Positions 1-64,000 of a stretch of 64,000 nt of DNA are shown one piece after another (position 1 is the stretch's first letter; every line of letters starts with the position of its first letter). The notes beneath the pieces are model-generated. The model made no database searches. It was not told where the DNA came from and worked only from the letters and a program-made list of their open reading frames with translations. The DNA comes from an uncultured Candidatus Babeliaceae bacterium. GTDB taxonomy: Bacteria > Babelota > Babeliae > Babelales > Babelaceae. A program made the translations under genes and the position numbers. The stretch is from positions 1,088,001-1,152,000 of the forward strand of contig OY969927.1 of the NCBI GenBank assembly GCA_963704655.1, given 5' to 3'.

Positions 1-743
1 AAATCAATTGCTTTATCGGGCAAGAATCTATCAGGAATATTTTTTGCTGATAATTTTACTGCATCAACAAGGGCTTGGTCCTTAATGTGAATACCATGAT
101 GAAGTTCATAGCGTTCTTTTAACCCACGCAAGATAGAAATAGCATCTTCAACGCTTGGCTCTTCTACAAGAACTTTTTGAAACCGTCGTTCAAGTGCGGC
201 ATCTTTTTCAATATATTTTTTATATTCTTTCAATGTTGTTGCGCCAATGCAATGCAGCTGTCCGCGCGCAAGCGCAGGTTTTAAAAGATTTGAAGCGTCC
301 ATGCCGCCGCCGGCTGAACCTGCGCCGACGAGCATATGCAGTTCATCGATAAACAAGATAATATGATCTTGCTTTTCTTCGATTTCTTTTAAAATACCTT
401 TTAAGCGCTCTTCAAATTCGCCCTGATATTTAGCACCTGCAATAAGCAAGCCTAAATCTAAGGCGTAAATAGTACTGTTTTTTAAACTTTCTGGAACATC
501 GTTATTAATAATACGTTGAGCAATACCTTCAACTATTGCAGTTTTTCCAACGCCTGGTTCACCAATTAAAACGGGGTTATTTTTTGTTCGTCGTGATAAA
601 ATTTGTATAACGCGTCTAATTTCTTCATGTCTGCCGATTACTGGATCTAATAGACCACGCTGGGCCTGATCGGTAACATTTTGGCAAAAACGTTCTAAGA
701 AACTTTGTTGTTCTTGTTGTGGATTGACTTTGGCGCCATTCAT
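1..743 (-). CDS. clpB: ClpB/Hsp100 chaperone, 5' part, lacking the N-terminal domain; runs off the window edge
   Basis: Hand translation from ATG at 743 (RBS AGGTG): [68 protein letters not shown]; later [34 protein letters not shown]. Confidence 0.9.
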
Positions 744-756
744 AAATCACCTGAAG

Positions 757-1176
757 TTAAATTTTAATTCGATCTAATATTTTTTTCATAACTTGATAAT
801 GCGCGGGAATTCTATCAGCAATTTCTATAGCTAATAATTCTCTATAAGAATGTGATGTTCGGTTTCTGTCTGCAACTAGTTCGGTTAATGTTTGGAACTC
901 TGCTGTTAATATTATTCCAATGCGTGCTGCCTGTCTAAAAGTTTGATATGACGATATTGATTCAAACGTGATGCCATGCTGATCTCTTAAAAGGGTATGT
1001 AATAATTTCCAAAAAATTTCTATTGTGAACTCGTATGTATGGATTAATGAATTGCGGGTTCGTTTTTTTATAATTAATTCATCTTTGTCTGAAAGATCGT
1101 TATAAGCTTCGATTTCTTCATTTAATCGTGCCATCGCGTTATGTGCATCGTGATAGAGATATATCAACTTTTCCAT
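757..1176 (-). CDS. HEPN-domain protein, HI0074 family (putative HepT-type RNase toxin)
   Basis: LIHTYEFTIEIFWKLL helix and intact RX4HXY motif (RNRTSHSY); overlaps the MNT gene. Confidence 0.85.
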   Translation of the reverse strand: MEKLIYLYHDAHNAMARLNEEIEAYNDLSDKDELIIKKRTRNSLIHTYEFTIEIFWKLLHTLLRDQHGITFESISSYQTFRQAARIGIILTAEFQTLTELVADRNRTSHSYRELLAIEIADRIPAHYQVMKKILDRIKI

Positions 1177-1478
1177 TCGATCCTGTAGGTAGCAATATCA
1201 TTACGATATTCTTCTGGCAACTCATAAAAGTCAGCGACTTCAATTTGTAGTGGGGTGCGTAAAGACTGCATGATAAGCTGCGCTTCATAAATTGCGCCGA
1301 TATCTGCCAATCTTTTTCCACAATCGATTGCAATATCTAAATCAGAGCCTTGAGAAAATCTACCTCGGGCGCGCGATCCATAAAGGTAGATTTTACATCC
1401 AGGGAAAAGAGTTTTTAAAATGCTAATAATTTTTGTTTTTAGTTCTTCTGGTATGCCGGTATCGATAGCTTTGGTCAT
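1164..1478 (-). CDS. Minimal nucleotidyltransferase (MNT, MntA-type antitoxin)
   Basis: YGSRARGRFSQGSDLD matches GSX10DXD; 104 aa. Confidence 0.9.
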   Translation of the reverse strand: MTKAIDTGIPEELKTKIISILKTLFPGCKIYLYGSRARGRFSQGSDLDIAIDCGKRLADIGAIYEAQLIMQSLRTPLQIEVADFYELPEEYRNDIATYRIEWKS

Positions 1479-1486
1479 GATGCCTC

Positions 1487-1942
1487 TTAAGGTTTAATCT
1501 CGCTTATTATAGTTTGCATCGTTTCTATATATGTTTCAAGATTGTGAATAAGAGGGATTTCGGCTAAAGATGGTGAGATATTTAATAAATGTGGTTTAAC
1601 TGGATGTGTTGTTGGCGGAACTTCATGATGTGATGTAAGAGTAGACTCTTTCTCTTTTGCCGCCTGAAGTAAAATTTTAGTGTCATGTTCATCTAGAAAG
1701 CCAGCTTTATGGGCATTGGTAATTATTTCATGTGGGTTTTTGCCACTTGCAAAATTTTTGTGGTTTTTTGCAAGATATTCTGCAATTAAATCGCAAAATG
1801 CTTGGAATGTTTTTGAAAATGCTTGCACTAATGCTTGAGCATGTTCAGGTGTTTGTTCATGCTGCTCATAGTCATTTGCAGCTTTTTCTAGGTTTAATAA
1901 CAATAATTGAACTTCAGCATATTTTTTTGACAAATTTTCCAT
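1487..1942 (-). CDS. Degenerate HI0074/HEPN-like protein
   Basis: LVQAFSKTFQAFCDLIAEYL...PHEIITNAHKAGFL mirrors the HI0074 helices; no RX4H motif. Confidence 0.55.
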   Translation of the reverse strand: MENLSKKYAEVQLLLLNLEKAANDYEQHEQTPEHAQALVQAFSKTFQAFCDLIAEYLAKNHKNFASGKNPHEIITNAHKAGFLDEHDTKILLQAAKEKESTLTSHHEVPPTTHPVKPHLLNISPSLAEIPLIHNLETYIETMQTIISEIKP

Positions 1943-2010
1943 AATTAGCCCTTTTTACGTACAAGCTTTTTGTAGAAAGTATTGCTTTACTCTAGAGCAC
2001 GCGTCAAGGA

Positions 2011-3303
2011 TTATTCAGAATCTATTTTTGGGTGTGAGCTATCAAATGTCTTTTTTGACCGCTTAAGGGTATGGTAGCTTACGGCAAAATGGTGCGCATA
2101 ATCACGCATGGCGATTAATAATTTACCAAGTTCAGTATGTAAATCTAATACTATGCCTTCAGGGTGTAATGGGGTATAAAGCCGCTCTTCACGCTTTGCA
2201 AGTGATATAAAAATTTTATCAGGAAAGATATCTTTTACGGCGTTTAGTTGTCCCTTGCCGCCGTCGATAAGAATAACATCAGGAAAATCGTCTACTTTAT
2301 AACGTCGAGAAACTACCTCGTGCAATGCCGCGTAATCGTTCTGTTGGGTAATGGTTTTAATAGCAAAGCGTCTAAACTTGTTTTTATCCGGTTTGCCGTC
2401 GGTAAATCTAATGCAAGAACCCACTAAAGCAACACTTTGAAAATGCGAAATATCAAAGCAGTCCATCGAGTGAGGCAGTTCTTTTAAGCGCAAAAGATCT
2501 TTAAGTTCATAAAAGCCTTTTGTATAATCCGCCTGATTAAATTTTGGCAATAATGCTTGGGTAATTTCTGGGGTGTATTTACGTTCAGTAAAACGGGTTT
2601 TGAGCGTATCAAAGATAATATTAATATGGGTAATATAGTCGGCAATATTGCGTGCTTTTTCAAACTCGTAATGTTTATTGTATTCTTGTAAAAGATCTTG
2701 CAGCGAGGCTATAGTTTTCTGGTAATCGCCTTCTAAAAAAAGCTTTGCAAGTTCTAGGCGCGCATCATAATCTTTTTGCTGAAAGTTCGGCGCACAGTTT
2801 CCTGCACATTTATTCAGGTGATAGTTCAGGCACCCGCCTTTAATTTTTGCAGTACAGAGCTGTAGTTTAAAAGTTCGTGTTAAATATTCAAAGCACCTGC
2901 GGGCATCATTTTTATGGATAAATGGGCCGAAATAGCTGCCTTTTTCTTTTTTTATCCGCACAATTTTAAGTAATTTTGGTTCGGTATCAGTAAACAGAAG
3001 ATAGACAAACGGGTTGCCAGATTTGAGCAGAACATTATATTTTGGCTGATATTTTTTAATCAGTTGAGCTTCTAGTAAAAGAGCTTCAAGTTCATTTTGG
3101 GTAACAATATGTTCAATGAGGGCATGCTCTTTTATCAGCGCATCGATTTTCCAATCACTTAGCTGTTTTCTGAAATATGAACCCACGCGCCGCTTAATAT
3201 CTTTGGCTTTGCCGACATACAAAATATCATTATTGATATTTTTAAAAATATATACGCCCGGCAAATGGGGCAAATGCGCATGTGGCGAATCTGAAGATTT
3301 CAT
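2011..3303 (-). CDS. uvrC: Excinuclease ABC subunit C, short form
   Basis: GIY-YIG domain (PGVYIF..LYVGKAK), Cys cluster, CFDISH, DYAALHEV, LIDGGKGQL, RDYAHHFA. Confidence 0.93.
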   Translation of the reverse strand: MKSSDSPHAHLPHLPGVYIFKNINNDILYVGKAKDIKRRVGSYFRKQLSDWKIDALIKEHALIEHIVTQNELEALLLEAQLIKKYQPKYNVLLKSGNPFVYLLFTDTEPKLLKIVRIKKEKGSYFGPFIHKNDARRCFEYLTRTFKLQLCTAKIKGGCLNYHLNKCAGNCAPNFQQKDYDARLELAKLFLEGDYQKTIASLQDLLQEYNKHYEFEKARNIADYITHINIIFDTLKTRFTERKYTPEITQALLPKFNQADYTKGFYELKDLLRLKELPHSMDCFDISHFQSVALVGSCIRFTDGKPDKNKFRRFAIKTITQQNDYAALHEVVSRRYKVDDFPDVILIDGGKGQLNAVKDIFPDKIFISLAKREERLYTPLHPEGIVLDLHTELGKLLIAMRDYAHHFAVSYHTLKRSKKTFDSSHPKIDSE

Positions 3304-3374
3304 AAACTTTCACTCCCTGATTATATTTTCTAGTATAACATATAATTTTCAGGGGAGATATTGTAATAATTTTT

Positions 3375-5171
3375 TTAAACTTTGCGCTTAAACGTTTTTT
3401 CAAGTTCATACTGCGAAATTACCCAGGTTGTTGGGCGGCCGTGTGGACACGTAAGCCGGTGTTCAGTTTTATACAGTGAGTTTAAAAGTTCTTCAATTTG
3501 TAAGGTTGAAAGTTCATCTCCTGCTTTAACTGCTGCCTTGCAAGCCATCATAGCATAAAGCTTTTTAGTGATTTTTGTGTTCCACGTTTCTGTATTTACC
3601 GTAGAATTTTCATGTATCCACGAAAGTATGTCGTGCACTAAATCTTTTAGGGGATAATTTTTTATATGCAGGGGTGTCTCTGTTACCGCGATAGCCGTGT
3701 CACTTGCCGACTCGATATGAATTCCGATTTTATTTAATTCAGAAATTAACGATAAAAGAATTTTTTGATCTTCGGCAACTACTGGTATTATTTCTGGAAA
3801 TAAAAGTTGCATACGGGCAACCTCGTTTGTTTTTGAACTAAATTGTTCATAGAGTACAGACTCATGCGCGGCATGTTGGTCGACAATCAAAAGACCTTCT
3901 GCGGTTTCGAGCAGCAAGTAAGTTTTTAATAATTGCCCAATTACCGTGTAGTTCTGCTCTTTTTTTATTTCTGTTTTTGCAAAATGCGCAATTGGTTGCT
4001 GAACTTCTGGAATAAATACAGGCGTTGGTGTCCAGATATTTTCTGGCCGTGGTTCAAAAGTAAGCGGCTTTGCCGGCTGGTGCATTTCTGCGTAAGCAGC
4101 ATATGTGGGATAACGTACTGTCTCTGGTGCTGAATAAGCTTGAGTTGAAGACTGAGCCGTTTGAACACGGTTAGCAGTTTCTGCCTCAAGTCTTTTTTGT
4201 ACCATTTTTTCAACCGTAAGCTCAACAAGGCGCGGGTGCAAAAAGACAACTTCTTCTTTGCGCGGGTGCACATTAATATCAACTTCGTTTTGCGGAAGTT
4301 CGATAAAAATTATTCCAGCAGGGTGTCTGTTTGGTGGCATAACATTTTGAAAGCCCTTGTTAAAGGCTTGCCCTAATTTATAATTTTTAACCCACCGTTT
4401 GTTAACAAAGAAAAATTGTTGGTTTCTGTCATAACGCTGATATTGGTAATGCGTAATGCCTCCAGAAATAGTAATATTATTTTTTGGGTCGTTATTCGCG
4501 CATTCAAGAAATTGCTCAGAAAAGTTGCGGTCAAAGATCTGTGCAACACGTTCGGGCAAAGAATCGGTAGCATAGGTGGTCAGAACTTGTTGATTGTCAT
4601 GATACAGCGTAAAAGCCACATGTTTGTGCGCCAGGGCAATTGCTTGAACAAGGGTAAAGATCGCGCGCCATTCTGTTTCACGTGTTTTGAGAAATTTTTT
4701 TCTTACCGGCACGTTATCAAAGATATTATTAATCGCTATATCAGTTCCGGGCTGTCGTGAAATAATCTCAGTGTTTTTTAATGTGCCATAATGAAACGTT
4801 AGTTTTACCCCATGCTCTTGATTATGCATTTGCGTTTCTAGGGTCATATTACTTACCGCGCAAATGCTTGAAAGCGCTTCGCCACGAAAACCAAATGTTT
4901 TAATAGTTTCTAAATCTTCTATGGTAGTAAGTTTGCTGGTTGCATGGTGTTCAACACTCATGAGCGCATCTTCTTGCGTCATGCCGCAGCCATTATCTAC
5001 GCAACGGATAGATTGCCTGCCTCCATCTTGCGCATACAGAGTTATCTGTGTGGCGCCAGCATCTAAAGAGTTTTCTAGCAGCTCTTTTACGATATTATAA
5101 GGCCGTTCGACAACTTCGCCGGCAGCAATTTTTTGAGCCTCAAAAGAGGACAATTTGTGTATAATTCCCAT
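3375..5171 (-). CDS. mutL: DNA mismatch repair endonuclease MutL
   Basis: IAAGEVVERP, KELLENSLDAGA, FGFRGEAL, DQHAAHESVLYE, ACKAAVK, CPHGRP. Confidence 0.97.
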   Translation of the reverse strand: MGIIHKLSSFEAQKIAAGEVVERPYNIVKELLENSLDAGATQITLYAQDGGRQSIRCVDNGCGMTQEDALMSVEHHATSKLTTIEDLETIKTFGFRGEALSSICAVSNMTLETQMHNQEHGVKLTFHYGTLKNTEIISRQPGTDIAINNIFDNVPVRKKFLKTRETEWRAIFTLVQAIALAHKHVAFTLYHDNQQVLTTYATDSLPERVAQIFDRNFSEQFLECANNDPKNNITISGGITHYQYQRYDRNQQFFFVNKRWVKNYKLGQAFNKGFQNVMPPNRHPAGIIFIELPQNEVDINVHPRKEEVVFLHPRLVELTVEKMVQKRLEAETANRVQTAQSSTQAYSAPETVRYPTYAAYAEMHQPAKPLTFEPRPENIWTPTPVFIPEVQQPIAHFAKTEIKKEQNYTVIGQLLKTYLLLETAEGLLIVDQHAAHESVLYEQFSSKTNEVARMQLLFPEIIPVVAEDQKILLSLISELNKIGIHIESASDTAIAVTETPLHIKNYPLKDLVHDILSWIHENSTVNTETWNTKITKKLYAMMACKAAVKAGDELSTLQIEELLNSLYKTEHRLTCPHGRPTTWVISQYELEKTFKRKV

Positions 5172-5203
5172 GGTTTTTAGTATACGGGGAATTTAACTTT
5201 GCG

Positions 5204-5644
5204 CTATCCAAGCGTAAACAATAGTTCTTTGTTTTCTTGAGTGCTTTTCTTAAGGGTAAACTTTTTCAGTGCGTTATTTTTTGAACACGCTTCTAGCATG
5301 CTCACCATAGCAGTATTATTTTGTGCCCGGCAGGTAATAGTTGAGCCTGTTTTAGTGTATTCAAGCTTTTCGATTTTTACACTCGGGGGCATAATCTCTA
5401 ATAATGCATTAAAAATGGCATAAAGTTCTTGTTTGTCGATTTCTTGAATAACAGAAAGCAGTTGCGCACTAGCTTTTGTTTCTTGATGTTCTTGTGCGCA
5501 TGTAGCTTTAACTTTTTGCTGCGTTACCCAGAGTTTATAGTAATAAAACGCATGTGTTGCCGTGAGGGCCACAAGTAAACTCGCGATTAAAAAATAGCTT
5601 GTTTGCTTCCAGTTGTTGTAGCGTATAAAGTGAATGTTTGTCAT
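5204..5644 (-). CDS. PilN-like bitopic membrane protein
   Basis: N-terminal TM, coiled segment, then LLEIMPPSVKIEKLEY..TITCRA pattern typical of PilN. Confidence 0.45.
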   Translation of the reverse strand: MTNIHFIRYNNWKQTSYFLIASLLVALTATHAFYYYKLWVTQQKVKATCAQEHQETKASAQLLSVIQEIDKQELYAIFNALLEIMPPSVKIEKLEYTKTGSTITCRAQNNTAMVSMLEACSKNNALKKFTLKKSTQENKELLFTLG

Positions 5645-6504
5645 AAGCTTCCTGTAATTACACGGTTTTTTCCATAAAGATCTTTATGGGTAACTATGTC
5701 TTTGTATCCAAATTTTTTAAAAATGGCCGTTACGTGCTCTGCTTGTGATTCACCTATCTCTATCCACAGCTGTGGCACATTACTAAGCTGCGTATCTAAA
5801 TAGTTTGGCGCAGTTGAGATTATCCGTTCTATAATTTCTAGGCCATTATTATGTGCAACAAGTGCTTGGGGGGATTCCCAATTTTTTACGCGCGGTTCAA
5901 GTTCGTGCCATTCTTGTTGGGTTATATAGGGCGGATTTGCGGTTATCACGCAATATTTTTTATCTTTTGGTAATTTTGCAAAAAGATCAGATTCTATAAT
6001 TTCGCAGTTTTTGATACCGTTACTGTTTTTATTTTCTGTAATAAGTTCACATGCTTGTGGGTTAATATCAAGCGCGGTAACATCTGCCGCTGGAAATGCA
6101 TGCGCGATGCTTAATGCTATGCAGCCGGTGCCGCTGCATAAGTCTAGAAGATTAAAATTTTTTATAGCTTGTGCTTTAATGTGCGAAATAAGTTCTTGGC
6201 ACCACTGTTCTGTTTCAGGGCGCGGGATTAAAATGGGTGCTTGCACCGTGATTTCGATATCAAGAAATGGCACTGAGCCAAGTATATATTGCACGGGCAT
6301 ATGCTCATCAACAATTTGGATTATCCAATGTTCAATTTTTTGTTGAGCTTCTTCGGAAATGTTTTTTGTTAGTAGGAGTTCTGTGCGTGTTTTTTGTGTC
6401 GCTTTTTGAATGAGCCACCAGGCTACTTGCGTCGCTGTTTGCTGGTCATCGTAGGCAGAGAGTAACTTTTTTACGTAGAGTGTAAGGGCTGTTGAAATGT
6501 TCAT
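5641..6504 (-). CDS. prmC: Release factor glutamine methyltransferase
   Basis: PVQYILG, LIPRPETE, LDLCSGTGCI, NPPY; start may be 6504 or 6522. Confidence 0.95.
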   Translation of the reverse strand: MNISTALTLYVKKLLSAYDDQQTATQVAWWLIQKATQKTRTELLLTKNISEEAQQKIEHWIIQIVDEHMPVQYILGSVPFLDIEITVQAPILIPRPETEQWCQELISHIKAQAIKNFNLLDLCSGTGCIALSIAHAFPAADVTALDINPQACELITENKNSNGIKNCEIIESDLFAKLPKDKKYCVITANPPYITQQEWHELEPRVKNWESPQALVAHNNGLEIIERIISTAPNYLDTQLSNVPQLWIEIGESQAEHVTAIFKKFGYKDIVTHKDLYGKNRVITGSL

Positions 6505-6601
6505 AGTTGCAAGTATGCACATATTTGCTTCTTTTTTCTATAGTTTATTGTAAGCTAGGCTGATTTGTTTTCTGTTATTTTTGCAGATAAAGGGTTAGAT
6601 C

Positions 6602-6871
6602 ATGAAATATGTAGTTTACGTAGTTAATGTGAGTTTATTGCTTTTTCCATATATTTCTCTTGCAAATAGGCCTGAAGATGTTAATGTGCGCATTGAAATG
6701 AATAAGCTTCAAGCAGTTAAGAAGCCAGTTGTTAAGAAACTAGATATAGCTTTTAGGGATCTTACTTTGTCAGAAATGTTTGAGTATTTAAGAAAGATAG
6801 AGCATCCAGAGATGTTTGAGAGCAGTCCCGTAGAAAAAAGATGCTGGCTGTTACGAATATTTGGTCATTAA
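6602..6871 (+). CDS. Hypothetical protein with possible signal peptide
   Basis: 89 aa ORF with hydrophobic N-terminus ending SLA. Confidence 0.55.
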   Translation: MKYVVYVVNVSLLLFPYISLANRPEDVNVRIEMNKLQAVKKPVVKKLDIAFRDLTLSEMFEYLRKIEHPEMFESSPVEKRCWLLRIFGH

Positions 6872-7737
6872 GAGTTTAGTATTTTTGAAACAAATTCTTT
6901 GTGGTCAAATCTGTTTATTTGATCAACTTGTTCACCAAAAGTTACATAAGCGATCGGTATTTTAAGCGTATCGACAATGCTAAAAACGATGCCACCTTTT
7001 CCGGTTCCGTCAGTTTTGGTAAGAATAATACCATCAAGCTTGGTTGATTCGTTAAAGAGTTTAGCCTGTTCAAGCGAATTTTGCCCGAGCATGCTATCTA
7101 TAACCAAAAGAGTAGTTATCGGTGTTTCAGGAAGTTGTTTACTGATAGTGCGATGGATTTTTTCGAGCTCTTTCATAAGATGCGTTTTAGTTTGCAGACG
7201 TCCTGCGGTGTCGATAATTAGTCTATAGTAGCCGCCTTTCTTATATTCAGCGCATGCTTGAAAAACTACTGAACTTGGGTCCTGATTAGTTATTCCCGTA
7301 ATAAGGGGAACATCTAAACGCTCGGCCCAGAGTTTGAGCTGTTCAACTGCCGCTGCACGAAACGTGTCTGCTGCTGCCAAAAGTACCGATTGTTTTTTTT
7401 GTTTAAAAAAGTTGGCCAGTTTGGCGGCACTGGTGGTTTTGCCCCCGCCGTTTATGCCCACTAAAACAATAACGCTATTGTCTTGTTGATAAACTGCTTG
7501 TTCTAAAAGTTCATTGAGCGTATCGGTGAGTGCATCTTGGGCGTTAGTTTTTTGAGACTGTTTTAGTTTTTGAATAATTTTTTGGGTGGTGGCAACGCCG
7601 GTGTCTGATTCTAGAAGAATTTTTTCAAGTTTTTGTAAGCTTTGTTCATCAAATTTTCCTGAGGAAAAGAGTGAACTGATGCTTGTAGAAAAGGTGTTGT
7701 AAAGTGAGCTAAATGCTGAAGATATTCTTTTAAACAT
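6868..7737 (-). CDS. ftsY: SRP receptor FtsY
   Basis: GINGGGKTT, AADTFRAAAVEQL, IDTAGR, TKTDGTGKGG. Confidence 0.96.
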   Translation of the reverse strand: MFKRISSAFSSLYNTFSTSISSLFSSGKFDEQSLQKLEKILLESDTGVATTQKIIQKLKQSQKTNAQDALTDTLNELLEQAVYQQDNSVIVLVGINGGGKTTSAAKLANFFKQKKQSVLLAAADTFRAAAVEQLKLWAERLDVPLITGITNQDPSSVVFQACAEYKKGGYYRLIIDTAGRLQTKTHLMKELEKIHRTISKQLPETPITTLLVIDSMLGQNSLEQAKLFNESTKLDGIILTKTDGTGKGGIVFSIVDTLKIPIAYVTFGEQVDQINRFDHKEFVSKILNS

Positions 7738-7750
7738 AGAGACTAATTTC

Positions 7751-7870
7751 GCCGCTCAAATGGATTCGACTACGCTCACCACGAGCGGCCGCTCACCCTG
7801 ATACTTCGACTACCTCAGTACCGGGGGCCCGCCTGCCCGCCGGAGCCTTGGCGCAGTCCGGGTCGAAGGG
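7751..7870. repeat. Nested GC-rich palindromic intergenic repeat, copy A
   Basis: CCGCTCACCCTGA...GTCGAAGGG shell with inner TTCGACTACCTCA and CCTGCCCGCCGGAGCCTTGGCGCAG; same layout at 26231-26321. Confidence 0.85.
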
Positions 7871-7890
7871 TTGGGTATTAACTTATACTT

Positions 7891-8487
7891 TTAGTATATA
7901 AAGGCTTCGATTCTTTGTAAAAAAATCTTTAATTTTCGATAATCATCATGGGTCAGTAAACAAAAAATATCAATAATCTCTTGGATAGTTTCTTTATCGA
8001 GTGCTTGATGCTCATGCCCATTGCGCAAAAGCGCAATTAAAAGTTCATCAAAAAGTGGGTTTTGTTGCGCAAGATTAAAAAATGTTACTACCCATTGTGA
8101 GTGAGCAAAGAATGCTTTCAACTCTTGCGCGGTGCATGATTGTGCAAAGGCATGAATAGGGGCCGGCCGTTTGGGAATTTCGTATACAAAATGCTGGTTG
8201 TTTGAATAACTTAACGGTATTGCTGTAATGGTTGTTTGTAATAGTTGAAAGATATGCGGCTGTTCCTGCTTGAGCGCTTCAATAGTTTTTCCAAAAGCAA
8301 ATGGCGCGCGCCCGGTGTCTTTTGGGCCTGTTTTTATGTCGCAAATAACCCCAAAATGCTGATTATTGTCATAGTTTGTTTGGATAATCGCCCCAAATGG
8401 TGGATAGTCTTCAAGTTGCCATGATTGAATGGTCCAGCTGGTTAAGCTGCTTTCGATTATTTCTCCAAAGACTAATTGGCTGTTCAT
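7891..8487 (-). CDS. Stand-alone HAS-barrel domain protein
   Basis: PPFGA, LKQEQPHIFQLLQT, PKRPAPIH, DELLIA and DDYRKL match the stand-alone HAS-barrel family as I recall it. Confidence 0.75.
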   Translation of the reverse strand: MNSQLVFGEIIESSLTSWTIQSWQLEDYPPFGAIIQTNYDNNQHFGVICDIKTGPKDTGRAPFAFGKTIEALKQEQPHIFQLLQTTITAIPLSYSNNQHFVYEIPKRPAPIHAFAQSCTAQELKAFFAHSQWVVTFFNLAQQNPLFDELLIALLRNGHEHQALDKETIQEIIDIFCLLTHDDYRKLKIFLQRIEAFIY

Positions 8488-9143
8488 AGTTCAAAAAGCT
8501 CAAGTTGGGCGTCTTGCTGGGCTAAAAGCGCCTGTTGGTAGTTCTTCAAAAATGAAACACGGTGAATAGGTGAGCTGCCCTGAGCATAAAGAGCATCGTA
8601 ATGGATTTTTGTTGCGTATCCTTTGTGTTCTTCTAGATGATAACCTGGAAAGCTTACTGCAAGGCGCCTCATGATGCGGTCCCGGGTGACTTTAGCAATA
8701 ATCGAAGCTGCGGCAATAGAGATAGACTCTTTTTCTCCTTTAACCATGCTGATAACAGTACAGTTTATTGAAGGAAGTTTCATGGCATCCACAAGAACAA
8801 CTGTTGGGGCAATAGGCGCTACGGCACATAATTGATAATAGGCTCTACACATACTGATCTGTGTTGCTTTGTAGATATTGTGCTGATCTATGCTTCGATG
8901 ATCGATAATACTAACTGAAAAGATGCTATTTTTCATGAGCCAACTATAGGCTTTTTCAAGTTGTTTTTCATTTAAAAGCTTAGAATCTTTTATAAGTGAA
9001 TTTTTTTTAGTTGACTTTAAGATGGCCGCCGCGGTCACAACAGGTCCTGCCAGGCACCCCCTGCCGACCTCGTCAATGCCGCACAGGATCTTATTATCCA
9101 GAGAATTTTGCTTCTCGAAATGGTTTTTTGAGATATTTTTCAT
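8484..9143 (-). CDS. rnhB: Ribonuclease HII
   Basis: GIDEVGRGCLAGPV, DSKLL, IAAASIIAKVTRD, HKGYAT. Confidence 0.96.
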   Translation of the reverse strand: MKNISKNHFEKQNSLDNKILCGIDEVGRGCLAGPVVTAAAILKSTKKNSLIKDSKLLNEKQLEKAYSWLMKNSIFSVSIIDHRSIDQHNIYKATQISMCRAYYQLCAVAPIAPTVVLVDAMKLPSINCTVISMVKGEKESISIAAASIIAKVTRDRIMRRLAVSFPGYHLEEHKGYATKIHYDALYAQGSSPIHRVSFLKNYQQALLAQQDAQLELFEL

Positions 9144-9171
9144 TTGACAAATATTTTTATTTCAGTACTAT
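9144..9171 (+). promoter_or_regulatory. Putative sigma70 promoter of the XRE gene
   Basis: TTGACA-16 nt-TACTAT upstream of a GGAG RBS. Confidence 0.45.
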
Positions 9172-9240
9172 TAGAATAAATTAGATTATTATATTTACAG
9201 TAGCACGTTTTTTAAAAAAAGACGATAGAAGGAGTTCGCT

Positions 9241-9915
9241 ATGTCATCAACCGGGTTACGCGTCAAAGAATTATTACGAGAAAAAGGGTGGACAACTAAG
9301 ACTCTAGCAGAAAAAACTGGTATGTCTGAAAGTTATCTCACTCATATTAAAAATGGCACACGCCGCTGGAATGAAGATTCTTTGCGTAAATTATCAAAAG
9401 CTTTTGAAATTACACCAATCGATCTTTTTGCTCAACAGCGCCAACGTACTGATAATATTGAAAATCAGGTTACTATGCCTGAATCAGCAGATGTTCAATT
9501 AAAAGTTCAAATCGTTCCTGTGGTAAGTGAGATTCCTTCAAATCCTTCACCATACAATAACCAGCTTATGCAGGTTACTAGTGGCTGCAAAGATATGTTT
9601 ATCCCTGTTTTAAACCGTGCTGATGCTTCTATGTTTGCCTTATTGGTTAACGGAAACCATCTTGCGCCTATGTTTGAAAAAGGCGATGTTCTTATTGTTT
9701 CTCCAGAAACACGTACAACTTCAGGTAATATTGCTGCTGTTGAATATGGAACAGACTCTTTGGTTAAGGGCATTATGAAAGTTACGTATACTGAAGACTT
9801 TATTGTTCTTGAGTCACTTAACACTAAACAAGCACCTTTGGCTCTTATCCGTGGCAAAGATCATTTCAGAATCTTGGGCCGTGTAATAGAAAGACACCAA
9901 AAGTTTGTTGATTAA
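9241..9915 (+). CDS. XRE HTH regulator with S24-like C-terminal domain
   Basis: LRVKELLREKGWTTKTLAEKTGMSESYLTHIKNG; C-terminal FALLVNGNHLAPMFEKGDVLIVSP...RILGRVI. Confidence 0.85.
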   Translation: MSSTGLRVKELLREKGWTTKTLAEKTGMSESYLTHIKNGTRRWNEDSLRKLSKAFEITPIDLFAQQRQRTDNIENQVTMPESADVQLKVQIVPVVSEIPSNPSPYNNQLMQVTSGCKDMFIPVLNRADASMFALLVNGNHLAPMFEKGDVLIVSPETRTTSGNIAAVEYGTDSLVKGIMKVTYTEDFIVLESLNTKQAPLALIRGKDHFRILGRVIERHQKFVD

Positions 9916-10491
9916 TCAACTTAAATTACTCAAGGCGCCAGAAATGGCGCCTTTTTTTGTGCCGTCAGTTTTATTAATCAAAGGGCCTTCTTTTTCTATG
10001 GAGTTAATAAGGTCATGATTGTTTGGTATTTTTCCCGGGTTGCTTAGAAAAATAAGAGCTAAATCATGATCTTTCTTTATTCCATGGCCTCCATGAGAGT
10101 AAATCTGACCAATAAGTTTTCGAGTTTCCAAATAGGTAGTTTGATAAGATTCATGGAGCGATGCCTCTGGAAAGAATGCATTAAGAGAAATCAATATCCA
10201 ATAGCAACGGTTTCTTGCATGAAAATAAGCATTCTTAAGGATATTTGGGTGGTTATAGCACATCTTTGCAAGATGTAAGTTTGTTGTAAGGGGGGTATCC
10301 AAAGGGATCCCTTTATTAATTTCTTCCAGATCTTCCAGATGGTTGATAACCATGGCCGGTTTTTCTTGTACTACCTTTATTATCTCTTGTATATGTATAT
10401 TGTAAGGCGTTTGCCGCGAGTTTTCTGCTGCTTTGGCAAAGTAGCAGAGTAAGATGAGTGCATATGAAGTGCGATCAAATTGAAAATTCAT
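9916..10491 (-). CDS. Hypothetical protein
   Basis: 191 aa ORF with hydrophobic N-terminal stretch; 3' end runs through the terminator hairpin. Confidence 0.5.
   Translation of the reverse strand: MNFQFDRTSYALILLCYFAKAAENSRQTPYNIHIQEIIKVVQEKPAMVINHLEDLEEINKGIPLDTPLTTNLHLAKMCYNHPNILKNAYFHARNRCYWILISLNAFFPEASLHESYQTTYLETRKLIGQIYSHGGHGIKKDHDLALIFLSNPGKIPNNHDLINSIEKEGPLINKTDGTKKGAISGALSNLS
9932..9958 (+). terminator. Rho-independent terminator
   Basis: AAGGCGCCA-GAAA-TGGCGCCTT followed by a T run. Confidence 0.8.
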
Positions 10492-10551
10492 GGTTTAAGT
10501 GGGTCTCTTAATTATAGGATTTTACTTTTATGACTCATTATATTTAAATTC

Positions 10552-11298
10552 TTAAAAGGTGTCTGAAATGACCCCTTTTTCTTGTAATATATCTTGGAAC
10601 GCGCAAAACGCCTTTTCCCGGTATTTCTTTGGTAAAGAGTCAGATTTTAAACTTTCAAAAATAAGATTTGTTCCTTCTGCCGAATCGCCCGGCCACGCTA
10701 AAATGCTCATGATTATTCCACGATAGAGCTTTGCAATAGCAACCTCTTTTGCAAGACAAGCTTTTTTAGGCGTCGTTACATCAGGAGAGCCGGCACTTCT
10801 TATGATTTTATTAAGGGATAGGTCGACGGCTAATAATGTATTTGCTGGTATCTTGCCTTGCATAGTGATTGTGTGATCTAAGAATGAATAGGCTCGAAGG
10901 CGGGCCTTTTTTATGCAATCCGGATACTCTTCTAGAAGATGATGGTTTTCAGATTCGTTAAGATAGTTGGCCAAATTAAACCAATGCTCTGCCGCTAGAA
11001 GGTTTTTAAGAGCGCTCTTTCTTTTTTTTCTGGCATATTCAAATATAAAAGCTAATGTGGAATCATAGCTTTGACATTCGGCATTACTTTCTGATTGTGG
11101 TTTTGTTACTTTAAATGTGTAGTCAGCGTGGAGCTTTTCAAAGCCATCTTCTGCCAATAGGGTGAATGCGATCAGGGAAGGCGATTTTTTAGTCGCGTTT
11201 ACCGAGTCGCCGTTACTGACCAAGGTTAGATAGGGACTTGTAACTATATAGTTGGTTAAATATAGGTGCAGAAATATAACTAATACTGCCTTTTTCAT
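10552..11298 (-). CDS. Hypothetical exported protein
   Basis: GGAGG RBS, MKKAVLVIFLHLYL leader, helical body. Confidence 0.65.
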   Translation of the reverse strand: MKKAVLVIFLHLYLTNYIVTSPYLTLVSNGDSVNATKKSPSLIAFTLLAEDGFEKLHADYTFKVTKPQSESNAECQSYDSTLAFIFEYARKKRKSALKNLLAAEHWFNLANYLNESENHHLLEEYPDCIKKARLRAYSFLDHTITMQGKIPANTLLAVDLSLNKIIRSAGSPDVTTPKKACLAKEVAIAKLYRGIIMSILAWPGDSAEGTNLIFESLKSDSLPKKYREKAFCAFQDILQEKGVISDTF

Positions 11299-11445
11299 AA
11301 TCGCCTCCCTTTTTATTAATTTCAAATAGGAAAAATAATAATTAGAAAAATTGTTTTTATAGTACTCCCCTTGAGTTTTTTGTAATTTTTGTTACCATTA
11401 AATGTATGAAATCAACTAAAAAAAATCTACAGTTATAGGTTTTTT

Positions 11446-11480
11446 AGTGTAAATAACACTTCCATTTAGTGCAAAGGAAC
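11446..11480 (+). promoter_or_regulatory. Possible S6:S18 ribosomal protein leader
   Basis: AGTGT-AAATA-ACACT hairpin followed by TCC that could pair with the AGGA RBS of rpsF. Confidence 0.3.
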
Positions 11481-11486
11481 ATCCTT

Positions 11487-11909
11487 ATGATGCGTTACGA
11501 GGTACTGTTTTTAACAGTCCCGACTATTACTTCTGATGAAGTAACTGCCATTGAAACTCAGTGTGCAGCTTTAATTAAAGAACACAAAGCTTTCCAGATC
11601 TCATTCGAGCGTTGGGGTAAGTACTACTTAGCTTTTCAAGTTCAAAAAAATGACTATGGCGTTTACTTCTTGGTCCGCTTTGAAGTAGAAGACAAAGATA
11701 AGCAACCATTACTTGAAGCATTGAAGACTTTCTTTGCGGTTAAGCATAATGAATTGGTTATGCGCTATGTTATTACAGCTTTAGGTGAAAATGGTGCTTT
11801 AGAATACCATCGCCCAGAGTCACTTGATAGTGCTCCTTCACGCGAATACAATAATAATTCATACAACAACAGAGAATCTTCTGAGGATCTCTCTGCAGAT
11901 TTAGAATAG
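11487..11909 (+). CDS. rpsF: 30S ribosomal protein S6
   Basis: [39 protein letters not shown]. Confidence 0.93.
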
Positions 11910-11928
11910 ATCTTTAAGGATATTTGAT

Positions 11929-12210
11929 ATGGCAAAAGCAAAATTAAAAATTAGTGGTCGTCTTTTAAAAAAGAAAACACGTAAAAGTGGTTTTTCTGCA
12001 GCAAAACGTTGTCGTTTTACTTCAGGAGAGCTTCCAGAATCAGCAATTGACTATAAAAACGTTGATTTATTAAAAAGCTTCTTAACAGAGCGTGGTAAAA
12101 TTTTACCATCACGCATTTCTGGTAACGCTGCTTACTATCAACGTAAGTTGTCACGAGAAATTCGTAAATCTCGTACAATGGCATTATTGCCATACTCACA
12201 AAACTACTAA
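11929..12210 (+). CDS. rpsR: 30S ribosomal protein S18
   Basis: [26 protein letters not shown]...QRKL...ALLPY. Confidence 0.97.
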
Positions 12211-12233
12211 GTTTTGTTGAAATTTTTGATATT

Positions 12234-12267
12234 AAAAAAGCCTGCTGTAAAAAGCGGGCTTTTTTTA
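12234..12267. terminator. Bidirectional terminator
   Basis: AAAAAAGCCTGCT-loop-AGCGGGCTTTTTT between convergent genes. Confidence 0.8.
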
Positions 12268-12276
12268 GTTCTTTAT

Positions 12277-12747
12277 TTATATACTCTTGCTATGCGCCCT
12301 ATTTGGCAACGTGAGCGCGTTTCTCTGCTCATAACATAGCTTGATCAGATTTTGGATTTTTTCTATCGTCTCTTTTTTATCGCGCTGATTTCGTTTTGCA
12401 GCTTCAATGGTTTCAAGCAGAGTCTGATTTTCCATTACCTTTGCAGTAGGTCCAGAGTGGTGCTTTAGTACCGTTTCAAACGGGTCTGTTTTGCCTGAGT
12501 CAATTGCTAAATCCATGGCAAAGATCAGAGGGGTTATCTCTTGAAAGTATTTCACTTCTTTATATTTTTTATCAACATCAATTTTGTATGTTTTTATACA
12601 TTCTTGAATTTCGGCAATATTTTGTGAATTTGGGTTTTTATCGGCTTTCTGGATCGCCTTAACGAGTTGATCAATAGTATTTTCTGGAAATAGCTGGATC
12701 TTTTGAAGAGCTATTATAAGCAAGAACATAAAAGATATTCTTTTCAT
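12277..12747 (-). CDS. Hypothetical exported protein with degenerate ankyrin-like motif
   Basis: Signal-like N-terminus; ITPLIFAM. Confidence 0.6.
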   Translation of the reverse strand: MKRISFMFLLIIALQKIQLFPENTIDQLVKAIQKADKNPNSQNIAEIQECIKTYKIDVDKKYKEVKYFQEITPLIFAMDLAIDSGKTDPFETVLKHHSGPTAKVMENQTLLETIEAAKRNQRDKKETIEKIQNLIKLCYEQRNALTLPNRAHSKSI

Positions 12748-12824
12748 GATATCCCCTTTTTTTGATATATCATGCCGAACAAAATACTACCTTCAATTTA
12801 GTAGTTTAACAAAGCGTGCGCCTT

Positions 12825-13397
12825 TTATATAGAGTTTAAAGCTTCACATTCATGTTTTCTGCGCATATGAAGCATGGCATTTGTTGCATAGAGCTTTTTA
12901 AGTCTCGCCTCTTGACTGATGATGATCCCCAAGGCAGTATAATGCCTATCTATGCCTTTGATTGTTTGATTTGCTTCATTAAGAATATTCAGCCCTTTTG
13001 CATAATGTATTTTTGCTTGTTCGATATTTGTTAGCGCATTTTGAATACTTATTCTTACATGGTAATCATTTAAGAATGGATCAGAGAAAGTAGTTTGCGT
13101 AATACTCTGACAGTTTTTCTCGCAATGCTTCAAATAAACATCGCCTGTAAGTATGCACGCTTCAGCTTGGATTTTTGGAAAAACAGCTTGATCTGCGGGC
13201 TCAGCAAGCAATCTTAGTATTAAATCTAAATATGCATATGTGTTATTGGCTGGATTAGTTTCTATTGATTTTAAATGCAGTTTTGCAGTATTTAAATTAT
13301 ATTCATATACTTTTTGTAGTCTCAGCTCCATGGCAGCCAGAGGAACTGCAGTTTGGCAGAAAACAAAGATAGGTATAATTAAGCTTTTTATATTCAC
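12825..13397 (-). CDS. Hypothetical exported helical protein
   Basis: Signal peptide ending PLAA then MELR; TPR-like ACILTGDVY and AKIHYAKGL. Confidence 0.65.
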   Translation of the reverse strand: MNIKSLIIPIFVFCQTAVPLAAMELRLQKVYEYNLNTAKLHLKSIETNPANNTYAYLDLILRLLAEPADQAVFPKIQAEACILTGDVYLKHCEKNCQSITQTTFSDPFLNDYHVRISIQNALTNIEQAKIHYAKGLNILNEANQTIKGIDRHYTALGIIISQEARLKKLYATNAMLHMRRKHECEALNSI

Positions 13398-13467
13398 AAT
13401 GTCCCTTATATAATAATGAATTTTAAATTAAGTTTAAAATAAAATAGCATATAAATAAAGCTTAAAT

Positions 13468-14310
13468 TTAGTGCAATATAAAATTGTTTACAAGCACAGC
13501 TTTTTCTGCACTCTGAATATGATTTAATGCCCCTAAATGCGCTAATTCTGGGTTGCTTTCTATTTTAATGAGCTGATTTTCTATGCAGAGTAACTCGTCT
13601 AACTTATTAAGACTTTTTTGCAATGAGCTTTTTGTAAGTTCATGTTCGTGATCTAAAATCTTAATTTTTATATCTGTTGTATTAAAAACTTGTATCATTT
13701 CATCTAATACAACTGCTAAACGTGTGCCATCAGGGTTAAAGATAGTATATCTCGGTGAATGATTCATTTTTAAAGTATGTACCTTTTTAAATGTGCCTAA
13801 GAGCGCCATGAGTTTTACATTTGAATCTTGTGTCCATGCTTGTATTTTTCCATCATTACTACAAATATTGGGGTAAAAATGAATTATATGGGAATGGACT
13901 ATTGTGCCATCTGGCAGTATGGCAAAATCGCTAAAAGGTGGCATTTCGATTCTTCGCATTACTTTTCTATCGATCAAATTCCAGATGGTTAATATACCTT
14001 GGAAGTTTTCAAACAGCGATAGATAAGCTAGCGCTTTGCTGTCTTGGCCAAAGTGAATATTGTGTATCTTGCTTTCAGGTTTATCTTTTAATGTTAATAA
14101 GGGTTGATTTGTTTTTGCATCCAAGAGCTTTACTATATTGTTAGACAATACAACTGCTAACATTTGGCCGTCAGGGCTATATGCAGCGCATGGGGTTTCA
14201 CTTGCATGTTCGATCTCAAAATAGTCTAAATTATGCATGTCGATTGTCTCTGTGCACATCACAAGTTGCTGAAATGTGATCAACGCACATAAAAATACTG
14301 TCTTTAACAT
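13468..14310 (-). CDS. Exported WD40-repeat protein, shortened paralog
   Basis: YSPDGQMLAV, FNPDGTRLAV; leader peptide identical to that of the gene at 16744. Confidence 0.8.
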   Translation of the reverse strand: MLKTVFLCALITFQQLVMCTETIDMHNLDYFEIEHASETPCAAYSPDGQMLAVVLSNNIVKLLDAKTNQPLLTLKDKPESKIHNIHFGQDSKALAYLSLFENFQGILTIWNLIDRKVMRRIEMPPFSDFAILPDGTIVHSHIIHFYPNICSNDGKIQAWTQDSNVKLMALLGTFKKVHTLKMNHSPRYTIFNPDGTRLAVVLDEMIQVFNTTDIKIKILDHEHELTKSSLQKSLNKLDELLCIENQLIKIESNPELAHLGALNHIQSAEKAVLVNNFILH

Positions 14311-15557
14311 GTTTCCTCTATTTTTCTTTTTTTGTTGCTTTGAATATTACTATTTAATTCTTGCAGATGAGCTAATTCTGATGGGTTTGAAGACTGCGAT
14401 TTAAATTGCTCTAACGTGCTCATCATCAAATCTCCCCAGTGGGTAAGTTTTTTATTAAATTCAGAACTTTGCTCTTCAATACGTTTTAGTAGTTCAATGC
14501 GTTCAAGCTCTGTTTCTATAGCATCAAAATCCCAGATTCTAACTGTTTTGTCAGAAGATGCGCTTGCCAACAGTGCGTAATTCGGACTGAATGCGATACC
14601 TCTCACCCGATCTGTATGTCCAGTTAGGCATATTAACTGCTCTCCAGATTCAACATCCCAAACCCTTATAGTTTCATCAGATGATGCACTTGCTATTTTT
14701 GTGCTATCACGGTTAAATGCAACGCTTTCCACGTAGTGGCTATGGCCGTGAAATTCTTTTAATAGTACGCCATCAGATGCATTAACTTTCCACAGTCTTA
14801 CGATACAATCATATGAGCCACTTACTAACTTTGTGCTATCATGGTTAAATGCGACACTATAAACGGGGTTGTAAGTATAACCTTTATTTATTATATTCAT
14901 CCGCATTAACGATTCATTTGTTCTATTATCGAAAATTTTTATAATACTAGAGTAGCCAATTGCTATTTTAGTCCTGTCATGATTGCAGTTGCTAATTCTG
15001 CGAACATCAGCATCACCCAATTGTCTTTTTTGACTGACTTGTGTAGGTGTTGCTGATTTAGTGACATCATTGCTATCAGAGCTGCTTTCTTTATTGTCTG
15101 GTTCGTATATAGAAAGAGTGTCATCTGGGGCAAATATAACTTTATCACGGTAGTTGACTTTCAAACACTGCAATTGAGCGCCTGCTTCAATATCCCAAAG
15201 TCTGACCGTTTTATCATCTGCCGCACTTACTAACTTGCTGCTGTCAAGGGTGAACATAACGTTTCTAACAATGTCTGTATGGCCATTTAAGCATTGCACT
15301 TGTTCACCCGTTTTAACATCCCATACTCGTGCAGTTGTATCCGATGATCCGCTTGCTATTTTTGTGCCATCACAATTAAATGCAAGGTTGTGAACCGCGC
15401 TTGTATGGCCAGTGAGAATTTTTTTACAAAAAACGCTCATAAGTGCACGTTGTTGATCTTCAGAAAGATTAAAGAATGGGCCTTTAGGTGTTGTCTCTGT
15501 GCACATTGCAAGTTGCTGAAATGTGATTAATGTAAGAAAAGTGATTTTTTTTAACAT
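14304..15557 (-). CDS. Exported WD40-repeat protein
   Basis: Canonical GH..V..AF..D..KIASGS.D.T.RVWD repeats; C-terminal KKRKIEETC. Confidence 0.92.
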   Translation of the reverse strand: MLKKITFLTLITFQQLAMCTETTPKGPFFNLSEDQQRALMSVFCKKILTGHTSAVHNLAFNCDGTKIASGSSDTTARVWDVKTGEQVQCLNGHTDIVRNVMFTLDSSKLVSAADDKTVRLWDIEAGAQLQCLKVNYRDKVIFAPDDTLSIYEPDNKESSSDSNDVTKSATPTQVSQKRQLGDADVRRISNCNHDRTKIAIGYSSIIKIFDNRTNESLMRMNIINKGYTYNPVYSVAFNHDSTKLVSGSYDCIVRLWKVNASDGVLLKEFHGHSHYVESVAFNRDSTKIASASSDETIRVWDVESGEQLICLTGHTDRVRGIAFSPNYALLASASSDKTVRIWDFDAIETELERIELLKRIEEQSSEFNKKLTHWGDLMMSTLEQFKSQSSNPSELAHLQELNSNIQSNKKRKIEETC

Positions 15558-16744
15558 ATTTCCTCTATTTTCCGTTTTTTGCTGGTTCGAGTAATTTCCT
15601 CTAATGCCTGTAAGTGAGCTAGTTCAGCGTAATTCAGTATTCTTTTCACTTGATCGAATTCAAGTTGGTCTAATGCGTCGGCCGTCAAGTTCAGTTGGTC
15701 TTTGATTGCTTTGTGTAATTTAGATCTTAAAGGAATAGTTTTTATGTCTGTTATATCAAAGACTTGATTTGCCTTATAAGATGCCGTTGCTAAACGTGTG
15801 CCGGCTGGATTAAAGGCAAGTTCCCTTACTGTTCGATAACCTGTCTCTATAGTGTGTAGCAGCCCATTTGTGACTAAATTTCGGAGTTTTATGGTTTTAT
15901 CACATGCGCTTGCTAATATTTTACTATCAGGGCTTATAGCAAGAGCTTCTACTTCAGCAAGGTGCGCTGTAAATTTATGAAATGCATGAGTATTGTCTTT
16001 TTCAATATCCAAGATGATAATGTCTCCACAAGATGTGCCTATTAGCTTTGAACCATCTGGGGTATATTGAATTTTATTTATACATTTTGTATCAAAGGTA
16101 TGGCCGCGTTTATGGTCAGCATCATAAAAATCTATACCGAACATCTCTCTATGAACTCCAACGGCCAAGGTTTTATCTTGGGGATGTAATGCAAAAGAAC
16201 TTATGACTTCATGTTCATTTCGATTCACAAAAGTTTCCCAGTTGAAACTCTTTTCTTGTGCAATACTTTGAATGCACCCTATTTTATCTTGGTTAATTAA
16301 AAGTATTATTTTGTCATTTTCTTTAAATACCATATGATCAATTGGTGATTGAAATTTGATTTCGCGCGTTTCTACTTGACCATCAGCCATAAGGTGCCAG
16401 GTATTTATGCGTGAGCTCCCTGATAGGCAAGCTAATGTTTTGCCATCGGGGCTAAATATAACCCTTTGTATATCGCTAGAAGGGGCATCTTCCAGAGTTG
16501 ATATGAGCGCATACGTTTTTGCATCCAAGAGTTTTATAATATTGTCAGAATACCCAATTGCTAACATTGTGCCATCAGGGCTATATGCGATGCATGGTAA
16601 AGAGATGCATGGTATTGTGTTTTTATGTTCGATCTCAACCTTGTTTGTTGCAGTTATCTGTAGCAGCTGATCAATGGTTGTCTCTGTGCACATCACAAGT
16701 TGCTGAAATGTGATCAATGCACATAAAAATACTGTCTTTAACAT
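15551..16744 (-). CDS. Exported WD40-repeat protein
   Basis: YSPDG, FSPDG, YTPDG and ISPDS blades; C-terminal KKRKIEEIC. Confidence 0.88.
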   Translation of the reverse strand: MLKTVFLCALITFQQLVMCTETTIDQLLQITATNKVEIEHKNTIPCISLPCIAYSPDGTMLAIGYSDNIIKLLDAKTYALISTLEDAPSSDIQRVIFSPDGKTLACLSGSSRINTWHLMADGQVETREIKFQSPIDHMVFKENDKIILLINQDKIGCIQSIAQEKSFNWETFVNRNEHEVISSFALHPQDKTLAVGVHREMFGIDFYDADHKRGHTFDTKCINKIQYTPDGSKLIGTSCGDIIILDIEKDNTHAFHKFTAHLAEVEALAISPDSKILASACDKTIKLRNLVTNGLLHTIETGYRTVRELAFNPAGTRLATASYKANQVFDITDIKTIPLRSKLHKAIKDQLNLTADALDQLEFDQVKRILNYAELAHLQALEEITRTSKKRKIEEIC

Positions 16745-16749
16745 AGTCC

Positions 16750-17907
16750 CTATTTTTCTTTTTCTGGGTTCAGAATATAGTTTAATGCCCCTAAATGCGC
16801 TATGGAGTTTAATGCCCCTAAATGCACTAATTGTGAGATTGCTAAAAGATCGTCAAATTTTCCAAGCGTTTTTTCTACTTGAGCTTTTAAATGATCACGT
16901 TTAATTTCTGCCATAGGCTTTATATCTTTTGTATCAATGACGCCTATAACCTTATCTGATGCAACTGCTAAATGAGCATCATCGTGATCAAAGGCAAGCT
17001 TTTTTGGCACCGGGCCTGTTTCTATAGTTTGTAATAGTTTATACCTGACAAGATCCCAGAGTTTTATAGTTTTATCACCTGACGCACTTGCTAAAAATTT
17101 ACTGTCGCTGCTTATAGCAAGTGCAGTTATATCACAGCTATGTGCTTCAAATCTATGGCGGGCCTTTTCTTTAATATCCATGATGAGAATGTCAGTATTA
17201 TACGTGCCTATAAGCTTTGAGCCATCTGGGGTATATTGAAGTTTATATATGTAGGACGTGCCAAAATAGTTGTAAGGTTTTGCATTTTCGAAATCATAGA
17301 AAGTTATACTATTTATAATATTTGGTAATTCTAATCCAACGGCTAAGGTTTTGTCTTTGGGATGCAATGCAAATGAGCTTATGTTTTTACTATTATTTTG
17401 ATCAATAACAATTTTCGATTGGATATATTTCTTACCTTTAATAAGTTTAATTTTTTGTATAATGTCATGGTTGGTCAAAACTACTATTTTGTCATTTTCT
17501 TCAAATATTATCTGATCAATGGAATTTTTAAATTTGATTTCCCGTGTCTTTATCTCACCATCTGCCATAAAATTCCAGGTTTTTATACGCGAATCCCCCG
17601 TTAAGCTAGCTAGTGCTTTGCTATCAGGGCTAAATATAATACTTTGTATAGCGCTAGTAGGTTCGTCGTGCAGCGTTAATATAAGCTCATACGTTTTGGG
17701 ATTCAGGAGTTCTATCGTGTTGTTGGAAGATGCAACTGCCAACATCGTGCCATCGGGGCTATAGGCAGCGCATGGCAAAGAAGTGTAAGGTATTTTGCTT
17801 TCGTGCGCGATCTCAACATAGCTTAAATCACTTATAACAGGTGTCTCTGTGCACATCACAAGTTGCTGAAATGTGGCTAAAAGACATAAAAAAGCTGTTA
17901 TTAACAT
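16750..17907 (-). CDS. Exported WD40-repeat protein
   Basis: Paralog of 15551..16744; LASASGDKTIKLWD; HLGALN duplicated with a 27 bp period. Confidence 0.88.
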   Translation of the reverse strand: MLITAFLCLLATFQQLVMCTETPVISDLSYVEIAHESKIPYTSLPCAAYSPDGTMLAVASSNNTIELLNPKTYELILTLHDEPTSAIQSIIFSPDSKALASLTGDSRIKTWNFMADGEIKTREIKFKNSIDQIIFEENDKIVVLTNHDIIQKIKLIKGKKYIQSKIVIDQNNSKNISSFALHPKDKTLAVGLELPNIINSITFYDFENAKPYNYFGTSYIYKLQYTPDGSKLIGTYNTDILIMDIKEKARHRFEAHSCDITALAISSDSKFLASASGDKTIKLWDLVRYKLLQTIETGPVPKKLAFDHDDAHLAVASDKVIGVIDTKDIKPMAEIKRDHLKAQVEKTLGKFDDLLAISQLVHLGALNSIAHLGALNYILNPEKEK

Positions 17908-17998
17908 AGTGCCCCTATTAAAAAGTGGTTACATTTTATAAAAACTAAAATAAGTTTAAACTAAAATAATAAGTTAATAAACTTTAACTATATAGAAT

Positions 17999-18385
17999 AT
18001 GAAAAAAATACCGTTTTTGATAACAGCGGCGCAGGCGGGGTTTCCCTCCCCCGCGCAGGATTTTACCGAATTGCCATTAGATTTGAATAGCTATCTTGTT
18101 AAGCATCCGGCAGCGACATTTTTAGTGCGTGTAACGGGGGATTCCATGCTTAATGCAGGCATTCATAATGGCGATGTGCTGATTGTCGACCGTGCGCTTG
18201 CCGTTGCAGCGGGTAATATCGTGGTTGCTGTTTTAATGGGCGAGTTTACGATTAAATATTATTACCCAGAAAAAGATAACATTGTTTTACGGCCGGCGCA
18301 TAAAGATTATTCTGATATTGTGGTAACCCCAGAGATGGATTTTGAAATCTGGGGCGTAGTAACCTGTGTTTTGCATAAAGTGTGA
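17999..18385 (+). CDS. umuD: DNA polymerase V subunit UmuD
   Basis: AGFPSPA cleavage site, VTGDSM, GEFTIK, EIWGVV. Confidence 0.95.
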   Translation: MKKIPFLITAAQAGFPSPAQDFTELPLDLNSYLVKHPAATFLVRVTGDSMLNAGIHNGDVLIVDRALAVAAGNIVVAVLMGEFTIKYYYPEKDNIVLRPAHKDYSDIVVTPEMDFEIWGVVTCVLHKV

Positions 18386-18398
18386 TGAAATAAATAGA

Positions 18399-19565
18399 TT
18401 ATTTAGTATGACCCGAAATGTTTAGCTTTAATGGGACTCTGTAAGCTGCAGTTTTGCCTGTATCTGTACCAACAGCGATAAGTTCGCCATTTTTGCTATA
18501 GGCAATAGCGGTTATGGTATCATTATTCAGACGGATATCTCTTTTAAAATTAAAGCTGGTAAGATCATATACCTTCACTAGCCGACCATCAGTAACTGCA
18601 AATTCATTCGCTGCTGTACTTATTGCAACTCTGGTTGCCGAATTTTCTTGTTTTAAGCATTCTATTTGGTTGATAGCATATTCTTGCTCAAGAGTTCTTA
18701 CAATATTTTGTTTTACAATCGTATTTGACGGCGCCCGATTGATAATTATATTGCTACCTATTTCTTCTATTGTAATTTTTTTTAGTGGATTATTTGCCGT
18801 GGAAACCAGCGATAAAGTTATATCATATACCTTCCGGTCGGTTTTTCGTATGTCCCAAATCTCAACATCTTCCGACGTTCCGCATATTAACTTATTGTCA
18901 GTAATTGCAAGGTTTAAAGGGGGAGTTTCGCTTTCGATACGCATTATTGGGCGGTTCCATGCCATGGTATCATATAATACTATGGGCTCGTTATATGGTA
19001 CGCTTTTCTTAAAGCCAGCTGCTATGATAGCACTTGAAGGGTAAATACCCATGCAAGCGATATCAGCATTCGTTTCAATAGTATTGGTAGTGTTGCCTGT
19101 GTCTGTTGCTCGAACTTTTATATACCTATCATGGCCAGTAACGAGTCTTTTTCCATCTGGTGTATATGCAAGCTGCGTATACGGGGTTTCTTCTGGATAT
19201 AATTGTAGAATCTGATTATTTTGATCATCTCTGGCGGTTACCTGGATGTTGTTATTGTCGCATGCTCGAGTTGCAAAAGCTTCTAATTGTGGGTGGTGTG
19301 CGATATTGCATGAGCTATTATATGCATTTTTAAGTACTGCAACAGAATGCACGCTCGCTTTTTTTAAAACGCCCTGTAATAATAAGTTGTAGACATATAA
19401 TGCGTTTTCACGATCGCCAGCTACATATACATCTGGGGATGTCTTGCTAAATGCGATGTCAGTAATCGCGCGAGGGGCGGTTTCACTGCACGATGCATTG
19501 TGTGAAACAATGAGCGATAAAAAAGACAAAAATATAATGATCATAACAGCCTTTGAGTTTATCAC
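18399..19565 (-). CDS. Exported WD40-repeat protein
   Basis: Signal peptide; YTPDGKRLVTG, IWDIRK, YSKNGELIAVG. Confidence 0.82.
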   Translation of the reverse strand: MINSKAVMIIIFLSFLSLIVSHNASCSETAPRAITDIAFSKTSPDVYVAGDRENALYVYNLLLQGVLKKASVHSVAVLKNAYNSSCNIAHHPQLEAFATRACDNNNIQVTARDDQNNQILQLYPEETPYTQLAYTPDGKRLVTGHDRYIKVRATDTGNTTNTIETNADIACMGIYPSSAIIAAGFKKSVPYNEPIVLYDTMAWNRPIMRIESETPPLNLAITDNKLICGTSEDVEIWDIRKTDRKVYDITLSLVSTANNPLKKITIEEIGSNIIINRAPSNTIVKQNIVRTLEQEYAINQIECLKQENSATRVAISTAANEFAVTDGRLVKVYDLTSFNFKRDIRLNNDTITAIAYSKNGELIAVGTDTGKTAAYRVPLKLNISGHTK

Positions 19566-19618
19566 TGAATGAATATAAGAATGTACTTAAATAGCATAAG
19601 GTGAAGTTTTAGGACTGT

Positions 19619-20590
19619 TTATGGATTTATTTTGAAGATCTCCAAGTGCCCGTCTTTAGAGCCGCTTGCTAAAAGGGCGCCGTCGTTACTAAATGCAATA
19701 GTATTAATTTCTGCTTCTGTTTTTGTGGATAATTCTCTCACAAGGTTATGGGAGGTAGAATTCCAAATTTTTATCTTATTGCCGTCTACACCTGCAAGTA
19801 GGTCATTAACATCATTGAATGCAACGCTATAAACAAAGTTGTCATGCTGAAAGGTGTGCATGAGTTCACCCTTTTCAGTATTCCATAGTCTGAGCGTTTT
19901 ATCATAGCCACCGCTTGCTAAAACATTTGTTCCCTTTTTATACGCCGTGCATCTAAGTATTCCAGAATGCCCTTTGAGTGACTCTAATTCTTGACCTGTT
20001 TGTATATCCCATCGTCTTACAAGGCCTTCAAGGGCTGCCCCATTTGTTATTATGGTATTTGCAGCGTTAAGGCAGATATTGTCAATCCATCGCCCTGGTA
20101 TTGTATTTATTTCTTTTAAAATATAACCAGTTAAAAGTGAGCGCACTCTTATCCATCGGTCTTCGCATCCATTAACGAGTGTTTCCCCATCAGAACTGAA
20201 TGCAACAGCACAAACTGTATTTGGTTCTTTAAATTCTTTTACAGTTGTACCATTATGAGCGCTGTATATTTTTATACTCCAGTCCGGTGCCCCAGTTGCT
20301 ATTGTTTCACTGTCAGGGCTAAATGCGATATTTGATTTAAAGATCGCGTCTTTTATGAATATCTTATTTGGGTCTGAAAGCATTTCTTTTGAAGAATGGT
20401 CATCAGGCAACCCATATAAGGTTATACTTCTATTTTCACGACCAACTGCAAGTTTTTTGTTATTAGGGCTAAATGCAACACTTATAATTTCCCCATGAAG
20501 GCCATCAAGATGAGTATTCATGCAAAATGAATTATTCTGAAAAAGCATTGAAAGACAAAATACTGTCAAAAAAAACATACTATTCCTCAT
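19619..20590 (-). CDS. Exported WD40-repeat protein
   Basis: FSPNN, FSPDS and FSSDG blades, LASGGYDKTLRLWN; signal peptide then MNT. Confidence 0.9.
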   Translation of the reverse strand: MRNSMFFLTVFCLSMLFQNNSFCMNTHLDGLHGEIISVAFSPNNKKLAVGRENRSITLYGLPDDHSSKEMLSDPNKIFIKDAIFKSNIAFSPDSETIATGAPDWSIKIYSAHNGTTVKEFKEPNTVCAVAFSSDGETLVNGCEDRWIRVRSLLTGYILKEINTIPGRWIDNICLNAANTIITNGAALEGLVRRWDIQTGQELESLKGHSGILRCTAYKKGTNVLASGGYDKTLRLWNTEKGELMHTFQHDNFVYSVAFNDVNDLLAGVDGNKIKIWNSTSHNLVRELSTKTEAEINTIAFSNDGALLASGSKDGHLEIFKINP

Positions 20591-20668
20591 GTAAGATAAC
20601 TGTTGCCGGTAAGCTTATATCGAATTTAAATTTTTACAAGAATGATTAGTAGGGTGTTGCTACATTTT

Positions 20669-21121
20669 TTATTGTGGTCTGAGGTATTCATGCGCTTTTA
20701 AAAGACTGTAGGAAACGGCAATAAATGTTGCCCAATAAGACACAGCTTCAGTTGTATTATTTTTATCCTGATGAAGATATTCAGAAACTTTATCTGCAGG
20801 CACAGCTCCTAAACCAAAACCTATTGCTCCTAGACCCAAGTCGAGACAATTTTGTCTATTGTATGCTGTTGTGCCAGCGGCTTTTTCTGGACCTACTGTC
20901 ATCTGTCCTAAAAGCTTTAGTGATGGCGCATCTTTTATAAAATAATTCGTTACTTTATATTCTCTGCCTAGACAGACAGTGGCAGCAAAAATTAATGCAT
21001 GAGTTAAGCCGCCGCAAGCGCCAGTTACAAAATGATTAGACGTATTATCTGCATGGGTATATTGTGTAAATCCTATCCCGATAACAGATAGATTTAATAA
21101 AAGAGTCTTTGAGAATTTCAT
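20669..21121 (-). CDS. Hypothetical Gly-rich membrane or exported protein
   Basis: Signal-like leader ending THA plus three hydrophobic Gly/Ala segments. Confidence 0.65.
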   Translation of the reverse strand: MKFSKTLLLNLSVIGIGFTQYTHADNTSNHFVTGACGGLTHALIFAATVCLGREYKVTNYFIKDAPSLKLLGQMTVGPEKAAGTTAYNRQNCLDLGLGAIGFGLGAVPADKVSEYLHQDKNNTTEAVSYWATFIAVSYSLLKAHEYLRPQ

Positions 21122-21196
21122 ATATTTCCTTATTATGATAATAATAGGCTGATTACCAGTGTAGTAAGATAAATCAAGATTTTTCAATTGTTTATT

Positions 21197-22451
21197 ATGT
21201 TTGCGTTAGTTGATTGCAATAATTTTTATGCCTCATGCGAGCGGATTTTTAACCCAGCATTAAAAAACCGTCCTGTTGTTGTGCTGTCAAATAATGACGG
21301 CTGCGTAATTGCACGCTCACAAGAAGCTAAAAATATCGGCATCCCGATGGGTGCGCCATTGCACGAATATAAACATCTTTTGCAGCAGCATAACGCTGCA
21401 ATTTTTTCTCCTAATTTTGCACTTTTATGGTGATATATCCTCACGCGTGATGAATACACTTGCAACATGTGTTGATGATATAGAAATCTATTCTATAGAC
21501 GAAGCATTTTTAGATCTTTCTGGGCACAATGACCTTGAATCTTTGGGTGCAATAATCCGTGAAAAAGTTCTAAAATGGGTCGGTATCCCTGTTTCAATTG
21601 GCATAGCGCCGACAAAGACATTGGCAAAGCTTGCAAATAAAATCGCAAAAAAATCACCGTCTGGTGTGTATGTAATTCATGATCTTACTGCGTTTCATAA
21701 AGATATTTTGCCCACTATTCCGGTGCAAGACGTTTGGGGCATTGGCGGCAGATTAAATAAACTCTTGCGCGGTTATGGCATATGGACAGCGGCAGATTTA
21801 ATGCGCGCAGACGATAGGTGGCTTCGTAAAAAACTAACGATTAAGGGCTTGCAGACAGCGTGGGAACTGCGTGGGATTGCGTGTCTTAAACTTGAGGACC
21901 TATGCGAGTCACAAAAATCGATGATCTATTCACGCACATTTGGGACCCGCATAACGTCTGTGGTGCATCTTAAGCAGGCAGTTTCTGAATATGTAACGCG
22001 CGCCGCAAGTCGATTACGTGAAAAAGAGTTAGCTGTCTCTACCGTAATGGTATATATCGCCACCAGTAAATTTACGCAAGAACGTTACGCACAAAGTGCA
22101 ACTTTTACCTTGCCTGTTGCCACAGATTATACTCCGTTGCTTATTGCCCATGCAGTAAATGCTCTTGAATCTATCTATGTGCAGGGGTATGAATACAAAA
22201 AGGCCGGTGTTATGTTTATGGATTTAAGCCCTAAAGATGAAAAACAGCAACCTCTCTTTTACGAATCGCCAGTTAATCAAGAAGTTTCAGATAATCTTAT
22301 GAAATCGCTTGATTCTATAAACCGCAAATGGGGAACTTCTACTGCCTATTTTGCCGCATCTGGTATAGAAAAAAATTGGCAATCTAAGCGTGAACGCAAA
22401 AGCGCCGCGTATACCACCAGTTGGCAAGAATTGTTAACGATTAAGATATAA
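21197..22451 (+). pseudogene. umuC: DNA polymerase V subunit UmuC with a +1 frameshift at about 21423-21426 (pseudogene or sequencing error)
   Basis: MFALVDCNNFYASCER..VLSNNDGCVIARS in one frame; YGDISSRVM, YSIDEAFL, GIAPTKTLAKLAN, YTTSW in another; CTTTTAT has one extra T. Confidence 0.9.
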
Positions 22452-22472
22452 ATACCGATCAAATCGCCTCTT

Positions 22473-22501
22473 TTGACACTTTTTTCAGGCCGGGTTATAC
22501 T
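22473..22501 (+). promoter_or_regulatory. Sigma70 promoter of the GH1 gene
   Basis: TTGACA-17 nt-TATACT. Confidence 0.7.
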
Positions 22502-22554
22502 GAAATATAATATTTATTAATATGATATAAATTTTTTAGTATAAAAGGTTTAAA

Positions 22555-23967
22555 ATGTCTTTAAATTATTCTAAATTCTTGTCTCTATCTGCCCTATTAT
22601 TTGTAGGGATTGTGTTTGCCCAAACCAAGCATGAGCGCTCTGCCGAGTTTTGGAATTGGGAAGAAATCTCAACTGAAGTTGTGTTTCCAGAGAATTTTGT
22701 CTGGGGCAGCGCAGTGGCAGAATACCAGGTTTCAGGTGCTGAACATTGCAAAGATGGCCAGTGGGTCGCTTGGGAAATAAAATCAAATATAGAGCGTTCT
22801 GGTAAAGCTTGCGATTTCTGGAACCGCTGTTTTGATGATATTCAGCTCATTAAAGATCTTGGGTTAACGTCTTTTAGATTCTCTGTTGATTGGTCTATTG
22901 TTGAGCCTGAACAGGGCGTCTTTAATAAAGAGGCTCTTGATCATTACGAACTTTTTTGCCAAAAATTATTAGAAAACGGTATTCAGCCGGTAGTAACGTT
23001 GCATCATTTTGTGCATCCACAGTGGTTTGAAGATCTTGGCGCCTTTGAAAAAGAAGAAAATATCGAATATTTTGTACGCTTTTCTGCAAAAGCTTTTGAG
23101 CGTTTACAGCCCTATGTGAAGTTCTGGTGCACTATTAATGAACCAAGCGTGTATATCTTTGGTGGCTATATCAGATCTGTTTTCCCCCCAGGTGTTTTAG
23201 ATTTACACAAAGCGGGTGTTGTTCTTGGTAATTTACTCAAAAGCCATGTGGCTATTTATGACCGTATTAAAGGTATGCAGGGTGGGCAAGAGGCCCAAAT
23301 TGGTATTGTACACCAAATGTTGCCCTTTAAGCCGTTCCATAAAGGTGGAGTTCGTGGGCCAATCGAAAGCTTTGTCTCTGGCATTTTAAACCATATGCTT
23401 AATGATTCGATTATGAACTTCTTTAAAACGGGTAAATATGTCTTTTGTGTGCCGCACTATGACGCTTTGGCAGTGTTGCCACGCGTGACCGCTGCAGTAA
23501 GGTTTGATGTTGAAAATCCGGTAAGAACACTCGATTTTTTTGGCATCAATAACTATTCTCATGTTCAAATTTCTATAAACTCTGAAAAAGGCTTTTCAGA
23601 AGGCTATCGCCCAGAAGATATTAAAACTGATATGCCGTATCCTTTTTATGCAGAAGGTCTTTATCACGCAATTGCAAAGGCGTCTGAACTTGGCGTGCCT
23701 ATGTACATTACAGAAAACGGCATTGCCGATGCACAAGATGATAAACGTGCATTATGGATTGAGCGCTATCTTTATGCGCTTAACAAGGCGATAGAAGACG
23801 GCTACGATGTGCGTGGTTTCTTTTACTGGAGCTTGCTTGATAATTATGAATGGGACATGGGCTACCCATTAAAATTCGGTCTTTATGAAGTCAATCTTGA
23901 AACGCAAGAACGTACCTTACGCGACGGTGCTCGCACCTATGAGCGTATTGTTAAGCAGAACGCTTAG
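22555..23967 (+). CDS. Glycoside hydrolase family 1 (beta-glucosidase-like) with signal peptide
   Basis: FPENFVWGSA, RFSVDWS, TLHHF, TINEP (acid/base), YITENG (nucleophile), WSLLDNYEW. Confidence 0.95.
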   Translation: MSLNYSKFLSLSALLFVGIVFAQTKHERSAEFWNWEEISTEVVFPENFVWGSAVAEYQVSGAEHCKDGQWVAWEIKSNIERSGKACDFWNRCFDDIQLIKDLGLTSFRFSVDWSIVEPEQGVFNKEALDHYELFCQKLLENGIQPVVTLHHFVHPQWFEDLGAFEKEENIEYFVRFSAKAFERLQPYVKFWCTINEPSVYIFGGYIRSVFPPGVLDLHKAGVVLGNLLKSHVAIYDRIKGMQGGQEAQIGIVHQMLPFKPFHKGGVRGPIESFVSGILNHMLNDSIMNFFKTGKYVFCVPHYDALAVLPRVTAAVRFDVENPVRTLDFFGINNYSHVQISINSEKGFSEGYRPEDIKTDMPYPFYAEGLYHAIAKASELGVPMYITENGIADAQDDKRALWIERYLYALNKAIEDGYDVRGFFYWSLLDNYEWDMGYPLKFGLYEVNLETQERTLRDGARTYERIVKQNA

Positions 23968-24003
23968 ATATCTTTTAAAGAATTTTATCACGTTATGTTA
24001 ATA

Positions 24004-24225
24004 TTAATTACCCATCAGGTGATTTAATATCTGATCATTGGTACAGTTATTTGCTGAATAGGTCCTGATAAATTGCCCTCTAGCGCAACTTTTTCCACAA
24101 TTGGTCGCTTTGCCCATTTTTTTTAAAATAAGAGCTATTTGTGATTCTCTTGCCGGTTTTGGGTATCTGCCTGCATTAAGGGATAAGGTAGTTATACTTA
24201 AGATAATAAATAAATAGTTTTTCAT
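24004..24225 (-). CDS. Small exported hypothetical protein
   Basis: MKNYLFIILSITTLSLNA signal peptide. Confidence 0.55.
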   Translation of the reverse strand: MKNYLFIILSITTLSLNAGRYPKPARESQIALILKKMGKATNCGKSCARGQFIRTYSANNCTNDQILNHLMGN

Positions 24226-24393
24226 GTAAGATTGGTTAGTTTAAATTGTTAATGTTCTATAGGGTTTTTTAGAATTATAACACTAATATTAAGTGCTGTA
24301 CAAAATTATATAAAAATTGTATTATTTAAAGTAAAGTGCAATTTCTATTAATTTTGGTGCGTTTAGCGCACTGTTTTCCAATTTTGAGTACCT

Positions 24394-26200
24394 ATGACAC
24401 AAAGAACAAGACCAAATATTCGTAATATCGCTATTATCGCACACGTTGACCATGGTAAAACTACCCTTGTTGATAAATTGTTGCGTCAGTCTGGCACAAT
24501 CCAAGATACCAGCGCTGATCGCGTCATGGACTCAAATGCCCTTGAAAAGGAACGTGGGATTACTATTTTAGCTAAAAACACCGGCGTTAAGTATGAAGAT
24601 TACTTTATTAACATCGTAGATACCCCGGGCCATAGTGACTTTGGTGGTGAAGTTGAACGTACCTTGCAGATGGTTGAAGGCTTCTTATTGCTTGTTGACG
24701 CGGCTGAAGGGGTTCTTCCAGGAACACGTTTTGTTTTATATAAAGCGCTTGAGCTTAATTTAAGACCTATTGTTCTTATTAATAAAATCGACCGTAAAGA
24801 TGCTGATATTGCTCATACAGAGAGCCTTATTAATGATCTTTTCTTGGATCTTGCCCGTAATGATAGCCAATTAGATTTCCCTATTTTATATGGCTCTTCA
24901 CGTCAGGGTTTTGTAACCGATGACCCAAATGTAATCACAACAGATATGAAGCTGTTGTTTGATACTATTATTAAAACTATTCCAGCGCCAAAAGAAGAAG
25001 TTGATGGTCTTCAAATGCTTGTAACCAGCATGGACCACTCAGATTTTCTTGGGCAAATTGCTATTGGACGTGTTTTTAGTGGTAAAATGTCTGTTGGTGA
25101 ACAGGTTATCTTATGTAAAGATGATGTAGTAAGCAGACCGACAAAGATTACAAAAATTTATAACTTCTTAGGTTTACAGCGTACAGAAACACAAACTGCT
25201 GAGTTTGGTGACATTATTGCCGTAACCGGTTTTAATGAAAGTGAGCCTGCTACTATTGGTACCACGTTATGTAACGTTGGCAACCCACAGCCGCATTCAT
25301 ATGTTAAAATCGATGAACCGACTCTTATCCCTTTATTTATCTGTTAACGATTCTCCGTTCAGTGGTAAAGAGGGTAAATTGCTTACCTCACGTCAGATTA
25401 AAGACCGTTTGGAACGCGAACTCAAAACAAACGTTGCATTACGTGTTGAGCCTACTGATTCTGCAGAAACCTTTAAAATTTCTGGCCGTGGGCAGTTGCA
25501 TCTTGGCATTTTAATGGAAAACATGCGTCGCGAAGGTTTTGAAGTTCAAATTTCAGCACCTGAAGTTATTTATCGCACTATTAATGGTGTTAAATGTGAA
25601 CCGATTGAATACTTGGTTGTTGATGTTATGCAAGAACACCAAGGTATCGTTATGGAATCACTTGGTAAGAAAAAGGCTGAGATGAAAAATCTTGAGCTGT
25701 ATGATAACGGCCGTGTACGTATTGAATTTGAAGTTCCTTCACGTGGATTACTTGGTTTCAGAGGCCAGTTTTTAACTGATACACGTGGTTCTGGTATTGC
25801 TACTTTTAGCTTTGCTGGGTATCAACCATATAAAGGTGATATTAGCATGCGTACAAAAGGTGCCTTAGTTTCTATGGAAAATGGCCCGTCAACAGATTAT
25901 GCGCTTAATATGATTCAAGAACGTGGTGTTCTGTTTATTAAATCTGGTGACCCTATTTACGAAGGTATGATCATTGGTGAAAACAGCCGTGCTGATGATA
26001 TGGACGTTAACCCATGCAGACTTAAAAAATTAACCAACATGCGTGCGTCTGGTTCAGATGATACGGTTAAAATCGAGCCGCCACGTAAAATGGAACTCGA
26101 AACGTGTATGGAATGGATTATGCCTGACGAACTTATCGAGATTACTCCGTTATCCGTTCGTTTACGCAAAAAGATCTTACGCGCGACGTTACGTAAGTAA
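24394..26200 (+). CDS. typA: Translational GTPase TypA/BipA with an apparent +1 frameshift at about 25321-25330
   Basis: [33 protein letters not shown]; second frame [30 protein letters not shown]. Confidence 0.93.
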
Positions 26201-26230
26201 AAGTCGACTTATAGGTTAGAATTAAATCGG

Positions 26231-26321
26231 GCCGCTCATCCTGATAGTTCGACAAGCTCACTACTAAAGGCACCGCCTGCCCGCCGTAGCCTTGGCGCAG
26301 GCTGGGTCGAAGGGTTAGCGG
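26231..26321. repeat. Nested palindromic repeat, copy B
   Basis: CCGCTCATCCTGA-TAGTTCGACAAGCTCACTAC-..-CCGCCTGCCCGCCGTAGCCTTGGCGCAGG-..-GTCGAAGGG-TTAGCGG. Confidence 0.85.
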
Positions 26322-26348
26322 TTCTTTGAAAAAATATAATATAAAAGT

Positions 26349-26375
26349 AAAGAGGGTCATAAAAGACCCTCTTTT
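26349..26375 (+). terminator. Terminator after typA
   Basis: AAAGAGGGTC-ATAAAA-GACCCTCTTTT. Confidence 0.8.
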
Positions 26376-26395
26376 GCTGTAAAAAAAGATACACT

Positions 26396-27187
26396 ATGAA
26401 AATTAATAAATTATTTATTCTATTTTTTTTCGCACTTACTTTTTCATCAAATCTCTTTTGTATGCAAAAAGAGAATAATAACCTTTTTTTAAAATTGCGT
26501 CAGAGAGAGACATTTGGAAAAATCCCTGAAGAAACCAAAGAGCATATAGCTAGATTTTTTGATAAAAAGTGTTCAGATAAAAAGTGTTCATTTGAAAGGG
26601 CTCTGAAGGATTATGATGATAAGCACACTGCAGTTGATGCATACAGTTTGTTTGTATTAAAAAAGGGTTGTTGCTTTGCCCTGTTAGAGCATGCAGTTGC
26701 CGCTAAGCGGGAGCAGATAATACATGATTTTTTAGACAAACAAAGTCTAGATACAACATGGTTAAGCGCTTTCGCTGCAATGTATATTCATTCTGTAGAT
26801 TTAACTAACGGTGATAATGCTTCTTTGTTTAAAAGAGTTGTAGTCGAGAGAAAGCCAGATCTTAATCTCTTGTATCCGATGCAAATGTTGCATTACCCAC
26901 AACGACTCAATCCTGAATTATATAACTATAAAACAACGCTCTTGCATGATGCTGCTGTATATAAAGACAAACATGTTGTTAAGCTTCTTCTAAGTTTGGG
27001 TGCAAATCCGAAAAATCTCGATGGTGAGGGTAAATCTCCGGCGGACTTACTTCGCCCTGAGGTGAAGAAAGAGGGACATATTAGTGCTAAAAGATTTAAG
27101 GATAATCTTGCATTATTGCAAGAGGCCAAAAGAAAACAAAGTGCGCGTTTGTTTGCAGCGGGAAAAAGAAGAAAGACAAACGAATAA
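26396..27187 (+). CDS. Exported ankyrin-repeat protein with basic C-terminal tail
   Basis: TTLLHDAA..VVKLLLSLGANP..DGEGKSPADL; tail KRKQSARLFAAGKRRKTNE. Confidence 0.85.
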   Translation: MKINKLFILFFFALTFSSNLFCMQKENNNLFLKLRQRETFGKIPEETKEHIARFFDKKCSDKKCSFERALKDYDDKHTAVDAYSLFVLKKGCCFALLEHAVAAKREQIIHDFLDKQSLDTTWLSAFAAMYIHSVDLTNGDNASLFKRVVVERKPDLNLLYPMQMLHYPQRLNPELYNYKTTLLHDAAVYKDKHVVKLLLSLGANPKNLDGEGKSPADLLRPEVKKEGHISAKRFKDNLALLQEAKRKQSARLFAAGKRRKTNE

Positions 27188-28084
27188 TACTACGAAATTT
27201 GATAATTATGAAAAATAATTTCTTTGTTTTATTTATGCTTTTGTTTTCATCAAATCTCTTTTGCATGCAAAATAAAAATAGTAATCTTTCTCTTGTTTTG
27301 CGCCAGAGAGAGACATTTGGAAAAATTCCTGAAGAAACTAAAAGGTTTTTAATTAATCTTTGTGAAACGGTTAGATTGCATGAGCGTTTTACGTGGCGAG
27401 ACAAATTTAATGATTTTTATGGAAAGCAACTTTGTTTTAAAGATTTAATAGAAAGTGTTAACCGAACTTACCGCCGTAATGCTTTCCCAGATTATTTATT
27501 AAAGCGCCAAGTAATTATACGTCAGTTTCTAGATACATATGGCTCAAATATAGAATGGATAAAAGCTTTTTTTACAGAGTATTTATTTGTTATGCATTGT
27601 ACTGCTGAAAACAGTAAAATTACGCAGAGATTTGATGATAAGGAAAAAGATTCGTATTTGCTAGAATTTGAAGAGATGAGTTCATTTTTAAAAAGGGTTG
27701 TGAGCGAAAGAAAATTGAGTGTTAATTTTTTATTTCGAGATTCGCCAGGTTATAATAATGACCACAGATCAACGCCGTTGCATGTACATTGCAGGCTAGC
27801 TCATAAATCTGGTGTTGAACTTCTTTTAGGTTTAGGAGCGGATGTAAAAATTCAGGATACAGATCATATGACCTCGGCTGATGCGCTGCGCAGGAAAATA
27901 AGGATCGAAAGGCAAATAGGGATCGAATCTGAACTAGATGCGATGTATGAAGAGATTCTAAAATTGTTGCAAGAGACTAAAAGAAAGCAAAATGCGGGTT
28001 TGTTTGCCGCGGGAAAAAGAAGAAAGACAAACGAATAATACTACGAAATTTGATAATTATGAAAAATAATTTCTTTGTTTTATT
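27158..28084. repeat. Identical 76 bp direct repeats at ankyrin gene junctions (27158-27233 and 28009-28084)
   Basis: GCGGGAAAAAGAAGAAAGACAAACGAATAATACTACGAAATTTGATAATTATGAAAAATAATTTCTTTGTTTTATT occurs twice. Confidence 0.95.
27208..28038 (+). CDS. Exported ankyrin-repeat protein
   Basis: STPLHV..VELLLGLGADVKIQD; same tail as the preceding paralog. Confidence 0.85.
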   Translation: MKNNFFVLFMLLFSSNLFCMQNKNSNLSLVLRQRETFGKIPEETKRFLINLCETVRLHERFTWRDKFNDFYGKQLCFKDLIESVNRTYRRNAFPDYLLKRQVIIRQFLDTYGSNIEWIKAFFTEYLFVMHCTAENSKITQRFDDKEKDSYLLEFEEMSSFLKRVVSERKLSVNFLFRDSPGYNNDHRSTPLHVHCRLAHKSGVELLLGLGADVKIQDTDHMTSADALRRKIRIERQIGIESELDAMYEEILKLLQETKRKQNAGLFAAGKRRKTNE

Positions 28085-28919
28085 GATGCTTTTGTTTGTT
28101 GCAGATGTTTTCTGTATGCAAAATGGTAAAGGCCATAAATCACTTACTCAATATTTACATGAGCGTGAGTATGGAAGTAGATTTACTCCGGATGATTGCA
28201 AAGAGACATTTGGAAAAATCCCTGAAGAAGAAAATGTTCGTATAGCTAGATTTTTTGAGACAAAATGTTCATTTGAAAAGTCGTTGAAGAATTATAATGA
28301 TAAGCGCGTTGAAGTTGATGCACACAGTTTGTTTGAGTTAAAGCGGATTTGCTGTTTTCAATTATTAGAGCATGCTAAGGCTCATTACCCTTATACTGCA
28401 AATCTAGATTATTTAACTAAGCGAGAATCGATGATACATGAGTTTTTGGATGAGCGCTGTGTAGATGATGCTGAATGGTTAAAGGTATTTGCTGTAATGT
28501 ATATTCAAACTCTTTACTATCCAGTAACAGATGTAAATGATGGAAATAGGACTTCTTTGTTTAAAGCAATTGCAATTAAGCGGAATCTAGATGTTAACTT
28601 TCTGTATTCGAAGCAGTATTTCTATCCACAATTGCGTAATGAAGAAACAACGCTCTTGCACCAGGCTGTTAAAGGTAGGGATAAATCTGTTGTTGAATTT
28701 CTTTTAAGTTTGGGAGCAAATCCAAAATTTCTTGATGGAAATTATCAATCTCCGGCTGAGATAGTTAGTGGTTATATTATGATGTTAAGTGATAAAAATC
28801 ATCACCGGACAACTTTGAAAAGCATTCTAAAATTGTTGCAAGAGGCTAAAAGAAAACAAAGTGCGGGTTTGTTTGCTGCAGGAAAAAGAAGAAAGATAGA
28901 GAATAATACAAAGTGGTAA
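28059..28919 (+). CDS. Exported ankyrin-repeat protein
   Basis: TTLLHQAV..VVEFLLSLGANP; tail KRKQSAGLFAAGKRRK. Confidence 0.85.
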   Translation: MKNNFFVLLMLLFVADVFCMQNGKGHKSLTQYLHEREYGSRFTPDDCKETFGKIPEEENVRIARFFETKCSFEKSLKNYNDKRVEVDAHSLFELKRICCFQLLEHAKAHYPYTANLDYLTKRESMIHEFLDERCVDDAEWLKVFAVMYIQTLYYPVTDVNDGNRTSLFKAIAIKRNLDVNFLYSKQYFYPQLRNEETTLLHQAVKGRDKSVVEFLLSLGANPKFLDGNYQSPAEIVSGYIMMLSDKNHHRTTLKSILKLLQEAKRKQSAGLFAAGKRRKIENNTKW

Positions 28920-29020
28920 AGCGCATAAATCGCATACCCAGTTTTGGCTTACTCAAAAAAATTCTTCGTGCTACATTACGTAAGTAGTGGATTAGATTAA
29001 ATAACTATAAAGGAGTAGTT

Positions 29021-29596
29021 ATGAATAAGTTTTTTAAATTAGTTGCTTTGCTGGGGGTTACACAGATTTTGAGTATGCAAGAAGGGTGGCAATTAGAAAG
29101 TCGCACCTTGCAAAAGCTTAATGAAATTTTTGAAGATCCGTGTACGCAAACCAGGTTGGAAAAGTTGTTACCTCTTATTAAGAGTAATCCAGGTTACATA
29201 GATATATTTTGGGGTGAATTAAGCAAAAGTTCAAGACGTAAAAATTTCCGAAAAACGCTTTTTGTGTCGTTAATGCTTGATTCAGCATTGCAGGGCCGGT
29301 TTGAGATTTTAGAAAAATTTACCAAGAAGGCTGGATTTAACGTGAATTTTTCATGTTTTAAGGCAGAGCAATTTAATGTGTTAACAACTCCAATTCATCT
29401 GGCAGTAGAGGAATTGGATGTTCCATTAATAGAGTTTTTACTCAAGCATAAAGCTGATATATCTAAACGTGCAGAGGGAAGCAATATAACACCATTAGAG
29501 TCATATGAGCGTTATGTTGGTTATTTAGAGCAATTGGGTCATCAGAAACCTAAAAATTATAAAGATATGATTAAACTTTTAACGCCAGGGCAATAA
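29021..29596 (+). CDS. Exported ankyrin-repeat protein, second family
   Basis: AGGAG RBS; TPIHLAV..LIEFLLKHKADI..ITPL. Confidence 0.85.
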   Translation: MNKFFKLVALLGVTQILSMQEGWQLESRTLQKLNEIFEDPCTQTRLEKLLPLIKSNPGYIDIFWGELSKSSRRKNFRKTLFVSLMLDSALQGRFEILEKFTKKAGFNVNFSCFKAEQFNVLTTPIHLAVEELDVPLIEFLLKHKADISKRAEGSNITPLESYERYVGYLEQLGHQKPKNYKDMIKLLTPGQ

Positions 29597-29631
29597 TAAC
29601 ATTTTGTATCATGATGATAGTAGGGGGATTC

Positions 29632-30147
29632 ATGAGTTATTCTTCAGTGCATCAACACAATAATTTTTGGAGCAGCGAATTAATGCGTGAAAAGTATCAC
29701 GTATTAAAAGTTTCTTACGATATTTTTATTGAAGTAGTTCAAAAAATTGATGATCTTGGGGATCAGGAAATGCCGCTATCCTTAAAACGCGAGCTTTGTA
29801 AAAAATGGGAAAACTTATATAGTTCGATAAATAATATTTTAGATTTTTATATGCAGTATAAACTGCGTAAAGGATTGTCCTGCTTTTCAAATGGAAGGTA
29901 TGTACCTCAAATATTAAAGGCGTATGAGGTTAAGATAATACGTAAAAACGATTATCGATTATTAAAATGTAGCATAGACGAATTGCACAACTCATTTTTT
30001 AGAGATACACGATATATGTTTTTTAATTACAATGAAAAATATGTAAACTATCTGTTAGAAAATAAAGGTGATCTTGCCATATTTGGCCAAAAAATGCTCA
30101 ATAAATTTAGTCAATTTAAAGAATATAGTAGGTTTAAAAATATATAA
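29632..30147 (+). CDS. Hypothetical protein, possibly degenerate HI0074/HEPN-like
   Basis: GGGGG RBS; LCKKWENLYSSINNILDFY..QILKAYEVKII helical pattern. Confidence 0.5.
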   Translation: MSYSSVHQHNNFWSSELMREKYHVLKVSYDIFIEVVQKIDDLGDQEMPLSLKRELCKKWENLYSSINNILDFYMQYKLRKGLSCFSNGRYVPQILKAYEVKIIRKNDYRLLKCSIDELHNSFFRDTRYMFFNYNEKYVNYLLENKGDLAIFGQKMLNKFSQFKEYSRFKNI

Positions 30148-30749
30148 TGATTATGAAAAATAGTTACTTTATTTTACTCATGTTTTTTTTGTATACAAAA
30201 ATTTTTGGTATGCAGAGTGTCTCGAAATTAGAGCCTAGTGACGTAATTAAGCTTAATAAACGTTATAATCGAATATATAGAGACACTCATCAGCCTGAGC
30301 AGGTAAAGCTTACAAGTTTAATGACTCTTATTGAAGAATCTCCATTATACATAGATGAACTTTTGCATAAATTAAATAATGTTCAAAAACAAAAAGATCT
30401 ACAAAAAAAACTTTTTGTGATGGTAATGCTGAATACAAGGTTAACGCAACAAGACAAACTGCAAGTTTTAGAAAGATTTACCAAACAAAGAGACTTTACC
30501 GTAAATTTTTCATGCAAAAAGTCACAAAATTTTGAATTTTTAATAACACCAGTTCATCTTGCAGTGGAAGAATTAGATGGCCCATTAATAACATTTTTAC
30601 GTGATCATAATGCTGATTTAACTGTGCAAATAGACGGCAATACCCCATTAGCGGCATATGAACAATATGTTGTTTATTTAAATAGACTTGGTCATAAAAA
30701 ACCTGAAAATTATGAAGATATGATTAACCTTTTAACGCCAGGGAAATAA
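30147..30749 (+). CDS. Exported ankyrin-repeat protein, paralog of 29021..29596
   Basis: TPVHLAVEELD..GNTPL; shared tail KP.NY.DMI.LLTPG. Confidence 0.85.
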   Translation: MIMKNSYFILLMFFLYTKIFGMQSVSKLEPSDVIKLNKRYNRIYRDTHQPEQVKLTSLMTLIEESPLYIDELLHKLNNVQKQKDLQKKLFVMVMLNTRLTQQDKLQVLERFTKQRDFTVNFSCKKSQNFEFLITPVHLAVEELDGPLITFLRDHNADLTVQIDGNTPLAAYEQYVVYLNRLGHKKPENYEDMINLLTPGK

Positions 30750-30789
30750 TAACATTTGGCATCATGATAGTAGCAGGGGGATTCATGTC

Positions 30790-30822
30790 GCATACAACGG
30801 TTACGATTATCATGGGTGGCAG
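30790..30822 (+). repeat. Duplicated fragment of the truA 5' end
   Basis: ACGGTTACGATTATCATGGGTGGCAG (30797-30822) is identical to 31575-31600. Confidence 0.9.
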
Positions 30823-30855
30823 AAAAGTATTTGAATAAAAACTTAGGGACAAAGC

Positions 30856-31557
30856 ATGAAAAAAAATTATTTTATTTTGTTAATATTTTTATACTTGAGC
30901 GACATTTTAGGTATGCAAAGAGAGAAAAATTTATTTAATATGTTGCGGAAATTTCAAGAGGGTGATTATTCCTATCACTCTGAAATTAAAGGTATTGGGA
31001 GAAATGCTCGGTCACTTTCAACTTTGAATTTCTGGCTTACTGAGGAAGATGAGCACGTTGAAGGCTTAACTGAAGAATATCGATGTAGACTTGATGGAAG
31101 ATGTGGTCAATTAGCTGATTCTATTGTTTCAAATCCAGCTTGTTTGGGAAGTTTTTTCAATAAATTGCATTCTTTTAAAAATGAAAAAATTATTTGGGGA
31201 ATGATATTTATAAAATTATCACAGGACTATCGTTACCAACGTAATAAAGAAATATTAGACATGATGGTTAAGAAATACCAGTTCGATGTAAATTTTATTG
31301 ATCAGTCTTGGTCTCTTGTCAATTATAGAAACACGCCTTTACATAAATCTGTATCTAATTACGATACTACTTTTACCAAAATGTTATTGGATTGGGGTGC
31401 GGATGTTACCATGGTAGATACAAAAGGCCGTACACCAAGGGAGGCTTTTATAAGCAGCTGTTCATTTAGGCGCGAGCATGCAAAAGGAGTTTTAGATCTA
31501 TTAGATATCGCTGATCAAGAAAAAATAATTGAGGATATTAGATTTGTATTACTATAA
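30856..31557 (+). CDS. Exported ankyrin-repeat protein
   Basis: NTPLHKSV..TKMLLDWGADVTMVDTKGRTP. Confidence 0.85.
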   Translation: MKKNYFILLIFLYLSDILGMQREKNLFNMLRKFQEGDYSYHSEIKGIGRNARSLSTLNFWLTEEDEHVEGLTEEYRCRLDGRCGQLADSIVSNPACLGSFFNKLHSFKNEKIIWGMIFIKLSQDYRYQRNKEILDMMVKKYQFDVNFIDQSWSLVNYRNTPLHKSVSNYDTTFTKMLLDWGADVTMVDTKGRTPREAFISSCSFRREHAKGVLDLLDIADQEKIIEDIRFVLL

Positions 31558-32323
31558 AATTCTTATTGCATATGACGGTTACGATTATCATGGGTGGCAG
31601 TGGCAGCCGACACAAAAGGCTGTTGCCAACAAGCTCGAGCATGCTTTTAAAAAGGCTTTTCATCAAGAAGTAATTTCTCTTGTGGGTGCTTCGCGCACAG
31701 ACACGGGTGTGCATGCGTGGGGACAAGTCGCTCGCCTTAAATCAGCTTTTTATCTTGAGCCAGATGTCCTTAAGCGTGCATGGCAGGGTACATTGCCCCA
31801 TACGATTTTATTGCGCAGTGTGCAGGAGATGCCGGGTGATTTTGATCTGCATGAAGGCGTTGAACATAAAACCTATGATTATTATATTAGCAGGGTACGC
31901 GTATTGCCATTTTTTGCACGCTATTGCATAGCATATTATGATCATTTTGATATCGATATATTACAAAAAAATTTACAGGTATTTTTAGGTACGCATGATT
32001 TCAGGTCTTTCTGTACCGGTGACGATAAAGAAAACACCGTAAGAACGGTTGAATCGATATCTGTAACTTATCTGCGTCGATTTAATGTCTATCGCATTCG
32101 AGTAAAAGGGCCCGGTTTTTTGCGCTACATGATCCGCAGAATTGTCGGCGCCGCTTTACAGACTATGTCTTGGCAGATTGAAAAAAAACTTGATAATGCG
32201 CAAGAATATCTGAATACTATTTTAGAAGAAAAAAATCCAAAGCAACATCTCAAGACTGCGCCAGCGCAGGGGTTGATGTTGCGTTCAATAACGTATGGAA
32301 AAAATAATGATAAACTCTCGTAA
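31544..32323 (+). CDS. truA: tRNA pseudouridine(38-40) synthase
   Basis: IAYDG.DYHGWQ, GASRTDTGVHA, GTHDFRSF, GFLRYMIR, TAPAQGL; TTG start after GAGGA. Confidence 0.95.
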   Translation: MYYYKILIAYDGYDYHGWQWQPTQKAVANKLEHAFKKAFHQEVISLVGASRTDTGVHAWGQVARLKSAFYLEPDVLKRAWQGTLPHTILLRSVQEMPGDFDLHEGVEHKTYDYYISRVRVLPFFARYCIAYYDHFDIDILQKNLQVFLGTHDFRSFCTGDDKENTVRTVESISVTYLRRFNVYRIRVKGPGFLRYMIRRIVGAALQTMSWQIEKKLDNAQEYLNTILEEKNPKQHLKTAPAQGLMLRSITYGKNNDKLS

Positions 32324-32840
32324 ATGTTGGGTAGTTGTACTGAGCGTTTTATTTCTTGCAGGGTGTACAACTTCTGATAGAACAAAAGAAGGTATATATT
32401 CCTATAATGCACAACTTGACCGCCCATTTTTATTACAACATTTTGTTGATGACCGGTATTTTTTGGTTGCGGATGAATCGTATATGTACGACCCGGTTGA
32501 TACGCTTGATACGGGGATTCACGGTATTGTTAAAAAACCGGTTACTTTTTTAATGTATTATAAAGATCAGAAACCGGTTGGTTTTATTTCATATTATTTT
32601 GAATCGCCCCTTTTTGGTAAAATACAGTTTGTGGATGTTGACCAGAATTATCAACGGCAGGGTATTGCAAAAAAGATGATTTTAGAGGTCTTAAAGCGTT
32701 TTGAAAAGCAGGGCGCCCGTTCTGTTGAAATCGTAACGCGTCTTACTAATACGCCCGCGCTTACGTTATATGAAAAGCTCGGCTTTAAGCGTTTGTATGA
32801 TAACGGCAAATATATTTATTTAGAATATTATTTTAACTAA
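32307..32840 (+). CDS. GNAT acetyltransferase with lipoprotein signal
   Basis: LFLAG-C lipobox; VDQNYQRQGIA, NTPALTLYEKLGF. Confidence 0.88.
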   Translation: MINSRKCWVVVLSVLFLAGCTTSDRTKEGIYSYNAQLDRPFLLQHFVDDRYFLVADESYMYDPVDTLDTGIHGIVKKPVTFLMYYKDQKPVGFISYYFESPLFGKIQFVDVDQNYQRQGIAKKMILEVLKRFEKQGARSVEIVTRLTNTPALTLYEKLGFKRLYDNGKYIYLEYYFN

Positions 32841-32855
32841 TTATTTTCATCGCTT

Positions 32856-32911
32856 CCGCTCATCCCGAGTGTTCTACGAAGCATAAAGTGCGAAGTAGAA
32901 TGTATCGAGGG
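32856..32911. repeat. Palindromic repeat, copy C
   Basis: CCGCTCATCCCGAGTG-hairpin-TGTATCGAGGG; same shell as 63413-63455. Confidence 0.75.
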
Positions 32912-32958
32912 ACGGGAAAGAGTTTCAGGATCCATCTCATAAATAATTCATAATTATC

Positions 32959-33056
32959 ATCCATGGACCAGCCCCCGCTCACACTGAACGAAGGCTGGGT
33001 CGAGTCGCCTGTCGGCCATAGCTTGCCAAGCCGGTAGGTATGGATAAGCGACGGCT
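32959..33056. repeat. Composite multi-stem GC-rich element (repeat-family derivative or structured RNA)
   Basis: Stems ATCCAT/ATGGAT, GACCAGCC/GGCTGGGTC, CCTGTCGGC/GCCGGTAGG; contains CCGCTCACACTGA. Confidence 0.55.
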
Positions 33057-33164
33057 GAAATGTGTTGGGAATTGAAGGTGATAAACAATTGACGCTATTA
33101 TCTGTTTTTTTAATACTGTATATAGTTTTTTTCTTAATGCTATTTATTACATAAAGGGTACCAT

Positions 33165-34133
33165 ATGAATTATAAGTTTTTATATGTAGCGCTTTTTGCA
33201 GCTGCATCAAGTTTGCATGCAAGCGATGTCAGCGACTCTAAAATGACAAAAGAAAAATTTCAAGAGATATGTCGTCAGGCTGATAAGATAGATGGTCCAC
33301 CCGTTATATATTTCAAATGGCAATGTGCGCAAGATCTTGGGCTTGAGCGATGCAATAAAAAAGACCCTTATTATGGTTTTCGTTCGCCTGAAGGACAGCT
33401 ACTCATAAACCCGCATGAATTTCCAAAAAAAATCCTTTTAGAGAGTTTGTTAAAAGTTGATGGCAAAAAAAAGTTGGAAGCAATGATTAATGCTGCTAGA
33501 CGTAAAATTGCTTGTAAGCTTTGCACAGATGAAAATGCGCTACAACTAATAGATCGAGTCGATTACACAGCCAATAATCCTGATGCTGGATTCAGGACTT
33601 TACAAGAATCAGGTTTAGATTTGTCTTACTTGATAAATAAGGTTCCCTTTGATGAAGTTATTGATGGGACCTACTTTCTTATAGACCCTCAAATAGCTGC
33701 AAGTGCGGGGAGTTACTGTTCAATTTGGTCAGATGAAGTTGAAATAAGGGGTTTGAAACTTTATATGGTCGGAGACAAGTGTTTAGGTTATGTTTTAGAT
33801 CCTGACCGTCTTGCGCTTCACGTGACCTCATGTGAAAGTAATTCATCTGTTGTTAATAGTAAGATAAGAAATTTAATAGAGAATCATCGAAAGCTCGCCT
33901 ATCCATATATAGCTCGTAAAGTTTATGGAAGAATAAAAAAAGAGAAGAATATGAGCAATCATGCGGACGCGGCCGTAAATAGAGTAATAGATCGAATGGG
34001 ATCTATAACACCTCAAGAAATTAATGAGTTATTAGTTGAGACCGATTTATATTATTCTGAAAGAAAAATACTTTTTGAAGGTACTTATAATACAACCTGT
34101 GTTATTGTAAATAAAAAAGATATTGAGGGCTAA
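33165..34133 (+). CDS. Hypothetical exported protein
   Basis: Signal peptide ending SLHA; 322 aa; no family recognised. Confidence 0.75.
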   Translation: MNYKFLYVALFAAASSLHASDVSDSKMTKEKFQEICRQADKIDGPPVIYFKWQCAQDLGLERCNKKDPYYGFRSPEGQLLINPHEFPKKILLESLLKVDGKKKLEAMINAARRKIACKLCTDENALQLIDRVDYTANNPDAGFRTLQESGLDLSYLINKVPFDEVIDGTYFLIDPQIAASAGSYCSIWSDEVEIRGLKLYMVGDKCLGYVLDPDRLALHVTSCESNSSVVNSKIRNLIENHRKLAYPYIARKVYGRIKKEKNMSNHADAAVNRVIDRMGSITPQEINELLVETDLYYSERKILFEGTYNTTCVIVNKKDIEG

Positions 34134-34183
34134 TATAATAAATAGTTTAATTTATAAACTTGATACACTATTAATTAATAATT

Positions 34184-34226
34184 GGGCGGTGTTTTGAATA
34201 TATTTTCAAAATGCCGCTCTTTATTT
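34184..34226 (+). terminator. Terminator hairpin
   Basis: GGGCGGTGTTTTGAA-loop-TTCAAAATGCCGCTC followed by a T-rich tail. Confidence 0.7.
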
Positions 34227-34240
34227 TACGACAATTGCAT

Positions 34241-34313
34241 ACATTATATGAAAAAGCTTGGGTTAAGAGTTTGTATGATAACGGCAAATATATATATTAT
34301 AGAATATCACTTT
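34241..34313 (+). repeat. Degenerate copy of the GNAT gene 3' end (32763-32834)
   Basis: Exact 25 bp core GTTTGTATGATAACGGCAAATATAT at 32791-32815 and 34269-34293, with similar flanks. Confidence 0.9.
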
Positions 34314-34335
34314 GTTGATTAAAGATAGTAATTTA

Positions 34336-35799
34336 TTAACTAAACGAATTTTGAATAATAATCTCTTTTACATCAGCAAGTGTGGTAATGCCATTTAATA
34401 AAGTTGGTGGGCAGTGGGGTTCGCTAACCACTAAAAAATAGACAGGGTTAGTGGTATGTGCCGGGTTGTTATGTGATTTGTCTTCTGCGTTGCCATGGTC
34501 GCCTGTGATATACAGAGTGCCTTCATGCTCTTCGACAAATGCGTCATAAAGCTTTTCAAGCTGCTGATCGAGATAGGCTACTGCTTTTTTAGTTGCTTGC
34601 AAATCACCCGTGTGGCCAACCATATCAGCATTGGCGTAATTGATAAGGTAAAAGTCCGCAAGATCATTTTTTAAAGCCTTAAGAACCGTTTGGGTAATTT
34701 CATGTGCCTTCATGCGCGGTTCATGAATAAAAGTCTCAGGACTGTCTGACGGAATAATCACCCGTGTTTCAGTGTTATATTTTTTTTCTCTGCCACCATT
34801 AAAAAAATAGGTAATGTGGGCATATTTTTCTGATTCTGCTATAGAAAATATTCGGATATTATCTTTATTTAAATAGTCGTTAAGTGTATTATTTGCATAT
34901 GGCGTTGAGCATATTGTTTGGTCGTGCGGGTCATTATCATAATTAATACCGCTTACGATAAAAGAAAGTTTGCTATTCTTTTTTAATAATTGATACAGTT
35001 CTCTGCCCCTGTCTGCCCTAATATTTACAAAAACGAGCCCATCACCATCTTTAATAGTTGGGTCGTGGGTAAGTTGTGTTGGTGGAATAATTTCGTCATA
35101 TAAGTTTTGTGCATAATAATAGGTGAGTGCTTCTTGCCAGGACTGTGATTTATGGGGTGTTTCTTGATTGAGGGCATTATACGCTTGCATTAGGCGGGCC
35201 GTATTTTCGTTGCGGTCCATGGCATATAATCGTCCTTGAATCGTGCCAATTTCTGCAGTGGTGGTTTTTGGTAATGCTTGTATAGTTTGTTCGATGCGCT
35301 GTAAAAATTCTGCGGCACTTTTTTGTGGCACATCGCGTCCATCAAGTATCGCGTGAATGATAATTTTTTTTATACCATACTGGCCAGCAAGAGTAATAAG
35401 TGCTTGCGTGTGTTCAACTCGGCTGTGCGAGCCGCCATCTGAGATTAGTCCAATAATATGCAGCGTCTTACCCGTTTGTGTCAATCCGGTGAAATTGTTT
35501 TTTATGACAGGCAAATTACCTAGAATATTTTCTTTAATTAAGCGACTAAATTCTGTTAGTGGTTGTTCGATGATCTTACCTGCGCCTAAGGTAAAGTGGC
35601 CAACGGCAGAGTTACCTGCAACGCCATCGGGAAGGCCAACTGAAGTTCCTGCTGCAGTAAGTGTTGTCCAGGGATATTTTTGTAACAGTGAGAAAAAAAA
35701 GGGCATTGTTTCTGGCGTTATGGCACTGGTAGTAAAGTTTTTTGAGTAACCAAAACCGTCAAGAATAATTAATGCTACGGGCTTTTTGAGTTGTGCCAT
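34336..35799 (-). CDS. gpmI: 2,3-BPG-independent phosphoglycerate mutase
   Basis: LIILDGFG, GNSAVGH, SDGGSHS, LDGRD, AESEKYAHITYFFNGG, NADMVGHTG, GDHGNAE. Confidence 0.96.
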   Translation of the reverse strand: MAQLKKPVALIILDGFGYSKNFTTSAITPETMPFFFSLLQKYPWTTLTAAGTSVGLPDGVAGNSAVGHFTLGAGKIIEQPLTEFSRLIKENILGNLPVIKNNFTGLTQTGKTLHIIGLISDGGSHSRVEHTQALITLAGQYGIKKIIIHAILDGRDVPQKSAAEFLQRIEQTIQALPKTTTAEIGTIQGRLYAMDRNENTARLMQAYNALNQETPHKSQSWQEALTYYYAQNLYDEIIPPTQLTHDPTIKDGDGLVFVNIRADRGRELYQLLKKNSKLSFIVSGINYDNDPHDQTICSTPYANNTLNDYLNKDNIRIFSIAESEKYAHITYFFNGGREKKYNTETRVIIPSDSPETFIHEPRMKAHEITQTVLKALKNDLADFYLINYANADMVGHTGDLQATKKAVAYLDQQLEKLYDAFVEEHEGTLYITGDHGNAEDKSHNNPAHTTNPVYFLVVSEPHCPPTLLNGITTLADVKEIIIQNSFS

Positions 35800-35876
35800 G
35801 GAAATAAGCCTTTACCTGTGATATGCTTTCAGCATTAAGTGCTGGGTATTATTCAGTTATAGTTTAGAAAGATATC

Positions 35877-36266
35877 ATGATGAAAAAAAAGACTTTAGTA
35901 ACTATCTGTTGTTTAGCAAGCTCGTGTTATGCACAACCACGTCAATCTGCCACCATCGTTTATTCTTTTCCTGAACAAAATAATGCAGAGCAGAAGCCGG
36001 TAAGAACAGCTGAAGAAAAAAAATCATGTTCTATGGTGCAAGAGGCACTTTCTGAAGACGATTTCTTTTTTGACTTTGAAGATGAAGAGTGCACTTCAAA
36101 TCAAGCAGGTTGTGATGAATCAATAGGGGTAGTTTCACGCTTGCAAGATCTTATAAAGACTTTTGGCGTGCAGGCTGTTCTGGGTGCTATGTATATTTCT
36201 GAAAAGGTTTCAGGGTCATATGCATGGTTAGTGGGCTGTCTGAATTCACTTAATAAAAAAGCATAA
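35877..36266 (+). CDS. Hypothetical exported or membrane protein
   Basis: Signal peptide, acidic patch, C-terminal hydrophobic segment. Confidence 0.6.
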   Translation: MMKKKTLVTICCLASSCYAQPRQSATIVYSFPEQNNAEQKPVRTAEEKKSCSMVQEALSEDDFFFDFEDEECTSNQAGCDESIGVVSRLQDLIKTFGVQAVLGAMYISEKVSGSYAWLVGCLNSLNKKA

Positions 36267-36269
36267 GTT

Positions 36270-37013
36270 ATGAAATCTGGCAGTGCGCATGAATTTGCTC
36301 TTTTTGTAGGCAACAGCAAAATTGTTGCTGATCGCCATGCTAAAAAAATAGTAATTCATGATAGTGATACTATTAATCGTATTGTGACGATTCTCCGGCT
36401 TAAAGTTGGTAGAACTATTATCTTATTTGATCATGAGTCTGCATATTCTTGTACACTTGCAGAAATAACTAAAAAAAATATAATATGCGCCATTACGAGC
36501 AGTCATGCAGCAACTCCCCAATCCCCTGATCTATGTTTGCTTTTGCCCGTTCTTGAACGAGAGGCTCTTGAAGATACGGTGTATATGGCAACTGTTTATG
36601 GCGCAACAACTATACAGTTGGTTGCAACAGAAAAAAGCCGACGTTCACTTACAGAAAAAGATTATCTACGTCTAGAAAAAATCGCGATCGCCGCTGCTGA
36701 ACAGTCTAAGCAGTTTAGTTTACCAAAAATTAACCAGATAATTACGCTAGAAAATTTTTTGAATGATACACCATCTACTTATAATAATAGTATAAAACTG
36801 TGGTGCGACATCTCTGGTGAAAATATTTTGCAAGAACTTGCACGACAAAAATCACCCAATAATTATCTGGTAACACTTGGGCCTGAGGGAGATTATACTC
36901 CAGAAGAAAAAGTGATATTGCAGAAGCATTTTACGCCTGTAAAACTAACTAACACTATCCTGCGCGCAAAAGATGCAGCAAGTTTATTGCTGGGCATTAT
37001 TCGATCTTGTTAA
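36270..37013 (+). CDS. rsmE: 16S rRNA m3U1498 methyltransferase
   Basis: ILRLKVG, AAAEQS, LGPEGDY, ILRAKDA. Confidence 0.9.
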   Translation: MKSGSAHEFALFVGNSKIVADRHAKKIVIHDSDTINRIVTILRLKVGRTIILFDHESAYSCTLAEITKKNIICAITSSHAATPQSPDLCLLLPVLEREALEDTVYMATVYGATTIQLVATEKSRRSLTEKDYLRLEKIAIAAAEQSKQFSLPKINQIITLENFLNDTPSTYNNSIKLWCDISGENILQELARQKSPNNYLVTLGPEGDYTPEEKVILQKHFTPVKLTNTILRAKDAASLLLGIIRSC

Positions 37014-37427
37014 GCTACATGTATAAGGTTCAAATTGACGCCTTTGTTGAGTTTGCACTCTTCTTTGTCTCATTTGTTGTTCTTGTACTTGTCGGCTTAT
37101 CTGAAATTGTCTTTCTCTCTCATCCTGTGTGATCTCTTGCATTAACAATTTTTTCGTTAAAGAAAGGTATTTAATGAATGATAACGCACTCACAGCTGTT
37201 AAAACATAGCCAAGCTCAAAATATTTTGAAAAGTAAGGAACACCAGATAGTGGGTCTGATACTACTTCCATATTAGCTACAGTAAGAACAACGCCGCTTG
37301 CAAGAAATACGCTCGATAACAATTGGTATTTTTTGATCTGTTTTTGTAATTCTTCTAAATTTGGTATTTCAGCTGCATAGCTGCTTATAGATACCAGTGA
37401 GACTAATAATAAGAAGCTTTTTTGCAT
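36984..37427 (-). CDS. Exported two-TM hairpin/coiled-coil protein
   Basis: Signal SSYA-AE, two hydrophobic helices, Q/R-rich tail. Confidence 0.7.
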   Translation of the reverse strand: MQKSFLLLVSLVSISSYAAEIPNLEELQKQIKKYQLLSSVFLASGVVLTVANMEVVSDPLSGVPYFSKYFELGYVLTAVSALSFIKYLSLTKKLLMQEITQDERERQFQISRQVQEQQMRQRRVQTQQRRQFEPYTCSLTRSNNAQQ

Positions 37428-37433
37428 AAATTG

Positions 37434-37947
37434 TTCCGTAATTTTTATATGTTTATTGTCCGCGGTGTATAGGGTTACAAAGTATTGGACATCGTGATTT
37501 TAGGTTGTTTTGCCAGTCTCTTTGTATACTTAGTCGTAATTGTATGTGTCGGTCTTGTCTTTGTTGCTCTAACTTCGAAAGTTCGTTCTGTAAGTAGACG
37601 CCTTTATAAACTGGCGCCAGCGCTAGAGCATACGATATTCCTGCAAAAGAATTGAGATTTTTTAAAGTGATAGACAGCGCATCAGTTTTTGTAGGGGACG
37701 CACTATTTATCACCAAATAACTCACATGCAAAAAAAATCCGCCTGCAATTAATAAAGTAGCTAAGGATTTATTGGCAAAAAGTTGGTCATCTAGTTCTCT
37801 TATTCTAGACTCAGCTGCATAGCTGCTTATATCTGTCAGTGACATTAATAATAAGCAGATTTTTTGTAGTTTTTGCATGGATTATTCCGTAATTTTTATA
37901 TGTTTATTGTCCGCGGTGTATAGGGTTACAAAGTATTGGACATCGTG
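37434..37947. repeat. Identical 63 bp direct repeats (37434-37496 and 37885-37947)
   Basis: TTCCGTAATTTTTATATGTTTATTGTCCGCGGTGTATAGGGTTACAAAGTATTGGACATCGTG occurs twice. Confidence 0.95.
37453..37878 (-). CDS. Exported two-TM hairpin/coiled-coil protein
   Basis: AAESRIRELD, two TM segments, YLQNELS, RCPILCNPIHRGQ. Confidence 0.75.
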   Translation of the reverse strand: MQKLQKICLLLMSLTDISSYAAESRIRELDDQLFANKSLATLLIAGGFFLHVSYLVINSASPTKTDALSITLKNLNSFAGISYALALAPVYKGVYLQNELSKLEQQRQDRHIQLRLSIQRDWQNNLKSRCPILCNPIHRGQ

Positions 37948-38302
37948 GTTTTAGTTTGATTGGTTGAATATTTTGTCGCATTCTGCTTCTTATTTGTTGT
38001 TCTTCTAACATTGAAAGTTCGTTCTGTAAGTAAGAGCCTCTACAAATTGGCGCAATCGCGAGGACATATGATAAAATTTCAGCTAATGCGAGCTTATTTA
38101 ATATATTGGGCGATTCATCCATAGGAGATGTACTATGGATCACCAAGCTACTTACATGCAAAAGAAATCCGCATGTAAATAATGAACAAGCTAGTAATTT
38201 ATGCGTATTAAGTTGCTTGTCCAGTTCTTTTATTCTAGATTCAGCTGCATGGGTGTTTATAGATATGAGTAAGATTGCTAATAAGCTTATTTTTTTAAGC
38301 AA
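37904..38302 (-). CDS. Exported two-TM hairpin/coiled-coil protein
   Basis: Paralog of 37453..37878 with identical C-terminus. Confidence 0.75.
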   Translation of the reverse strand: MLKKISLLAILLISINTHAAESRIKELDKQLNTHKLLACSLFTCGFLLHVSSLVIHSTSPMDESPNILNKLALAEILSYVLAIAPICRGSYLQNELSMLEEQQIRSRMRQNIQPIKLKPRCPILCNPIHRGQ

Positions 38303-38526
38303 TGTAATTTCCTATGAAATTCTTCAGTTCCATACAGATTGGTATTTGCTGATCCATGAAAGCCGGCTGCTGCAATTTTTTGCATAAATATTGCAAAATT
38401 AAAATTGGCAGGCTTGTAGTCGAATGTTAATACAGTAAAAAACCTTTCAGCGAATGTTTCGCCTTGAGCAGAAAGAGATGGTGAAAAACATAGAACAGAT
38501 ACAGCGATTAATTTTATCTTGTGCAT
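38287..38526 (-). CDS. Small exported hypothetical protein
   Basis: Signal peptide ending SLSA. Confidence 0.5.
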   Translation of the reverse strand: MHKIKLIAVSVLCFSPSLSAQGETFAERFFTVLTFDYKPANFNFAIFMQKIAAAGFHGSANTNLYGTEEFHRKLHCLKK

Positions 38527-38572
38527 AATTTTCTTTTAGATTTAGTTAAGCAAGCTGGTGCGTACTGACGCA

Positions 38573-39235
38573 CTATTTAGCAGAATACTGTTTTAAATAC
38601 GTAGGGATTATTTGATGAGTTACCCCATCTTTTCTGAGCCATTTAGTATACCCGGCCTGCGCTATAACTTCAATATCCGCTTCATAAGGGTAATCAGCAA
38701 GTAAGTGCACTTTGCGGCCAAGTACAGATTTTATTTTTTCATGATGCAAAGCAACGCCATTACCAATATAGGTAACGGGTTCTGTAATAATGGCAGCTTG
38801 TTGTTGTAAAAAGATGTCGATATTTTCACACGAAGTTTCACCATTTTTTCCGATATATATATCATCGCAAAATGCATTAAGTATCACCGTGTATTCTGGG
38901 TAAAGTAGGCTCAGTGCTTCAAGGCCATTAATGCCAATAAGTGGCAGCCCCGTTGCAAAGCCGATGCCATTTGCCGTTGCTATGCCAACGCGCAAGGTGG
39001 TGAAAGGTGCCGGGCCCGAGTGTGCGCTGATAAATGAAAGATCGCTGAATTTTAACGTATGTTCGACAAGGAGTTCTAAAATTGACTGCATTAAAAATGC
39101 ACTGACCAATTTTTTGTCTAATGTTTGTACAGTAAGATTTTTGGCATCACGATAGAGCCCAATACTTACTGCTTGGTAGCCGCTATGTATAACAAGGTGA
39201 AAGACTGAGTGGTTGTGACCAGGTGTGGGTTGCAT
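38573..39235 (-). CDS. tsaB: tRNA threonylcarbamoyladenosine biosynthesis protein TsaB
   Basis: GPAPFTTLRVGIATANGI, LPLIGINGLEAL, IIPTYL. Confidence 0.88.
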   Translation of the reverse strand: MQPTPGHNHSVFHLVIHSGYQAVSIGLYRDAKNLTVQTLDKKLVSAFLMQSILELLVEHTLKFSDLSFISAHSGPAPFTTLRVGIATANGIGFATGLPLIGINGLEALSLLYPEYTVILNAFCDDIYIGKNGETSCENIDIFLQQQAAIITEPVTYIGNGVALHHEKIKSVLGRKVHLLADYPYEADIEVIAQAGYTKWLRKDGVTHQIIPTYLKQYSAK

Positions 39236-39242
39236 ATCTTTT

Positions 39243-39422
39243 TTAGTTGCGGTTATTATTCTTTTGCTGTTGGTAGAAAATACTAAAGGCGTCGAATTCA
39301 ATGGTTTTTTCTTTTTTGACCATTATTTTTCCACAATTAAGGCATTTCCAGCCGTCAAAGTTTAAAAAATGATCGAAAAATGATTGGACTACCATCAGTC
39401 CATTACATTTTGAACACTTCAT
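39243..39422 (-). CDS. Small zinc-ribbon protein
   Basis: AAGGAG RBS; MKCSKCNGLM...WKCLNCG (two CxxC). Confidence 0.8.
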   Translation of the reverse strand: MKCSKCNGLMVVQSFFDHFLNFDGWKCLNCGKIMVKKEKTIEFDAFSIFYQQQKNNNRN

Positions 39423-39426
39423 ACGT

Positions 39427-39461
39427 ATCTCCTTCTTGCTGACAGCGTACTTGAAGGAGAT
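39427..39461 (-). promoter_or_regulatory. Hairpin sequestering the RBS
   Basis: Perfect 9 bp inverted repeat ATCTCCTTC/GAAGGAGAT whose 3' arm is the SD of the zinc-ribbon gene. Confidence 0.6.
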
Positions 39462-39528
39462 GTTAATTGTCAAGACTGGATCAATGACTTAAAAAAATAC
39501 CATATATAGAGGTTTTTTGCAATCGTGT

Positions 39529-40182
39529 TTAATTGCCCTCTTCTTTAAAAACTGCTTTTTCCTTGCCTTTGACAGGTGTTTGTTTTTTAGCAGCTTGTTG
39601 TGCCTGTGGCATACCTTTATTTTTTTTCTTTAAATAATTTGCCCGTGCCTTTTCAGGGTCATATTTTATCTTTGCTCTATTTAGGCGATCTTGTTGTTTT
39701 TTTGCAAGTTCTTGAATTCGCTCTAACGTAACTGGTAAAGTGCCGGAAGGATAAGCTCTGTAGTATGCGAAAGCTTTTTTTATATCTGGCAGCGTTGCGC
39801 CAGTGTCGCGCATAATTTGTTCTTTATTTAAAGCTTTTAAAGCAGCAAGGTTTTTATCTTTTGCTTTAAAATAGTTTTCTGCAGCATGAGTAATATCTTG
39901 AGCTGTATAATTTAATGGAGTAGAAGGCATTGGGGTTTCAGGGTGTTCTTGAACCCATAAAAAAGCATCGACGACTTTTTCAGGGGCAATGTTATTTTTT
40001 TGTGCTATTTGTTCGATAGAAGTGTTAAAGATTTGGGCAAGAGCCTGTGCAGCTTCGAATTCTTCTTGGCTCCGTTCTGTTTCCTCTGTCGATTGATAGC
40101 CTTCTTCTGTGCAGACAAGTGGCAATGAAACTAATAGTAAAAGAAAAAATTGGTGCATTTTGACACACTGTTTTTTATTCAT
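39529..40182 (-). CDS. Hypothetical exported protein with Lys-rich tail
   Basis: GGAGG RBS, FFLLLLVSLPLVC leader, KKKNK in the tail. Confidence 0.7.
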   Translation of the reverse strand: MNKKQCVKMHQFFLLLLVSLPLVCTEEGYQSTEETERSQEEFEAAQALAQIFNTSIEQIAQKNNIAPEKVVDAFLWVQEHPETPMPSTPLNYTAQDITHAAENYFKAKDKNLAALKALNKEQIMRDTGATLPDIKKAFAYYRAYPSGTLPVTLERIQELAKKQQDRLNRAKIKYDPEKARANYLKKKNKGMPQAQQAAKKQTPVKGKEKAVFKEEGN

Positions 40183-40239
40183 AATGGCCTCCGGTATATT
40201 TTTTATTAAAATAAACCGGGGGCATTAGTATTAGCAATA

Positions 40240-40692
40240 TTATTCTTCGTTTAAGAATGCCTGCATCTTTAGATAATTAAGATACGAGTCTAATATAAAT
40301 GCTGCTGCAATAGCGTGTGATTTTAATTTCTCTTCTTTAGTGCGTGCAGGGCTCGCTGTTTGTGCCCGTTTGCTGCTTAGACGCTCGTCCCATAAAACAA
40401 AAACAGTTTCAGGAAAGAGCTTTTGCAGCTCTTCATATATAGCAAGCACTTTTTTTGTCTGGTCGCTTTCTGTGCCGCGCATGGTCTTTGGGTAACCGAT
40501 AACAATGGCGGCAGGTTTTTGTTCATCAATAAATTTTTTTATTGCTGCCTGGTATTCATAAAAAGTTACCGTGGTAAACGGCTTTGCCAGTGTACGCGTG
40601 ATATCAGATAAAGCTATTCCGACCCATTGGTCACCCAGATCAAGGGCCGCAATTTTGCCAGATGGTAAATTAAGAGGTTTGTTTGTCAACAT
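40240..40692 (-). CDS. ruvX: YqgF/RuvX pre-16S rRNA nuclease
   Basis: ALDLGDQWVGIALSD, IVIGYP, WDERLSS, AAAFIL. Confidence 0.93.
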   Translation of the reverse strand: MLTNKPLNLPSGKIAALDLGDQWVGIALSDITRTLAKPFTTVTFYEYQAAIKKFIDEQKPAAIVIGYPKTMRGTESDQTKKVLAIYEELQKLFPETVFVLWDERLSSKRAQTASPARTKEEKLKSHAIAAAFILDSYLNYLKMQAFLNEE

Positions 40693-40790
40693 ACTTGTAT
40701 TCTTCTATAATTAAAACTTATGGCACCCGTGTGCCTAAAATTATTTATATATAGCGTATCTTAACGGTACAAAAAGATACAGGAGTCATC

Positions 40791-42152
40791 ATGAACTATG
40801 TTGAATTGGATGAATTAGTAAAGAATATCGGTAGCTTTATCTGGGGTTGGCCGCTTATTATAGCCATTATGGCTGTCAGTCTTATTATGACGGTTGCCTT
40901 TGGCGGTATCCAGTTTAGATACTTTATGCGTTCATGGCAGTATCTTTTAAAACCAGAAGCGGGCGTTTCTCAAGAGGCTCAAGCAAATTATATTACTCCA
41001 TTTCAAGCATTTATTAATGCATTAAGCGCAAGTTTAGGCAATGGTAGTTTAGTGGGTATGGCAACTGCTATGTATAGCGGTGGGCCAGGAGCAGGTTTTT
41101 GGATCTTCTTTCTTGGCTTTTTTCTCATGTCTATCCGGTTTGCCGAAGTATATGCAAGTACTGCATTTACTGAAAAACAGGCAAGTGGGTTAATACGTGG
41201 TGGGCCAATGGTCTATCTTGCGCGTGTGCCAGGTGGTTCATGGTTGCCTTATTTTTATGCGTTCTTTTGCTTGATGTTAACCTTTGTTACCGGTAATGCT
41301 ATGCAATGTAACTCTATCGCACTGGGACTTGTGACCATGACCGCATGGAATTTATATGCCATCGCGTTAGTTATGTTTATCTTTTTGCTCTATGTCATGG
41401 TCGGCGGCGCGCAGCGTATCGTGCGTGTTTCAGATGCAGTAACACCTATTAAAGTAGGTTTGTTTTTTGTCGCTTCGGTAATAGTACTTTTTTATAATGC
41501 CGGGTCATTATGGCAGGCATTAGTTATTATGACACAACACGCCTTTACACAACAGGCAGTGCGCGGTGCTCTTCTTGGATACACTATGCAAACAGCGTTA
41601 CGTTTTGGGATTGCACGTTCTATTAACGCTACTGAGGTTGGTCTAGGTACATCAGGAATTATATTTGGCACCACTGGCACAAAAAATCCCGTTCGTAGCG
41701 GTATTATTTCTCTTGCAACAACCTCGATTAGCAACTTTGGTGTCTGTTTTCTTTTGATGTGGCTCTTTGTTGCAACGGGTGCTTGGAACAGTGGTTTAAA
41801 TGGTGTTGAAATGACTATTTTTGCCTATGAGACGACCTTCGGTAGCTTTGGTGGATGGGTAGTTAATACCCTGACAATGATGTTTGGGATAGGTTGTGTT
41901 ATTGCTTATGCTTATATCGGCCGCGAATGTTGGTCATTTTTAACGGGCGGCAAATATCTTTTTTGGTATAGCTTAATTTTTTGCTGCATGGCGCTATTTG
42001 GCGCACTTGTTGAAATGCGTATATTATGGAACGCTATTGATATCGTTAACGCAGGGCTTATTGTAAGTAACCTTTATGGCCTTATGTGGTTAATGCCGGA
42101 AATTCAAAAAGGGGTACGGGCTTTTTATGTACACGATCGAAAACGTAATTAA
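40791..42152 (+). CDS. Alanine/glycine:cation symporter (AgcS family)
   Basis: FIWGWP, ITPFQA, GGPGAGFW, GGPMVYL, NAMQCNS, EVGLGT. Confidence 0.9.
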   Translation: MNYVELDELVKNIGSFIWGWPLIIAIMAVSLIMTVAFGGIQFRYFMRSWQYLLKPEAGVSQEAQANYITPFQAFINALSASLGNGSLVGMATAMYSGGPGAGFWIFFLGFFLMSIRFAEVYASTAFTEKQASGLIRGGPMVYLARVPGGSWLPYFYAFFCLMLTFVTGNAMQCNSIALGLVTMTAWNLYAIALVMFIFLLYVMVGGAQRIVRVSDAVTPIKVGLFFVASVIVLFYNAGSLWQALVIMTQHAFTQQAVRGALLGYTMQTALRFGIARSINATEVGLGTSGIIFGTTGTKNPVRSGIISLATTSISNFGVCFLLMWLFVATGAWNSGLNGVEMTIFAYETTFGSFGGWVVNTLTMMFGIGCVIAYAYIGRECWSFLTGGKYLFWYSLIFCCMALFGALVEMRILWNAIDIVNAGLIVSNLYGLMWLMPEIQKGVRAFYVHDRKRN

Positions 42153-44877
42153 TAATATTAGTGATTTTTTATGGGGCTGGCCGTTAGTACTTGGGATACT
42201 AGCGGTGAGCATCATTATGACGGTGGCTTTTAAATGGGTACAGGTACGCTATTTTTGGCAGTCTTGGTATTACGTTTTTCATCCATCAGAAAAAAGTCTT
42301 GTTGGTGCTGAATATATAACGCCGTTTCAGGCATTTTTGAATACGTTAAGCGCGAGCTTAGGTAACGGAAGTGCAGCTGGCATGGCAACAGCTGTAGCCT
42401 CTGGTGGCCCTGGTGCAGCATTTTGGATTTTTATTGTTGGCTTTTTTGGGATAGCATTACGCTTTGCAGAAGTATATGCAAGCAGCTATTTTATGGATGA
42501 AAATAAGCAGGGCACGTTTCGTGGTGGCCCTATGGTCTATTTACAGTTAGTGCCGGGTAAAAAATATCTGCCTGCATTGTATGCTTTTTTTTGTTTATTA
42601 ACCAGTTTTGTCGCTGGCAGCGCTATGCAATGTAACTCTATGACCATTGGTATAGAACGACTTACCGGTTTTAGTAAGCCACTTATTGCTGCGATTTTAT
42701 TTATCACCATGGTCTATGTTTTGTATGGTGGCGCACAGCGCATTATACACTTTTCTGAAAAAATTATTCCTATCAAAGTGGGTTTATTTTTTATATGTAC
42801 ACTCACGCTTTTGGTATACCATGCGTTGGCTATTCCTGCAGCGTTAGCACTTATTTTAAAATATGCGTTCACGTGGCAGGCAGTCGCTGGTGCGGGCATG
42901 GGGTATACGGTGCAAACAGCATTGCGCTATGGTATTTCACGTTCAGTGAGCGCTACCGAACTTGGCCTTGGAACCGCAGGCATTTTATTTGGGACAACGG
43001 GAGGTAAAGAGCCCTTTAAAAATAGTATTATGTCGATGGCGTCACTCATGATTAGTAATCATTTAGTGTGCTGTTTATTGTTACTTATCTTTGTTGCAAG
43101 TGGCGTGTGGGACAGCGGGTTAACAAGCACCGCATTAACAAGCGCTGCATTTGAAACACTCTTTGGAATCTATGGCAAAATTATTGTAACATTCCTGTCT
43201 ATTTCTTTTGGTCTTGGTGTGTTGGTTGCATATGCTTATATTGGTCGCGAATGTTGGCTCTTTTTAATGCCGCGTGCTTCGACTATGTGGTATACAGTGA
43301 TTTATGCTTGCATGTCATTTTTTGGTATATTCAGCACCGTTGCGGTAGTGTGGAGCGCTGTTGATATTGCAAATGCCGGTATGTTGATTATGAACCTTTA
43401 TGGTTTAGTGATGTTACTGCCATTATTAATAAGAGCTTTTAATGCAGATGAAAAAAAACGCAAACCCGTCGCTGAACATGCTGTAACGGGGAAGAAATTG
43501 CCGCTACACTATAAAGTTGCTGCGCATACCGATAATGTTGGGCCCGGGTCGACGTTTGTTGCTATTCCTGGAACACAAAAAGATGGTACAGAGTTTGTGC
43601 AAGATGCATTAATGCGTGGGGCAACAACTATTGTCTTGGACAAGAATGCGCATCTTACAGCAGATTTGCAGCAGGCGCTTGCTGCAGTTTCTAGTTATCG
43701 TGTAGAAAATACTCGTAAAACGCTTGCTGAGTTAAGTGCGTATGCGTATGGTTACCCGGCAAGAAAATTAAAATTTATTGCAGTGACTGGCACAAAGGGT
43801 AAAACTACTACTACGTATTTATTGGAGCATATTTTAAAAACAGCTGGCTTTAAAATGGCTCGTTTAAGCACGGTAAGTAACGCAATTTTATCACAAGAAT
43901 ATGAAACACAATTAACTACGCAGCAACCTGACTATATTCATATGTTTTTAAACGAATGTGTTAAGCAGGGTGTTGAATGGGTCATAATTGAAGTTGCTGC
44001 GCAAGCACTCAGTATGCACCGTGTGTATGGTATTGAATTTGATGCTGTTGTTTTTACTAATTTCAGTCAAGAGCATGCAGAGTTTTATACAACACAGCAA
44101 GATTATTTTGCAGCAAAGGCTGCGATTTTTAAACAGCTTAAAAAGAATGGCACAGTAGTGTTAAACGATGACGACGCGTTGGTAAGTTCGTTACGCTCTC
44201 TATGTCCGCAGGCGCAGTTAAGTAGCCTTAATGACGTTACTATTATCGGCGCATCACGCGAAGGCGTGAGCTGTTATGTTGATCAGCTGGTTTTTGAAAA
44301 CACACATTTATTAGGCACCTTTAATTTGCATAATATTCATATGGCCTATCTTGTTGCACGTGCATTAAACATTTTACCTGAAGTTATACAGCAGGCTGTA
44401 TCTTCGTTTACCGGTGTTCCGGGTAGATTAAATAAATATACCCTTGAGCGTGATATTGTTGCGTACATTGATTATGCACACACGCCGTCTTCTATGAAGG
44501 CTGTGCTTTCAACATTGCGCAGCGAAACTGAGCAACTTATTGTTGTTTTTGGCGCTGGTGGTGAGCGTGACCCGATTAAGCGGCCATTCATGGGCGGACT
44601 TGCTGTTGAATATGCTGACATCGTTATATTAACCACTGATAATCCGCGTTCTGAAGAGCCTGAAAAAATTATGAAGGATATTCTTGCGGGGATTCCTGAA
44701 CATCTTATGCATAAGGTTATTATCGAATATGACCGCGCTGCAGCAATTAGATATGCATATTCTGTTGCGCAACCTGGCGCGATTATTGCATTATTGGGCA
44801 AAGGCCCTGATGAGTATCAACTTATTCAAGGAACAAAACATTATTTTAGTGAACGTGAAATTCTTAAATCGCTTTAG
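42127..44877 (+). CDS. murE: AgcS-family symporter fused in frame to UDP-MurNAc-tripeptide synthetase MurE
   Basis: About aa 1-440 paralogous to the upstream AgcS; then VTGTKGKTTT, TNFSQEH, YFAAKA, VPGRL, IDYAHTP, VFGAGGERD, TDNPRSE, GKG. Confidence 0.88.
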   Translation: MYTIENVINNISDFLWGWPLVLGILAVSIIMTVAFKWVQVRYFWQSWYYVFHPSEKSLVGAEYITPFQAFLNTLSASLGNGSAAGMATAVASGGPGAAFWIFIVGFFGIALRFAEVYASSYFMDENKQGTFRGGPMVYLQLVPGKKYLPALYAFFCLLTSFVAGSAMQCNSMTIGIERLTGFSKPLIAAILFITMVYVLYGGAQRIIHFSEKIIPIKVGLFFICTLTLLVYHALAIPAALALILKYAFTWQAVAGAGMGYTVQTALRYGISRSVSATELGLGTAGILFGTTGGKEPFKNSIMSMASLMISNHLVCCLLLLIFVASGVWDSGLTSTALTSAAFETLFGIYGKIIVTFLSISFGLGVLVAYAYIGRECWLFLMPRASTMWYTVIYACMSFFGIFSTVAVVWSAVDIANAGMLIMNLYGLVMLLPLLIRAFNADEKKRKPVAEHAVTGKKLPLHYKVAAHTDNVGPGSTFVAIPGTQKDGTEFVQDALMRGATTIVLDKNAHLTADLQQALAAVSSYRVENTRKTLAELSAYAYGYPARKLKFIAVTGTKGKTTTTYLLEHILKTAGFKMARLSTVSNAILSQEYETQLTTQQPDYIHMFLNECVKQGVEWVIIEVAAQALSMHRVYGIEFDAVVFTNFSQEHAEFYTTQQDYFAAKAAIFKQLKKNGTVVLNDDDALVSSLRSLCPQAQLSSLNDVTIIGASREGVSCYVDQLVFENTHLLGTFNLHNIHMAYLVARALNILPEVIQQAVSSFTGVPGRLNKYTLERDIVAYIDYAHTPSSMKAVLSTLRSETEQLIVVFGAGGERDPIKRPFMGGLAVEYADIVILTTDNPRSEEPEKIMKDILAGIPEHLMHKVIIEYDRAAAIRYAYSVAQPGAIIALLGKGPDEYQLIQGTKHYFSEREILKSL

Positions 44878-44887
44878 AGATATTATT

Positions 44888-45307
44888 ATGAACAAAATCA
44901 CTTTAATTTTTATCAGTTTTTTTTTGACAGTTTCTATGCATGCTTCAGAAAGTTTAGGTTATAAGTGTGCAATATATTTTAAAAGTTTACAGGAAAAGCA
45001 GACAAAGGGTTCTTTGAATTCTATTGCCAACTATGTCAAAAATCCTGATCCAGAGAATTGTTTTTTGCCAAACTCTGAAAAAGATGACAGTATGCGAAAA
45101 GTTCTTTATGCCCGCTTAGATGCTGTGCGAAAATTTTATTCGTTGGTAAAAAGACAGAAAGTAAATCCTGCTACAACTACATTAAGTGCACTTGCGCATG
45201 ATCTGGCTCAAAAAGATAATAAAAGCGCTCGGTATCTTCTTGAAGACCGTGACGGTTTTGCAGTAGCGGCCGTGCAACTTGCACTTTTAGAAATAGATAA
45301 GCCTTAG
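44888..45307 (+). CDS. Hypothetical exported protein
   Basis: MNKITLIFISFFLTVSMHA-SE signal peptide. Confidence 0.65.
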   Translation: MNKITLIFISFFLTVSMHASESLGYKCAIYFKSLQEKQTKGSLNSIANYVKNPDPENCFLPNSEKDDSMRKVLYARLDAVRKFYSLVKRQKVNPATTTLSALAHDLAQKDNKSARYLLEDRDGFAVAAVQLALLEIDKP

Positions 45308-45398
45308 GCGATCTTTACAAGAAGCGTTAAACCTATTAATCTAAAAGATATTTTACAGATATTTCATATATTCAAAGAATAATTATAACGGAGAATTC

Positions 45399-47393
45399 AT
45401 GACGGAACTCATGGCCCCAATGTGGGCACTCATTAGCGGTTTTGCCGGTCTAGGCGCAGTAGGGTTATTATTGCGTTATATCATGGCGCTCAAGGTGGAC
45501 GATAAAAAGGCATACGATATTTCGCGTGCGATTCGTTTAGGTGCAATGACCTTTTTAAGGGAAGAGTATTCAATTATAGGTCTTGTAATAGCTCTTGTAG
45601 CAGCGCTTTTAGTGGCTGTCAGTGGGGTAACGGCTGCTCTTTGCTTTTTAAGCGGTTCTTTATTGTCATTATTGACCGGCCTTATCGGTATGCATGCGGC
45701 TACAGAAGCTAACGTGCGTACAGCAATTGCTGCTAAAAACCATGGTGAACGTTCTGCATTTTTAACAGCGTTCTTTGGTGGCGGCGTCATGGGTATTACC
45801 GTTGCAAGTTTTGGGGTAATTGGTGTTGGTGGCGTATTGCATTTTATGCTCCACATGCCTAATTTCCCAGTATTATTTACTGCATTTGGTGTAGGTGCAT
45901 CACTCGTGGCATTCTTTGCGCGTGTTGGTGGTGGTATTTATACTAAATCTGCAGACGTTGGCGCTGACCTTGTTGGTAAACTCGAAGCTAATATTCCAGA
46001 AGATGATCCACGTAACCCAGCAGTTATTGCTGATAACGTTGGTGACTGTGTGGGCGACACCGCAGGCATGGGCGCTGATATCTTTGAGTCATATGTTACA
46101 GCAATGATTTCATCTATTTTATTAGCGATTTCTTCAGAAAAATATGCTGGGTTAACCCATTATATTACGTTCCCATTAATGGTTTGCGTAATTGGTCTTT
46201 TTAGCTCATTACTTGGACTAATTTCGGTTTTAGTTTTAAGAAGCAGTTCTGCGACTTTATTACGCAACTCAACCTATGTAGCACTTGTTGCGTTTCTTGC
46301 ATCAACTGCCTATTACATGAATGCTATGGGTATCGATTTTGAACTCTATACGTCACTTGTTATCGGTTGCTTTAGCGGCGTGGTAATTGGTCTTATTACT
46401 GAGTACTATACTTCATCGACTCCTATTGCAAAATTGGCAAAAATCTCTGAATCTGGTGCAGCAACAAATATTATCTATGGCCTTTCTATTGGCATGGAAT
46501 CTGTTGTATTACCAATGTTCTTCTTGGCAGGCAGCGTTGTTTGCGCATTCACCTACGGCGGTGGCGTCTTTGGCGTTTCGCTTGCTGCGGTGGCTATGCT
46601 TGCTACAGTTGGTATTACTATGACGGTTGATGCATATGGCCCTATTGCAGATAATGCTGGCGGCATTGCGGAAATGGCGGCATTTGGAAAAAATGTGCGC
46701 ACTATTACCGATAGGCTCGATTCTTTAGGTAACACCACGGCAGCTATCGGCAAAGGTTTTGCTATTGGTTCTGCAGCACTTGCGGCATTGAGCGTCTTTG
46801 CGGTATTCAAGTTTGAAGCGGGTCTTGATGTACTCGATTTACTTAATCCGTTAGTACTTGCTGGTATCTTTATTGGTGCAGCTATGCCGTTCTGGATCTC
46901 TGCCCTTACTATGCGTTCTGTGGGTAATGCTGCTCTTAAAATGGTGGTCGAAGTCCGTCGCCAGTTCAAAGAAATCCCTGGCATTATGGAAGGTACCGCA
47001 CAGCCAGATTACGAACGTTGCATTGCAATTAGTACTAAAGCATCATTAAGAGAAATGATCCTTCCTGGTGTTATTACCGTTTCTGTACCTGTTCTTATCA
47101 GATTTGTATTTGGATTTACTTCAGGTGTTCAGGTTCTTGGTGGCCTTTTAGTTGGTGCAACTGTGTGTGGCATCGCGCTTGCCTTGATGATGGCAAATGG
47201 CGGTGGTGCATGGGATAACGCTAAAAAATATATAGAAGCCGGTCACTTTGGTGGCAAGGGTTCTACTGCACATCATGCTGCTGTTATTGGCGACACGGTG
47301 GGTGACCCATTCAAAGACACATCTGGCCCTGCATTAAACATTCTTATTAAGCTTATGTCCATGGTGGCACTCTTGCTCGTGGCGCTTAAGTAG
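45399..47393 (+). CDS. hppA: Membrane-bound ion-translocating pyrophosphatase, K+-dependent type
   Basis: [66 protein letters not shown]. Confidence 0.96.
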
Positions 47394-47418
47394 GCTCTTT
47401 ATTATAGTTTTATAAACA

Positions 47419-47453
47419 ATAAAGGGATTTAGAGATATTCTAAGTCCCTTTAT
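47419..47453 (+). terminator. Terminator hairpin
   Basis: ATAAAGGGATTTAGA-loop-TCTAAGTCCCTTTAT. Confidence 0.7.
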
Positions 47454-47470
47454 CTTTAGGGAAACGCATT

Positions 47471-47896
47471 ATGAAAAGAATATATTTATTGGTTTTTTTA
47501 ATGTTATTATCTCTGAATCGATTAGATGCCGCTGAAGATGAAGGCTGGGGTAGTAAGCAGCATGAAAGATTGAGAAAAATTCTGGGAATGGTAGATGATA
47601 ATCAAGAGCCAAAACTTACAGAGATCTGCTTTCTTAAGAAAAATTCACAGTATTATGCTCTTAAAGAGAGTGCAAAATCGGTAGTTAACTTCTATAACGG
47701 CGGTTCACAAGAAGTTTGTAAATTTATGTTAGATGATCAATCTGAACAGCCAGGTATTTTAGAGATAGTCGCTTTTGTTGATAAGCAGATAGGGACATCT
47801 ACATTTAAAGATACGTATTATAAGATAGAGCCTAAAAAACCTAAGAAAAAGATAGGGTCTGTTTTTAATGTTTTTAAAAGAAAAAAAAGTAAATAA
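47471..47896 (+). CDS. Hypothetical exported protein with polybasic C-terminus
   Basis: Signal ending LDA; tail PKKPKKKIGSVFNVFKRKKSK. Confidence 0.7.
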   Translation: MKRIYLLVFLMLLSLNRLDAAEDEGWGSKQHERLRKILGMVDDNQEPKLTEICFLKKNSQYYALKESAKSVVNFYNGGSQEVCKFMLDDQSEQPGILEIVAFVDKQIGTSTFKDTYYKIEPKKPKKKIGSVFNVFKRKKSK

Positions 47897-47899
47897 AGA

Positions 47900-47929
47900 A
47901 GGCCCGAATTATCTCCGGGCCTCTTTTTT
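47900..47929. terminator. Terminator between convergent genes
   Basis: AGGCCCG-loop-CGGGCCT followed by a T run. Confidence 0.7.
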
Positions 47930-47948
47930 AAATTATTTATGATACAAG

Positions 47949-48503
47949 TTACTTTTTATTAATAAAGTCTTCTGTGAGCCTTGTTATTTCAGTAATATAC
48001 TCTTTAAGTAGTGCGGCATTTTCTTTGGCGTGTTGTTCAAATTCCAAGGTGCCAGGGAAAGGTGCGATATGAGCTTCTAATTCTTTTGCTGATTTATCAA
48101 TTTGATACGTATTTTCTCGTATTTTTTTAAAAAGTGGGTAATCTTCAGGGTAGTCATAGGCTAGTCGCTGTGCGCTTGAATGTAACCACTTAGTAATATG
48201 GCTCTTTTCGATGCCTAAACATGCTGGACTGCTCATAAGTTTTATAGAATCGCTAAATAGAGCCAAAGCAGCGTTTTTTATTTCCCATGGATTGCTTTTT
48301 TCTGTTTTTTTCAAAGCATCTTGCGCTTTTTCAAAATTCATACGCGATTTTTCAAAGGCTGTAGATAATTTACCACAATTTTGCATTTCAGACATTTTTG
48401 CAGCAATCATGTTTTCAATAGATTTATTCGGGTTTGTTTCTTTGGCTGCCTGTGCTGAATAAACAGCAAAAACTATCATAACTGCTATTAAAAGCTTTTT
48501 CAT
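47949..48503 (-). CDS. Hypothetical exported helical protein
   Basis: Signal ending AQA. Confidence 0.7.
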   Translation of the reverse strand: MKKLLIAVMIVFAVYSAQAAKETNPNKSIENMIAAKMSEMQNCGKLSTAFEKSRMNFEKAQDALKKTEKSNPWEIKNAALALFSDSIKLMSSPACLGIEKSHITKWLHSSAQRLAYDYPEDYPLFKKIRENTYQIDKSAKELEAHIAPFPGTLEFEQHAKENAALLKEYITEITRLTEDFINKK

Positions 48504-48615
48504 AGATATTCCTGTTTATATATAATTACTTTACCACATAGTATATTATATCATAACTGAAATAAATGTAAAGCTCGCATCAGATCGGCAGTTTAAGGTA
48601 TGGTAAAGGTTTTTT

Positions 48616-48888
48616 TTAATTTATGTCGCGTGCTGCTTGATTTTGGCTTAAGCTTGAAAGCATCAATGGGATTATTATTTCATAATGGGGTGTGGGTTGG
48701 TTAAATAATCGTGTGCTGGTATTTTCTTTACGTGCCTTTTTTGCAAGATATTCTTCAAGGGTTTTATAATCGCGCTTATTATTATTTTTCGTATTACGGT
48801 TTACTGTTCGTTGGGTACAATTGTATTTATTGTTTGCAAAAGCATTTGTAAGTGAAAAAAGAGTTAAAATAAGTATAAAATTTTTCAT
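48616..48888 (-). CDS. Small exported hypothetical protein
   Basis: Signal ending AFA. Confidence 0.6.
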   Translation of the reverse strand: MKNFILILTLFSLTNAFANNKYNCTQRTVNRNTKNNNKRDYKTLEEYLAKKARKENTSTRLFNQPTPHYEIIIPLMLSSLSQNQAARDIN

Positions 48889-48967
48889 AATTTTTCCATA
48901 ATTTTAAAATAAGAAGGTCCTTATTTCAGGACCCTCTTATTTTATTTGTTTTTAATATTCTTGTGAA

Positions 48968-49483
48968 TTAACTTTTTTTAGCAGCCTTTTTTGATGGCGC
49001 TTTTGCAGGTGCCGCAGGGGCTTCTGCTGGCGCTGCAACTGCTGTTGTTTTTGTTCCATATGCTTTACCTGTTGCTTTTGAAACTTCTTTTTCAAGTTCA
49101 GCAGCTGTCATAAAGCCTGTTTTTCTGGTAATAATAAGTGTTGTTGGTAAACCGCTTACTTTAAAAGTACGTGCAATATCTTTTAGTTCTGGGCTGTCAG
49201 TATTTACCGAAATGAAGTTTGCGTCACCTTTTAACATTTCAGCTGCTTTATCAAATTCCGGCTCCATTTTTTTGCAGAAACTGCACCATGGCGCATGGAA
49301 TTTTACAACGGTTGTACCACTTTTTGCTACTTCAGTTGAAAATTCTTCCTCTGAGTGAACCTCTTTGTAAACATGCTTTACTTCTTTTGCGCTAGCGGAT
49401 TTTTTTGGTTTTGCTGCAAAAATAAATGGCGCTGTACCAAGCGTTAAAGCCGCTAACAATGAATAGCGTGATAGATTTTTCAT
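48968..49483 (-). CDS. Exported thioredoxin-like protein
   Basis: Signal peptide; VKFHAPWCSFCK, VSGLPT; Ala/Pro/Lys tail. Confidence 0.85.
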   Translation of the reverse strand: MKNLSRYSLLAALTLGTAPFIFAAKPKKSASAKEVKHVYKEVHSEEEFSTEVAKSGTTVVKFHAPWCSFCKKMEPEFDKAAEMLKGDANFISVNTDSPELKDIARTFKVSGLPTTLIITRKTGFMTAAELEKEVSKATGKAYGTKTTAVAAPAEAPAAPAKAPSKKAAKKS

Positions 49484-49744
49484 GGACATCTCCTTGAATA
49501 TAAAAAAAATAATTACTACGCACAGCATACACAAATTATTATATCAAAATATATCCTCTTTTTTTCAAATTACAAATGTGATTAAAGTGATATTGTAAAT
49601 GCAAGAAAAATGAACAATATATTTTGAAAAAAAATTTTATAATTTTTGTTGATTCTCCGGTATCGAACTGCTACATTATCTAAGTGCTTAAATTTCGGGA
49701 TCTATTCTAACTGAATAGATTTTTTTTTCTAATTTTTCCAGTGG

Positions 49745-52267
49745 ATGTCGATTGGTGAGGGATGTATGGATATACAAAAAACAGTTTCGGCGACTGGAGC
49801 GATGACTTTTGTGTCATCAACAACAGTGTCGGTAGTAAAAAAACGTGATGGACGAATCTTTTCGTTTGATCGCCAAAAAATAGATGCTCTGCTTAAGCGT
49901 GCGTCGATTGGTTATGAAGATGTTGTATCTTCTGATCTTGTTATGCACGAAACATTGCGTAATTTATTTGATGGTATAAGTACTAATGATGTGCTAAAAT
50001 CATTGATTCTTGCTGCGGTTACCTTTATTGAGAAAGATCCCGCGTATAGCATTGTTGCAGCGCGTTTATTACAACAAAAGCTTTTTCGTGAGTTGGGTGG
50101 TAAAGTTCGTTCACAGCAAGAATATGAGATGCGTTACCGCCATATTTTTATTGAAAACATTGTGCGTGCATGCCAAGAAAATCTTTTGCATTCAAAGATG
50201 CTGGAATATGATTTAGAACGTTTGAGCCATGCGTTAGTTATTGAGCGTGATAGTTTATTGCAGTTTACTGGAATGCAGACATTGTATGAACGTTACTTGT
50301 TACGCTATCAAGGTCAGCGCTATGAAACAGCACAAGCATTTTGGATGCGTATTGCTATGGGCCTTGCGTTAAATGAACAAGACATGAATACGCGTGCATT
50401 GGAATTTTATGAGGTTCTTTCAACGCTCAACTACGTTCCATCAACGCCTACATTATTCCATTCTGGTTTACCAGTTGCGCAGCTAAGCTCATGTTATTTA
50501 TCAACCGTTAATGATGATTTACATCATATATTTAAATGCATGGGTGACAATGCACAGCTTTCTAAATGGGCCGGTGGCATAGGAACAGATTGGTCTAATA
50601 TTCGTGGCACAGGCGCTTATATTAAAAGTATTAAAGCAACCAGCCAGGGTGTTGTTCCATATCTTAAAATTGCAAATGATATTGTTGTTGCTATTACACG
50701 CAGCGGTATTAGACGTGGTGGTAAATGTGCTTACCTAGAAGTGTGGCACATTGATATTGAAGATTTTCTTGATCTACGTAGAAACACCGGTGATGATCGT
50801 CGTCGTACCCATGATATGAATACTGCAACATGGATCCCAGATCTTTTCATGAAGCGTGTTATTAATGATGAAAATTGGACGCTCTTCTCTCCTCATGAAG
50901 CACCTGATTTGCACCATATTTATGGCAAAGCATTTGAGCAACGTTATGAGCATTATGAAGCATTAGCGCGTGAAGGTAAGATGGAATTGCACCAGACAAT
51001 TCCTGCTAAACAGTTGTGGCGCAAGATGCTTACGCGTCTTTTTGAAACGGGCCATCCATGGATTACTTTTAAAGACCCATGCAATATTCGTTCACCACAA
51101 GACCATGCAGGCGTAGTACATTCATCTAACTTGTGCACAGAGATCACTCTTAATACTTCTGAAACAGAGACAGCAGTATGTAACCTTGGCTCGGTGAATT
51201 TAGAGCGTCTGGTGACAGAAAAAGGTCTTAATGTTCAAGAATTAGAAAAGACTGTTACTTCAGCTATTCGTATGCTTGATAATGTGATCGATCTTAATTT
51301 TTATCCAACAAAAGAGGCTGAGGCTTCAAATAAGAAACATCGTCCTGTTGGGCTTGGCGTTATGGGCTTTCAAGATGCTTTATGTAAAATGAATATCTCA
51401 TTTGCTTCGCCAGAGGCATTAAAATTTGCCGATGAAAGCATGGAGTATATCTCATATTTTGCTATTAAAGCTTCAAATAAATTAGCTGCAGAACGTGGCA
51501 CCTATGCGTCATACAAAGGTTCAAAATGGGATCGTGGCATATTCCCGCTTGATACTGTTGATATGCTTGAAAAAGAACGTGGTGTGCCAGTTCTTGTTTC
51601 GCGTACACAGCGTCTTGATTGGGCAGGCTTAAAAGAGTCTGTTAAGCAACATGGTATACGTAATTCTAATATGATGGCTATTGCGCCAACTGCAACGATA
51701 TCAACTATTGCTGGTTGTTACCCATGCATAGAACCTATGTATAAAAACATGTACGTTAAATCTAATGTAAGTGGTGAATTTACTGTTATTAATAGCTACT
51801 TAGTTGAAGATCTTAAAAAAGTCGGTCTATGGGATCAGGCTATGATCGATGAAATTAAGTTCCGTGATGGTGATTTACAGCAGATAACCAGAATTCCTCA
51901 AGAAATTCGTCAAAAGCATTTAACGGCGTTTGAACTTGATGCAGAATGGCTTATTAAAATTACTGCAGAACGTGGTAAATGGATCGACCAAAGTCAGTCG
52001 CATAATGTCTTTGTAAAAGGGGTTTCTGGTAAAAAGCTTGATGAGATTTATCGTGCAGCGTGGAATCATGGTCTTAAGACTACGTATTACTTGCGGTCAC
52101 TTGGTGCAACGCAGATAGAAAAATCTACTCTTGATGCAAAAACATATGGCTTTACGCAAAAACGTACAAATGAAACCGCAGGGCAAGCTACAGGGCAGGA
52201 AAAAGAAGAGGATACTTTACCAAAAGCATGTTCAATAGAAAATACTGACTGTGAATCATGTCAGTAA
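49745..52267 (+). CDS. nrdA: Ribonucleotide reductase class I alpha subunit with ATP-cone
   Basis: VVKKRDG, PSTPTLF, LSSCY, SNLCTEI, AVCNLGS, IAPTAT, KTTYYLRS, C-terminal CESCQ; exact start uncertain. Confidence 0.96.
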   Translation: MSIGEGCMDIQKTVSATGAMTFVSSTTVSVVKKRDGRIFSFDRQKIDALLKRASIGYEDVVSSDLVMHETLRNLFDGISTNDVLKSLILAAVTFIEKDPAYSIVAARLLQQKLFRELGGKVRSQQEYEMRYRHIFIENIVRACQENLLHSKMLEYDLERLSHALVIERDSLLQFTGMQTLYERYLLRYQGQRYETAQAFWMRIAMGLALNEQDMNTRALEFYEVLSTLNYVPSTPTLFHSGLPVAQLSSCYLSTVNDDLHHIFKCMGDNAQLSKWAGGIGTDWSNIRGTGAYIKSIKATSQGVVPYLKIANDIVVAITRSGIRRGGKCAYLEVWHIDIEDFLDLRRNTGDDRRRTHDMNTATWIPDLFMKRVINDENWTLFSPHEAPDLHHIYGKAFEQRYEHYEALAREGKMELHQTIPAKQLWRKMLTRLFETGHPWITFKDPCNIRSPQDHAGVVHSSNLCTEITLNTSETETAVCNLGSVNLERLVTEKGLNVQELEKTVTSAIRMLDNVIDLNFYPTKEAEASNKKHRPVGLGVMGFQDALCKMNISFASPEALKFADESMEYISYFAIKASNKLAAERGTYASYKGSKWDRGIFPLDTVDMLEKERGVPVLVSRTQRLDWAGLKESVKQHGIRNSNMMAIAPTATISTIAGCYPCIEPMYKNMYVKSNVSGEFTVINSYLVEDLKKVGLWDQAMIDEIKFRDGDLQQITRIPQEIRQKHLTAFELDAEWLIKITAERGKWIDQSQSHNVFVKGVSGKKLDEIYRAAWNHGLKTTYYLRSLGATQIEKSTLDAKTYGFTQKRTNETAGQATGQEKEEDTLPKACSIENTDCESCQ

Positions 52268-52277
52268 AGAGGTTATT

Positions 52278-53312
52278 ATGACAAAACTTAATACATTAAA
52301 TAATACTTTGAAAAAAACGGGAATTATTAGTAATTCTAATATGGACCCTAATAAAATTTTGCCGATGCGTTACACATGGGCACGTCAGCATTATAAAGAT
52401 GGCATTGCAAATAACTGGACCCCAGAAGAGATCGGAATGCAGCAGGATGTTGAACAGTGGAAATCAACCACTGTTTTATCAGATTCTGAACGCAGACTTA
52501 TTTTATGGAACCTTGGCTTTTTTGCAACTGCTGAATCATTAACGGCAAATAATATTGTGCTTGCTGTTTATAAGCATGTAACAAATCCTGAATGTCGTCA
52601 GTATATGTTGCGTCAGGCATATGAAGAAGCGGTGCATACCGATACATTTATTTACTGCTGTGATTCGCTAGGGTTGGACCCAGAGGTGATCTACACAATG
52701 TATCAGACCATTCCATCTATTAAAGATAAAGATGATTTTGTGGTTAATTTAACCAAGTCTATCTTTGATGCAAACTTTGAAATTAAAAATAGCGCTGATA
52801 TTCAAAAGTTCTTACATGATCTTGTTGGATACTACGTTATTATGGAAGGTATCTTTTTCTATGCAGGTTTTGCGATGATGCTTGCGTTACGTAGACAAAA
52901 TAAGATGATCGGTATTGGCCAGCAGTTTGAATATATTATGCGTGATGAAAGTATCCATTTAGCATTTGGTTGTGATTTAATTAACACGATTAAAGCAGAA
53001 AACCCAGAGGTATGGACGCCAGAGTTTCAAAATAATATCGTTGGGCTTATTAAACGTGCGGTTGAGCTTGAATGCATTTATGCATTCGATGCTTGTCCAC
53101 AAGGACTTCTTGGTATTAATGCACAGCAATTTTCAGAATATGTTGAACATATTGCAGACAGACGCTTGGCACGTATTGGTTTACCTGAACAGTACCATAG
53201 AGACAATCCGTTTCCATGGCTTTCACAGTCAACCGATTTAAACAAAGAAAAGAACTTCTTTGAAACACGTGTTACTGAATATCAAACTGCCGGTTCTCTT
53301 GAGTGGGAATAA
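52278..53312 (+). CDS. nrdB: Ribonucleotide reductase beta subunit, class Ic type
   Basis: NWTPEEI, FFATAESL, EEAVHTDTF, MEGIFFY, RDESIH, NFFETRVTEY. Confidence 0.95.
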   Translation: MTKLNTLNNTLKKTGIISNSNMDPNKILPMRYTWARQHYKDGIANNWTPEEIGMQQDVEQWKSTTVLSDSERRLILWNLGFFATAESLTANNIVLAVYKHVTNPECRQYMLRQAYEEAVHTDTFIYCCDSLGLDPEVIYTMYQTIPSIKDKDDFVVNLTKSIFDANFEIKNSADIQKFLHDLVGYYVIMEGIFFYAGFAMMLALRRQNKMIGIGQQFEYIMRDESIHLAFGCDLINTIKAENPEVWTPEFQNNIVGLIKRAVELECIYAFDACPQGLLGINAQQFSEYVEHIADRRLARIGLPEQYHRDNPFPWLSQSTDLNKEKNFFETRVTEYQTAGSLEWE

Positions 53313-53327
53313 CAATAGAATTACAAT

Positions 53328-53358
53328 AAAAAAGGGAGCCTTTTGGCTCCCTTTTTTT
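53328..53358. terminator. Bidirectional terminator
   Basis: AAAAAAGGGAGCC-TTTT-GGCTCCCTTTTTT. Confidence 0.9.
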
Positions 53359-53364
53359 ATTTAT

Positions 53365-53769
53365 TTAGTGAGGATCACAGCTTGTCAAACTTCTTCTTGC
53401 AATTTCTTTGTAACCATTGCTGTATGAGTTTTTTATTACAATTTTAAAAATTGCAGATGCTTCTTCTGGTTCTTGGCATGATACGTGCGGCACGCCACGC
53501 TTTAATGCAATGGCAACCGTGAGAAAGTTATGCATGTCATCTTCATGAAAAGTTTCAAACTCTGCTTGAGTGTGTACATCTTTTATAAGCGTCCTTAAAT
53601 AATCGTTGAAACGGTCATGTGAAATGTTTTCTGTTTCTCCAAATACCTGTTTCATGCGCTCTTGATATTCATCTTTTATATTTTCTAGAAAATTTTGTTC
53701 ATAGAGTTCCTCGAGTAAAGGACAATGGAGTGGAGTAAAAAATAGTGTTAACAGAAATATACTTTTCAT
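53365..53769 (-). CDS. Exported protein with one Sel1-like repeat
   Basis: MHNFLTVAIALKRG....QEPEEASAIFKIV; paralog of the next gene. Confidence 0.6.
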   Translation of the reverse strand: MKSIFLLTLFFTPLHCPLLEELYEQNFLENIKDEYQERMKQVFGETENISHDRFNDYLRTLIKDVHTQAEFETFHEDDMHNFLTVAIALKRGVPHVSCQEPEEASAIFKIVIKNSYSNGYKEIARRSLTSCDPH

Positions 53770-53866
53770 AAATAACCCCCTAAAAGCATATGCATATTAA
53801 TAATAATATAATGTTTTTAGGGAGTTAAAAGATAGAAAAAACTATTTTATCCAATTTTTTTTTAAT

Positions 53867-54226
53867 TTAGCGTGGTTTTTCTGCTATGTTTTGTAAAATG
53901 TTCTTAATGCCATTTTCTGCAGATATGCGTAATGATTCATTAGTTGATGTTTTTTGTACAATATCTAAAAGTTCAAGTGCCAATGGGATATCTTTTTTTG
54001 TTTCATCTGGAATACCATTTTTTAATGCCATGGCTACCATGAGAAAGCTATTCATATCTTCATTTTTATATTTTTTTGATTCTTTTTTCGATTTTACAGT
54101 TTCTATAAGTTTGCTCATGTGCTGAGCAAAGAAGGCTTCATCATCAACATCCTGAGTGCTGGGCGCGCCAAGAGGCGAATAAAAAAATGGTGTGATAGAT
54201 AGTAATACAATACATACACTTTTCAT
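53867..54226 (-). CDS. Exported protein with one Sel1-like repeat
   Basis: MNSFLMVAMALKNG...KKDIPLALELLDIV. Confidence 0.6.
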   Translation of the reverse strand: MKSVCIVLLSITPFFYSPLGAPSTQDVDDEAFFAQHMSKLIETVKSKKESKKYKNEDMNSFLMVAMALKNGIPDETKKDIPLALELLDIVQKTSTNESLRISAENGIKNILQNIAEKPR

Positions 54227-54302
54227 AAAAAAACCCCCTAAACAGTATACCCTTTATTGAATATAACGGTTTTAGGGGGTAGAAAAATAGAGTATATTTT
54301 AT

Positions 54303-54860
54303 TTATCTTTTTGTACTAGGATGAGCAGAAGTTGCGCCTCGAGCTGCCAAATAGCCTTTAACGTAACCATTTATACTCGTTTGCTCCATAATTGTATCAA
54401 GTTTTTGTTTGAGCTCTTCAATATCATCTTTTGTTGCAAGTGTTTCAGACTTAGCCTGAAGTTTTCGCACTTCAGATAAAATATTACTTAACTGAGAACT
54501 ATGGCTATCAAGTGTTTGATCAACTTTTTGTTGTGCTTTTTCTTTAGTGGCTCTGCGTGCCTTTTTTGCTGCAATTTCAGACTCAGAGACAACGCTACCA
54601 GTAGTGAATAAATTATATAAAGCTTTGATGTTTCTCACAAATGTTTCGTTACTCAAAATTTTATAACTGCCGTAACATATTGCAACGCCTGCACTTACAT
54701 ATATTACGCGTTCGACGGTAACATCTGGCAATTTGTCCCACAATGAACTTTCAATAGCAGGTTGTGGTGTATTTACTGGTGCTTGAGCTGCAAAAGACTG
54801 GTTAACGATAGTACCAAAAGTAAGGGCGCATAAGGCTAATTTAATTAATTTTATTTTCAT
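54303..54860 (-). CDS. Exported TM plus coiled-coil protein
   Basis: GGAGG RBS, signal ending SFA, one TM, LATKDDIEELKQKL. Confidence 0.7.
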   Translation of the reverse strand: MKIKLIKLALCALTFGTIVNQSFAAQAPVNTPQPAIESSLWDKLPDVTVERVIYVSAGVAICYGSYKILSNETFVRNIKALYNLFTTGSVVSESEIAAKKARRATKEKAQQKVDQTLDSHSSQLSNILSEVRKLQAKSETLATKDDIEELKQKLDTIMEQTSINGYVKGYLAARGATSAHPSTKR

Positions 54861-55099
54861 ATAAACCTCCATTTATATTCTTAATTATATAGTTAATTAT
54901 AGCAAATATTTAATATTTGTCAATTAATGTCAAAAATAGGGTAAAAAAAGGGGAGTTAGGGGGTAAAAATGGCTTTTAAGGGACTTTTTATAGTTTATCT
55001 TGAAGGTTTATTAAGAATAAGGCAGAAAAATGTCTTCAGGGGCGTTTATAGCCCAAAAAACGCGAAAATTGACCTAAAGATAATAAGCAATAGCACTGT

Positions 55100-55837
55100 T
55101 TATTTATTAATAGCGCTTATTACATTAAAAAGCCCAACTAGGCTTGAAATTAAGGCGTCGTTATCCAAAAGCTTGAAATAACTTGTATTTTGAGAAAATT
55201 TTTGGGAGTTATGAGTAGGTTCTTTGGGGGTATCTAATGCTGTTTTGATACTTTGACTAATACTTGATATTGAATCAAGTTTTGTATTTAGTTCTTTTCT
55301 TGTGTCGTCGACAGTTTGTGAAAGACTTATAATATTATTATCAACAGTCTCTAATCTGGTATTAATTTGAGCTAAAGATGTTTGGTTTTCTAAAAAGCCA
55401 GTTTGCACCTCTTTTCGTAGCAGCCGTGAGTCGTTTCTATCTCTTTCGCCTTTTCTATGCATAAAATATGCAAATCCTATAAAGGCGAAAACTGATGTTG
55501 AAGGTACATATTCTTCGCGAATAAAAGTTGATAAAAATCTATTGGTAAGATATGAGGCCCCTAAGGTAAAGGCGCCAAAATTAAGAGCATTTGCATGGAT
55601 AAACTCTGTTTTGGGGTTGCCAATAGTTTTTTGAGTAAACGGCACATTAAGTGAGGTAACAGGAAATTTAATGTATGCGTTACTTTGTGGTCCACCAAAG
55701 ATACAATCTTGCATATCATTTAGAGAGTTTTCAGTGTCGTGCTTAATTACTAGATAATTATTTTCGTGAGAAAAGACGAGAGTGAACCCTAATAACTGGG
55801 TAATGATCAGTGCTGTCTTTATGCTATTTTTTTTCAT
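55100..55837 (-). CDS. Exported two-TM plus coiled-coil protein
   Basis: Signal ending VFS, two hydrophobic segments, heptad region; start uncertain. Confidence 0.65.
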   Translation of the reverse strand: MKKNSIKTALIITQLLGFTLVFSHENNYLVIKHDTENSLNDMQDCIFGGPQSNAYIKFPVTSLNVPFTQKTIGNPKTEFIHANALNFGAFTLGASYLTNRFLSTFIREEYVPSTSVFAFIGFAYFMHRKGERDRNDSRLLRKEVQTGFLENQTSLAQINTRLETVDNNIISLSQTVDDTRKELNTKLDSISSISQSIKTALDTPKEPTHNSQKFSQNTSYFKLLDNDALISSLVGLFNVISAINK

Positions 55838-55983
55838 ATACATCATGCAGTAAGTTATTAAAGTTTTACTAAGTATATGGGGGTTAACTATTTTTTTCAA
55901 TAAAAGAAAAAGGGGGCATAAAGCCCCCCATATTTTCTTATAAAAACGTATGGGTATTAGCCCATCAAGCGCATTGATTAAAA

Positions 55984-56193
55984 TTAACGCTTGTTATTGC
56001 GATTTGGCGCACTATTTTCGTTTTTATTAGTATTTTCTTCACGAACATACTTACCCATTGAAGACTCTTGTGAAGAAGTCTCTTTTTGAACAGGGTTTTG
56101 TAATCCGCCAGATGATGGGTTATTTTCTTTTTTATCCCATTTATCTTTATTCCAATTTTGGTTCTTGTTCTTATTGTTAAAAGCGTTTTTCAT
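55984..56193 (-). CDS. Small Asn/Lys-rich hydrophilic protein
   Basis: AAGGAG RBS before MKNAFNNKNK. Confidence 0.6.
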   Translation of the reverse strand: MKNAFNNKNKNQNWNKDKWDKKENNPSSGGLQNPVQKETSSQESSMGKYVREENTNKNENSAPNRNNKR

Positions 56194-56335
56194 AACTCTC
56201 CTTTGGTTGTTGTGGCTCACCTACAACAGGCTCCACAGGTTTTTTACTACATTCTTTATTCATATTGCTCTTGCCATGGCAAGTACAACAACACTTTTGT
56301 TCGTCTTTACGACTCTTATGGTTACAGTTACACAT
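56177..56335 (-). CDS. Small Cys-rich protein (52 aa, not in the ORF track)
   Basis: AAGGAG RBS; MCNCNHKSRKDEQKCCCTCHGKSNMNKECSKKPVEPVVGEPQQPKESYEKRF. Confidence 0.65.
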   Translation of the reverse strand: MCNCNHKSRKDEQKCCCTCHGKSNMNKECSKKPVEPVVGEPQQPKESYEKRF

Positions 56336-56356
56336 ATTAACTCTCCTTGTGTTTTA

Positions 56357-56782
56357 CTACTGTTTTTTATTCTCTTTATTAGTATTTAAATTCTTTAATT
56401 CTTTTTCCAAATGCTCAACTTTAATTTCTAAATCATGAATTTTAGCATTTGTATCATGTGATTTCTTACGCAACTTATCTATTTTACGCTTTAAGTACGT
56501 AACTTGTTCTTCTTGAGACATATCTGCAAGAGATTTTTTTGTCTTTGCTACAGCCGGTTTTTTACCATTTGGCGTAGTTGTTGTTTTAAGATCAACAGCC
56601 TTGATATCAGCAACTTTAATCTCTGCGGGTGGTGTTGGTAAGCTTAATGGCTTACTTTCTCTAATTTCCACTGGTTTGTCTGGTGTAATCTCAACAACTT
56701 CCTGTACCTCTTGTGGTTCAGCATATAGCAATGAAATCGGTAATAAGATTGTCGAAAGCAATACTCTCTTTTTCATATTCAT
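56357..56782 (-). CDS. Exported Pro-rich/coiled-coil protein
   Basis: Signal ending LYA; C-terminal heptads. Confidence 0.7.
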   Translation of the reverse strand: MNMKKRVLLSTILLPISLLYAEPQEVQEVVEITPDKPVEIRESKPLSLPTPPAEIKVADIKAVDLKTTTTPNGKKPAVAKTKKSLADMSQEEQVTYLKRKIDKLRKKSHDTNAKIHDLEIKVEHLEKELKNLNTNKENKKQ

Positions 56783-56813
56783 ATCCTTCCCCTTTTTTTT
56801 CTAAACTATATAA

Positions 56814-56981
56814 TTAGTCAGTATCTTGTTGTACGGTAACACCCATTACACTTGATTTTTTTGGCGCTGCCATACTTTGCTGACCGCTTGAAGATGTACC
56901 TGCATCTATGGGTTCAAAATCAGTTAATGCTACGATTGCTACAAGTGCAACGCATGCTAAACAAAATGCTATTTTTTTCAT
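56814..56981 (-). CDS. Small exported peptide (55 aa, not in the ORF track)
   Basis: AGGAG RBS; MKKIAFCLACVALVAIVALTDFEPIDAGTSSSGQQSMAAPKKSSVMGVTVQQDTD. Confidence 0.65.
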   Translation of the reverse strand: MKKIAFCLACVALVAIVALTDFEPIDAGTSSSGQQSMAAPKKSSVMGVTVQQDTD

Positions 56982-57031
56982 GATATCTCCTTTTTTTATT
57001 TAATTATTATTTATTTTATTTTTAAATCTTC

Positions 57032-57220
57032 TTAATAAATATTTGGTTCATCACCAAAAGTTGAAGGTGTTGTAACCATCATTGCAGTAGCAAATTTTGG
57101 TTGGCCTGGCTGTGGACCTACTGCACGAGTGGTAGGCAAATTTTGAGTTGGTATAGCCGCATTAAGCGAGCTAACTATACAAACGATTAAACATAAACTT
57201 GTTTTTACTATATTTTTCAT
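57032..57220 (-). CDS. Small exported peptide
   Basis: MKNIVKTSLCLIVCIVSSLNA signal peptide. Confidence 0.6.
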   Translation of the reverse strand: MKNIVKTSLCLIVCIVSSLNAAIPTQNLPTTRAVGPQPGQPKFATAMMVTTPSTFGDEPNIY

Positions 57221-57260
57221 AACTATTTCCCTTTCTTTATTTACATACAAAATACTTAAC

Positions 57261-57554
57261 TTATGTATTACTTTCAGAAGAAGTATCGCTTTCATAAGAA
57301 GAAGGCGCATTAATACCCGCAGTGTAAGTTCCAAACCTTTGCGAGCTCTTCATGGTTATGAAAGGTACCAATATACCTTTGCTAGCGTTTGGTTGTAATT
57401 TGCATTCTTTTTTATAAAAATCAAGGTCACTCTGAGATAAACCAGCAATCTGTACCTGTTGGCCAGCCGCAGGACACGTTAAAGCTTGTAGCTCTATAAG
57501 CACGGTGCTTAAAGCAAGCAGTAATGCGTAACACATTATATTTTTGTAGATCAT
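57261..57554 (-). CDS. Small exported protein
   Basis: GAGG RBS, signal ending LQA, two Cys in the mature part. Confidence 0.6.
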   Translation of the reverse strand: MIYKNIMCYALLLALSTVLIELQALTCPAAGQQVQIAGLSQSDLDFYKKECKLQPNASKGILVPFITMKSSQRFGTYTAGINAPSSYESDTSSESNT

Positions 57555-57803
57555 ACTATTCCTCTGTTTTTATATTATCTCTCACTGTTTACTTTAAGTA
57601 TAATTACCAAATGGCATTAAAATCAATAGTTTTTTAAATTTCTCACTATTTTCCCTGTAAGGCTTGATTTGCATTGTTTGTTTTAAAAGCTTTGATATGC
57701 ACCATTTTATGTTAAATAACTAAACTATTGCATTATCAAATAATGATATGTTAATGTGAAATTAATAGATAGTGTAATTTTCTATATTTAAAAAAGAGAG
57801 AAA

Positions 57804-58580
57804 ATGATGAAAAAAAATATAAAACTAGTTTTAGTGGCGGCTTTAGTAGCTGCCTGTTCAGTTAACCTATATAGTATGGTTTCAGGGCCGGCAAAAAGAG
57901 CAGCTAGCACAGCGCTTGCGCGTACTGCTGCTGTTGAGGGCTTAGGGACACGTTCTACTGGAGTTCTTCGCCAAGCAATAAAGCCGAGTTATGTACCACA
58001 AGGTATGCCACAGCGTCCGTATACAACATTTCCACGCTTTCAAGTACAACAATATGGTTCAGTATTATCGCCACAAATGCTTGCAGGTTTGGCCGGAACA
58101 GGTCTTGCTGCAGGTTATTATTATAATAAACCTTCTATTTTTAAAACTGCATTAAATGAACCAGCTGAGAATAATTGGGACGACTACCGTGTAGAACAAG
58201 CTGAACTAGAAAGGGCAATTAAGGATTATTCGGATATTTACATGCAGTTTCAAAAACTGTCTGAAAGTAAAACTTATCGTGACTTAATTAATGAGATTCA
58301 AAAGAAAAAAAGTATGTTAAGTCATGGGGAGTTGTTTAGTCGTGATGAGATGGCGCATGTAACTTCTTTAATTGAGGCTTTTAATAAAGAGTTTAATCCT
58401 TTATCTGAAAAGATGAAAGAGTTATTCAATAGGGAAGTTTTTTCTGTCCTAGAAGGGCATCGAATTAAAGGAAATATTTATTGGGAATTAAAAAACGACT
58501 TTAGATTTGATTCTATAAAGGACTTTGAGTCAGAAGTGTCGAATATGCGAAATTCTAATTCAAAGTACTATGCCAAGTAA
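57804..58580 (+). CDS. Exported protein with shared basic Ala/Ser/Thr-rich leader
   Basis: First ~62 aa nearly identical to the next gene; unrelated helical C-terminal domain. Confidence 0.75.
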   Translation: MMKKNIKLVLVAALVAACSVNLYSMVSGPAKRAASTALARTAAVEGLGTRSTGVLRQAIKPSYVPQGMPQRPYTTFPRFQVQQYGSVLSPQMLAGLAGTGLAAGYYYNKPSIFKTALNEPAENNWDDYRVEQAELERAIKDYSDIYMQFQKLSESKTYRDLINEIQKKKSMLSHGELFSRDEMAHVTSLIEAFNKEFNPLSEKMKELFNREVFSVLEGHRIKGNIYWELKNDFRFDSIKDFESEVSNMRNSNSKYYAK

Positions 58581-58655
58581 AGAATATTTTTTGCTACAAA
58601 TGAGAATGATTGGGGCGCTTTTTTTTATTAAAAAGTAGAAAAAAGGGAGAGGTTG

Positions 58656-64000: not shown

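Follow-up and report, generated by a model that had tools for sequence, protein, structure and literature searches.

Proteins that join a Sec leader to ankyrin repeats have been described in the Dependentiae Babela massiliensis and Chromulinavorax destructans, members of the same phylum as the bacterium studied here, and as described they have a presumed secreted role in host interaction, in bacteria whose sole secretion system is type II-like (PMC4378268, PMC6561590). According to these reports, signal peptides are found on 79 of the 126 ankyrin proteins of B. massiliensis, in which type II was the only secretion system found (PMC4378268), and on 78% of the 98 ankyrin proteins of Chromulinavorax (PMC6561590). 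The family described here, for which the same role is presumed, differs from those proteins in that it appears to occur in one genus only and has mostly degenerate repeats, and ankyrin genes are few in its genome (13 Ank_2 matches versus 98-126 in the two species). Moreover, it has a conserved motif behind the leader, which goes unmentioned in the text of the two papers (PMC4378268, PMC6561590).

The combination of ankyrin repeats with a cullin-related box is known from Legionella AnkB, the poxvirus ANK/F-box (Cul1) and ANK/BC (Cul2) proteins and the cellular ASB proteins (Cul5). In these proteins an ankyrin substrate-binding body is coupled to a short helical docking element, a design used by viruses and by intracellular parasites of amoebae (PMC6232478), and the present proteins may be built likewise. 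The poxvirus and ASB boxes are C-terminal, whereas the motif of the present family is N-terminal. Its sequence was also compared with the boxes themselves. None of the 12 carriers of the motif agrees with the BC box, [TSP]-L-x3-[CSA]-x3-φ, at position 6 or at position 10; the middle φ of the F-box form φ-P-x2-φ-x3-φ is unmet in three proteins of the array (P1-P3), and the Pfam F-box models had no match in the ankyrin array.

A third comparison is with the H-box binders of DDB1 (DCAFs, HBx, SV5-V, HCMV UL145 and RCMV E27). Their 13-residue helix is described as having L/V at alignment position 7, R at 10, L/I/V at 12 and a helix-breaking G at 13 (PMC9975947), and elsewhere as having large polar residues (Asn, Gln) at 1 and 10, hydrophobic ones at 2, 3, 5, 6 and 11 and basic ones at 7-9 (PMC11112733). 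The ankyrin family likewise has a short helix with Asn or another polar residue at 1, hydrophobic residues at 2, 3, 5 and 6, basic 7-9 with Arg at 9, a polar residue at 10 and a terminal Gly. Unlike the H-box binders, it lacks the hydrophobic residue before the Gly, has the Gly displaced by one position in half of its carriers, possesses neither a WD40 domain nor another second contact, and is bacterial and Sec-exported; it is at most a candidate member of this group. In the literature consulted no bacterial H-box was found, and the only DDB1-related exception is AFAP of Anaplasma phagocytophilum, an effector that is reported to co-precipitate DDB1 and DCAF1 and to enter the nucleus or nucleolus. 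AFAP is described as a type IV secretion substrate without a defined H-box (PMC11747512).

A tandem array of leader-bearing ankyrin-type genes

Within the window, by which we mean the whole stretch of 64,000 nucleotides analysed, the tandem ankyrin-type paralogs P1, P2, P3, P4, P6 and P7 occupy positions 26396-31557 on the plus strand. P1 (26396..27187, 263 aa) consists of a leader, the motif, an ankyrin-type solenoid and a basic tail. The leader (26396..26467) resembles a signal peptide in its sequence features, with a Lys-containing N-region, about 15 hydrophobic residues and a small residue before M-Q, and its translation ends in C-M-Q. The motif follows at 26480..26518 (NLFLKLRQRETFG). P2 (27208..28038; 276 aa from the ATG, or 279 aa from a TTG at 27199) and P3 (28059..28919; 286 aa from the ATG, or 289 aa from a TTG at 28050) have the same architecture, with the motif at 27283..27321 (NLSLVLRQRETFG) and, as a short variant, at 28140..28175 (SLTQYLHEREYG). 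P4 (29021..29596, 191 aa) and P6 (30147..30749, 200 aa) are short paralogs, each having a leader, and P4 contains one ankyrin repeat; the motif search found no intact motif in either, that of P4 being decayed and that of P6 reduced to L-x-x-R. The C-terminal LLTP end of P4 matches that of two motif-bearing proteins, L005:1498-2187(-) and L012:1495-2052(-). P7 (30856..31557, 233 aa), the ortholog of the single gene that relatives carry between typA and truA, again has a leader, the motif (30928..30963, NLFNMLRKFQEG, with Phe replacing Arg at position 9) and an ankyrin-type solenoid. In P1, P2, P3 and P7 the leader before the motif ends in [CGS]-M-Q. The four peptides to which the earlier note drew attention are thus present, and at the positions it gave (26396, 27208, 28059 and 30856) the genes begin with their ATG codons.

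P1-P3 share a block, ETFGKIPEE, that is invariant in their protein alignment (P1 copy at 26507..26533). In P3 it lies at 28203-28229, separated by an 11-residue insertion from a motif that is homologous to that of P1. The DNA of this block is 93-97% identical among the three genes, against 41-83% in its flanks, P2 and P3 share 98% identity over their first 45 nt, and the P1/P2 and P2/P3 junctions are duplicated with an identical 11-nt spacer. Given this near-identity of the block and of the P2 and P3 5' ends at the DNA level, part of the similarity within the genome reflects gene conversion and not selection.

Pattern searches also bore out the NLS-like tail reported in the earlier note: P1 (27128..27175), P2 (27979..28026) and P3 (28848..28895) end in a basic KR-x10-KRRK stretch with the shape of a bipartite NLS. 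The strict form KR-x(10-12)-K[KR][KR]K occurs four times in the 1285 ORFs of the genome, three of them in P1-P3, compared with 0.34 in shuffles.

The post-leader motif is a family motif

The earlier note had described the motif by a generic pattern, [hydrophobic]xxLxxRxxG, but this is not enriched in the genome (38 matches in 1285 ORFs versus 29.4 +/- 5.9 in shuffles). A family motif is nevertheless evident, N-φ-x-x-φ-L-[RK]-x-R-[EQ]-x(1-2)-G, and each of its 12 carriers in the genus has it 2-16 residues behind a signal-peptide-like leader. The pattern [NS][LI]xxxL[RKH]x[RF][EQ]x(1,2)G matches six of the 1285 ORFs, all of them ankyrin-type, whereas 0.105 matches were expected (200 shuffles, maximum 2). 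As this pattern was built from its own hits, its informative aspects are that nothing outside the family matches it and that its position is fixed at residues 25-40. Each of the six ORFs combines a leader with an ankyrin body, two of them being encoded outside the array (L001:3001-3999 and L035:813-1649(-)).

In four further genomes assigned to this Babeliaceae genus, the motif is carried by the syntenic typA-X-truA genes and by paralogs of these, so that its 12 carriers are spread over five of six genomes (G000 and four of the five others), and it is also present in a metagenomic protein, P0006. Among 11 carriers (55 pairs) the 10-residue core is 47% identical, compared with 23% for the rest of the protein; the Leu is invariant, the Arg at +3 nearly so, and the leader is conserved along with the motif. 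In the three closest orthologs, however, the motif is conserved no better than the remainder (5/13, 5/13 and 8/13 identities versus 52, 48 and 62% overall). The motif is conserved beyond chance as a family motif. A HMMER profile of the family searched against 1.84 billion representatives matched P1-P3 only, and word-index searches returned three proteins each. Judged by such searches, the ankyrin family is restricted to one Babeliaceae genus. A motif search across 261 genomes of the phylum gave a weak match in another genus, L031:1087-2190 (E 2.5e-4 per genome), and one at L121 (E 6e-4).

Ankyrin fold and placement of the helix

The body of these proteins is ankyrin-like. P1 exceeds the Pfam Ank cut-off narrowly (21.2 bits versus 21.1, residues 181-206), its AF2 model is all-helical (mean pLDDT 70.5), and the best Foldseek matches of that model are ankyrin domains (best E 2.7e-3). 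The AF2 model of P7, built from a 15-sequence alignment, is better (pLDDT 84.0, pTM 0.72), and the top structural matches listed for it are all ankyrin domains or designed ankyrin proteins (Z 7.9-10.1, residues 45-230). The anatomy proposed earlier, a Sec-type leader (by its sequence features) with a conserved short helix right behind it and an ankyrin-type body, is thus upheld, with the exception of the separate variable domain, which in the models is the N-terminal part of the ankyrin-type solenoid.

The motif of P7 is modelled as a helix at residues 26-34 (pLDDT of the block 58-60), and residues 19-42 of P1 are coil with pLDDT below 50; as the alignments are shallow (15 and 6 sequences, respectively), these low values may reflect depth and not flexibility. 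Burial of the helix in the protein's own fold, which the earlier note took as speaking against docking, is not seen: the motif is of low confidence in AlphaFold and lies outside the ankyrin-aligned part, which weighs little either way.

Possible roles of the helix

The reading that we favour, at a probability of about one half, is that these are secreted ankyrin effectors with an exposed N-terminal helix that docks onto a host factor, DDB1 being one candidate. The helix is kept by paralogs whose identity is otherwise only about 20%, and the models place it outside the confidently folded body. Moreover, its conserved charged residues R7, R9 and E10 would suit a binding surface better than packing in the core.

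A structural role is somewhat unlikely but has several points in its favour. The motif would then be the first helix of a degenerate N-terminal ankyrin cap, packing on the solenoid or lining its groove without any docking. In L031 it lies at residues 142-153, directly before six canonical repeats, and on the fragment of residues 140-250 the Pfam Ank_2 match begins at residue 160 with profile position 12; position 1, the first-helix Leu, would therefore fall at about 147-149, on the invariant Leu of the motif. As the motif of L031 thus sits at ankyrin helix 1, a purely structural role is possible. The weak match at L121 precedes an AGAD stretch, and every carrier has a Gly, a loop and a second helix behind the motif, in a mature body that is ankyrin-like throughout. 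However, given the 261 genomes searched, about 0.07 and 0.16 chance matches are expected at the E-values of L031 and L121, which makes their homology likely, though not assured. In the first 76-81 residues of P1, P7 and the L004 ortholog, Pfam has no ankyrin match even at E values of up to 10, and none of the ankyrin structures aligned to the P7 model covers the motif helix, the alignments beginning at residue 35-45 or later. In addition, canonical ankyrin repeats hold small packing residues where the motif has Arg and Glu.

The earlier note had gone further than docking in general, taking the helix as an H-box in the BPA-BPC cleft of host DDB1 and the proteins as DCAF mimics that feed ankyrin-bound targets to CUL4. 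As a specific claim this appears unlikely. The consensus agrees with the H-box at family-conserved positions (Asn1, hydrophobic 2, 3 and 5, Leu6 in 12/12 carriers, basic 7, Arg9 in 11/12 and polar 10), and Gly12 is in register in 6/12. The two most conserved residues, the Leu and the Arg at +3, are the pair whose mutation abolishes binding of DCAF1 to DDB1 (PMC3928422). The H-box of HCMV UL145 is described as similarly close to the N terminus, at residues 25-36 (PMC9975947), the union of ankyrin repeats with a short cullin-adaptor box has F-box and BC-box precedents (PMC6232478), and P1-P3 have the NLS-shaped tail. On the other hand, the residue before the Gly is L/I/V in 0/12 carriers (Y once, M once, otherwise T, Q or E), and the Gly is displaced by one residue in the other 6/12. 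The carriers match the published description at 7-10 of 11 positions, P3 and P7 at 9, but P1 and P2, the best examples of the earlier note, at only 7, a level reached by about 1% of the twelve-mers of the proteome. Out of 374,898 such twelve-mers, 3957 score at least 7, 559 at least 8 and 39 score 9, three of these last coming from the ankyrin family; shuffled proteomes score even higher, with 621 twelve-mers reaching at least 8 and 59 at least 9. The signature is too weak to be diagnostic, and the resemblance lacks the specificity that would make it evidence. A profile of the motif searched against all PDB chains of at least 20 residues retrieved no DCAF, DDB2 or HBx, its best match (E 0.1) being an unrelated protein. 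The plasticity of the DDB1 cleft, in the words of its authors, "impedes sequence-based prediction" (PMC9975947).

It is quite improbable that the motif is a sorting signal for a second export step, host translocation or processing behind the Sec leader, by a logic similar to that of PEXEL or RxLR. Its fixed position after the leader in 12/12 carriers and its joint conservation with the leader would suit such a signal, and the sole secretion pathway detected would need some selection of substrates. Nevertheless, it is limited to one paralogous ankyrin family and was found by pattern search in none of the other leader-bearing ORFs among the 1285 of the genome; P4 and P6 have retained the leader and lost the motif, and in L031 and L121 the motif is 100-140 residues away from the leader. 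Compared by eye with RxLxE/Q/D and RxLR, consensus forms of such motifs in eukaryotic parasites, the present motif fits neither.

Finally, the shared N-terminus could be a functionless relic of recent duplication and gene conversion, as the duplicated junctions, the near-identical P2/P3 starts and ETFGKIPEE DNA and the close orthologs that keep the motif no better than the rest would suggest, but this is hardly credible, since the motif survives in unlinked paralogs at 16-24% overall identity (L001, L035, L034 and L127), and beyond this genome in four others and in a metagenomic protein, a distribution that conversion confined to a single array does not account for.

A tandemly expanded family of putative docking effectors

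Taken as docking effectors, these proteins would represent a tandemly expanded, exported ankyrin family in the Babeliaceae (Dependentiae), intracellular parasites of protists. The Sec-type leader, by its sequence features, would direct export, which most likely continues via a secretin-based (type II-like) pathway. The genome, a single contig that is 96% complete, has two secretin matches and none to VirB4 or FHIPEP; the named records closest to its TruA are Babeliaceae/Dependentiae MAGs. The mature protein would start with a short amphipathic helix, with an N-cap Asn/Ser, a face formed by L2, φ5 and L6, Arg9 in the middle of that face and a Gly stop, and this helix probably goes back to helix 1 of an ankyrin capping repeat at the N terminus. 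Behind it, the body forms an ankyrin-type solenoid that closes with one canonical repeat. The tail of P1-P3, with its bipartite-NLS shape, would target these proteins to the nucleus of the host. The solenoid may bind one host protein while the N-terminal helix docks onto a second host factor, and thus the members of this family would act as adaptor or bridging effectors.

The array between typA and truA

Genome G000, which holds the array, is a single contig of 1,298,077 bp with about 38% G+C, of which the window covers positions 1,088,001-1,152,000. The nearest named records to its TruA come from MAGs of Candidatus Babeliaceae (83% identity) and Candidatus Dependentiae (66%). Seven open reading frames on the forward strand separate typA (24394-26200) from truA (31529-32323): P1 (26396-27187), P2 (ATG at 27208, end at 28038), P3 (ATG at 28059, end at 28919), P4 (29021-29596), P5 (29611-30147), P6 (30147-30749) and P7 (30856-31557). 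In the translations, all of them except P5 open with a leader that resembles a signal peptide and ends in [C/G/S]-M-Q, and the four start coordinates and four peptides in which an earlier note had recognized a common helix were confirmed. P5 (178 aa), without leader, ankyrin match or Pfam family, is wedged into the array; it starts 15 nt past the P4 stop, and its own stop overlaps the P6 start.

The relatives have one or two genes in the typA-truA interval (L003, L004, L005, L012 and L036-L038) as opposed to seven in G000, which indicates that the array expanded locally and recently. A 102-aa ORF, GIY-YIG-like by eye at its N-terminus, lies between typA and the ankyrin gene in one relative (L004:1107-1415, forward strand). 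The typA/bipA gene preceding the array is split into overlapping ORFs (24394-25347 and 25235-26200), with the break near 25325-25335, where comparison with the intact gene of a relative (599-601 aa) reveals one additional base right after the ...IDEPTL codons; either the gene is frameshifted or the assembly is in error here.

A conserved motif follows the leader

Twelve ankyrin proteins of the genus share a short post-leader motif with the consensus [N/S]-[L/I]-x-x-x-L-[R/K/H]-x-R-[E/Q]-x(1-2)-G, in which the Leu is invariant and the Arg at +3 nearly so. Besides P1, P2, P3 and P7, a genome-wide scan detected it in two unlinked ankyrin-type genes of G000 with the same kind of leader (L001:3001-3999, 332 aa; L035:813-1649, reverse strand, 278 aa). 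It is also present in the syntenic gene between typA and truA in four genomes of the genus besides G000 (L003, L004, L005 and L012), in two paralogs of genome G001 (L034:1011-2063 and L127:942-1967) and in one metagenomic protein, P0006, and has been lost in P4 and P6. The family pattern matches 6 of 1285 G000 ORFs against 0.105 in shuffled sequences, all six being members of the ankyrin family with the match at residues 25-40; since the pattern was built from its own matches, its informative part is the zero matches outside the family. The generic hydrophobic-xx-L-xx-R-xx-G shape, by which the earlier note had described the helix, is not enriched in the proteome (38 matches against 29.4 +/- 5.9).

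In 55 pairwise comparisons among 11 carriers, the motif's 10-residue core shows 47% identity versus 23% for the remainder of the proteins. The three closest orthologs keep the motif no better than the remainder (5/13, 5/13 and 8/13 against 52, 48 and 62%). A profile of leader plus motif gave full-length matches only within the genus among 41 genomes of the family, the matches outside being to the leader part only. The motif-only profile, run against 261 genomes of the phylum, gave matches at E 1e-5 or better only in G000 (6), G001 (3), G002, G003 and G005 (1 each), and no strong match in G004 (88% complete). Searched with a HMMER profile built on the N-terminal halves of P1, P2 and P3, a set of 1.84 billion representatives yielded no protein beyond these three; word-index searches yielded 3 proteins for P1 and 3 for P7. 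By these searches, the ankyrin family with the motif is rare and lineage-specific. It is a family of lineage-restricted Dependentiae signal-peptide ankyrin proteins, and its new part is the undescribed conserved post-leader motif.

The ankyrin fold and the position of the motif

Pfam recognizes a single weak ankyrin repeat per protein, barely above threshold in P1 (Ank, 21.2 bits; cut-off 21.1) and sub-threshold in P2, P3, P4 and P7, with no ankyrin match in P6. The AlphaFold model of P7, made from a 15-sequence alignment (mean pLDDT 84.0, pTM 0.72), is a stacked helix-turn-helix solenoid which aligns to ankyrin domains over residues 45-230 with Z of 7.9-10.1 and rmsd of 2.1-5.1 Å (94-164 aligned residues); the tool cautions that helical repeats in general can give Z values under about 13, yet essentially all of the matches listed are ankyrin proteins. 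The same ankyrin families were found by Foldseek with the P1 model (pLDDT 70.5, best E 2.7e-3), and its look-alikes in the ESM Atlas, once ankyrin families were skipped, were only unnamed "ankyrin repeat protein" clusters (0.92-0.93). As both models match ankyrin structures, what had been described as a variable domain preceding the repeats is a degenerate stretch at the N-terminal end of a single ankyrin-type solenoid; the ankyrin body stands, and a separate domain does not, given that the matches span residues 45-230 of P7.

The motif could be the N-terminal capping helix of this solenoid instead of a docking peptide. The register comes from one of two weak matches of the motif-only profile beyond the genus (per-genome E of 2.5e-4 and 6e-4, values for which about 0.07 and 0.16 matches are expected by chance over the 261 genomes). 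In the better one, a 367-aa protein (L031:1087-2190, E 2.5e-4), the motif occupies residues 142-153, immediately before six canonical ankyrin repeats. The Pfam Ank_2 match to its residues 140-250 begins at residue 160, which is profile position 12, and this places the first ankyrin helix at about 147-149, at the invariant Leu of the motif. By that register, the motif probably descends from helix 1 of the N-terminal capping repeat. Nevertheless, the N-terminal 76-81 residues of P1, P7 and the L004 ortholog gave no Pfam ankyrin signal at E up to 10, and in the P7 model no ankyrin structure aligns with that helix, the aligned ranges beginning at residue 35 or later. We regard a purely structural cap, for which register and position speak, as a tentative and rather unlikely explanation of the motif in the present-day proteins. 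The L031 protein, leader-bearing and from another genus of the family, also resembles by eye the start of an F-box at about residues 38-52 (L-P-x-E-L...I), for which Pfam gave no F-box at E up to 10.

Comparison with the H-box

It had been proposed that the helix is an H-box, the short DDB1-binding helix of CUL4 receptors (DCAFs) and viral hijackers. As described in PMC9975947, the DDB1 cleft selects a helix with Leu or Val at position 7 and, less strictly, Arg at 10, Leu, Ile or Val at 12 and a helix-breaking Gly at 13. The description in PMC11112733, numbered one lower, has large polar residues (Asn, Gln) at positions 1 and 10, hydrophobic ones at 2, 3, 5, 6 and 11, and basic ones at 7-9. 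The family consensus agrees at Asn1, φ2, φ3, φ5, Leu6, basic 7, Arg9, polar 10 and Gly12, and its two most conserved residues are the counterparts of the Leu and Arg of DCAF1 whose mutation is reported to abolish DDB1 binding (PMC3928422). Scored on 11 positions taken from the authors' verbal descriptions, the carriers reach 7 (P1, P2, L127), 8 (L001, L012, L034), 9 (P3, P7, L035, L003, L004) or 10 (L005). The key Leu (position 7 of PMC9975947, 6 of PMC11112733) is found in 12/12 carriers and in P0006, and the Arg three residues further on in 11/12, with Phe in P7. In the basic stretch, position 7 of PMC11112733 is R/K/H in 11/12 (Gln in L127) and position 8 is basic in 3/12. None of the 12 has Leu, Ile or Val before the Gly (position 12, or 11 in the lower numbering), where Tyr occurs in P3, Met in L035 and T/Q/E in the others. 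The Gly itself is in register in P0006 and in six carriers (P3, P7, L003, L004, L005, L035), and one residue later in the other six. The motif begins with an N-cap Asn/Ser and closes with a Gly. An H-box forms a helix of about 13 residues; for the motif, AF2 models a helix at residues 26-34 of P7 (pLDDT about 58-60) and coil in P1 (pLDDT below 50).

The H-box signature fails to separate the members from the background: of 374,898 twelve-mers in the G000 proteome, 3957 score at least 7, 559 at least 8 and 39 score 9, and the shuffled proteomes contain 621 scoring at least 8 and 59 at least 9. The motif profile, run against PDB sequences (chains of at least 20 residues), matched 11 of them within an E of 10, the best at 0.1, and no DDB1 binder was among these. 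The authors of PMC9975947 themselves state that the cleft, being plastic, hampers prediction from sequence. Literature listings include no bacterial H-box protein, in line with the earlier note; the nearest bacterial case is Anaplasma AFAP, which is described as co-precipitating DDB1 (PMC11747512). In view of this balance, a docking helix that is specifically an H-box seems unlikely. There is a similarly small chance that the proteins are the first bacterial DCAF mimics, that is, Sec/type II-exported ankyrin adaptors that would insert an N-terminal H-box in protist DDB1 and redirect CUL4 to new substrates, nuclear import aiding in P1-P3.

Other boxes, sorting signals and duplication

Other ligase-docking boxes were also considered. 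An F-box reading of the I-P-E-E...I-A-R-F-F stretch was rejected: Pfam gave no F-box family at E up to 1 for the array proteins or up to 10 for the N-terminal pieces. PF12937 has no match anywhere in G000, and the two sub-threshold matches of PF00646 lie outside the array. With respect to the consensus forms in PMC6232478, the I-P-E-E... stretch is without the middle hydrophobic residue of the F-box core φ-P-x2-φ-x3-φ. A BC box as bound by Elongin, [T,S,P]-L-x3-[C,S,A]-x3-φ, was rejected too, position 6 being Leu and position 10 Glu/Gln in 12/12 carriers.

The leaders show by eye the features of Sec-type signal peptides, namely a basic N-region, a hydrophobic core and a small residue at the putative cleavage site, although the leader may instead be an uncleaved membrane anchor. 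About twenty signal-peptide-like N-termini of unrelated G000 ORFs end likewise in a small residue plus M-Q (...AMQ, ...GMQ, ...SMQ, ...TMQ); examples in the window start at 26396, 27208, 28059, 29021, 30147 and 30856, together with the reverse-strand ORF 63493-63870. The cleavage region thus seems to be of an unusual kind typical of the lineage. A lipobox at this place was rejected by eye: Phe or Glu stands in front of the Cys that precedes M-Q, and paralogs have Gly or Ser in its stead. That the motif, lying directly behind the leader, is itself a sorting signal seems to us very unlikely; by eye it does not fit the consensus forms of PEXEL or RxLR. At the other end of the proteins, the NLS-like tail noted earlier was recovered in P1-P3 as KR-x10-KRRK within the last 20-25 residues. 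A classical bipartite NLS consists of two basic clusters 10-12 residues apart, and the tail has this spacing. The strict tail pattern occurs 4 times in the proteome, 3 of them in P1-P3, which are paralogs and not independent.

The P1/P2 (27128-27220) and P2/P3 (27979-28071) junctions are near-identical, each comprising the basic tail, an 11-nt spacer (TACTACGAAAT, the same at both) and the start of the next gene. P2 and P3 agree at 98% of their first 45 nt, and an intragenic block of 27 nt encoding ETFGKIPEE is 93-97% identical in DNA among P1-P3, versus 41-83% for the gene middles. Such a mosaic is typical of tandem duplication plus gene conversion, which accounts for part of the likeness of P1-P3; that the motif as a whole is a relic of duplication is most improbable, with unlinked genes and other genomes of the genus carrying it too.

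A working model and its implications

At 15-20 kb ahead of the window, G000 has a close pair of secretin genes of about 800 aa each (G000:C1:1068670-1073730), and the secretin alone matched among the three markers searched, VirB4 and FHIPEP having no match in G000. This fits the picture of Babela massiliensis, for which type II is described as the sole secretion system and signal peptides are given for 79 of the 126 ankyrin proteins (PMC4378268). In Chromulinavorax, signal peptides are reported in 78% of 98 ankyrin proteins (PMC6561590). Exported ankyrin genes are thus to be expected in this lineage.

We favor, with a probability of about one half, the reading that these proteins are exported ankyrin effectors whose mature N-terminal helix docks on a second host factor. 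They would leave the bacterium by the Sec/type II route, and the solenoid would bind one host protein. The mature N-terminal helix, presumably exposed, with its N-cap Asn, a hydrophobic face with Arg mid-face and a Gly stop, would dock on the second. The KR-x10-KRRK tail may in addition send P1-P3 to the host nucleus.

Many Dependentiae genes encode exported ankyrin proteins and, to our knowledge, none has a known partner or mechanism. If the helix were only an ankyrin cap, the family would be an ordinary lineage-specific expansion. If the proteins were DCAF mimics, CRL4 would join the cullin ligases hijacked by ankyrin effectors, as Cul1 is via the F-box and Cul2/5 via the BC box. With DDB1 as the partner, a bacterium would for the first time be seen to use a mode of docking that only host receptors and viruses are known to employ, and this use would be directly testable by published peptide-displacement assays. 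The conserved and probably exposed 12-residue helix offers an experimental handle on the family, as a pull-down peptide and through two point mutants, of the Leu and of the Arg at +3.
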